The notes under the pieces were generated by a model. It searched no databases. It worked only from the letters and a program-made list of their open reading frames with translations, and was not told the origin of the DNA. The position numbers and the translations under genes were made by a program. Source: an uncultured delta proteobacterium (GTDB lineage Bacteria > Desulfobacterota > Binatia > Bin18). From it: DNA of 28,679 nt. The stretch covers positions 1 to 28,679 of the forward strand of contig CAVTCR010000034.1 in the NCBI GenBank assembly GCA_963733195.1, read 5' to 3'. Within the stretch, counting starts at the first letter, position 1; each line of letters begins with the position of its first letter. Shown here piece by piece: positions 1-28,679 of this stretch.

Positions 1-13
1 GGTGTTGTTAGAC
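1..13 (-). other. attC site, R'' end only (continues beyond the window edge)
   Basis: Minus-strand GTCTAAC (7-13) overlaps the stop codon of the preceding ORF, as at other cassettes in the array. Confidence 0.6.
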
Positions 14-922
14 AGCTTCCCTCAATTGACGATTAAAATTCCAAATGCCGATCGCAAAGCCGAGAGCCAGGAATCCCGCAAGCAAAACCGTCGCTGGAGT
101 GGCGCCGAGGTGCTCAAACCACTGAGTGTAGAAGTGAATTGCCCCAAACGTTGCGACGATGTTCAACATCCACCTTCTGTTCCGCTTTGCCGCCCAGACG
201 GCACTGGCTATCAATGCACCTGCCCACAAAACCGCAAAGAGCCAATCCGGAATGACCACGTCTCCTTGCTGGTTCCGATCCCCCCACAGAGAACCGATCC
301 AGAAGCCAAAATTGACGAGAAACACCGAGGTTCTCGCTCCAGTGAGAGCCAGTTTCTGATAATCTGCGGCAAGATGCTTCGATAACTGATAGGCTCCAAT
401 ACCGAGAAGGCTGAAGAGCACAACAGTGACGGCTGGTTCCTGTATGCCTAAGAAGTACGTGGCGTGGAAGTAGCCCGTACGTGCCCCAACGCACGACGAA
501 AGAGCAAGAACAGCAAGAGCTATCAACAACCCGTTACGGGCCACAATACCTGCCGCTGAGAACACTGCTGTGACGAGCAAAAAAGCATTGACCGAACCTT
601 CCGCGAACTTGATGACTCCGCCTCCAAGCAGAAGCGCGCCGACTAAAATGCAAATGTTTGCTAGCACTCCCCACTGACGCGATTGCGATTGGACAAGCAA
701 GAGCCCAACGATGGAAACTATCAATCCTACGATAATCGCCGTGGCCGAAGTGGGAAGGAGCGCTAAGGAGGCTCCGCTGACGGCAATCACCCCGAAACCA
801 ACGAGGATGTTGAAAGCGAGCGACCCGGTCCCCTCGGCGGAAAGCTGGCTGAGTTTTTCGAACTCTGCCCGACTAATCTTGCCTTCCTCCAGAAGTTTTG
901 TGAGGTCAAGGGTCACTTTCAT
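8..922 (-). CDS. Multi-pass membrane protein (DUF2157-like), gene cassette
   Basis: Intact 304-aa ORF with many hydrophobic helices after a short soluble N-terminus. The TAA stop lies inside GTCTAAC, an attC R'' box, and GTTAGTC precedes the start. Confidence 0.75.
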   Translation of the reverse strand: MKVTLDLTKLLEEGKISRAEFEKLSQLSAEGTGSLAFNILVGFGVIAVSGASLALLPTSATAIIVGLIVSIVGLLLVQSQSRQWGVLANICILVGALLLGGGVIKFAEGSVNAFLLVTAVFSAAGIVARNGLLIALAVLALSSCVGARTGYFHATYFLGIQEPAVTVVLFSLLGIGAYQLSKHLAADYQKLALTGARTSVFLVNFGFWIGSLWGDRNQQGDVVIPDWLFAVLWAGALIASAVWAAKRNRRWMLNIVATFGAIHFYTQWFEHLGATPATVLLAGFLALGFAIGIWNFNRQLREAV

Positions 923-939
923 TGAGAAATCCTTAAGCT

Positions 940-977
940 GACTAACGACCGCCCTCAGCTTCAGGAAGCTAGCTTAG
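940..977 (-). other. Truncated attC remnant (R'-side half)
   Basis: Minus strand ...AGCTGAGGGCGGTC-GTTAGTC just before the next cassette start. No recognisable R''/L'' half is present. Confidence 0.45.
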
Positions 978-1660
978 AATACCAAGCATGCATGAGAAGA
1001 GTCTGGAAGAACAATACGGGTGTGTCAAAGCCGCTCGCTGCAATGATGGATGCAACTTCCTGGGGCGGGAGTACTGCGACATCCCGGCCATAAGAGGCGC
1101 GGAAATTTTCGACTTCCTCGGCAGGGACCTCAGAATACTTCAGTCGTCCGCAGCCAAACTTCCAAAAGGCTTTGGTAAGCTGAAGGGACACAGCGGAAGC
1201 CAAATCCGCACTCACCAAATATCCCTCGGGGCGAAGGCGTGCAGCGATTTGACGAAAAAAATCGCGCCGCTTCTCTGGCTGCAAAAGAAATGAGAAACCA
1301 AAAGACAAGTGGCCGCATCGAAAGCATCCGATTCGGGAAGCGCATCAAGATACCCTCGTGGAAAGTACACCGTGAGGCGATATCCCACTCTTCGGCTCGC
1401 TGGCGACAGATGTCCAGCATCGGTGCCGCCGGATCTACGGCAGTGAACCGCCACCGGGGAAAGGCTTGAGCGAGGTAAATCAATTCCGCGCCAGTTCCAA
1501 CGCCGATGCAGAGAATCCGTGCGTTGGCAGGAAGTTCAGCAAGCACCATGCGGATAAGCAAATGCAGGGCGTCGCGCAGCGGAGCCAATTTAGCGAATCG
1601 CTGGTCATAAGAAGAAGCGCGGTCTTGGTCAAAAACAATAGATGATTTTTGGTTTTGCAT
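961..1660 (-). pseudogene. Class I SAM-dependent methyltransferase (CmoA-like), several frameshifts (possibly sequencing indels)
   Basis: MQNQKSSIVFDQDRASSYD...ILCIGVGTGAE (motif I)...AVDPAAPMLD. It continues in other frames as YLDALPESDAFDAATCLLVSHF and RRDFFRQIAARLRPEGYLVSADL...FFQTLLMHAWY. Confidence 0.85.
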
Positions 1661-1749
1661 GAGAGTTACCTTTGCATGAGAGAGTGAGTAAGTTCGTGCT
1701 CTGCATTGCACGTGATTAAGTGTTGTATGGACATCAGCACCGCGCAGCC

Positions 1750-1842
1750 GCCGAAACGCGCCCGCGCACCGCGAGCCGCCACAACGCGGCCTTTCAGGTT
1801 TAGCAGAACCGCAACGCGGGCAGCGATGCGGTGGCGCGGCTG
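1750..1842 (-). other. attC site of the ~100-bp family, interrupted by IS copy 1; its R'' box lies at 3480-3486
   Basis: CGCGCACCGCGAGC...GCGATGCGGTGGCGCGGCTG joined to GTTAGGC rebuilds the same end as the intact site at 8544-8643. The R' end is slightly degenerate (CCGAAAC). Confidence 0.85.
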
Positions 1843-1926
1843 ATACTCATCCAGGCCTCCTGGGCTGCGAGTGGCAGCGGTAGGATGGCTGTAGCCACAC
1901 AATCCACTCTACCGGAGGACACCTGG

Positions 1927-2971
1927 ATGAATTTTTACACACAACAACATAAACATTATTGTGGGATCGATCTACATGCGCGGGCGATGTACGTCTGTAT
2001 TCTCGATCAGCACGGCACGAAACTCGTCCACAAAAATCTGCCGACGACGCCGGAGGCATTTTTACGTCTCATTGCTCCCTATCGAGAGGATCTGGTCGTC
2101 GGCGTCGAATGTATGTTCACGTGGTATTGGCTGGCGGACCTCTGTCAGTAAGGAAGGGATTGCCTTTGTCCTGGGCCATGCGCTCTATATGAAGGCGATT
2201 CATGGGGGCAAAGCCAAGAACGATAAAATTGATGCGCAGAAGATTGCGGTCTTATTGCGTGGCGGGATGTTGCCCCAAGCGTATGTCTATCCTGCAGAGA
2301 TGCGGGCGACCCGCGACTTACTCCGGCGTCGCTGTCATCTGGCCCGCAAGCGCGCCGAACTGTTAGCCCACATTCACAATACCAAGAGTCAGTACAATCT
2401 GCCGGAGATTGGCAAACGGCTGGCGAACAAAGCGAACCGCGAAGATGTCGCCGACCATTTTCCCGATCCCAGTGTCCGCAAGGCGATCGAAGTCGATGTG
2501 TCGCTCATCGATCACTACGATCAATTGTTGGGCGAGGTGGAACTCTATCTCACGCGCAGTGCCAAAACCGATGATGTCCAGACGTTCGCCCGGTTGCAAT
2601 CGGTTCCCGGGATTGGGCAGATTCTGGCGTTGGTCATTCTCTATGAGATTCAGGACATTCGCGCGCTTTCCGCGCGTGCAAGATTTCGTCTCCTATTGTC
2701 GGCTGGTGAAGTGCGCCAAAGAATCCAACGGCAAACGACTGGGGACTTCAGGCAAAAAGATTGGCAACGTCCATTTACGCTGGGCCTTTGCCGAAGCCGC
2801 GGTCCTCTTTATCCGGCAGAGTCAGCCGGGAAAGAGTATTTTGCGAAACTCGAACACAAACACGGCAAAGCCAAAGCGCTCACCGTGCTCGCCCACAAGT
2901 TGGGCCGGGCCGTGTACTACATGCTCACGCGGGAACACGCGTTTGACCTCAAGCGCTTTGTCACCGCGTAA
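1927..2971 (+). CDS. IS110-family DEDD transposase/recombinase (frameshifts near 2145, 2660 and 2830)
   Basis: YCGIDLH, VGVECMF, KNDKIDA (RuvC-like DEDD domain), SVPGIG and KESNGK...GNVHLRWAFAEAA (C-terminal Tnp domain), spread over three frames. Confidence 0.92.
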
Positions 2972-3450
2972 CCGCTGAGGGGAGAGACCGAGCCCGCCGT
3001 CTAACTGGCCCACCAGAGGGGAGAGCCTGCTCGATGTTTCTTCCTTATATACAGCACGGACTGTGCAGGAACATCTGGACGACAAGCCCCGGAGCCGCAC
3101 GGCTTGATTGGACTGTCTCTCCCGCTCATCTTCTTGGTGATCCGTCACCAAGTGTCCCGTGGCTGCCCCTCCCCCGAGTCTGGCACTAACTAGGAGTGTC
3201 TGCGGACACAACCCGCTGTATTGAGAAGACCGGGATGAGGGCACAGAAGAGTTTCTCGGGCGTGGGGTCTGCGGACGCCACTGTTTCTCCGTGGAACATA
3301 GTCCACGAGAACATCGACCCTCTATAGGTGTTTGGTGCAGCTCACGGGCTGTGACCAGCAACCGAAATGAAGTCAGCCGCAATCGCTTGGCGAAGATGAT
3401 TCACCATATGTTCCTCGGACGGCCACCCCGCCCCCGCGATGCATCCGTCT
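2972..3450 (+). ncRNA. Candidate bridge/seek RNA region of IS copy 1
   Basis: Long non-coding region 3' of the transposase, conserved in copy 2, with hairpins showing compensatory changes. IS1111-type elements encode their guide RNA at this position. Boundaries are unknown. Confidence 0.6.
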
Positions 3451-3456
3451 GCCCGC

Positions 3457-3479
3457 TTGACATCGTCGGCCTGATAGGG
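3457..3479 (+). promoter_or_regulatory. -35 half (TTGACA) of the circle-junction promoter; -10 (GATACT) forms on joining to the IS left end
   Basis: TTGACA at 3457-3462. Circularisation gives TTGACA-N16/17-GATACT. The same geometry is present in copy 2 (7536-7541). Confidence 0.75.
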
Positions 3480-3480
3480 G

Positions 3481-3720
3481 TTAGGCAACGCCTAACATCT
3501 TGTTCGCATAGTCTTTGCCGTACGTGGCAGGAGGCAGGACTTTGTGGCCTTTCTTGTACAAGTCAATCGTCTCGTCCACAATCGCACATAACTCGGCAAA
3601 CACTGCTTGCTCGTCGTCTCCGTGACAGCCTCCATACAGTAGCCCCGGACAACTCCCAACAAAACATTGATCTTCTTCCGACCATTCGACAATCTTGACG
3701 TACCGCGCACTCGCTTTCAT
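3481..3720 (-). CDS. hicB: HicB-family antitoxin
   Basis: RYVKIVEWSEEDQCFVGSCPGL..GGCHGDD pattern, AGGAG RBS, stop codon in the R'' box GCCTAAC, and ATGA overlap with a HicA-like remnant. Confidence 0.75.
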   Translation of the reverse strand: MKASARYVKIVEWSEEDQCFVGSCPGLLYGGCHGDDEQAVFAELCAIVDETIDLYKKGHKVLPPATYGKDYANKMLGVA

Positions 3721-3817
3721 CGTTGGGACTCCTCAATTGCCGCTTGTGCGGCTTTCTCTTGATAATGCTTGACGTCTTTCCCAAGTTTCCCAGAGATCGT
3801 GATGGGTTTGGTACCTT
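3717..3817 (-). pseudogene. 3' half of a HicA-like toxin gene
   Basis: My translation ...GTKPITISGKLGKDVKHYQEKAAQAAIEESQR* resembles HicA C-termini and is coupled to hicB. The 5' half is absent. Confidence 0.6.
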
Positions 3818-3970
3818 GTCTTTTGCGAGCTCGCAGCGGCCAAACACCTGAGAAAAATCGTAGGAGAGAGGACCTTTTGCCTCGAACACCGCACTTTCAA
3901 TGCAGCCAATCAACCTATCGAGTTCACCGGCTTCTATGAGGGCCTCTATGTCTCGGAACTCATCTTTCAT
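3818..3970 (-). pseudogene. N-terminal fragment of an AlbA_2/Schlafen-like domain protein
   Basis: MKDEFRDIEALIEAGE...IESAVFEAKG..Y.....ELAKD stops just before the expected (V/I)xAxAN motif. Confidence 0.55.
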
Positions 3971-4027
3971 ACAGTCAGCAGGCTGGACTAAGGCTCTGAA
4001 GGCGTCAAGACTTGACACCGAAGAGCG

Positions 4028-4112
4028 GGCTAACGCCCGGTGGCTGGCGGCCACACACGCTCGGACAGGGCACGTCACTTCCCCGCCAGTCCACTCCAGC
4101 CGCGTGTTAGCC
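4028..4112 (-). other. attC site (85 bp, different sequence type)
   Basis: GGCTAAC...GTTAGCC perfectly complementary ends with an imperfect internal palindrome. The upstream ORF stop lies within R''. Confidence 0.85.
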
Positions 4113-4427
4113 GGTCAGCTCCCACACCTCACCAGGCCGCAGCTTTTCTAAGGCTGTGCGAAGTGCCGCGACCAAAGGAAGAAGATCGGCCAAACGGTTT
4201 GTTTTCGCCCGAAGTACAACAATCCCGAAAAGTCGGTTCTGCACACGTTGTTGTTTCGGGAGGTTCTTATCGACCGTCACCAAGGCATCAAACAACCCTG
4301 CCATTGCGTTAAGCAGGGGGCCGTCATCTAGGTCTGCCCAGACCATCTCGGGAACAGTGCGCACTTCATGTCCAGGCAGCTCATTAGCGAGCCATCGCGG
4401 CACACAGGTATCGAGCAGGATACGCAT
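4107..4427 (-). CDS. DUF5615-family PIN-like toxin
   Basis: MRILLDTCVP...GHEVRTV...DDGPLL...LVTVDKNL, downstream of a DUF433 gene. Confidence 0.8.
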   Translation of the reverse strand: MRILLDTCVPRWLANELPGHEVRTVPEMVWADLDDGPLLNAMAGLFDALVTVDKNLPKQQRVQNRLFGIVVLRAKTNRLADLLPLVAALRTALEKLRPGEVWELTG

Positions 4428-4445
4428 GTCCGGAGCCGCCCCGGG

Positions 4446-4670
4446 TTACGCCGCGACCGCTTTAGTCAGAAGAGCTGACTTGGCCAACTCCAGAACGGCG
4501 ATGGCGTGTTCACGGGAGACGCTTGGAAAGTCCTTCAGGAACTCGTCTAGGGTATCCCCGGCCTCCAGATAATCGATGAGGGTCTGGACAGGAACTCTCG
4601 TACCAGCAAAGACAGGGGTGCCGCTTAGTCGATATGGAGATGTGGTGATCAAGGGATCGGGGATATGCAT
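4446..4670 (-). CDS. DUF433-family antitoxin
   Basis: SGTPVFAGTRVPVQTLIDYLEAGDTLDEFLKDFPSV signature. Confidence 0.9.
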   Translation of the reverse strand: MHIPDPLITTSPYRLSGTPVFAGTRVPVQTLIDYLEAGDTLDEFLKDFPSVSREHAIAVLELAKSALLTKAVAA

Positions 4671-4728
4671 CCTACTCTCTGTTCGTGGTAGCTGACCTGA
4701 CCCTAACCTAGCACGCTTGCATCTGGCT

Positions 4729-4828
4729 GGCTAACGCTCCCCGCGTACCGCGAGCTGCCCAGACGCGCCCTTTCACATTTATTCCAAACCGCAACCGGGC
4801 AGCGATGCGGTGGCGCGACTAGTTAGCC
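4729..4828 (-). other. attC site (100 bp, intact family member)
   Basis: GGCTAAC...CGCGTACCGCGAGCTGCCC...GGGCAGCGATGCGGTGGCGCGACTAGTTAGCC, immediately after the brnA stop. Confidence 0.9.
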
Positions 4829-4829
4829 C

Positions 4830-5081
4830 TTAACCTTGCATGGCAAGTTCCTCGCGGACAATGCGCCGCACGATTTCAGGAGTCAACGGCTGTTCTCTCC
4901 GTCCGACAGAGGTACTCAACACCTCGTTGATGAGCGTCTGATAACCACGGCCAGTTTTCTCTGAGAGAGCACGAAAATGCTCAAGCACCTCATTATCAAG
5001 ATACAACGTGATGCGGGTTTTGCCGGTCATGGGCAACACTGCGCCACGTTTGGCTTTGGAAAAGTCATACTCCTTTTTCAT
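4830..5081 (-). CDS. brnA: BrnA-family antitoxin
   Basis: MKKEYDFSKAKRG...KTRITLYLDNEVLEHFR...GYQTLINEVL. Confidence 0.88.
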   Translation of the reverse strand: MKKEYDFSKAKRGAVLPMTGKTRITLYLDNEVLEHFRALSEKTGRGYQTLINEVLSTSVGRREQPLTPEIVRRIVREELAMQG

Positions 5082-5337
5082 AAGCTCGTCTCTCTTTGGG
5101 TTCTGCGTGTCGCACCGAAATCAACCGAGTGTCCTCGCCTTCATACGTGTAGACGACGACCATTAACCGACCAAACGTGTTCATACCGATCGAAACAAAT
5201 CGCTGTTCGCCTCGTGCTGAGTCGTCCTCAATCGTGAGAGCTAAGGGGTCATTGAGGACGCCATCACCCTCGGCGAGCGACACGCCATGTTTCCGTATGT
5301 TAATAGCGTTCTTCCTGGGATCGAAGTTGCTCTCCAC
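5065..5337 (-). CDS. brnT: BrnT-family ribonuclease toxin
   Basis: FDPRKNAINIRKHGVSL...GEQRFVSIG...VVVYT...RLISVR; overlaps brnA. Confidence 0.9.
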   Translation of the reverse strand: MESNFDPRKNAINIRKHGVSLAEGDGVLNDPLALTIEDDSARGEQRFVSIGMNTFGRLMVVVYTYEGEDTRLISVRHAEPKERRAYEKGV

Positions 5338-5343
5338 CGGGTC

Positions 5344-5371
5344 AGTGTATGTATATTATACATATTTGCAA
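5344..5371 (-). promoter_or_regulatory. brnTA cassette promoter with palindromic operator
   Basis: Minus strand TTGCAA-N16-TACACT, 6 nt before the GTG start. The spacer holds a perfect inverted repeat ATGTATA-N-TATACAT (5349-5363). Confidence 0.65.
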
Positions 5372-5397
5372 TCATGGTGTGTGTCTCACTGATAAGA

Positions 5398-5464
5398 GAG
5401 CTATTGTCCGTGTTGAGCGGCGCACCGCTTTTTAGCATGCCCGTTCTCGAACGCTCTGTTAGGC
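5398..5464 (-). other. attC site with a degenerate R' box
   Basis: R'' GCCTAAC (5458-5464) overlaps a stop codon; arms TTGAGCGG/CCGTTCTCGAA. The far end reads GCTATTG instead of GCTAACG. Confidence 0.65.
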
Positions 5465-5824
5465 CTTTCTGTAGATCTTGAGTGCGCGGAGCACATCCAA
5501 AGACTTGGATAGCTTTTTAAGCGATTTTGCCGCGGCAGTGGATTGCTTCAAGTATCCTTCAGCGTTCTGCTTCAGTTCCCCAAGGGCATCTCTCAGCTCC
5601 ACCAGTTCTTCGACGAACTCTTCGTTTAATTCGGCAGTAAGGAACTGGTGGTCACACGACTGGCAGACGCGACCGCGTCTAAACCAGTTGATATCTTTGT
5701 GATCAGTGCGGTGCCAACGTTGCCCAGACCGTCCCGCAATAGAATGAGGATTAATGCCCTTGCATACAGTAATTGAGTGGCATTCCGGACACCAGACCTG
5801 GGTTCCTCCTTATTGAACGCGCAT
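5459..5824 (-). CDS. Zinc-ribbon plus coiled-coil hypothetical cassette protein (absent from the ORF track; TAA at codon 5)
   Basis: AGGAG RBS, then ATG CGC GTT CAA TAA followed by an open frame GGTQVWCPECHS...WFRRGRVCQSCDHQFLTAE...IYRKA* ending in R''. Confidence 0.65.
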
Positions 5825-5839
5825 GATGTCTCCTTGAAG

Positions 5840-5930
5840 GGCTAACGGCCCGCGCACCGCGAGCTGCCTACTTGCGGTCTTGCAGATTTAGCAGAATCGC
5901 AACGTGGCAGCGATGCGGTGGCACGGCGTG
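5840..5930 (-). other. attC site of the ~100-bp family, interrupted by IS copy 2; its R'' box lies at 7559-7565
   Basis: GGCTAAC-GGCC-CGCGCACCGCGAGCTGCC...GGCAGCGATGCGGTGGCACGGCGTG, then the IS, then GTTAGAC. Confidence 0.88.
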
Positions 5931-6014
5931 ATACTCCTCCAGGCCTCCTGTGCCGCGAGTGGCAGCGGTAGGAGGGCTGTACACAAATATCCACGCCACA
6001 AGGAGGAGACCTGG

Positions 6015-7091
6015 ATGAATTTTTACACGCAACAACATAAACATTCTTGTGGCATCGATCTACCTGCGCGGGCGATGTATGTCTGTATTCTCGATCAACA
6101 GGGTACGAAACTCGTCCATAAAAATTTGCCGACGACTCCTGAAGCGTTTTTGCGGGTGATTGCTCCATATAGAGAGGATCTCGTCGTCGGCGTCGAATGT
6201 ATGTTTACCTGGTATTGGCTCGCGGACCTCTGTAGTAAGGAAGGAATTGCCTTTGTCCTGGGACATGCGCTTTATATGAAGGCGATTCATGGCGGCAAAG
6301 CGAAGAACGATAAAATTGATGCCCAGAAGATTGCGGTCTTGTTACGGGGTGGAATGATGCCCCAAGCGTACGTTTATCCCGTCGAGATGCGGGCCACCCG
6401 CGATTTACTCCGCCGGCGCTGTCATCTCGCGCGGAAGCGGGCCGAACTCTTAGCGCACATCCATAATACGAATAGTCAGTACAACCTGCCCGAGATTGGG
6501 AAGCGGCTGGCGAACAAAGCCAACCGTGACGATGTCGCCGACCATTGCCCCGATCCCAGTGTCCGCAAGACCATTGAAGTCGAGGTGTCGCTCATCGATC
6601 ACTATGATGAACTCTTGGGCGAGGTCGAACTCTATCTCACGCGCAGTGCCAAAACGCACGATGTCCAGACATTCGCCCGTTTACAATCGGTCCCTGGGAT
6701 CGGGCAGATTCTGGCGTTGGTCCTGCTCTCTGAGATTCAGGACATCGCCCGGTTTCCCCGGGTGCAAGATTTCGTCTCCTATTGTCGGCTGGTGAAGAGT
6801 GCCAAAGAGTCAGGCGGCAAACGGCTAGGAACGTCCGGCAAAAAGATCGGCACCGTCCATCTCCGCTGGGCGTTTGCCGCAGCCGCCGTGCTCTTCATCC
6901 GCCAGAGTCAGCCGGGGAAAGCGTATTTTGCCACACTCGAACACCAACACGGCAAAGCCAAGGCCCTAACCGTGCTTGCTCATAAGTTGGGCCGGGCCGT
7001 GTATTACCTGCTCACGCGGGAACACGCGTTTGATCTTCAGCGCTTTGTCACCGCGTACCCGCTGAGGAGAGAGACCGAGCCCACCGTCTAA
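6015..7091 (+). CDS. IS110-family DEDD transposase/recombinase
   Basis: Uninterrupted frame from MNFYTQQHKH with AGGAGG RBS and DEDD motifs. The TAA of copy 1 is TAC here, extending the protein by 11 residues. Confidence 0.95.
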   Translation: MNFYTQQHKHSCGIDLPARAMYVCILDQQGTKLVHKNLPTTPEAFLRVIAPYREDLVVGVECMFTWYWLADLCSKEGIAFVLGHALYMKAIHGGKAKNDKIDAQKIAVLLRGGMMPQAYVYPVEMRATRDLLRRRCHLARKRAELLAHIHNTNSQYNLPEIGKRLANKANRDDVADHCPDPSVRKTIEVEVSLIDHYDELLGEVELYLTRSAKTHDVQTFARLQSVPGIGQILALVLLSEIQDIARFPRVQDFVSYCRLVKSAKESGGKRLGTSGKKIGTVHLRWAFAAAAVLFIRQSQPGKAYFATLEHQHGKAKALTVLAHKLGRAVYYLLTREHAFDLQRFVTAYPLRRETEPTV

Positions 7092-7530
7092 CGGGCGCAT
7101 GTAGGGCTGAGCCTTTTACGCACTCCTTCCTTATATACAGCTCCGACTGTGAGGGGGTCGCTGGACGACACGCCCGAAGCCGCACGTGTTGATGGGACTG
7201 TCTCTCTCGCTCATCTCCTTGGTGATCCGTCCCCAAGTGCATAGTGGCTGCTCCTCCGCCGAGTCTGAAACTAACTAGGAGTGTCTCACGACACAATCCG
7301 CTACTATTGAGAAGACCGGGACGAGGGCACACAAGAGTTTCTCGGGCGTGGCCTCTGCGGAGGCTACTATTCTCCACACAACGTGAGAGAATATCGACCC
7401 TCCATAGGTGTTTGGTGCAGCAACAGGCTGTGACCAGCAACGGAAATCAAGTCGGCCACAAACGCTTAGGAAAGATGACTCATCAAATGTTCTTCGGACG
7501 GTCACCCCGCCCCCGCGATGCATCCGTCTG
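7059..7530 (+). ncRNA. Candidate bridge/seek RNA region of IS copy 2
   Basis: Homologous to 2972-3450; stems are conserved while loops vary. Confidence 0.6.
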
Positions 7531-7566
7531 CCCTCTTGACAATGTCGGCCTGATAGGGGTTAGACC

Positions 7567-8516
7567 TCAAACTCCTTCGAGTACCCGTTTTAATTTTGGA
7601 GAGACATTGTTAAAGGGAGATTCCGTCGCTTAATGTCTTACGAAGCTTCAAATACCCCTGGTTCTCAAGAACGTGCAAGGCATGATCCACTAAGATTTGT
7701 TGGGCTCCGACATTCTCGGTTATAGACACACTGTCTTGTAGGTTCTCGTTGACGATTTTCGCGATAACGTTGGTGAGAAGCTCCTTATAACTTGCGACGT
7801 AGTTATTCACATAGCGGTCAAATCCAAAAAGGGAAACAGTTAGGCTAGGAGGGAGATCCACCGATGACTCCAAGTAATTCGATATAGCCCTCGTGCTCGA
7901 AGCACTTCGAATGAATCTCTCATTCCTGTTCTGATAAACCAAAGGTGGCGGTTTGAGATAAAACCTGGTCTGTGTCGATAAACATCTGACCCTGTTCTAA
8001 TTGCGATCTCACATGCAACCTTCAGGACAAGGTTGTCAACTTTGGCGAGTTGATCGATCGTGATGATACTCGATTTTGACGTAAGCAGGAGAGACATCGA
8101 GAGGCTGTTTTTCTCGGTGCCCGTAGATAGACATTACAATCCTATCGAACTCTTAGCGTCGCATATTGTTCGAGGGTCGTGGATTCGTTCCCATAGTATG
8201 GTTTTCAAACATTCCGGGATGTTGCATTCCTCGAATTACGATCGGAATCAATTTTGTTGCCTGCTCGATTTTCTTGACCATCGCAGCATCGAGTTCTTCA
8301 AACCTAAGGTTTGTTAACCTATTGTGACACGATCCAATTATACGGCGTTCGCCTCTTAAGACCATCCTCTTTAAAAGATCTTACGCACAAGGCTATCAAC
8401 AAGTGGCATTCCCATAGGTTAGTGAAAAGCACGAAATGTTTCTCCCGTCAATGTTTGGAAAAGCTAAGAAAAAGGGTTCTTGTTTCATCGCATGACTCAA
8501 ATACTTTGGGATTCAT
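7567..8516 (-). pseudogene. TIR-domain protein cassette, heavily frameshifted
   Basis: Pieces across frames: MNPKVF.SH, WE, SLVRKIF, EELDAAMVKKIEQATKLIPIVI, IVMSIYGHREK, then a C-terminal region ending ...KLKRVLEGV*. These match the TIR_2 family pattern. Confidence 0.75.
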
Positions 8517-8543
8517 ATTTCGAAAGACCTTTTTCGCTATGGC

Positions 8544-8643
8544 ATCTAACGCTCTCGCGCACCGCGAGCGGCCCACTCGCGGCCTTTCAGATTCATTTTC
8601 ATCACGCCACAGGGCCGCGATGCGGTGGCGCGGCTGGTTAGGG
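8544..8643 (-). other. attC site (100 bp, intact; empty IS target)
   Basis: Canonical layout on the minus strand: R'' CCCTAAC, 5 nt, L'' GCGCCACC ... L' GGTGCGC, 6 nt, R' GTTAGAT, with the extra base in L''. Confidence 0.92.
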
Positions 8644-8653
8644 CGCCTCTTTG

Positions 8654-9173
8654 CTACCACTGCTCCCAAAACACGCGCAGTCCAGTTCTCCCATCGTTTG
8701 TCTGAACTATCATCGTTTCGAGTTCGTGCCCATCTGGAAAGCAGAAGTTAAAGAAATTTCTCCGACTGCGAATACCCTGAGCTGCTGACGTGAGATGCCT
8801 AAGTCCTCAGCCATGTTGCACTCTTGCGGCATAGAAGATCGTCCGTTGGTAAGTAGTTCCATCTCCATAGGCAGAGGAATGCATGAGGTGCCGTTGTTCC
8901 TTATTGACTTGCCCGGCTCCGGTGAGCGAATCCGGAGCATCCCCCTGCTCCAAGTATGCCAACACCCACGTGCCGTCATCCAGAAACAGAGTGAAGCCGG
9001 AATTCCCCAATTTCCCACGAAAGGACCGTGCGACCAACCACCAGCGCCTTGAGCGGCTGCAGATACTGCCAATAGGAAGAGTCTCCAAGCCGATCGAATT
9101 CTTGCAAAACCTCCGGCGGTACTTCCGCGTATTCGGGGGGCTTAGCATGCCTTGTCATGATGTCTTGGCTCAT
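8654..9173 (-). pseudogene. Hypothetical cassette protein, frameshifted
   Basis: Overlapping ORF pieces from MSQDIMTRHAKPPEY to ...FCFPDGHELETMIVQTNDGRTGLRVFWEQW* join into one gene ending just before the attC. Confidence 0.55.
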
Positions 9174-9245
9174 GCCACTCTCACAATCTGACCGGGCGCG
9201 TGTGACGCACTCTCGTATTGCACCTCCCTGGATTGTAAGAGATCG

Positions 9246-9530
9246 CTACGTTGTTGAGAACCAGTACTCCTCCATCTTCTTGAAGAAACTCTTTTGGCAT
9301 TGGATAGTCGACCTTAAGCGTTTCTCCGCTTCCATGCCGTACTTCGGACACAGGCCGTTTGCCCAATTTATGCGCATTAGTGTCCACCCATCTCTAATTT
9401 CAGAAGGTGGAAAAAGTCAAGAAATAGAAGCATCCGCACTGTTCGCTTTCCAGGATTTCCTTCCGGTGGTGACTGGAGTGTTTGAACCCGCGTGTGAAAT
9501 AACCGGGTATAGACCTTGGTATCTTTGGCG
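9246..9530 (-). pseudogene. Small Cys-rich conserved protein (H.HSS.HR.EIL.S..CGCFY family), frameshifted
   Basis: KHSSHHRKEILESEQCGCFY ... VDTNAHKLG ... DYPMPKEFL ... MEEYWF across frames. The start is uncertain. Confidence 0.6.
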
Positions 9531-9786
9531 CCCAACCATTGATTAACTTGCCATTTTGCCCTGATAATACGATATTAGCTGAGGTTTTAGGCAGTTTTGC
9601 CCTGTGTCGATTATCAATAACCTCAAGACGCCATGGCGGAGACCTGATATGCCTGACACGACGAGAAGTCAACAACCAAAACTCCTCGATGACGTCCGTA
9701 ACGTGCTTCGTCTTCATCACTACTCCATTCACACTGAGCGCTCCTAAAGAAGCAGAGAAAGTGGAGGAGTAGTGTTGAATACAATC

Positions 9787-10005
9787 TCACTGTGTGTCAA
9801 GGAACGAGCCAAGAAACAAACATCTGATGGTGGAGGTCGTCAGGGGTAGTAGGAACTCACGAAGGATGTCTTCAGTCGTGAGCCCCTGCTGGTACTGAAT
9901 CGCCACGGAGTTCACCAGAAAGCGGACGCCTTTGATCACTGGGCGTCCACCACAAACTCCGCGCTTCTGCTCGATGTAGGGATGAGTTTTTCTAGACCCT
10001 GCCAT
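9787..10005 (-). CDS. DUF433-domain protein, probably 3'-degenerate, with no cognate toxin seen
   Basis: HPYIEQKRGVCGGRPVIKGVRFLV...GLTTEDILREF. Confidence 0.75.
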   Translation of the reverse strand: MAGSRKTHPYIEQKRGVCGGRPVIKGVRFLVNSVAIQYQQGLTTEDILREFLLPLTTSTIRCLFLGSFLDTQ

Positions 10006-10065
10006 GATGAATACCTATAGGGCAAACACACCGAGATGTGGAGGGATGAGAAACCTCTGGATTAT

Positions 10066-10131
10066 GGCGGGCACAGCCCGCCCTACGGCGCAGACCTCTG
10101 CCGTCCTCGTGTAGGGCAGGCTGCGCCTGCC
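10066..10131. repeat. Pair of oppositely oriented GTAG-type REP elements
   Basis: GTAG-GGCGGGC-TGT-GCCCGCC on the minus strand (10066-10086) and GTAG-GGCAGGC-TGC-GCCTGCC on the plus strand (10111-10131). Confidence 0.75.
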
Positions 10132-10146
10132 GAATGTAGCTGACGG

Positions 10147-11304
10147 TTACGCCGCTAATAGTTGCTTTTCATTAAAACCGTACAGTTTGAGGCAGTTCTC
10201 CCACATGATCTTGCGTTTGGACTTCTTGCTCACGCCTGGCAGTTCCAAGAATGTCTTGAGACCATTAGGAAAAGGGCCGTCAGCATGGGGATAATCCACT
10301 GACATGACGATGTTATCGTCACCGACCTCATCAACAACAACCTTCAGAAGATCTTCATCGACATCCGTGCCAATGAAGCACTGGCGGCGGAAAAATTCGC
10401 TCGGCTTCATGTCGAGCTTGATCTTCTCTCCGCCACCATATTTCTTCCATTGGTCATCCAGACGATGGATCCACCACGGTAGCCAACCACAATTCCCTTC
10501 GAGGAAGCCGACACGTAACTTCGGGAAACGTTGGAGCACACCACCAACGATCATGCCGCTCATGGCGAGCATTAGCTCAAGCGGAAACGCTGACGCATGA
10601 TTCTGCGTGCGAAAGTTTGGCTTGCCACGGAAGCGATTGCTGACATAATCTTGTGAGGCACCACCACTGGTACCGTGGAAAGCAATTGGCACATTGAGTC
10701 GAGAGATTTCTTTCCACAGAACATCGCATTCGGGTGAGTGAACATAGCGATCTTTGATCGGCATCGGCATGAGGATCACGCCGACATGCCCTTTCTTTTC
10801 GACGGCGCGACGAGCTTCTGCTGCGGCTAACTCTGGATCATGGAGCGAAATAATCGCTGCTGGTTTGAGGCGCTTTGGATTGACGTTGCAATAATCAGCC
10901 AACCAATCGTTAAAGGCCGCGCAATATGCTGTGGCATAGGTAGGCTTGAGGGTATCAATCGACACCACCATATGGGCGAAAGTGCGATAGACAACGCCAA
11001 TATCGATCCCTTCGGCATCCATCGCTTTCAGTGTTGACTTCGAGTCGTACCCACGTTTGCGCACGGACTTGTACATATGCTCCGTGGGTTTATCAAGGAA
11101 CTTTTGCGCTTTAACCACGTCTGCCGAGACCGCCCACGGGGGAATCATCTGCCCCTGGACATCCCAATGGGGGAAATTGGTCGGACTCAAGCCGAGATAC
11201 TTTGGCTTTTTGTCGCGATACTTCTCGTCGAGATACTTTTCGTACACGTCCCCGGTTTCGATGACGTGTAAGTCACTGTCGATGACATGAAGTCCGTCTT
11301 TCAT
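10147..11304 (-). CDS. Amidohydrolase_2-family metal-dependent hydrolase/decarboxylase
   Basis: VIDSDLHVIE, AFNDWLADYC, IAFHG, FLEGNCGWLP and SVDYPHAD motifs; AGGAGG RBS. Confidence 0.92.
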   Translation of the reverse strand: MKDGLHVIDSDLHVIETGDVYEKYLDEKYRDKKPKYLGLSPTNFPHWDVQGQMIPPWAVSADVVKAQKFLDKPTEHMYKSVRKRGYDSKSTLKAMDAEGIDIGVVYRTFAHMVVSIDTLKPTYATAYCAAFNDWLADYCNVNPKRLKPAAIISLHDPELAAAEARRAVEKKGHVGVILMPMPIKDRYVHSPECDVLWKEISRLNVPIAFHGTSGGASQDYVSNRFRGKPNFRTQNHASAFPLELMLAMSGMIVGGVLQRFPKLRVGFLEGNCGWLPWWIHRLDDQWKKYGGGEKIKLDMKPSEFFRRQCFIGTDVDEDLLKVVVDEVGDDNIVMSVDYPHADGPFPNGLKTFLELPGVSKKSKRKIMWENCLKLYGFNEKQLLAA

Positions 11305-11345
11305 TATCGTTTCGCCTCCTGCGGTCTGCTTTGGAGCCTAATTTT

Positions 11346-13523
11346 TCATACCGTAGCCCAGTGAGCAAGAAGAGCAACGACGTTGCGAATCAACCGCAGG
11401 CCAATGTCGTCGCCTAATGTGAGTATCGACTCTGGATGAAATTGTACTGCTGCGAGCGGAAGGGTGCGATGTTCGATCGCCATAATGACCCCATCGTCGC
11501 TTTCTGCTGTGACCTGGAGAGTCGGTGGCAGTTTCTCACGGATGGCGAACAGAGAATGATAACGAGCAGCAGTAAATTCAGACGGTAATCCTGCGAACAA
11601 TCGTCCGCCACATATTTGAATGCGCGACGGTTTACCGTGCATGGGATACTCAAGCATACCGAGTTCTCCACCAAAATGCTCAACTATCCCTTGCAGGCCA
11701 AGGCATACGCCAAACACTGGGAGGTTGCGTTGAATCGCTACTGTGAGTGTGCCAGAAACATCGAAATCTTTTGGTGTGCCCGGGCCAGGGGAAAGCACGA
11801 CCAGATCTGGCCGTATAACGTCGATCTCTCCTCGTGGAAATCCGGCGCGTAAGGTGACAACCTCAGCTCCAGTCTGACGCAGATAGTTTGCCAGGGTATG
11901 AACGAAGGAGTCTTGGTGGTCGACCAAAAGAATACGTTTTCCTTGCCCAGGGTATGGCGTGGTCCGTTTGATCTCAGTGGTGGCTCCGCGCGGTTGACGC
12001 AAGGCATCGAGGAAGGCTGACGCTTTGAGATGTGTTTCCTGTTCCTCTTCGTCAGGGTCGGAGTCATAGAGCAGCGTTGCTCCAACCCGAATTTGTGCAA
12101 CTCCGTCTTTGACACGGATTGTTCGCAAGGTGAGACCGGTGTTCATGTTACCGTCGAAGCCGAGCATGCCAACTGCTCCGCCATACCAGGCGCGTGGTGA
12201 CTTTTCGTGGTCTTCAATAAACTGCATCGCCCAGGCTTTGGGTGCACCGGTGACCGTGACCGCCCAGGTATGGGCCAAAAAGGCGTCGAGTGCATCAAAT
12301 TCTTCGCGCAGATGGCCTTCGACGTGATCGACGGTATGAATCAAGCGTGAATACATTTCGATTTGCCGTCGCCCGATCACTCTCACACTGCCAGGTTTGC
12401 AGATGCGGGATTTGTCGTTACGATCAACATCTGTACACATTGTGAGTTCTGACTCATCTTTGGTGGAGTTCAACAGGCGCTGAATTTGTATCGCATCACT
12501 AATCGGATCGCCCCCACGGGCAATCGTGCCGGAGATTGGGCAGGTCTCGACTCGGTCGCCATCGACGCGTACGTACATTTCTGGCGATGCACCGACCAAG
12601 TACTCAGCCTGCCCCAAGTTAATAAGGAAACCATAGGGCGCGGGATTCCGCTCTCGTAAGCGACGGAAAAGTTCAGATGGAGGGGCAGGGCATGGGCCAA
12701 AGAATGTTTGCCCAGGGACGACTTCGAAGAGATCGCCACGACGAAATGCTTCCTTGGCAAGCCGGACTCCAGCTGCGTACTCACCGGGCTCATGATCAAA
12801 TGGGGACTCTACGCGTTCGCTGCTGACATATGGTTGGGCGATAGTCTCTCGAGTCAGACTTTGCGTTGACTGTCCGTTAATCTCAAAATCATACCGCTGC
12901 CGCACAGCTTGTTCGCGCTGATGGTCGACGAGAATCAGTTCGTCAGGCAGATACAACACGAGGTCGCGTTGATCGGCAGGCCGTTCCAGTCGCAAACGTA
13001 ATGGTTCGAACTGAAAGGCGAGGTCATAACCAAACGCGCCATAGAGGCCGAGATGTTGGTCTTCCGGACTAGAGAACATCTCGATTAACGCCCGCAGCAC
13101 CGAAAAGATCGACGGTTGCTTGCTGCGCTGTTCTTCGGGAAAACGACCTGCCGGTTGCGCAATCGTGCCGAGTAACTCTGTCGTTTGTTGATCAGCTTCG
13201 AGCACTGCGGGTAGTGCAGAGATAGTTGCTGTAATAGCAGGGAGCAGAACCTGTCCACGTTGATTGAGGGCGGAAATACGGAACTGCCGTTCACGCGAGG
13301 TGAGCATCAAGGGTGGATCAACAAACCCCATATCCCAGCGTGTGTAGCGACCGGGATATTCGTAGCTTGACGCAAGAAGCACGCCACGGTGACTATCGAG
13401 TGCATCGATGATCGGATCGATAGCCCCGTCAGTAAGGATCCCCTCGATCACGCGGCGAACTTTGATGCCGCCTTGTGTGAGGTACGTGTGGGCGCTGGGA
13501 ATGATTGCTGCTCTGTTGGCCAT
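11346..13523 (-). CDS. trpE: Fused anthranilate synthase TrpE(G)
   Basis: LLASSYEYPGRYTRWD, ELTMCTDVDRND, then a glutamine amidotransferase domain (DHQDSFV, SPGPG, GVCLG, QFHPES). Start placed at MANRAA behind an AAGGAG RBS. Confidence 0.96.
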   Translation of the reverse strand: MANRAAIIPSAHTYLTQGGIKVRRVIEGILTDGAIDPIIDALDSHRGVLLASSYEYPGRYTRWDMGFVDPPLMLTSRERQFRISALNQRGQVLLPAITATISALPAVLEADQQTTELLGTIAQPAGRFPEEQRSKQPSIFSVLRALIEMFSSPEDQHLGLYGAFGYDLAFQFEPLRLRLERPADQRDLVLYLPDELILVDHQREQAVRQRYDFEINGQSTQSLTRETIAQPYVSSERVESPFDHEPGEYAAGVRLAKEAFRRGDLFEVVPGQTFFGPCPAPPSELFRRLRERNPAPYGFLINLGQAEYLVGASPEMYVRVDGDRVETCPISGTIARGGDPISDAIQIQRLLNSTKDESELTMCTDVDRNDKSRICKPGSVRVIGRRQIEMYSRLIHTVDHVEGHLREEFDALDAFLAHTWAVTVTGAPKAWAMQFIEDHEKSPRAWYGGAVGMLGFDGNMNTGLTLRTIRVKDGVAQIRVGATLLYDSDPDEEEQETHLKASAFLDALRQPRGATTEIKRTTPYPGQGKRILLVDHQDSFVHTLANYLRQTGAEVVTLRAGFPRGEIDVIRPDLVVLSPGPGTPKDFDVSGTLTVAIQRNLPVFGVCLGLQGIVEHFGGELGMLEYPMHGKPSRIQICGGRLFAGLPSEFTAARYHSLFAIREKLPPTLQVTAESDDGVIMAIEHRTLPLAAVQFHPESILTLGDDIGLRLIRNVVALLAHWATV

Positions 13524-13603
13524 GGGGCTCTCCTTCTTAGTTGAGGAACCTGGTCCTACAAAGCAGCAGGACCGTAACCTCGTTCTGCGAGGCAGCGATC
13601 CTG

Positions 13604-13637
13604 AAAACAGAAAAGCCGCCTCGTATCCAAGGCGGCT
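13604..13637 (-). terminator. trp attenuator terminator hairpin
   Basis: Minus strand AGCCGCCT-8 nt-AGGCGGCT followed by TTTCTGTTTT. The upstream GGCGGC (13665-13671) can pair with the 5' arm as an antiterminator. Confidence 0.88.
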
Positions 13638-13673
13638 CCGTTGATTCTCGTTATACAACGTCCGGGCCGCCGA

Positions 13674-13724
13674 CTAAGGCAGCCACCACCAACAAAAATG
13701 CGTGCTCGGACGGTTGACAGACAT
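13674..13724 (-). CDS. trpL: Trp leader peptide MSVNRPSTHFCWWWLP (alternative start at 13733)
   Basis: Three consecutive TGG codons in a short ORF directly upstream of the terminator and trpE(G). Confidence 0.88.
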   Translation of the reverse strand: MSVNRPSTHFCWWWLP

Positions 13725-13787
13725 GCATGCCATGTTGGCAGGTTGGAAAAAGGTCGTCAAGAGCATAGAGTAAGAAACGGAGAATCG

Positions 13788-14345
13788 ATGAAAAACCCAT
13801 TTCTCATCGGAGAGAAAATCTACCTCCGCCCTCTAGAACGGGAAGACGCACCGCTCTTTGTGACGTGGCTAAACGATTATGACGTCACACGCACTTTAAA
13901 GGTCAAGGGACCGATCAATCGCCAGACCGAAGAAGCGTTTTTCGATAACCTCTATAAGAGTGAACGAGAGTTTGTGCTCGGTATCGTGATTCGCGCCAAT
14001 GATACGCTCATCGGTTCGACTGGGTTACGGGAGATAGATTTTCGCAACCGCCATGCCTGCTTTGGCATCCTCATTGGTGAGAAATCCGAATGGGGTAAGG
14101 GCTATGGTACCGAAGTCACACAGTTAATAACCCAGCATGCTTTTATGACCCTCAACCTCAATCGTGTATGGCTACACGTCCATGCGGACAACGAGCGTGG
14201 TATTCGGGCGTACGAACGCGCGGGGTTTAAGCGCGAAGGGATTCTCCGACAGGAACAGTTTCGCGAGGGGCGCTATCTCAATACCGTGACGATGGCGATT
14301 CTGCGTGAGGAGTGGGAACCGGGGAAGTCGTTGCCCCCAAATTGA
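13788..14345 (+). CDS. RimJ/RimL-family GNAT N-acetyltransferase
   Basis: IYLRPLERED, GILIGEKSEWGKGYGTE, NERGIRAYERAGFKREG; start at MKNPF behind GGAG. Confidence 0.92.
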   Translation: MKNPFLIGEKIYLRPLEREDAPLFVTWLNDYDVTRTLKVKGPINRQTEEAFFDNLYKSEREFVLGIVIRANDTLIGSTGLREIDFRNRHACFGILIGEKSEWGKGYGTEVTQLITQHAFMTLNLNRVWLHVHADNERGIRAYERAGFKREGILRQEQFREGRYLNTVTMAILREEWEPGKSLPPN

Positions 14346-14360
14346 GGCAGCCTCTGCGGA

Positions 14361-15842
14361 TCAGTCGAACGATCCTCTTGGCGCCATAGTTCCCACAATT
14401 GATTCTCGACTCTCTCTTTGTTGCGCCAATTGTGAAAGTATCTGCTGATGAGAATCTCGCGTGATGCGATAACGTGAGACAAACACGAGACTGAGAAAGT
14501 GCAACCCCATCAATCCTGGCCCGACAACGACCCCGAGTTGAAAGATCGTATCCGCTGATACCGTTCCGACCTGCGCACCTTTGGGAAACCCGATGAGATC
14601 AAGTGCGATCCCTGCCAGTAAGCCGCCCAACCCGGAAGTGGCTTTGCCGGTGAATGATAAAACCGAGAGAAATATCCCTTCTTGTCGCTTGCCAGTGAGC
14701 AGTTCGTGTTCATCGACAATATCCGCGAGCATGGAGGCAATGGTGATCTGCGCCATGATGATGATAGCAACAATGATCAAAACGTTGACAAACAATAGAG
14801 GAATAAGCAACGGAGTGCCGTTGGCAGGCATAATACCAAGGAGGCGAAGAAAAATTGGTAACGGACCAAATATGGTCGCAAAAAGCGCCAAACTGAGAAC
14901 GGTTTTCTTTTTGTCGAAGCGCTGCGTGAGCGGACGTGCAAGAGCAGAAGCAATGAGGGTCGCGATCATGTACGCGTACACCAGCACAGCAATCTGACCG
15001 GTGGAGAGGCCCCAGAAGTAGGTGCCAATGTAGAGGCCCATGACATCCTGAAATCCGGCTGACGCAGCAATAAACAGCGAGGCGCAGATCAGCATCAGGT
15101 AGGAATGGTTGCTGAGCGCCTCACGCAATTCTCTCAATAAACGGTGAAGTGAGAAGCGGACAGTCTGTGACGGCGTATGCAAGGTGGAAATCAGATGTTG
15201 GGTTCCTGCACTGGAGACGAGAATCGCCAAGGCGACAATGACAGCGCAGGCGAGAGCAAAAGTGCCGTATGCGTGCGGATTGAGACGACCATCGGCAAAC
15301 TGTGGAGACGGGGCGAAGAAGTAGAGATAGCCCATTTGGGCAGTAAGCAAACCTCCCATCCATCCGCAGAGATAGCGATAGGTCACGAGTGACGTTCGTT
15401 CGTCATAACCAGAGGTGATCTCTGGTAACATCGCACCGCTAGGGACCGTATACAAGGTCATCGCCGAGCGGACACCAACCGCCCACGTGGTCAACCAGAG
15501 AAACAGCCCCGTTTGCCCTAAGCCTGACGGTGGATTGAAGAGCAGAAAAAAACACACTGCCATCGGCAGCGCCGCACTATACATGAATAGATGGCGGCGA
15601 CCCCAGCGCGAGTGAAAATTGTCAGAGAGGGAACCTACCAAAGGATCAGTCAGCGCATCCACACACAAGGCGATAAAGATCGCCATGCCACTCAAGGTGC
15701 CGGACACGCCGAGCACCTGGTTGTAATAAAAAAGGAGGAAGACGTTGAAAGCAGTTTGTTTGGTGCCCTCGGCAATTGCACCTACGCCATAGAAGAGTTT
15801 CGTCCGCAGTGGGACGCGCTCAGGGGAATTGGCGGTGTTCAT
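14361..15842 (-). CDS. MFS transporter, GPH (MelB-like) sugar:cation symporter family
   Basis: DALTDPLVGSLSDN..SRWGRRH, YDERT and MLADIVDEHEL.TGKRQEG motifs; about 12 hydrophobic segments. Confidence 0.92.
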   Translation of the reverse strand: MNTANSPERVPLRTKLFYGVGAIAEGTKQTAFNVFLLFYYNQVLGVSGTLSGMAIFIALCVDALTDPLVGSLSDNFHSRWGRRHLFMYSAALPMAVCFFLLFNPPSGLGQTGLFLWLTTWAVGVRSAMTLYTVPSGAMLPEITSGYDERTSLVTYRYLCGWMGGLLTAQMGYLYFFAPSPQFADGRLNPHAYGTFALACAVIVALAILVSSAGTQHLISTLHTPSQTVRFSLHRLLRELREALSNHSYLMLICASLFIAASAGFQDVMGLYIGTYFWGLSTGQIAVLVYAYMIATLIASALARPLTQRFDKKKTVLSLALFATIFGPLPIFLRLLGIMPANGTPLLIPLLFVNVLIIVAIIIMAQITIASMLADIVDEHELLTGKRQEGIFLSVLSFTGKATSGLGGLLAGIALDLIGFPKGAQVGTVSADTIFQLGVVVGPGLMGLHFLSLVFVSRYRITRDSHQQILSQLAQQRESRESIVGTMAPRGSFD

Positions 15843-15974
15843 GTTGCGCTTCTTACCACGAGAACACGTATCGCGGCAGAGTAGGGGTAGGCTTTGAGTA
15901 GAGCTGTGTCCAGAATGACGAAGCGCGACGACCGACGTCTATTGGGAGGTGAGCACAAACTACACTCTTAACCC

Positions 15975-16799
15975 CTAATATCCTCTCAATACTTTCACTT
16001 GCTGTTCGATAAACGCTACCACATCATTCGTAAAACGCTCCGGCTCCTCCCAGTGTAAAGCATGACCAGCCCCGCGATAGACAGACAACCGTGAGCCAGG
16101 GATTGCGGTTACTAGCATATCCTGATCACTGCGCGGACAGTACATGTCCCGGTCACCCCAGATAATCAACGTCGGCGTGGTAATCTTTCCCAACTCTCCA
16201 GACCAATCTTCTTGCAGAAACGTCGAGAAGGTTGCCTGCCATACCCGCGCCGGGACTTTGAGACTTTCATTCACCACCATCTCGAAAAACGCTTCAGGTA
16301 CGGGCTGTGCCAGCGTACTTTGTTGAAACTCGCGCACGAGGTTCGGGTCTATCGGGTCGGTGAGGTTTGATACGACGCTGTCCCAGAACTCTTGCACGCC
16401 TGGGTTGTCGGGCAGGGTGGCGAACGACCCCACCAGCACAAGTCCCAAGAGGCGATCTGGGTAATCCAACGCAAAACGCTGCGCAACGCCACTGCCCATG
16501 GAATGACCGACAAGCACGGCGGTTTCAAGTTGGAGCATATCCATAAATGCCGCCACGTCTGCTGCGAAGTCATGGAATCCATAACCCGTCACGGGGCGAT
16601 CTGCATCACCGTGGCCACGTTGTGATAAAGCAAAGGCGTGGAGGCTCGGCGGAAAATGCGGCAGCACAAGTTCAAAGGAACGCCAGGAATCGGTGACCCC
16701 ATGTAGCAAGATTACCGGCATGCCGCGAGGGTCGCCTTGCTCGACGTAAGGAAGTGTCACCCCGGTAGGGAGCGCAATGGATTTGAGATTGAGTGTCAT
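15975..16799 (-). CDS. Alpha/beta fold hydrolase
   Basis: LLHG, GHSMG nucleophile elbow, WGDRD and GAGHALH. Confidence 0.93.
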   Translation of the reverse strand: MTLNLKSIALPTGVTLPYVEQGDPRGMPVILLHGVTDSWRSFELVLPHFPPSLHAFALSQRGHGDADRPVTGYGFHDFAADVAAFMDMLQLETAVLVGHSMGSGVAQRFALDYPDRLLGLVLVGSFATLPDNPGVQEFWDSVVSNLTDPIDPNLVREFQQSTLAQPVPEAFFEMVVNESLKVPARVWQATFSTFLQEDWSGELGKITTPTLIIWGDRDMYCPRSDQDMLVTAIPGSRLSVYRGAGHALHWEEPERFTNDVVAFIEQQVKVLRGY

Positions 16800-16865
16800 A
16801 TGTGTATCCTCTTTGTACGAAGTTATCTAAGAAGTATAAGGTAATGATGTCATTTGTGGCAGCCC

Positions 16866-16968
16866 GTCATTCCAGGCGAGCCTGCCCCGTACTCGATACG
16901 GGGGCCGAAGGCTCGCGACCCGGAATCCAGGAAGAAAAAATCAGGATTCCCGCTTTCGCGGGAATGAC
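16866..16968. repeat. Composite palindromic intergenic element (GTCATTCC...GGAATGAC) with a nested hairpin
   Basis: Terminal inverted repeat GTCATTCC/GGAATGAC, an ATTCCC-N8-GGGAAT unit, and nested CCCCGTA-CTCGA-TACGGGG. Confidence 0.7.
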
Positions 16969-17011
16969 ACGACCACTGTTTTCTTATCATTCTCACTGTG
17001 ATGGTGGTGTA

Positions 17012-18092
17012 CTAGTGGGTCATCCCCTTCGTTGCAATGAAATAACTGTTCTGAAAATCATGCGGCAGTCGCTTCACCTCAACCTGTGTGAAACCTGCCT
17101 CTGCCAACAGTGTCCGTGCCTGTTCCTCACCCCACATCGCGCCGAGTCCTTCACCATTGAGCGCGAGCGACACGGTCATGCAATGCATGCACGAGATGGT
17201 GTAGAGCATTGGCGCCATCGGATGATCGAGATTCTTATGTACGTGACTTGACGCATCGATGTCTTGCATGAGAAAGACACCATCGGAATCGTAAGGCAGT
17301 GGCGATACGCTTCAACACCTCGCGGGGCTTGGCTTGGTCGTGAATGGCATCAAAGGCGGTGATGAGACCATACCGTTCACGATCGTCCATCGTCGCCATA
17401 TCCTTCACCGCGAACTGTACGTTGGTGAGACCCCAGGCCTGCGCTTCAGCTTTCCCGGCAGCAACTCCTTCCTTGGAGAAGTCGTAGCCAGTGAACTGAC
17501 TGCGAGGGAACGCTTTAGCCATAACGTTGAGCGCATGGCCACGGCCACAGCCGACATCTAGCACGTCAATGCCACGTTGGAGGGCTGTGACAACATTGGG
17601 CGCGAGCGGCAGAATCGCATCAAGCAAGGCCGCAGCCACGGTTTGACTACTTTCTTCGGCCATGACCTGTTGGAAGCGTGGATAGGCGGCATACGGCACG
17701 CCACCACCGTGACGGAAGCATTCGACAATACCGTCTTCCACCGCACCCAACAGTGGAATGTACTGCATAAACATCGCCATGTTGTTAGGCGTGGCAGCAC
17801 GAGTGAGCGACGCGGCGTGTTCGGGTGGCAGATGATACGTGTCACTGCTGGCGTCGTAGTCAACGATACGACCGGTGACCATCGCCCCGAGCCACTCGCG
17901 CACGTAGCGTTCCTGCAACCCTGCTGCGCGAGCAATCTGGGTGCTCGTACTGGGTGACAGCGAAGCCATCGTGTCGAACAGCCCAGTGCGATGGCCAATG
18001 CTGGTCATCAGTGCCAGTGCACCGTGGTTGAGAACTGTAAGCATATGGTTGGCGAACGAGTCGACTTTCGTTTGATCCAATGTATGTGTCAT
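17012..18092 (-). CDS. SAM-dependent methyltransferase with N-terminal wHTH (Rv2258c-like), one frameshift near 17285
   Basis: [36 protein letters not shown]; continues as MQDIDASS...GLGAMWGEE. Confidence 0.9.
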
Positions 18093-18110
18093 AGCATCGT
18101 TCCTTTTTAA

Positions 18111-18142
18111 TTATAGAGACGCGCGACAGCGCGTCTCTATAA
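18111..18142. repeat. Perfect 14-bp inverted repeat (REP-like hairpin)
   Basis: TTATAGAGACGCGC-GACA-GCGCGTCTCTATAA between co-directional genes. Confidence 0.7.
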
Positions 18143-18152
18143 GCTGCTCACA

Positions 18153-18764
18153 TTACGGCCTAATCTCAAATCGCAGGTTCACCCCATCGCTGCTATTAAT
18201 TCCGATCATCGTCTGCACAGCTTCGCCGCGCATACTCTTGTACGGGCCGGTGCCGCCAGTGATCGCACGTTTAATTGCCACATCGATATCGACGAGTTCT
18301 ACCCCGTCCGTTGTGAAACTTGCCTCGCCTGGCGTTGCGGCAAAGTCATAGAGTTGATGGGTTACTACCCACGGGCCAGTCTTCGTTGCTGCGCCTTCAC
18401 CCACATGCCAACCCCGGCACGTCCAGCGGCCAATCACTTTGTCTGGATACTTCGGGGTAGCAGAGATGACTTTACCACTGGCATCCCTTTCAGTGTTTAC
18501 ACCATCATCGCCACTCTGGAGCGTCCCCGGCTCATAGATGACCCCTTCAGTGACGAACTCGTTGCCGTAGGCAGGTTTGCCGCTGGCATCCAACGGGGTT
18601 TCGTCAAAGACAAAGCGCGGGGACAGTTCCGAGACCTCAAACCGCAGGATACGGTGTTTCTTGCCCTCGCCGTTGTTGTCGGCGAATGCGACAGCGGTCC
18701 ATATACTACACAGCAAAGCGATTGCCATTGTCAGAATCGTACGTTTCATGGGCGTTTCCTCCAT
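18153..18764 (-). CDS. Secreted protein, possible dirigent/allene-oxide-cyclase-like beta-barrel
   Basis: Signal peptide MKRTILTMAIALLCSIWTAVAFA and C-terminal AITGGTGPY...RGE motif. Confidence 0.65.
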   Translation of the reverse strand: MEETPMKRTILTMAIALLCSIWTAVAFADNNGEGKKHRILRFEVSELSPRFVFDETPLDASGKPAYGNEFVTEGVIYEPGTLQSGDDGVNTERDASGKVISATPKYPDKVIGRWTCRGWHVGEGAATKTGPWVVTHQLYDFAATPGEASFTTDGVELVDIDVAIKRAITGGTGPYKSMRGEAVQTMIGINSSDGVNLRFEIRP

Positions 18765-19261
18765 TTGTTACGTGTTACGTGGTGCGTGTTATGTACTCCG
18801 ATTCGTCGTTCCTCCGGTTCTCTGCATCCAGTCAGCCGGTGTCACATCGTCCGTGCATAAATGGTATCCTCCTTTTCTCGGTGCGCTTTCTTACTAAGAA
18901 AGGCGTGACTTTCGGGGCACACTTCGTGCCCTGACGGGGCACACACGAAAAACAGAAGGGAAAAAGGGGGAATGAGGAAAGGGCGAAATGGGGAAAGGGG
19001 AGGAAGAAAGGCTATTGGCTACAGGCTAAAGGCTTTAGGGAAATGGCAGAGGTAACTTCAAAGAGTATGTAAACGCGAGTCAGGCGGCGTATCCTCTCGG
19101 GTGACCTAACCCACCGGGCATGGCCCAGGCAGCGAAGGAGGACACGTCATTGTGAGGATGGGGTGCAATGGACTACGAGCACGCGGCAAAAGATTGCTGC
19201 TTGACTGTTTAGGAGATGGTGTTTTCCTTGCCGATGGGAGCCCAAAGGAGTAAAGAGCCGT

Positions 19262-22200
19262 ATGCGCTGTGCGAGCTGGGGTTTGCGAACGCGACGGGCT
19301 GAAATTTTCCAACGAGTGTGGCACCTCACTCACCCGGCGCTGTCCACACTGTGGTTTTGAGAATGCCCCGCAGGCAAAATTCTGTGGGGAATGTGGCACG
19401 GCGTTTCCGAGCAAAGCAAAAGCCTGTCCTGCCTGCGCCAGTGCCGCAGGCACAGGTGAGCGTAGTCGAAGGGGCAAAAAGCAAAGGGCAAAAAAAATTG
19501 TCGGTCGGCAGTCGTCGGTTGTCAGTCGCCAATCCCCGGCCCCTAACACCCAGCACCCAGATGCTCCACGCTCCACGCCTTCCGCTTCACGGGCCGCTGG
19601 CGAGCGGCGCCAGATGACCGTGATGTTCTGTGATCTGGTGGGCTCGACCGCCCTCTCGGAACAGCTTGATCCTGAAGAATTACGTGAGGTGGTCCGTGCC
19701 TATCAGCAAGTGAGTGCGGAAGTGATTGACCGCTATGAAGGGCATATCGCGCAATATTTGGGTGATGGACTGCTGGTCTACTTTGGCTATCCAGTCGCAC
19801 ATGAGGACGATGCCGTACGAGCAGTGCGGACGGGGCTAGGGATTCTCGCTGCGTTGCAAAAACTGAACCCGCAGTTACCACGTCCCCTCCAAGTGCGCAT
19901 TGGCATTCACACCGGACTGGTAGTGGTAGGAGAGATCGGGAGGAGGAGCCAAGCGTGAGATTCTGGCCATGGGCGAAACGCCCAACATTGCTGCCCGGGT
20001 GCAGGGACTCGCCGCGCCCGATGCGGTAGTGATCAGCACGGCGACCTCTCGACTGATCGAAGGATTTTTCACCTGTCGGGTACTAGGGTTGCAACCTCTT
20101 AAGGGAATCTCCAGAGCCGGTCGAGGTATACCAGGTGTTAGGTGAGAGTGGTATCCAGAGTCGTTTTGAGGTCGCCATCACGACCGGTTTAACGCCGCTG
20201 GTAGGTCGGGAGGAGGAAGCGGGGCTGCTACGCGAGCGCTGGGAGCGGGTCAAAGGGGGAGCTGGACAAGTAGTTTTGCTCAGCGGGGAGCCGGGCATTG
20301 GTAAATCGCGTCTGCTGCAGACCCTGAAAGAGCGGGCGGCAAGCGAGGCGGCAATACGGCTGGAGTGTCGCTGTTCGCCCTATTATCAGAACAGTGCGCT
20401 GTATCCGATTATTGATCTGCTGCAGCGAGTGTTCGAGTTTCAGCGTGATGATACCCCCGAAGAGAAGTTAAGGAAGGTAGAGGAGGCGCTGCAATTGTCC
20501 GGCTTGGCCCTGCCAGAAGTGGTGCCACTGTGGGCTCCTCTCCTATCGCTGCCGCTGCCAGAGCGTTATCCTCTTTTGACGCTCACGACCGCAGAAGCAA
20601 AAAGAGAAGACCCAACAGACGCCTCGTTACCTGGTTGCTGAAAAGAGGCCGAACGCGCGCCGTTGCTCTTAGCCTGGGAAGACCTCCATTGGGCTGATCC
20701 TTCGAGCCTTGAATTGCTTAGCCTGCTTGATTGACCAGCTCTCCACTGCCCGCCTCTACCTGCTGTTGACTTTTCGGCCCGAATTTCACCTCGCCTTGGG
20801 CCAGTCGCTTGTCCCTCACCTCGCTCACGCTCAGCCGCCTCTCACGTGCTCAGGCGGAGGAGATGATCACACAGGTCACAGGCGGCAAGGCACTGCCGAC
20901 AGAGATGACCCACCAGATTGTGACCAAGACTGACGGCGTGCCGTTATTTGTGGAAGAGTTGACCAAGACAGTGCTGGAGTCAGGCCTACTCAGAGCAGTC
21001 AACAATCATTATGAGTTAACCGGGCCCTTACCCCCGTTGGCGATTCCCAGCACCTTACAAGACTCCCTCATGGCACGCCTCGATCGCTTGGCGCCCGTGC
21101 GAGAAGTAGCCCAGGTGGGAGCGACGCTGGGGCGAGAGTTTAGTTATGAACTCACTCCAGCGCAATCTCTCCGCTCACTGAGGAGAGCTTGCAGCAGGGG
21201 CTAGGGCAGTTAGTAGAGGCTGAGCTGCTCTATCAACGTGAGTTGCCGCCCCAGGCGACCTACCTCTTTAAGCATGCCCTGATTCAGGATGCCGCCTATC
21301 AGTCACTGCTCAAGAGCAAACGTCAACAGCTCCATCAACAGATTGCTCAGGTGTTGGAAGCGCAGTTTACCGAGACGGTAGAGACCCAGCCAGAACTGCT
21401 GGCCCATCACTACACCGAGGCAGGGCTCAGTCGAGCAGGCCATTCCGTACTGGCAGCAGGCCGGGCAGCGAGCCAGTGCAACGCTCGGCCAATCTGGAAG
21501 CGATCAGCCATCTCACCAAAGGACTCGAATTACTCACGGCTCTGCCGGATGCACCGGAGCGCACCCAACAAGAACTCACGTTGCAAACTGCCCTCGGCAT
21601 GCCGCTGGTACTCACCAAAGGCCATGCGGCTCCGGAGGTAGAAGCGACCTACACCCGGGCGCGCGATCTGTGCCGACAGGTAGGAGAAACCCCCCAGCTC
21701 TTCTCGTGCTGCTGGGACTGCGGCGGTTTTATTATATGCGAGGGGAGCTACAGATTGCCCGCGAGCTGGCCGAACAGCTCCTCACCCTAGCGCAGAACCT
21801 ACAAGATTCGGGACTCCTTGCCCGGGCTCACATGATGCAGGGAGAAGTCTTGTACTAATCTGGGAGAGTTTGTTCAAGCCCGAGAACACTTGGAGCAGGG
21901 AGTTGCTCTGTATGATCCCTAACAGCACCACTCCGATGCCTTTCTCTATGGGAATGACACGGGAGTAGCTTGCCTAGTTTACGCAGCCTCGGCGCTGAGC
22001 TCTCTTGGCTATCGGGACCAGGCCCTGAAAAAGAGCCAAGAGGCGCTCACCCGAGCCCAAGAGTTGTCTCACCCTTTTAGCTTGGCTATGGCCCTGACTA
22101 ATGCTGCCACACATCCACTACTCTCGCCAGGAGGGGCAAGCGGCTCAAAAGCGGGCAGAGGGATTGATTGCGCTCTCTACTGAGCAAGGGTTTGCGTACT

Positions 22201-22748
22201 TTTTGGCGATGGGCATTCTCTGGCAGGGCTGTAGCGCTAGTCGGGCAGGGCCAGGGAGAGGAGTGGATTGCGCAGATCCACCGGGGTCTGCTCGCTTACC
22301 AGGCTATAGGGGCTGAGTTGTATCGGCCGGGTTTCCTTGCTCTGCTGGCTGAGGCGTATGGGAAAGTGGGACAGACCGAAGAGGGGCTGCACGCTGCTGG
22401 CCGAAGCGTAGGAGTTGGTAGACAAAACTGGGGCGCGTGGCTACGAGGCAGAGCTGTATCGGCTGAAAGGGCGAGCTGACGCTTCAGCAAGAGTCTAAGG
22501 TCTAAATGTCCAAAGTCGAAGAAGAAGCAGAGGAATGTTTTCAGAGGGCAATTGAAGATCGCGCGCAAGCAACAGAGCGAAGTCGCTGGAACTGCGCGCA
22601 GCGACAAGCCTGGCCCGACTGTGGCAGCAACAGGGCAAGCAGAAAGAAGCTCACGCAGCTGTTATCGGAGATCTACGGCTGGTTCACCGAGGGGTTTGAC
22701 ACCAAAGACCTGCAAGAGGCAAAGACAATGTTGGAGGAGTTAACCTAA
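19262..22748 (+). pseudogene. Double zinc ribbon + class III adenylate/guanylate cyclase + AAA ATPase + TPR protein, many frameshifts (probably sequencing indels)
   Basis: [71 protein letters not shown] and the [13 protein letters not shown] terminus. Confidence 0.9.
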
Positions 22749-22919
22749 AGAGACAATCGTCATCCAAGGGTATATCGCTGCCTGTTTGCTTTTTCACACT
22801 TCATGTAAAGACCTCCAATGGTATTGAGTGAGGGCATAGCTGTCATTGTGAGTTGTTGATAGCACAAGGCGCTAAGCGCGCTTTGTTATTCCCTGCGCAC
22901 GCTCGTCAGCTCTGCCAAG

Positions 22920-25900
22920 TCACAGGTTGATGAGGGACGGGGTATACACACAAAATGTTCCAGTGCGAATAGTCTGCGTGAGATGCTCGCCCAGCGTTGG
23001 ATGCTGCTCGCTGATCTTTCGTAGTGCGATCTTGATACGTTTGGTGACATTGACCCGTGCTCGTTCCGCGACTGACGCTGCCTTGCGCGCGCGACCGCCA
23101 AACCCCACGGCTTGCGCGAGTTCTTGCGTGAGAAATTCGATCTCGTCTTGTAGCTTTTCGATCTGTCCAGGATCATTGAAGGCCTGCGCTTCGGCGAGTT
23201 CTTCCTGCAGGTCGCGGAGCCGTTGACGATACGCCGCTCTGGCTTGCGAATCGAGTACCTCACCGGCATCGGAAAACTCCGTACTGGACATAACGGTTTG
23301 TTTCTCCCGACTGAGAATGCGGTAACGGAACTGGTTCTTCCGCCGCGAGTGTGAGCACGTGTATCTCTTCGTGGGGAGGGCAGCAACTGTGCCAGATAGC
23401 GCATGCCTAACGTGTCACGAATGCGGCAGGTTTTCCCGGCAAAGGTGACGGTCCAGTATTCGCCTTCATTGCGGAAAAGGCATTGGGGGTCAGGGGTCAG
23501 GAGTCGGAGATCAGAGGGAGAGCGTATTAGGGGCTGGGTGCTAGGTGCTGGAGGTTGGGGGGGTAAGAAAAGAAGACCGGGGGGCAGCGCGTCTGTTATT
23601 TTTGACTTTTGACTTTTCTCCTCTCTTCTTCACGTTTCCGCCTAAAGTAACAAGCAGTGCTTCTGCCTCTTGTAAGTCTTTCGTGTCAAACCCTTCGGTG
23701 AACCACCCATAAACATCTTCAAGCAACTTCCGCGCTTCGGTAACTCTTGCCTTGCTGTTGCCATAAACGTGCGAGGCTCGTGGCTGCGCGTAGTTCGAGC
23801 GATTTGGCGTGTTGCTTGCGCGATACCTCTAGCGCCTGCAGAAAGCAGGCTTCGGCCTGCTCGGAATGATGAACGCTAAACGATGAATGATGAATGGGGA
23901 CGGAGTCTTGTTCCTCTTCTTTTGTCCTCCGTTCATCATTTTGCCTTCTGCGTTCTGCATTTAAGAGCAGTTCGCCTTTGAGCCGATATAACTCTGCTTC
24001 GTAGAATCGTTCCCCGGTCTGCTCCACCATTACCAGCGCTTCGGCCACGGCACTGTTCCCTTCGTCTATTCGTCCTCCTCTCTCATATGCTTCGGCAAGA
24101 AGCGCCAGATTCCACGTCCGAAATTCTACTGCCGGGTATACTTCTAAAGCTTGCTGTATTTGCGCGCTGCCTTCTTCTCCTTGCCCAAGCTGAGCAAGTG
24201 CCCAACCATGCAATATGGTTCCCCATGTCTCCCAAAACGGAAATCCTTCGGTCACTGCGAGCGTAATCCCTTCTCTCGCCCACTTTCGCACGGCGAGGTT
24301 GTCTCCCCGCATTTGGCAAACTTGGGTAACAATCGTCAGCGCCATGGCTAAACTAAACGGGTGAGAAGCCTCTTGAGCTAAGGAGAGTGCCTCTAAGCTC
24401 TCTTGAAGGGCTTGGTCTGGATAGCCCAGATTCCATAGCGCCCACGCGGTAAGCGCATGGCAGAACACCCCAGGCTCCTCTGCATAGAGAAGGGTGTGAT
24501 CGCGGTGCTGCCGTGAGTCATAAAGCGACTTCCCACGGACGCCGTGCTCACGAGTCGAGGCAAACTCCCCCAATACGAAAGAGGTCTCGGCCAGTGCGCG
24601 GTGCGCCTGTAGAAGCAGCGCCGAATCATTGTGCTGCCGCGCCAAAGCAAATATCTGCTCGGCAAGCTTCCGGGTCGGTCCGTACTCGGCTCGCGTGATG
24701 TAGTAGCTCCAGAGGCCAAACAACGCCGGAAAAAGCACAGACGGGTCTTCTAACGGCTGACAAAGTTCTCGTGCACGGGAATAGGTTTGTTCGACCTCTG
24801 AAGCTGCATATCCCTTAGTCGCGATCAATGCTGGACCCAGGGCCATCTGGAGCGACAATTTTGTTGAAAAGACTCAGGGGAATTAGCAAGGGCTTCAGAA
24901 AACCGAGTCCTTTGGTGAGGTGACCAATCGCCTCCTGATTGGCGTATCGTTGAAGGGCGTTCTCTCCTGCTCGTTGCAAATGGTGAACAGCACGTTTTAT
25001 GTCTCGTCCGGCTTCGAAGTGCGTCGCTAACTCAGCCGCAATCTCGCCTGCCCGCGTGGCCATACGCTGCTTCCTTACGCTCGCCAATCCGCCGATGCAG
25101 ACGGACACGCCGTGTCTCCGCGAGCCGCCCGTACAAGACATCACGATACAGCGCATGCAGAAAGCCATAGCGTTCACCAAGGGTTCCATCCGGCCACTCC
25201 TCGGCTCCAAGCCCACGTAGGAATTGTCCTTTGCGGACGAGGTCGTCGCACAGTGCTTCAACGGATTCCACCTCGATCTGTAATCCTGTCGCTACTTCAG
25301 CTGCCGAAAACTCCATACCTGTCTACACTGGCTGACTTCCAACATGTGCTGCGCATCTTCTGGTAAGCGTTCGAGTTGTCTATCAATCAGATGCTGTAGA
25401 TTTTGCGGTACCCTCGGCGGCTACTGTCACCTCTGCCGTTCTTCACTACCACTGGCCTCTCTTGCTGCAACATCTGCTGGGCGTGTGAGGTACTCCACTA
25501 ACATTCACCATGAATAGTGGATTACCTCCCGTGCGTCGGTGAATGAGTCCGGCAGTACCGAAGCCGACACGGAACTCCCAAACCTGCCAGTGAGATATTC
25601 ACTCACTGACTGTTCGGAAAGCGGAGCGACTCGTAACTCCTCGCAGCGATTCCGGGCGGTGAGATCTTGTACAACCCCTCGCAATGGATGCCCACTGATT
25701 AGTACATCTTGAGGGCGATACGTACCGATGATGAGGAGTTTGGCCGCTTCCTGCCGCTGGGCAATATAGGAGAGCCATTGGAGTGTCGAAACGTCACTCC
25801 AGTGCAGGTCTTCTAAAACAAATACATATCCCCGCTCTTGGGTGAAGCGAGCCACGACTTCTGCGGCTTCACGCAACATCCGTTCTCGCGTCGCACCTTG

Positions 25901-26299
25901 CACTCGACGCTGGAGTAGCTCCCCCTCAGCGTCCGTAACAGCACCAGGCAACTGCACGAGCCATGTAGGGGCGTACTGACGAAGCAATGCAATAGCCTGC
26001 TCCCCCTCCGGTCCCTGGCAAAGGCGGGTCCCAACCTCCAAGAGGGGAAGATAAGCTTCGCCGGCTCCGTACTGCTCAATGCATTGCCCGTGGCCGATGC
26101 GCAAATCGGTGCGAGTACGCAGACTCTCCAGAAAGCTCTCTACGATAGTGGTCTTGCCGATTCCCGGTTCTCCGGAGACAAACACTATCTGTCGCTCGCC
26201 CCGAGAGCGATCTGTAAGACACTGCTCCAAATAGCCGATTTCGGCGGCCCGACCAACCACAAAATGCGCCTGGCTGCTGGGGTTGCTCCCATGCTGCAT
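22920..26299 (-). pseudogene. AAA ATPase + TPR regulator with a conserved C-terminal helical domain, frameshifted
   Basis: [49 protein letters not shown], then GEYWTVTF...AERARVNVTKRIK...IRTGTFCVY. Confidence 0.88.
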
Positions 26300-26375
26300 G
26301 CGTGTATCTCTCCGTACCTGCGAGATGATCTTCCAATGAGCGTATGAAAAATATTTATTAGTGTGGCACGCGATC

Positions 26376-26773
26376 CTACGGTTGGATCTGCTTCTTCTTC
26401 GCTATCCCTTGCAAGTGCACGTGCCGCGCTTCGGCTTTGCGTTGCTGCTCTTTCCGGCGGCACGCACGACAGCTCACGGCAAATGAATCAATATGACCTT
26501 TCGCGACTTCGTACCACCATTTCTGCTGCGTTGCTGTCCAGACTTCTTGCTTACCACAATCTCGACAGACAAAGAGTCTATCAACATAAGAAGTGGCAAC
26601 GGTCCGTAGGTGTTGTTATGTGCGAGCGCCTCAACATTCGCCAGTATCGAGTTTATTGGTCGTCTCGTCAGAGGAGTGGCAATCTTCGCTTTGACTGCGT
26701 TATCAGCTTTCTTCTTAGCGTACTTTTCTCGCTTTGCTGTGATTTCTTGACGCTTTTGCTTCGCGCTTTTCAT
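26376..26773 (-). CDS. Zinc-ribbon domain protein (zf-trcl-like), frameshifted
   Basis: After NNTYGPLP the alternative frames read FVCRDCGKQEVWT..QQKWWYEVAKGHIDS.AV.C..CRRKE. Confidence 0.7.
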
Positions 26774-27659
26774 TTATTTCTTTGCCAGGAACTGTACGAT
26801 ACGTTCGTTAATCGCTGTTGGTTTCTCAACCAAAAAGAAATGTCCTGCGCCCTCAAGGCGTTCGAGTTCAGAACCCGGCCCGAGGAAGAGAGCGCCTGCT
26901 TCATCAACTCAGCATCAAGAGCAATGCAGCCGTCGGTGGTGCCGTGAATGTACAAGACTGGCTGCGGGACTGGGCGTCCCCATACCGCACCTTGTTCCTC
27001 CATTGCTTCGGGTAAGCCATAGCGGGTCGGATTAAACAGCGCACGATAATAGCCCATCGCAGCTCTGAGGTTTGCCGGGTTACGCAGGCACTCCTTCAGC
27101 TTGCCAAGGTCGTACGTTGCATCATAACCAGGTGACCAATCTCCCCATAATCCGTCGATGAACGCCAATCATTTGCCGCAACGATACTGTCAGAGATCGC
27201 CATTTGGAAAAACCAAAAATAGAAGGAGCGTTTGATTTGCGCATAACTAAAGGCAACCTGACCAAAGACCGCGAGTGGCGGGACATTTCCAATGACCGCC
27301 CGGCGCCAGCGATTCGGTTCTGCGGCGAGAGCTCCATACGAGGCGACAGCACTCCAGTCGTGGGCAATCAGCACTGCATCATTCCCACCACCTAATGCGG
27401 CATGTAACGCATTGACGTCGGCGACTAAGGCCTTGGTTTCATAGCGTGGATCGGCTGGGATTTCGGTCGGAGCATACCCCCGAATGAAGGGAGCGACCGC
27501 ACGGTAGCCAGCTTCAGCCAGCTTGGGTAACAAATAACGATACGTCCAGGCTGAGTCAGGAAATCCGTGCATACACAGAGCTAATGGACCTTCGCCTTGT
27601 TCTAAGAAATGAAAGCGCAGGCCATTGGCTTGTACAGTGCCAGTCTTGAAGGTTTGCAT
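26770..27659 (-). CDS. Epoxide-hydrolase-like alpha/beta hydrolase, frameshifted near 27165 and in the 3' part
   Basis: MHGFPD, RGYAPT, AHDW nucleophile, YYRA and HGTTDGC. Confidence 0.88.
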
Positions 27660-27702
27660 CAGTCACTCCTTACGTGGGCACGAATGTCAATCATATGCAC
27701 GT

Positions 27703-27742
27703 TCCACACGAGGGTAAACTCAGTGGCTTACCCTCGTGTGGA
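27703..27742. repeat. 15-bp perfect inverted repeat, intergenic hairpin
   Basis: TCCACACGAGGGTAA-N10-TTACCCTCGTGTGGA; no clear U-tract on the coding strand. Confidence 0.6.
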
Positions 27743-27795
27743 GTAACTTCTTGTGTGGTGAACAGTATATGAAGAAAACGGAACTATGGGTCGTA

Positions 27796-28221
27796 TTAAT
27801 CGGGGAGCGCTTCGCCCGAGCCGCCCATCTCCTTTGGGACATCCTTCCACTTCGGTACGCCATCTTTGATGTGGAGGACTGTCTCGCCGTAGAACACGTG
27901 CAATGCCGGCTTGAAGGGAAGATCGGGAAGAACGGACGCATACACATCAATGAGGCCCATCGGTGGATGGTCAGTAAAAATGTGACCACCGCAGGTTTTA
28001 CACCACTTACGATAGCTTTGTGGGGTCTTGTTATAGGTGCCGATATTGTCTGCACCCTTTGTGACCTTTACTGCATCAGGCTTCCACAGGCTAAAGCCGT
28101 TAACCGGCCCCGCCGACCAGTGGCGGCAGGAACTGCAATGACAATACCCCATGGCGGCTGGATCTCCAGTGACCGTGAACTCTACTGCGCCACAAAAGCA
28201 ACTTCCTTTGTAGGTACCCAT
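27796..28221 (-). CDS. GFA-family (glutathione-dependent formaldehyde-activating / CENP-V-like) protein
   Basis: GSCFCGAV, YCHCSSCR and WCKTCG zinc motifs; AGGAGG RBS. Confidence 0.93.
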   Translation of the reverse strand: MGTYKGSCFCGAVEFTVTGDPAAMGYCHCSSCRHWSAGPVNGFSLWKPDAVKVTKGADNIGTYNKTPQSYRKWCKTCGGHIFTDHPPMGLIDVYASVLPDLPFKPALHVFYGETVLHIKDGVPKWKDVPKEMGGSGEALPD

Positions 28222-28352
28222 AGATAACCCTCCTGTTATATAGTCCTGAATTTGCGGTCAGACTACGTAGGGTATATGGCCCATTGCAATGAGAGTTTCA
28301 ATGAGGTTGCGAGGAAAAAACGGAAGGGCTACGATGTCCCAATAGGAAAATT

Positions 28353-28679
28353 ATGAACTTTGTACCAACTATTGTTGAACAGACCGGTCGTGGTGAGCGC
28401 GCCTACGATCTTTTCTCACGTTTGCTGAAAGATCGCATTATTTTTCTCGGCTCTGAGGTCAGTGATACGACAGCGAGCCTTATCACTGCGCAACTGCTCT
28501 TTCTTGAGGCCGACGATTCAGAGAAGGATATTTTTCTCTATATCAATTCCCCGGGAGGATCGGTCACTGCGGGTTTGGCGATTTACGATACGATGCAGTA
28601 CATCCGCTCTCCGGTTTCGACGTTGTGTGTCGGCCGAGCGGCAAGCATGGGTGCGTCGTTGCTGACCGCAGGCGCGAAG
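28353..28679 (+). CDS. clpP: ATP-dependent Clp protease proteolytic subunit (5' part, runs off the window)
   Basis: My translation: [33 protein letters not shown]...[20 protein letters not shown]...GRAASMG. Confidence 0.97.

Follow-up and report, generated by a model that had tools for sequence, protein, structure and literature searches.

An environmental IS110-superfamily clade probably inserting in one orientation at the R'' box of integron attC sites

The 28,679 bp window, by which we mean the whole stretch of DNA analysed (contig CAVTCR010000034.1 of an uncultured delta proteobacterium), carries two copies of an insertion sequence within an array of integron cassettes (Table 1). Both elements were found at the coordinates given in an earlier, sequence-only reading; aligned with each other over 1641 bases, they show 85.7% identity. 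The transposase of copy 2 matches Pfam families PF01548 and PF02371 and also NCBIfam NF033542, with 204 bits where the cut-off is 140; it carries substitutions at five residues that do not vary among 64 relatives (H17P, F178C, Y239S, N280T and E289A). The corresponding frame of copy 1 contains three 1-nt indels relative to copy 2 (alignment columns 368, 880 and 1050) and an in-frame TAA, and a six-frame search recovers it as pieces with stops; judging from these changes both copies are probably dead by now. Between the sites the minus strand carries the cassette ORFs, which code for a methyltransferase, a DUF433/PIN-like pair and BrnT/BrnA, and the transposases are therefore antisense to the cassettes, as the sequence-only reading had it. 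The genome codes for a full-length integron integrase (477 bits; cut-off 265) and several integrase fragments.

Table 1. Coordinates of the two elements, their target sites and the features of copy 2 in the window.
Feature	Position	Strand	Description
attC, L''-to-R' part, split by copy 1	1752..1842	-	~100-bp repeat family D6/D8/D9; flank end ...GCGGTGGCGCGGCTG
IS copy 1	1843..3479	+	decayed; full-length BLASTN match to copy 2
R'' box of attC split by copy 1	3480..3486	-	GTTAGGC on plus strand, GCCTAAC in cassette orientation
Uninterrupted attC, same ~100-bp family	4734..4828	-	repeat families D6, D8, D9; end ...GCGGTGGCGCGACTAGTTAGCC
attC, L''-to-R' part, split by copy 2	5843..5930	-	repeat families D6, D8, D9; flank end ...GCGGTGGCACGGCGTG
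IS copy 2	5931..7558	+	1628 bp; transposase frame open, unlike in the other five copies of the genome
Left sub-terminal inverted repeat, copy 2	5940..5945	+	CAGGCC; family consensus longer, e.g. CAGGCCTCC
Transposase gene P0001	6015..7091	+	358 aa; DEDD_Tnp_IS110 and Transposase_20 domains
Candidate guide block A	7085..7095	+	CGTCTAAC-GGG; overlaps stop codon; complementary to right flank GTTAGRCG
Candidate guide block B	7182..7198	+	GCACGTGTTG-AT-GGGAC; same sense as left flank, core and first 2 nt of element
Structured core of non-coding region	7244..7458	+	conserved; RNAalifold; helices around a loop with blocks C and D
Block C	7271-7279	+	second CTAACTRG motif, 5' side of loop
Block D	from 7306	+	TTGAGAAGACCGG, 3' side of loop
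Candidate guide block E	7404..7421	+	ATAGGT-GTT-TGGTGCAGC; same sense as last 6 nt of right end, then target GTT
TTGACA, -35 half	7536..7541	+	right end; GATACT at a circle junction would complete a promoter
Right sub-terminal inverted repeat, copy 2	7547..7552	+	GGCCTG
R'' box of attC split by copy 2	7559..7565	-	GTTAGAC on plus strand
Intact attC, same family	8544..8643	-	empty-site reference

Both flank pairs bear out the proposal that the elements lie directly beside the R'' box, immediately before GTTAGRC. Joining the flanks of copy 1 (1752-1842 and 3480-3486) reproduces the 3' end of the intact attC at 8544-8643 (...GCGGTGGCGCGGCTGGTTAGG), so that removal of the element does rebuild the end of that site, as had been claimed. 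On the plus strand of the window the target reads ...TCSGCTGSA-N5-T-[TG]-TTAGGC with entry at the TG, which in cassette orientation corresponds to the last C of R'' and the next A.

Six full-length copies are present in the genome, on five contigs, and all six occupy this position in attC sites of one family, which is far beyond chance; the four outside the window are on four other contigs, each beside unrelated sequence. The transposase frame is broken in five of the six, and all six look inactive. Pairwise DNA divergence among them is 14–22% with a strong third-codon bias, no two are close, and no recent burst is visible in the six compared. Copies 1 and 2 differ by 5.0, 3.1 and 28.6% at codon positions 1, 2 and 3, and therefore diverged as functioning transposase genes and not by decay after a local duplication. 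With different cassettes flanking the copies and their differences mostly at third codon positions, the earlier suggestion of independent, site-specific insertions is supported. Among the public runs with the contig there are small-share holders only.

We confirmed 363 relatives of the transposase and analysed 80 related loci from genome contigs, which represent at least 10 phyla, have protein identities of 60–91% and share conserved element ends (the left end was located in 73 and the right in 59). The flank logo is TCSGCTGSA-N5-TTG before the element and GTTAGGC after it, corresponding to the inner (R''/L'') arm of attC; bona fide class 1 attCs show the same arm (...GTCGGCTTGAACGAATTGTTAGAC). 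A G directly precedes the element in 75 of the 76 unique left flanks and a T is at position -2 in 70 of them, and the right flanks begin with GTT in 57–59 of 59. An L''-like block (at least 7 of 9 positions) is found in 57 of the 76 left flanks vs 3.2% of 5954 control TTG sites, scored with an L'' consensus derived from the very same flanks; 19 of the 76 fall below this score, and the insertion sites at L041, L059/L061, L072, L074 and L084 are unlike attC. The locus flanks contain nine more uninterrupted sites of this pattern, with about 0.3 expected by chance (hand arithmetic). Three generic and weak hairpin tests gave an exact R''/R' box complement in 15 of 53 sites (shuffle mean 8.0), minimum-free-energy pairing of GTT with an upstream AAC in 14 of 53 (shuffle mean 9.05), and a duplex z-score below -2 in 29 of 53. 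The claim that only the ~100-bp attC family is hit holds for the six copies of this genome but not elsewhere, the box-to-box distance being 47–91 nt where measurable. We conclude, with a probability of roughly 0.8, that the elements form a large, unnamed IS110-superfamily clade with orientation-specific insertion at the attC R'' box, on its inner edge. The family is environmental, and is apparently undescribed in the searchable literature.

In 48 of 59 elements, 8–9 nt separate the left repeat from the left tip, and the longest perfect sub-terminal inverted repeat in 59 family members is mostly 8–12 bp (range 4–15); the 6-bp repeat, once taken as a trait of the lineage, belongs to the decayed window copies. 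The core is TG, with CG in L059/L061 and GG in L095, and these variants change alike at the left junction, the right junction, block B and block E. The absence of a duplication, also claimed earlier, is literally true of the window copies, which have TG at the left and GG instead of TG at the right junction, but across the family the 2-nt core is present on both sides. With the flanks simply joined, the L'' block and GTT are spaced by 8 in all 12 occupied sites, but by 7 in six of nine uninterrupted sites and in the class 1 attC. Under the core model the sites of two copies, copy 1 and the one on contig C6, come out 1 nt shorter than their paralogues.

The element looks like the IS1111 type: its inverted repeats are sub-terminal, and the transposase gene is followed downstream by a non-coding region of 467 nt. 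In four copies this region diverges by 7–10%, vs 20–29% at third codon positions; an Rfam search of it found no family matches. An RNAalifold model of 27 sequences includes 27 pairs, 14 of them with compensatory changes (e.g. columns 98/171, UA:13 CG:12). Conserved segments of the region covary with both flanks, left and right, as well as with the element's right end, and this covariation supports the RNA-guided interpretation put forward in the sequence-only reading. Block A, a candidate right-target guide, is conserved across 55 non-coding regions and scores 3.04 against right-flank positions 4–8, vs 2.71 ± 0.08 when permuted (reached by 1 of 5000 permutations); its changes match the right flank in L065, L094 and L059. 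Block B, a candidate left-target guide, has a mean of 2.52 matches at flank positions -10 to -4, vs 1.78 ± 0.17 when permuted (0 of 2000 reach), and in L059/L061 it is altered together with the flank (TAAAGCG). Block E may guide the donor (right end) and form a handshake with the target: in 40 of 55 elements its 6-mer is identical to the final 6 nt of the element itself (0 of 5000 permutations reach the score), and the variable position agrees in 93%. No covariation with the right flank is seen for block C, whose score is reached in 3543 of 5000 permutations. None of the conserved blocks is a convincing guide for the left end, block D being its reverse complement in some sublineages only (8 of 49, as 8-mers with one mismatch allowed).

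All 59 right ends have TTGAC at -24 or -23 from the right tip. A sigma-70-like promoter is recognised in 46 of 54 modelled circles vs 1 of 54 integrated left junctions, and no promoter-like site was found in integrated copy 2. We propose that excision would yield a circle joining the right end (...ATAAG) through the 2-nt core (TG) to the left end (ATACTC...), and that the junction would form a promoter (TTGACA-N17/18-GATACT) driving transposase expression. An RNA from the 467-nt region, predicted to start near the stop codon, would bind the DEDD transposase and present three guides: one with the sense of the left flank and core, one complementary to GTTAGRC, and one with the sense of the element's right tip, core and first target bases. 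Recombination at the core would then set the element between R'' and L'', after which the attC hairpin could no longer form and the neighbouring cassettes would stay fused where they are; if the element excised exactly, the site would be regenerated.

Other histories can be considered for the window copies. Segmental duplication of one IS-plus-attC block, instead of two insertions, would account for the same junction sequences and the same attC family, but the flanking cassettes differ, the attC halves are only 64–78% alike, the divergence pattern is that of selection on the transposase, and the remaining four copies have unrelated neighbours on their own contigs; as far as sequence can tell it is refuted, and we give it practically no credence. 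Import of copies already inside attC sites, with cassettes or blocks, by integron recombination or other horizontal transfer, is unlikely rather than negligible. It would suit the divergence of the six copies, which with its third-codon bias means that they separated long before they decayed, as well as the good, imperfect match of block B of copies 1 and 2 to the local attC family. An attC split by 1.6 kb, however, is not expected to work as a recombination site, so an adjoining cassette could move only within a larger block, and the local guides (GCACGGCTTG, GCACGTGTTG) suit an attC family abundant in the same genome, which favours insertion in this genome or in that of a near relative. If true, import alters the element's history, not its nature.

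A little less improbable, although still doubtful, is a specificity that extends to any occurrence of a short sequence, roughly TTGTTAGGC and a few further bases, with the integron and the hairpin playing no role and the link to attC arising because attCs carry the sequence in many copies. The guides span only about 7–10 nt on the left and 7–8 nt on the right, the loci listed above have flanks without attC features, and in L059/L061 guide and flank changed together. To a large extent this reading describes the same mechanism from a different angle; the L'' block (-17 to -9) is outside most of the guide footprint, and its frequency in the flanks relative to controls is expected if attCs are the real target pool. 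We consider it very improbable that the elements are ordinary members of the described IS1111-attC group (ISPa21, ISPst6, ISKpn4, ISPa25), with nothing new about them. That group was reportedly described by Tetu and Holmes in 2008 and by Post and Hall in 2009. [quoted passage not shown] The identity between ISPa25 and ISKpn4 is only 46% (PMC11187229), which makes the known group a deep one in its own right, and our sequence comparison within it is with ISPa21 alone. Against membership, BLASTP of the transposase with ISPa21 gives no hit at E<=10, whereas the non-attC element IS4321 is 30% identical to ISPa21 in a full-length alignment (25% over 166 aa only to our transposase), and a search of pME-1a gives 22–23% identity. 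In a tree that has few outgroups and contains very long branches, the clade associated with attC (76 rows, SH-aLRT 96) is separated by such branches from the IS1111 core, and ISPa21, the sole named IS1111-attC member compared, is placed far away with IS4321. ISPa21 in pME-1a lies after ...GGCTTGAA, 6–7 nt farther from the R'' box than TTG^TTAG here; the ends and repeats differ (GGACTCTCCCC vs TAAGGCCYCC), and the hosts are environmental phyla, not Pseudomonas or clinical integrons. At the position of the IS1111 motif GL-P----S(t)G, as given in PMC11187229, the copy 2 transposase reads RLVKSAKESG. The missing BLASTP hit, the long branches and the shifted insertion point support the separate attC-targeting lineage that the sequence-only reading had suggested, and this RNA-guided, attC-specific lineage, independent of IS1111-attC, seems to use its own guide RNA.

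The predicted guides correspond to the left target with the core and to the donor end with the core, in each case followed by 2 nt of the partner, a layout resembling the handshake guides of IS621. The IS110/IS621 bridge RNA recombinases (Durrant et al. 2024, PMC11208160) have a DEDD transposase of the same superfamily and a 2-nt core common to donor and target; they differ in that here the RNA would be downstream of the gene, the core is TG not CT, the sub-terminal repeats are long, and a second donor guide was not found. RNA guidance of attC-targeting IS1111 elements has a precedent in the seekRNAs of ISKpn4, ISPst6 and ISPa25, with use from the downstream non-coding region demonstrated for ISKpn4 and ISPst6, and a seekRNA and junction promoter are likewise known from ISEc11 and other IS1111 types (Siddiquee et al. 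2024, PMC11187229). In the IS1111 types treated there the top-strand match is 5' of the bottom-strand match; the order is reversed here, with block A (bottom strand) 5' of block B (top strand), and the transposase is without the GL-P----S(t)G motif. Group IIC-attC introns are also mobile, and home to attC antisense to cassette transcription (PMC3001079), but are retroelements with a ribozyme and reverse transcriptase, unrelated in sequence and mechanism.

The two elements in the window belong to an abundant, environmentally widespread clade of insertion sequences that enter attC sites at the R'' edge in a single orientation, and this clade probably finds attC by means of an RNA whose coding region follows the transposase gene. 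RNA-guided, attC-targeting insertion sequences are an already known kind of element; judged by the searchable literature, the novelty lies in the lineage, in where it inserts, in its core and in how its guides are laid out. We give slightly better than even odds (about 0.55) to the full reading, that of a very abundant, phylum-spanning, RNA-guided DDE-less (DEDD) recombinase lineage that has specialised on attC independently of the IS1111-attC group and that uses a guide RNA, tracking the attC family of its host, to read the R''-spacer arm.

The presence of two elements, as proposed in the sequence-only reading, is borne out by reading positions 1500-9000 and by pairwise alignment, with 85.7% identity over 1641 aligned bases (BLASTN). 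Their left tips read ATACTC(A/C)TCCAGGCCTCC and their right ends ...TTGACA-N-GGCCTGATAGGG. The transposase of copy 2, P0001, is an open frame of 358 aa with the two domains of the IS110 superfamily, an N-terminal DEDD/RuvC-like domain (PF01548, E=9e-15) and a C-terminal Transposase_20 domain (PF02371, E=3e-19), and it scores 204 bits against the NCBIfam model NF033542, 'IS110 family RNA-guided transposase' (cut-off 140); in copy 1 the frame is broken by three 1-nt indels and by an in-frame stop. The ends are also those of the superfamily, with conserved tips (ATACTC.../...ATAAGT) that lack terminal inverted repeats and a covarying 2-nt core. Copy 2 has 84 nt upstream of the gene and 467 nt downstream, the longer non-coding region thus lying 3' of the transposase gene as in the IS1111 type. 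Residues 189-277 of P0001 weakly match the TIGR-Tas RNA-guided endonuclease model NF052498 (E=9e-8, 32 bits, far under cut-off), which agrees with the already published ties of IS110 transposases to other RNA-guided proteins.

Coordinates of the elements, candidate guides, attC sites, cassettes and integrase genes (window positions, or contig:positions for other contigs of the same genome)
Feature	Position	Description
Copy 1	1843-3479	IS110-superfamily element
Copy 2	5931-7558	IS110-superfamily element
Upstream region, copy 2	5931-6014	non-coding
P0001	6015-7091	transposase gene of copy 2
Downstream region, copy 2	7092-7558	non-coding
Block A	7085-7095	overlaps stop codon; complementary to GTTAGRCG
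Block B	7182-7198	sense of left flank, then AT (the element's first two bases) and TGG
Block E	7404-7421	sense of the element's last six bases, then GTT and TGG
Intact ~100-bp attC	4734-4828	
Intact ~100-bp attC	8544-8643	
Shorter attC-like site	4021-4112	terminates ...GCGTGTTAGCC
Shorter attC-like site	~5400-5464	terminates ...CTCTGTTAGGCC
Minus-strand cassette	4107-4670	DUF433 with weak PIN-like/DUF5615 match
Minus-strand cassette	4830-5337	BrnT with BrnA
Integron integrase	C33:20009-20953	full-length
Integrase fragment	C32:15705-16079	with stops
Integrase fragment	C1:40645-40977	with stops
Integrase fragment	C33:5375-8931	with stops
Integrase fragment	C41:10690-10938	with stops

The marks of an attC site are R'' (RYYYAAC) and R' (GTTRRRY) boxes, paired L''/L' boxes, an imperfect hairpin of ~55-140 nt, and occurrence in arrays downstream of cassette ORFs. 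The window contains four ~100-bp sites of this kind with TCTAAC...GTTAGG ends, members of a repeat family that begins (T/G)CTAAC and terminates GTTAG(G/C)(G/C); two are intact, and copies 1 and 2 each split one. Between the sites lie small cassette-like ORFs on the minus strand (a methyltransferase, a DUF433/PIN-like pair and BrnT/BrnA), and the repeats are attC sites seen on the strand opposite to the cassettes. Insertion beside the R'' box and antisense to the cassettes, as first read from the sequence, is confirmed; each element separates the L'' side from the R'' box and, like the IS1111-attC group, lies within attC near its 5' end and antisense to the cassettes. Sites of the ~100-bp family are found on at least 15 contigs of the genome. 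A profile search of the genome found no integrase or fragment on the window contig; other contigs carry a single full-length integron integrase, which scores 477 bits against TIGR02249 (cut-off 265), together with several fragments with stops, and the genome seems to hold many cassette arrays that are decayed or lack an integrase.

Three further features of these arrays are worth recording. Toxin-antitoxin-like pairs, which chromosomal integrons often carry and which may help to keep the array stable, are encoded by two cassettes in the window. Two attC-like sites that belong to other and shorter types have the TG-TTAG core context yet are unoccupied, and their spacers have no match to block B of the local copies. 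The central part of the ~100-bp sites (e.g. window 8560-8625) is well conserved over many contigs (CCTTTCAG-N-TT...AACCGCAAC-GGGC), although this part of attC is ordinarily variable.

In the 6.9-Mb assembly (87 contigs, of which the window is one complete contig of 28.7 kb), BLASTN finds full-length copies on five contigs, six in all, with 78-86% identity to copy 2. Each of the six is bordered at the left by an attC half of one and the same kind and at the right by GTTAG-like bases. Copy 2 alone has an open transposase frame, and it departs at five residues that are invariant in 64 relatives (H17P, F178C, Y239S, N280T and E289A; 62 fetched loci went into this comparison). The copies in the window are relics. 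Differences between copies 1 and 2 amount to 5.0, 3.1 and 28.6% at codon positions 1, 2 and 3, a third-position bias indicating that the copies parted while the transposase gene was under selection; the proposal that they inserted independently therefore holds up, with separate insertions of separate lineages favoured over a local duplication.

Relatives are numerous. The genome collection yielded 363 confirmed relatives, the best 80 of which (60-91% identity) were fetched, and the protein collection at least 8000 metagenome clusters at E<=1e-20; the top clusters among the matches listed are 85-93% identical, lie mostly on contigs of 1.3-2 kb, and bear only the names 'transposase' or 'IS110 family transposase'. 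Hosts belong to soil and sediment phyla, including Binatia, Acidobacteriota, Nitrospirota, Thermodesulfobacteriota, Myxococcota, Gemmatimonadota and others. On plasmids the nearest relatives by tblastn are in Candidatus Manganitrophus (66 and 58%) and marine Gammaproteobacteria (~52%), the rest being at most 33% identical. Left ends could be placed in 73 of the 80 loci, right ends in 59 and both in 53; the left tip is ATACT in 55 of 73, and all 59 right ends have TTGAC at a distance of 23-24 nt from the tip. The arms of a sub-terminal inverted repeat, mostly of 8-12 bp, are set back by 8-9 nt at the left end and by 5-6 nt at the right, and the longest perfect repeat is at least 7 bp in 45 of 59 elements (commonest 9-10 bp). 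For the sub-terminal inverted repeats of the IS1111 group 7-17 bp has been reported (PMC11208160), a range into which the family falls, with both window copies having 6 bp only. The mapped ends of one relative (L073) are 1892 nt apart, compared with 1586-1813 nt in the other two-ended elements, possibly because of an insertion inside the element or a wrongly placed right end.

The logo of 76 unique left and 59 unique right flanks reads TCSGCTGSA at -17..-9 and TTG at -3..-1, followed by GTTAGGC, which is the reverse complement of an attC R''-spacer-L'' arm; class 1 attCs of plasmid pME-1a read ...GTCGGCTTGAACGAATTGTTAGAC, ...GATTTGTTATGC and ...CACTTGTTAACC on the same strand. The L'' block is matched at 7 or more of 9 positions in 57 of 76 left flanks, compared with 3.2% of 5954 TTG positions taken from these loci as controls, the consensus having been drawn from the same flanks. 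Among the 19 left flanks below 7/9, eight score 5/9 or less, and flanks unlike attC are seen in loci L041, L059/L061, L072, L074 and L084. A strict pattern finds nine more, uninterrupted sites in the locus flanks, against a chance expectation that we estimate at ~0.3. Hairpin tests of a generic kind gave a weaker signal. Exact complementarity of the R''/R' boxes (15 of 53 sites, shuffle mean 8.0) and minimum-free-energy pairing of GTT with an upstream AAC (14 of 53, shuffle mean 9.05) are tests too blunt to part attC from background, and hairpin duplexes have a median z-score of -2.5 (below -2 in 29 of 53). The likely attC identity of the relatives' flanks was judged instead from the flank logo, the L'' block, the known class 1 attCs and the array context. 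The suspected targeting of attC appears to hold, as an association, for the great majority of the family and with a single orientation throughout, though there are exceptions.

The exact crossover point can be read from the spacing of the flanks. When these are simply joined, the L'' block is 8 nt from GTT in all 12 occupied sites matching the strict pattern, whereas this distance is 7 nt in six of nine uninterrupted sites and in class 1 attC, so that the element must account for one base, or for a dinucleotide counted once. The dinucleotide preceding the left tip agrees with the base before GTT at the right junction: most elements have TG...T(G), L059/L061 have CG...C(G) and L095 has GG...G(G). 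The right-junction base differs among L083, L084 and L085, copies of one element, as expected if the target can supply it. We conclude that a 2-nt core, usually TG, is common to donor and target, that the target reads ...T-TG-TTAGGC, and that the crossover, in cassette orientation, spans the final C of R'' and the A next to it. Joining the flanks without a core is ruled out by the spacing and by the four-way covariation of the core, and a GT core by the left junction it predicts, which is not observed. The window copies have TG at the left junction and GG at the right, which fits local-family targets reading ...GGTTAG; in copy 1 and in the contig C6 copy, however, the core model shortens the site by 1 nt relative to its paralogues, which leaves a 1-nt uncertainty in these decayed copies.

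The region downstream of the transposase gene has features of a candidate guide RNA. No Rfam family was matched in 5800-7700 (E-value mode), but alignment of this region from 55 distinct elements reveals conserved blocks, three of which are candidate guides. Their covariation with flanks and ends was assessed by anchored permutation tests, which replaced mutual information, as the latter was dominated by self-matches and relatedness. Block B matches flank positions -10..-4 with a score of 2.52, compared with 1.78 +/- 0.17 in permutations and reached by none of 2000; striking cases are TTGAATG in L070, GGATG in L050 and TAAAGCG in L059/L061. The 6-mer of block E is the element's own tip in 40 of 55 elements (observed score reached by 0/5000 permutations), and it tracks the tip in sublineages with ATATGT, ATAGAT, ATAGGC and ATAAGG. 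Block A tracks the right flank weakly but significantly (1/5000), the two changing in step in L065, L094 and L059. Block C, with a second CTAAC motif, showed no link to the right flank in the permutation test, and a search for a guide to the element's left end found none that serves the whole family, block D fitting that end in the sublineage from Acidobacteriota and in L064/L087 only. For 27 sequences RNAalifold gives 27 pairs, 14 of them with double changes, in helices with compensatory changes that surround a loop holding blocks C and D. Among four local copies the non-coding region differs by 7-10%, compared with 20-29% at third codon positions, indicating that it is constrained. The local block B (GCACGGCTTG, GCACGTGTTG) fits the spacer of the genome's ~100-bp attC family (GCGCGGCNTG), and we offer this fit as a reason why, as already noticed from the sequence, only that family is occupied here. 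IS621 bridge RNA has a guide and handshake layout, which the pattern of flank, core and two partner bases in blocks B and E resembles. The direct precedent for RNA-guided attC targeting is provided by the seekRNAs of ISKpn4, ISPst6 and ISPa25 (PMC11187229).

Among the public sequencing runs listed for this DNA there was no RNA run, and the contig holders had shares of at most 0.11. No sigma-70-like promoter was found in the integrated copy 2. When the circle is modelled as right end, core base and left end, 46 of 54 elements meet sigma-70 criteria, mostly with TTGACA-N18-GATACT, whereas the integrated left junction does so in 1 of 54. Promoters arising only in the excised circle are known for IS1111-type and related elements.

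These elements could be thought a branch of the IS1111-attC group, with which they share the downstream non-coding region, the family-level sub-terminal repeats and the choice of attC, and no other attC-targeting insertion sequences are named in the searchable literature. In pME-1a we find ISPa21 between smr and qacEdelta1, matching the published account of the identical integron (PMC7232449). It shares with the present family the antisense orientation to the cassettes and the proximity to the R'' end, but its site is ...GGCTTGAA / IS / (G)AATTGTTAGC, compared with ...GAATTG / IS / (G)TTAGGC, so that in this one insertion it sits 6-7 nt further from the R'' box, and its ends differ as well. 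P0001 has no BLASTP match to the ISPa21 transposase at E<=10 and is 25% identical to that of IS4321 over 166 aa, while ISPa21 and IS4321 are 30% identical over their full length; full-length relatedness to IS1111-type transposases is thus absent in the comparison with these two. The IS1111 transposase motif, given as GL-P----S(t)G (PMC11187229), reads RLVKSAKESG in P0001, with R, L, K, S and G conserved in the clade. The elements have the layout of the IS1111 type but not its transposase.

A maximum-likelihood tree of 73 of the 80 loci and seven references, with few outgroups and long branches, agrees with this distinction (L031, L034, L035, L039, L060, L080 and L081 were omitted for internal stops or short matches). 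The 76 attC-associated rows form one clade (SH-aLRT 96), its neighbour is a Pseudomonas element with 33% identity and flanks that are not attC-like, and ISPa21, IS4321 and a third IS1111-type protein are each separated by branches of more than 2.7 changes per site; there is no monophyly with the IS1111-attC group, represented by ISPa21 alone. By these sequence comparisons, in which ISPa21 is the compared member, the clade appears not to be part of the described IS1111-attC group, and the suggestion of a lineage apart is upheld by the tree, BLASTP and the insertion point.

Integrons are the main bacterial gene-capture system, and cassette movement needs an intact attC. To our knowledge, attC-disabling insertion sequences known before form one group, with most work on it done in Pseudomonas and clinical integrons; the present findings point to a second, unrelated and far more widespread group in soil and sediment phyla. 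If the reading is true, these elements would be a major, so far unrecognised force freezing cassette arrays in environmental chromosomal integrons, and could help account for the many arrays that lack a working integrase or look frozen. They would also be a second natural example of guide RNAs evolving convergently onto the same recombination site, since two such systems would have come to target adjacent positions within a single structured DNA site. As a divergent pair of recombinase and RNA, whose core is TG and whose guide code can be read, they would extend the set of bridge and seek RNA systems of interest for genome engineering.

The attC specificity of the clade arose within a wider group that includes its 33% relative on Pseudomonas aeruginosa plasmid NZ_CP093017 (L027, ~4880-6530). 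This element has the same build, with TTGAC near the right tip and a sub-terminal repeat TAGCCGGCC/GGCCGGCTA, and its flanks are unrelated (...AAATCTG / ... / GTCCCCTT). A Shewanella integron survey reports five IS110-type elements (ISSde13, IS110-like) in variable regions and says that attC is interrupted by none of them (PMC9229058); given the marine relatives found here, these insertions may merit re-inspection. A 52% relative on Vibrio campbellii plasmid NC_022271 (L028, 2568-5044) lies in a nest of insertion sequences, where its direct neighbours are a true element of the IS1111 type, 38-40% identical to ISPa21 and IS4321, and one IS4 element.

Follow-up and report, generated by a model that had tools for sequence, protein, structure and literature searches.

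What is encoded by the long non-coding stretch that closes each of two insertion sequence copies on a contig of an uncultured delta proteobacterium? The whole stretch of DNA that was analysed, 28,679 nucleotides, is called the window here. It was found that the window contained two copies of one insertion sequence, 91% identical over their alignment, the limits of which were set by alignment of the copies and their flanks:

1842 to 3482, forward strand: copy 1 of the insertion sequence, 1641 bp with the TT core counted once.
5930 to 7561, forward strand: copy 2 of the insertion sequence, 1632 bp, with an intact recombinase gene at 6015-7091.

The product of the copy 2 gene (6015-7091) contained the Pfam domains DEDD_Tnp_IS110 and Transposase_20, and was recognized as an IS110-family RNA-guided transposase by NCBIfam NF033542 with 204 bits against a cut-off of 140. 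Its C-terminal (Tnp) domain was related to the solved transposases of IS621/ISCro4 (E of 1e-7). The recombinase gene of copy 1 was broken, with pieces at 1927-2145 and 2147-3001 (tblastn). The left leader measured 85 nt. The 3′ region was longer, ∼510 nt for copy 1 and ∼470 nt for copy 2, with non-coding stretches at 2972-3482 and 7092-7561, respectively. The region under study, 2972-3450 of copy 1, has its counterpart by alignment at 7059-7561 of copy 2, where the reading frame stops at 7091. Subterminal inverted repeats, a long right end with a short left end, and a top-strand match lying 5′ of a bottom-strand match, all traits of the IS1111 group, were present. The element is an IS1111-like (IS110 family, DEDD/serine) insertion sequence of 1.63-1.64 kb, and the region under study is its right non-coding end.

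The left end begins with GATACTCATCC, the right end of copy 1 closes with CCTGATAGGGGTT, and the right end of the element is given as GGCCTGATAGGGGTT. The subterminal repeats (left ATCCAGGCC, right GGCCTGAT) co-varied across the family, and a conserved TTGACA was observed in the tail at 3457-3462 (copy 1) and 7536-7541 (copy 2). The tail and the empty form of the insertion site were located as follows:

3379 to 3482 (7458-7561 in copy 2), forward strand: tail and right end, the repeat GGCCTGAT and then AGGGGTT.
4726 to 4831, forward strand: unoccupied attC-like site, GGCTAAC ... GGTGGCGCGACTA-GTTAGCC, sharing its repeat with the left flanks of the two copies.

Both copies in the window were inserted directly after the GTT of an attC-like site, with TT as the shared core dinucleotide, and their flanks together made up an imperfect palindrome of ∼100 nt with GGCTAAC and GTTAGCC as its borders. 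The attC sites of integrons have an inverse core of consensus RYYYAAC and a core of consensus GTTRRRY. The left flank terminated in (G)TT, sometimes in GT or CT, and the right flank opened with AGRC. The empty site at 4726-4831 folded as an imperfect hairpin with paired ends (z of -2.86), and GTTAGVC was enriched in the window, with 17 occurrences against 7.0 ± 2.6 expected.

Relatives of the recombinase were found in 367 stretches of other genomes in a species-representative genome collection; the best 80 of these, with amino-acid identities of 59-91%, from many phyla and nearly all from metagenome-assembled genomes, were used as the family set. Six full copies were present in the source genome (78-100% identity to copy 2), and the whole 3′ region was common to seven loci from other genomes (75-80% identity). 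The elements of the relatives were 1610-1670 bp long and had the same ends. The order of blocks was constant in 72 distinct 3′ regions: module 1 (described below) was followed by module 2 ∼185-205 nt further, then by GTTTCTAGG, by CCTC-N-ATANGNGTT-TGGTGCAG and by GAAAYNAAGTCRG, and last by TTGACA and the right end GGCCTTATAAGTGTT, after which mostly AGGC was found. The predicted guide-RNA architecture is retained in relatives of many phyla with recombinases 59-91% identical. In a plasmid collection, 987 of 988 matching records were below 60% identity and none was near enough for a comparison of the non-coding part; among the plasmid matches listed, one record reached 65.6% identity, and all others were at or below 28.6%.

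An earlier reading of this DNA, made from the letters alone (the sequence-only reading), had proposed that 2972-3450 was a structured region with covarying stems. Its individual pairings were reproduced. The segment GGGAGAGAC (2980-2988), read directly, is the reverse complement of GTCTCTCCC (3115-3123), and in copy 2 GAGAGAGAC (7067-7075) pairs with GTCTCTCTC (7200-7208), a G-C pair having become A-U at one position (alignment columns 10/156). The GTGTC stem was kept with a different loop (GTGTC-TGCG-GACAC in copy 1 and GTGTC-TCAC-GACAC in copy 2, columns 230-243). The claimed G-C to C-G swap between the hairpins at 3262-3281 (GTGGGGTC TGCG GACGCCAC) and 7348-7367 (GTGGCCTC TGCG GAGGCTAC) was located in columns 304/315, and the copy 1 hairpin had a G.G mismatch beside the swapped pair. 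The alignment of homologous regions that had been suggested as a check was made with 13 homologous 3′ regions, six from the source genome and seven from other genomes, with a mean column identity of 84%, and it bore the proposal out. In a curated structure of 94 pairs, 96.7% of the cells were paired, and 18 of the 94 pairs were changed on both sides against 7.4 ± 1.6 in shuffled alignments (0 of 500 reached this value; six slid controls gave 2-5). RNAalifold on the same 13 sequences gave 122 pairs, 18 of them changed on both sides as well. The folding energy of the single sequences was ordinary (z of -1.66 for copy 1 and -0.76 for copy 2), so the case for the fold rests on covariation and not on stability. 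The structured part occupies 2976-3378, within the 2972-3450 of the proposal and short of the element's end at 3482; counted from the first stem up to the long-range helix, the fold has 403 nt (copy 1) or 395 nt (copy 2).

A protein-coding reading of the 3′ region was rejected, because 25 of the 26 distinct gap runs broke the frame (lengths not multiples of three), stops were found in all six frames in 12 of the 13 sequences (L004 retained one open reverse frame), and no Pfam family was found at E ≤ 0.1 for five overlapping ORFs. Rfam gave no match, either in the whole window with gathering scores as the threshold or in 7040-7570 with E ≤ 10. A scan of the linear copy for promoters and terminators yielded no sigma-70-like promoter and one terminator-like site, which lay inside the gene, fewer than in shuffled sequences. 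A promoter formed at the junction of the joined right and left ends was also considered and is not claimed: TTGACA would lie 20-21 nt from GATACT, too far for a standard sigma-70 promoter. In a run labelled metatranscriptomic (probably DNA), pieces covered 5999-6346 alone, a stretch of the recombinase gene and its leader; this run and two DNA runs held only contig fragments of relatives of the element. Parallel A-to-C changes were seen in all loops of L018; as a signal they were discounted, since A-to-C and T-to-G changes occurred throughout the L018 alignment (by eye).

The first domain of the fold was a stem-closed internal loop, separated from the second domain by a small hairpin:

2976 to 3128 (7063-7213 in copy 2), forward strand: module 1, with a closing stem (2976-2990/3113-3128), an internal loop and a distal arm (3010-3093).
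2997 to 3006 (7084-7093 in copy 2), forward strand: 5′ loop strand of module 1, CCGTCTAACT.
3097 to 3108 (7182-7193 in copy 2), forward strand: 3′ loop strand of module 1, GCACGGCTTGAT.
3133 to 3152 (7218-7237 in copy 2), forward strand: linker hairpin, CTTGGTGA-TCCG-TCACCAAG, between the two domains.

In the 13 sequences, four pairs of the module 1 closing stem were changed on both sides, and across the family the stem held 10-14 pairs despite unrelated sequences. The energy of the cognate duplex was -18.96 kcal/mol, compared with -11.86 ± 0.60 kcal/mol when partners were shuffled, a value reached in 0 of 300 shuffles (38 distinct family pairs, a few mis-extracted rows included). The linker hairpin was paired in 94.2% of cells with no pair changed on both sides; RNAalifold instead paired this stretch with the tail, and that long-range pairing was also free of both-sided changes.

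The two loop strands of module 1 corresponded to the two sides of the insertion site. GTCTAAC in the 5′ strand is complementary to the top strand of the right junction, G-TT-AGAC/AGGC, with 7/7 matches for copy 2 (GTTAGAC, 7559-7565) and 6/7 for copy 1 (GTTAGGC, 3480-3486). The 3′ strand has the same sense as the left flank, followed by TT and by GAT, the first three letters of the left end; the left junction of copy 1 reads GCGCGGCT/GATAC at 1834-1846 (the slash marks a junction here and below). In L021 (GCGGTTGA) and L014 (CGCCGTGAT) the 3′ strand was identical to the left junction of its own copy over 8-9 letters. Among 29 distinct guide/flank pairs, the cognate contiguous run into the left flank was 2.9 against 2.12 ± 0.14 in permutations, and 0 of 5000 permutations reached it. 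The comparison in a fixed register was weaker (2.59 against 1.94 of 7, reached by 20 of 5000), and the identity over eight left-flank letters was 4.59 against 4.15 (reached by 12 of 5000), so that the mean gain amounted to about one letter beyond the core. On the right flank, cognate and non-cognate matches were not separated (3.46 against 3.18 of 7) because the attC core is common to all copies.

The strongest evidence for a target loop is retargeting in three lineages with other flanks. L024 and L025 had the flanks TAAAGC/.../GTTATAA, and their module 1 read UCUAAAGC-GAU and UUAUAAC. L058, with the right flank GTT/GTGC, had the module 1 loop GCACAAC, and in L086 the right flank GTT/GGGCG was accompanied by the loop CCCAAC. 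Judged from these matches, module 1 is the predicted target-binding loop.

The remainder of the fold was enclosed by one long-range helix:

3161 to 3378 (7246-7457 in copy 2), forward strand: second domain, in which the helix GGCTG (3161-3165)/CAGCC (3374-3378) encloses module 2 and a multiloop.
3167 to 3241 (7252-7327 in copy 2), forward strand: module 2, with outer and proximal stems, an internal loop and, distally, the GTGTC hairpin.
3251 to 3368 (7337-7447 in copy 2), forward strand: multiloop, GTTTC (3251-3255)/GAAAT (3364-3368) and GGG (3258-3260)/CCC (3318-3320).
3324 to 3332 (7404-7412 in copy 2), forward strand: candidate left-donor guide, ATAGGTGTT.
3334 to 3356 (7414-7435 in copy 2), forward strand: most conserved hairpin, GGTGCAGC...GCTGTGACC.

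The long-range helix covaried in the family (GGCUG/CAGCC, GUUCUG/CAGAAC and GCUCUG/CAGAGC), and its cognate energy of -11.65 kcal/mol compared with -8.58 ± 0.47 kcal/mol was reached by 0 of 200 shuffles (31 distinct pairs). Because the enclosing helix covaries, module 2 and the donor guide form one domain. The duplicated motif pointed out by the sequence-only reading, CCGAGYC-n6-CTAAC ... CCGC-n4/5-TTGA-n3-GAC, was indeed present in both modules, each closed by a stem. In module 2 the internal loop strands were GGCACTAACTA (3182-3192) and GCTGTATTGAGA (3215-3226). Over 11 pairs in 33 family sequences, 99.4% of the cells of the module 2 stems were paired, and both-sided changes were counted in 35 cells, where shuffles gave 11.5 ± 2.6 (0 of 500 reached this); counted by pairs, four had a both-sided change, which was non-significant (reached by 56 of 500 shuffles). 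CUAAC and UUGA were unpaired under a strict rule in 16 of 33 independent folds, and most of the others had the same layout by eye. Module 2 is a conserved paralogue of the module 1 loop scaffold.

The near-invariant unpaired letters of module 2 are N-U-AAC and UU-GA, which are the crossover letters. The other loop letters varied even between close copies, and they gave no match to the flanks and ends and, by eye, no match to the other arm of the attC sites. A genome search for the sites that module 2 would imply gave 12-47 scattered matches per 14-mer (≤2 mismatches), none at a repeated site. TGATACT, a same-sense match to the left end, was seen in module 2 of the L064/L068/L081 clade and was not general.

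Inside the multiloop, the hairpins 3262-3281 and 3282-3313 each had three pairs changed on both sides in the 13 sequences. Of the multiloop helices, GUUUC/GAAAY was conserved and hardly varied, and NGG/CCN showed compensated changes in L051 and L067. The segment ATAGGTGTT is single-stranded, lying between the NGG/CCN helix and the most conserved hairpin, inside GUUUC/GAAAY. It is a same-sense counterpart of the final 9 nt of the right end, ATAGGGGTT (3474-3482 and 7553-7561). Segment and right end agreed at 9/9 positions in 31 of 42 loci and at 8/9 in the other 11, L050 and L093 having been dropped because their right end was not convincingly located. Eight distinct pairs of segment and end type had a mean identity of 8.5 against 7.32 ± 0.28 when permuted (0 of 5000 reached it), and the two changed together in six forms: AAGTG, AGGTG, AGATG, AGGCG, AAGGG, and ATA to AGA in L015. 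In both window copies and seven other loci, U in the guide stood against G in the right end, a U.C mismatch with the bottom strand. Because likeness to the segment, within a 130-nt span, was one of the means of locating the right end, there is some circularity; this is offset because the GGCCT repeat, the upstream TTGACA and the homology breaks between copies fix the right end. Since the segment changes together with the right end, we read it as a candidate left-donor guide.

The hairpin at 3334-3356 was the only non-coding part that BLAST found in distant relatives; in the family alignment its stem sequence varied yet stayed complementary. A programmable UGG extension after the donor guide was considered and dropped, since UGG was invariant and part of this next hairpin. 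For the right donor half (GATACT...), only UU-GA(U) was found, with no consistent longer match in the 3′ region; when the whole 3′ region was searched for 7-mers matching the donor junction, the multiloop segment alone recurred. GGATGAG, complementary to the left end in three copies, was part of a stem.

Taken together, these observations suggest, with a probability of about 0.8, that the right end encodes a bridge/seek-type guide RNA of ∼400 nt that specifies both the attC target and the end of the element itself. A guide of this type had been the proposal of the sequence-only reading, and it gains from the IS110-family recombinase upstream, the target matches to both strands in module 1 and their IS1111 order. 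The proposed two-loop guide with extra domains held as an architecture, but the clearest donor match was found in one of the extra domains, the multiloop, and not in the second loop. The guide RNA would be transcribed with or after the recombinase mRNA and would presumably be bound by the recombinase. The 5′ strand of module 1, G[C/U]CUAAC, would pair with the top strand G-TT-AGRC of the attC core, and its 3′ strand (left flank-UU-GAU) with the left half of the target and the TT core on the bottom strand, running three letters into the left end of the element. The single-stranded multiloop sequence AUAGGUGUU, which equals the last seven letters of the right end and the TT core, would pair with the bottom strand of the left donor half. 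One RNA would in this way tell the recombinase which two DNAs to join, with insertion directly after the GTT of attC as the outcome.

The part of this reading that is most exposed to an alternative is the role of module 2. We infer that it holds the donor crossover while the multiloop segment gives specificity; a junction- or target-reading role is nearly as likely. According to the latter, which we rate as a tentative but serious candidate, module 2 is a second target-type or junction-reading loop and the multiloop segment alone gives donor specificity: CUAAC would recognize G-TT-AG (right junction or target) and UUGA would recognize TT-GA (left junction), and module 2 would serve the excision of integrated copies or a second contact with attC. 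The 5′ pentamer of module 2 is that of module 1 (CUAAC) in most of the family, and in L058, where the right flank starts with GT, both loops were changed to ACAAC. Module 2 of L024/L025 keeps AAC though their donor junction as read lacks GTT, so that it could pair only with the target side. A short, single-loop seekRNA is described as sufficient for ISEc11, whose donor must have flanking target sequence (PMC11187229), which also suits a junction reader. However, L086 kept CUAAC in module 2 when its module 1 had changed to CCCAAC, and the L023, L060, L062, L075 clade has GUAAC/GCAAC in module 2 together with CUAAC/CUGAC in module 1. The failure of the variable module 2 letters to track the flanks, the lack of enrichment of the implied sites in the genome, and the sharing of one domain with the donor guide also speak against a junction- or target-reading role.

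A related, rather unlikely version is a guide of three parts, with module 1 as target loop, module 2 as a reader of the crossover letters (G-TT-AG, TT-GA) and a separate donor guide in the multiloop; module 2 would then serve excision or synapsis. If it were true, IS1111-type elements would split donor recognition between two RNA modules, and the extra loop, as a natural reader of junctions, might account for the recognition of integrated copies in excision.

The donor-guide role of the multiloop segment itself has an improbable competitor, in which ATAGGTGTT acts at the DNA level as an internal copy of the right end, either a second recombination site or the relic of a duplication, and not as an RNA guide. 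A parallel would be ISPpu9, in which alternative ends give rise to several forms of circle, as described in PMC12288879 and PMC13626964, and this reading would account for the shared sense of segment and right end. Other internal GTT sites also showed recombination: L064 was inserted at GTT/TCTAGG within another copy, L063 was cut at the same spot, and L010 had a deletion between ...ATGTT and ...GGGGTT. Yet among the loci examined, with the right part read, none ended at the segment followed by an attC core. The segment lies inside the covarying fold, single-stranded between two helices, and continued co-change with the right end, seen in six forms, is not what a relic would show. Highly improbable is a structured 3′ UTR or regulatory RNA (for stability, attenuation or as an antisense target) without guide role, whose flank matches would merely reflect the shared attC core: the right-flank match is indeed not cognate-specific, but where lineages have other flanks both strands of module 1 had been retargeted, the multiloop segment changed along with the right end, and the same arrangement is described as a proven guide in IS1111-family elements (PMC11187229).

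Compared with known systems, the element is a large variant of the one described in 2024, because its fold is about twice as long, its loop scaffold is duplicated and it has a separate donor guide in the multiloop. The bridge RNA of IS621 has 177 nt. For IS1111 elements, seekRNAs of 82-96 nt (short form) and 148-172 nt (long form) are listed in Table 1 of PMC13604230, and long seekRNAs of 145-170 nt are given in PMC11187229. The sequence-only reading had noted that the region was longer than the characterised guides, and a fold of ∼400 nt against the 148-172 nt of long seekRNAs (PMC13604230) agrees with this; unlike in IS1111 seekRNAs, module 1 alone measures ∼150 nt, the comparison being one of length and not of RNA sequence.

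The resemblance to IS1111 elements is otherwise close. As described in PMC11187229, IS1111-type elements have subterminal inverted repeats and a long 3′ non-coding region, and their guide, encoded after tnp, has the top-strand match before the bottom-strand match in the 5′ to 3′ direction. The present element shares with ISEc11, ISPa11, ISKpn4 and ISPst6 (Siddiquee et al. 2024, PMC11187229) a DEDD recombinase, subterminal repeats and a long non-coding region after tnp, and shares with the IS1111 seekRNAs of that work a folded RNA in which the top-strand target match is 5′ of the bottom-strand match. It also lands in attC as ISKpn4 and ISPst6 do; however, their position, AA*CG ∼11 nt before GTTAG (PMC13604230), which characterizes the IS1111-attC group (ISKpn4/ISPst6/ISPa25), differs from the insertion directly after GTT found here. 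Recognition of the donor ends in IS1111 is treated in PMC11187229 as not settled, a short seekRNA having target matches only.

Like the bridge RNA of IS621/ISCro4 (Durrant et al. 2024, PMC11208160; Hiraizumi et al., PMC13626964), the predicted RNA combines target- and donor-matching segments, has two paralogous internal loops with guides for both strands around a 2-nt core, and, as in the handshake guides, has a guide strand that passes the core into the partner DNA (UU-GAU here). In contrast to IS621, where the RNA lies upstream of the gene, it lies downstream here. Relative to IS621/ISCro4, the strand matches come in reversed order and polarity, the core is TT and not CT, and the left-donor guide is in the multiloop outside the second loop. 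A donor guide in the multiloop was predicted by Durrant et al. for many IS1111 orthologues (PMC11208160). In a literature search on bridge RNA with attC or on IS1111 multi-loop donor binding, only Durrant et al. and its preprint were found; the supplementary material of PMC11187229 and PMC11208160 may show similar multiloop guides. ISPpu9/Ssr9 (PMC12288879) is alike by its description in being IS110-family, in having an RNA gene after the recombinase and in recombination between varied end-like sequences, but it targets REP sequences and not attC; it is likened by description only.

RNA-guided IS110/IS1111 recombinases are under development as genome-editing tools. The clade described here occurs widely among bacteria of soil and groundwater, in many phyla. 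It provides a predicted guide RNA about twice the characterised size, and also a natural record of how target guides, donor guide and the DNA that they would read change together. It also represents a second, independent IS-family route to the cassette sites of integrons, at the core GTT, which bears on the disruption of cassette arrays. The array of sites and short genes in the window is presumably such an integron cassette array; among the short genes between the sites were a BrnT/BrnA pair and one for a DUF433 protein.

In a related locus from another genome (L064), a partial second copy of the element was found to follow the first. It began at GTT/TCTAGG (slash, junction), ∼280 nt past the recombinase gene, which placed it within the non-coding 3′ region directly after module 2 of the proposed guide RNA. 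Another locus of that genome, L063, was truncated at this same point. With the conserved GAGTT/TCTMGG in its 3′ region, the element seems to carry a pseudo-target of its own. The lineage of L024 and L025, from another genome, had inserted at a non-attC site, TTAAAGC/GTTATAA, where the junction dinucleotide was GC and not the shared core TT. The crossover in this lineage appears to have moved three letters into the sequence that forms the right end in other lineages.

Related elements were also represented in the genome of the window by five solo right-end tails (L007–L011; C56, C47, C5, C73 and C16), all of which finished at GTT/AGRC, the junction with the attC core. One tail (L007) started within the conserved hairpin, and another (L009) was joined to an attC arm. 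L010 was without the stretch from an internal ...ATGTT to the terminal ...GGGGTT, as if it had been deleted between two GTT sites.

The sequence at window 3480–7900 was observed to be an integron-like cassette array, with short genes, including those listed below, between the attC-like sites and cores.

Features of the cassette array in the window
∼4028–4112, attC-like site
4446–4670, minus strand, DUF433 protein
∼4729–4828, attC-like site
4830–5081, minus strand, BrnA
5065–5337, minus strand, BrnT
5458–5464, additional GTTAGGC core
7839–7845, additional GTTAGGC core

No integrase was seen among the scanned ORFs of the window.

Compared with that of copy 2, the recombinase gene of copy 1 (1927–3001) was broken, with a one-base insertion followed by a stop at ∼2149, and with more one-base differences at ∼2668 and ∼2837. 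Nevertheless, the fold of the copy 1 3′ region was kept. A perfect TTGACA, conserved across the family of related elements, was present 20 nt before the element end in both copies (3457–3462 and 7536–7541). Joining of the ends would put it 20–21 nt from GATACT, the start of the left end, a spacing that, judged from the sequence, would be too far for a standard promoter.

By eye, the 3′ region alignment of L018, from another genome, showed many A-to-C and T-to-G differences throughout, and all four loop strands were affected. Errors made in sequencing a contig of low coverage may account for these differences, as may a mutational bias.

When the element at 5930–7561 was compared with two soil/rhizosphere DNA runs at a likeness of 85% or more, ∼360–370 matching contig pieces per run were obtained along its whole length. 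Relatives of this family therefore seem to be common in these two samples.
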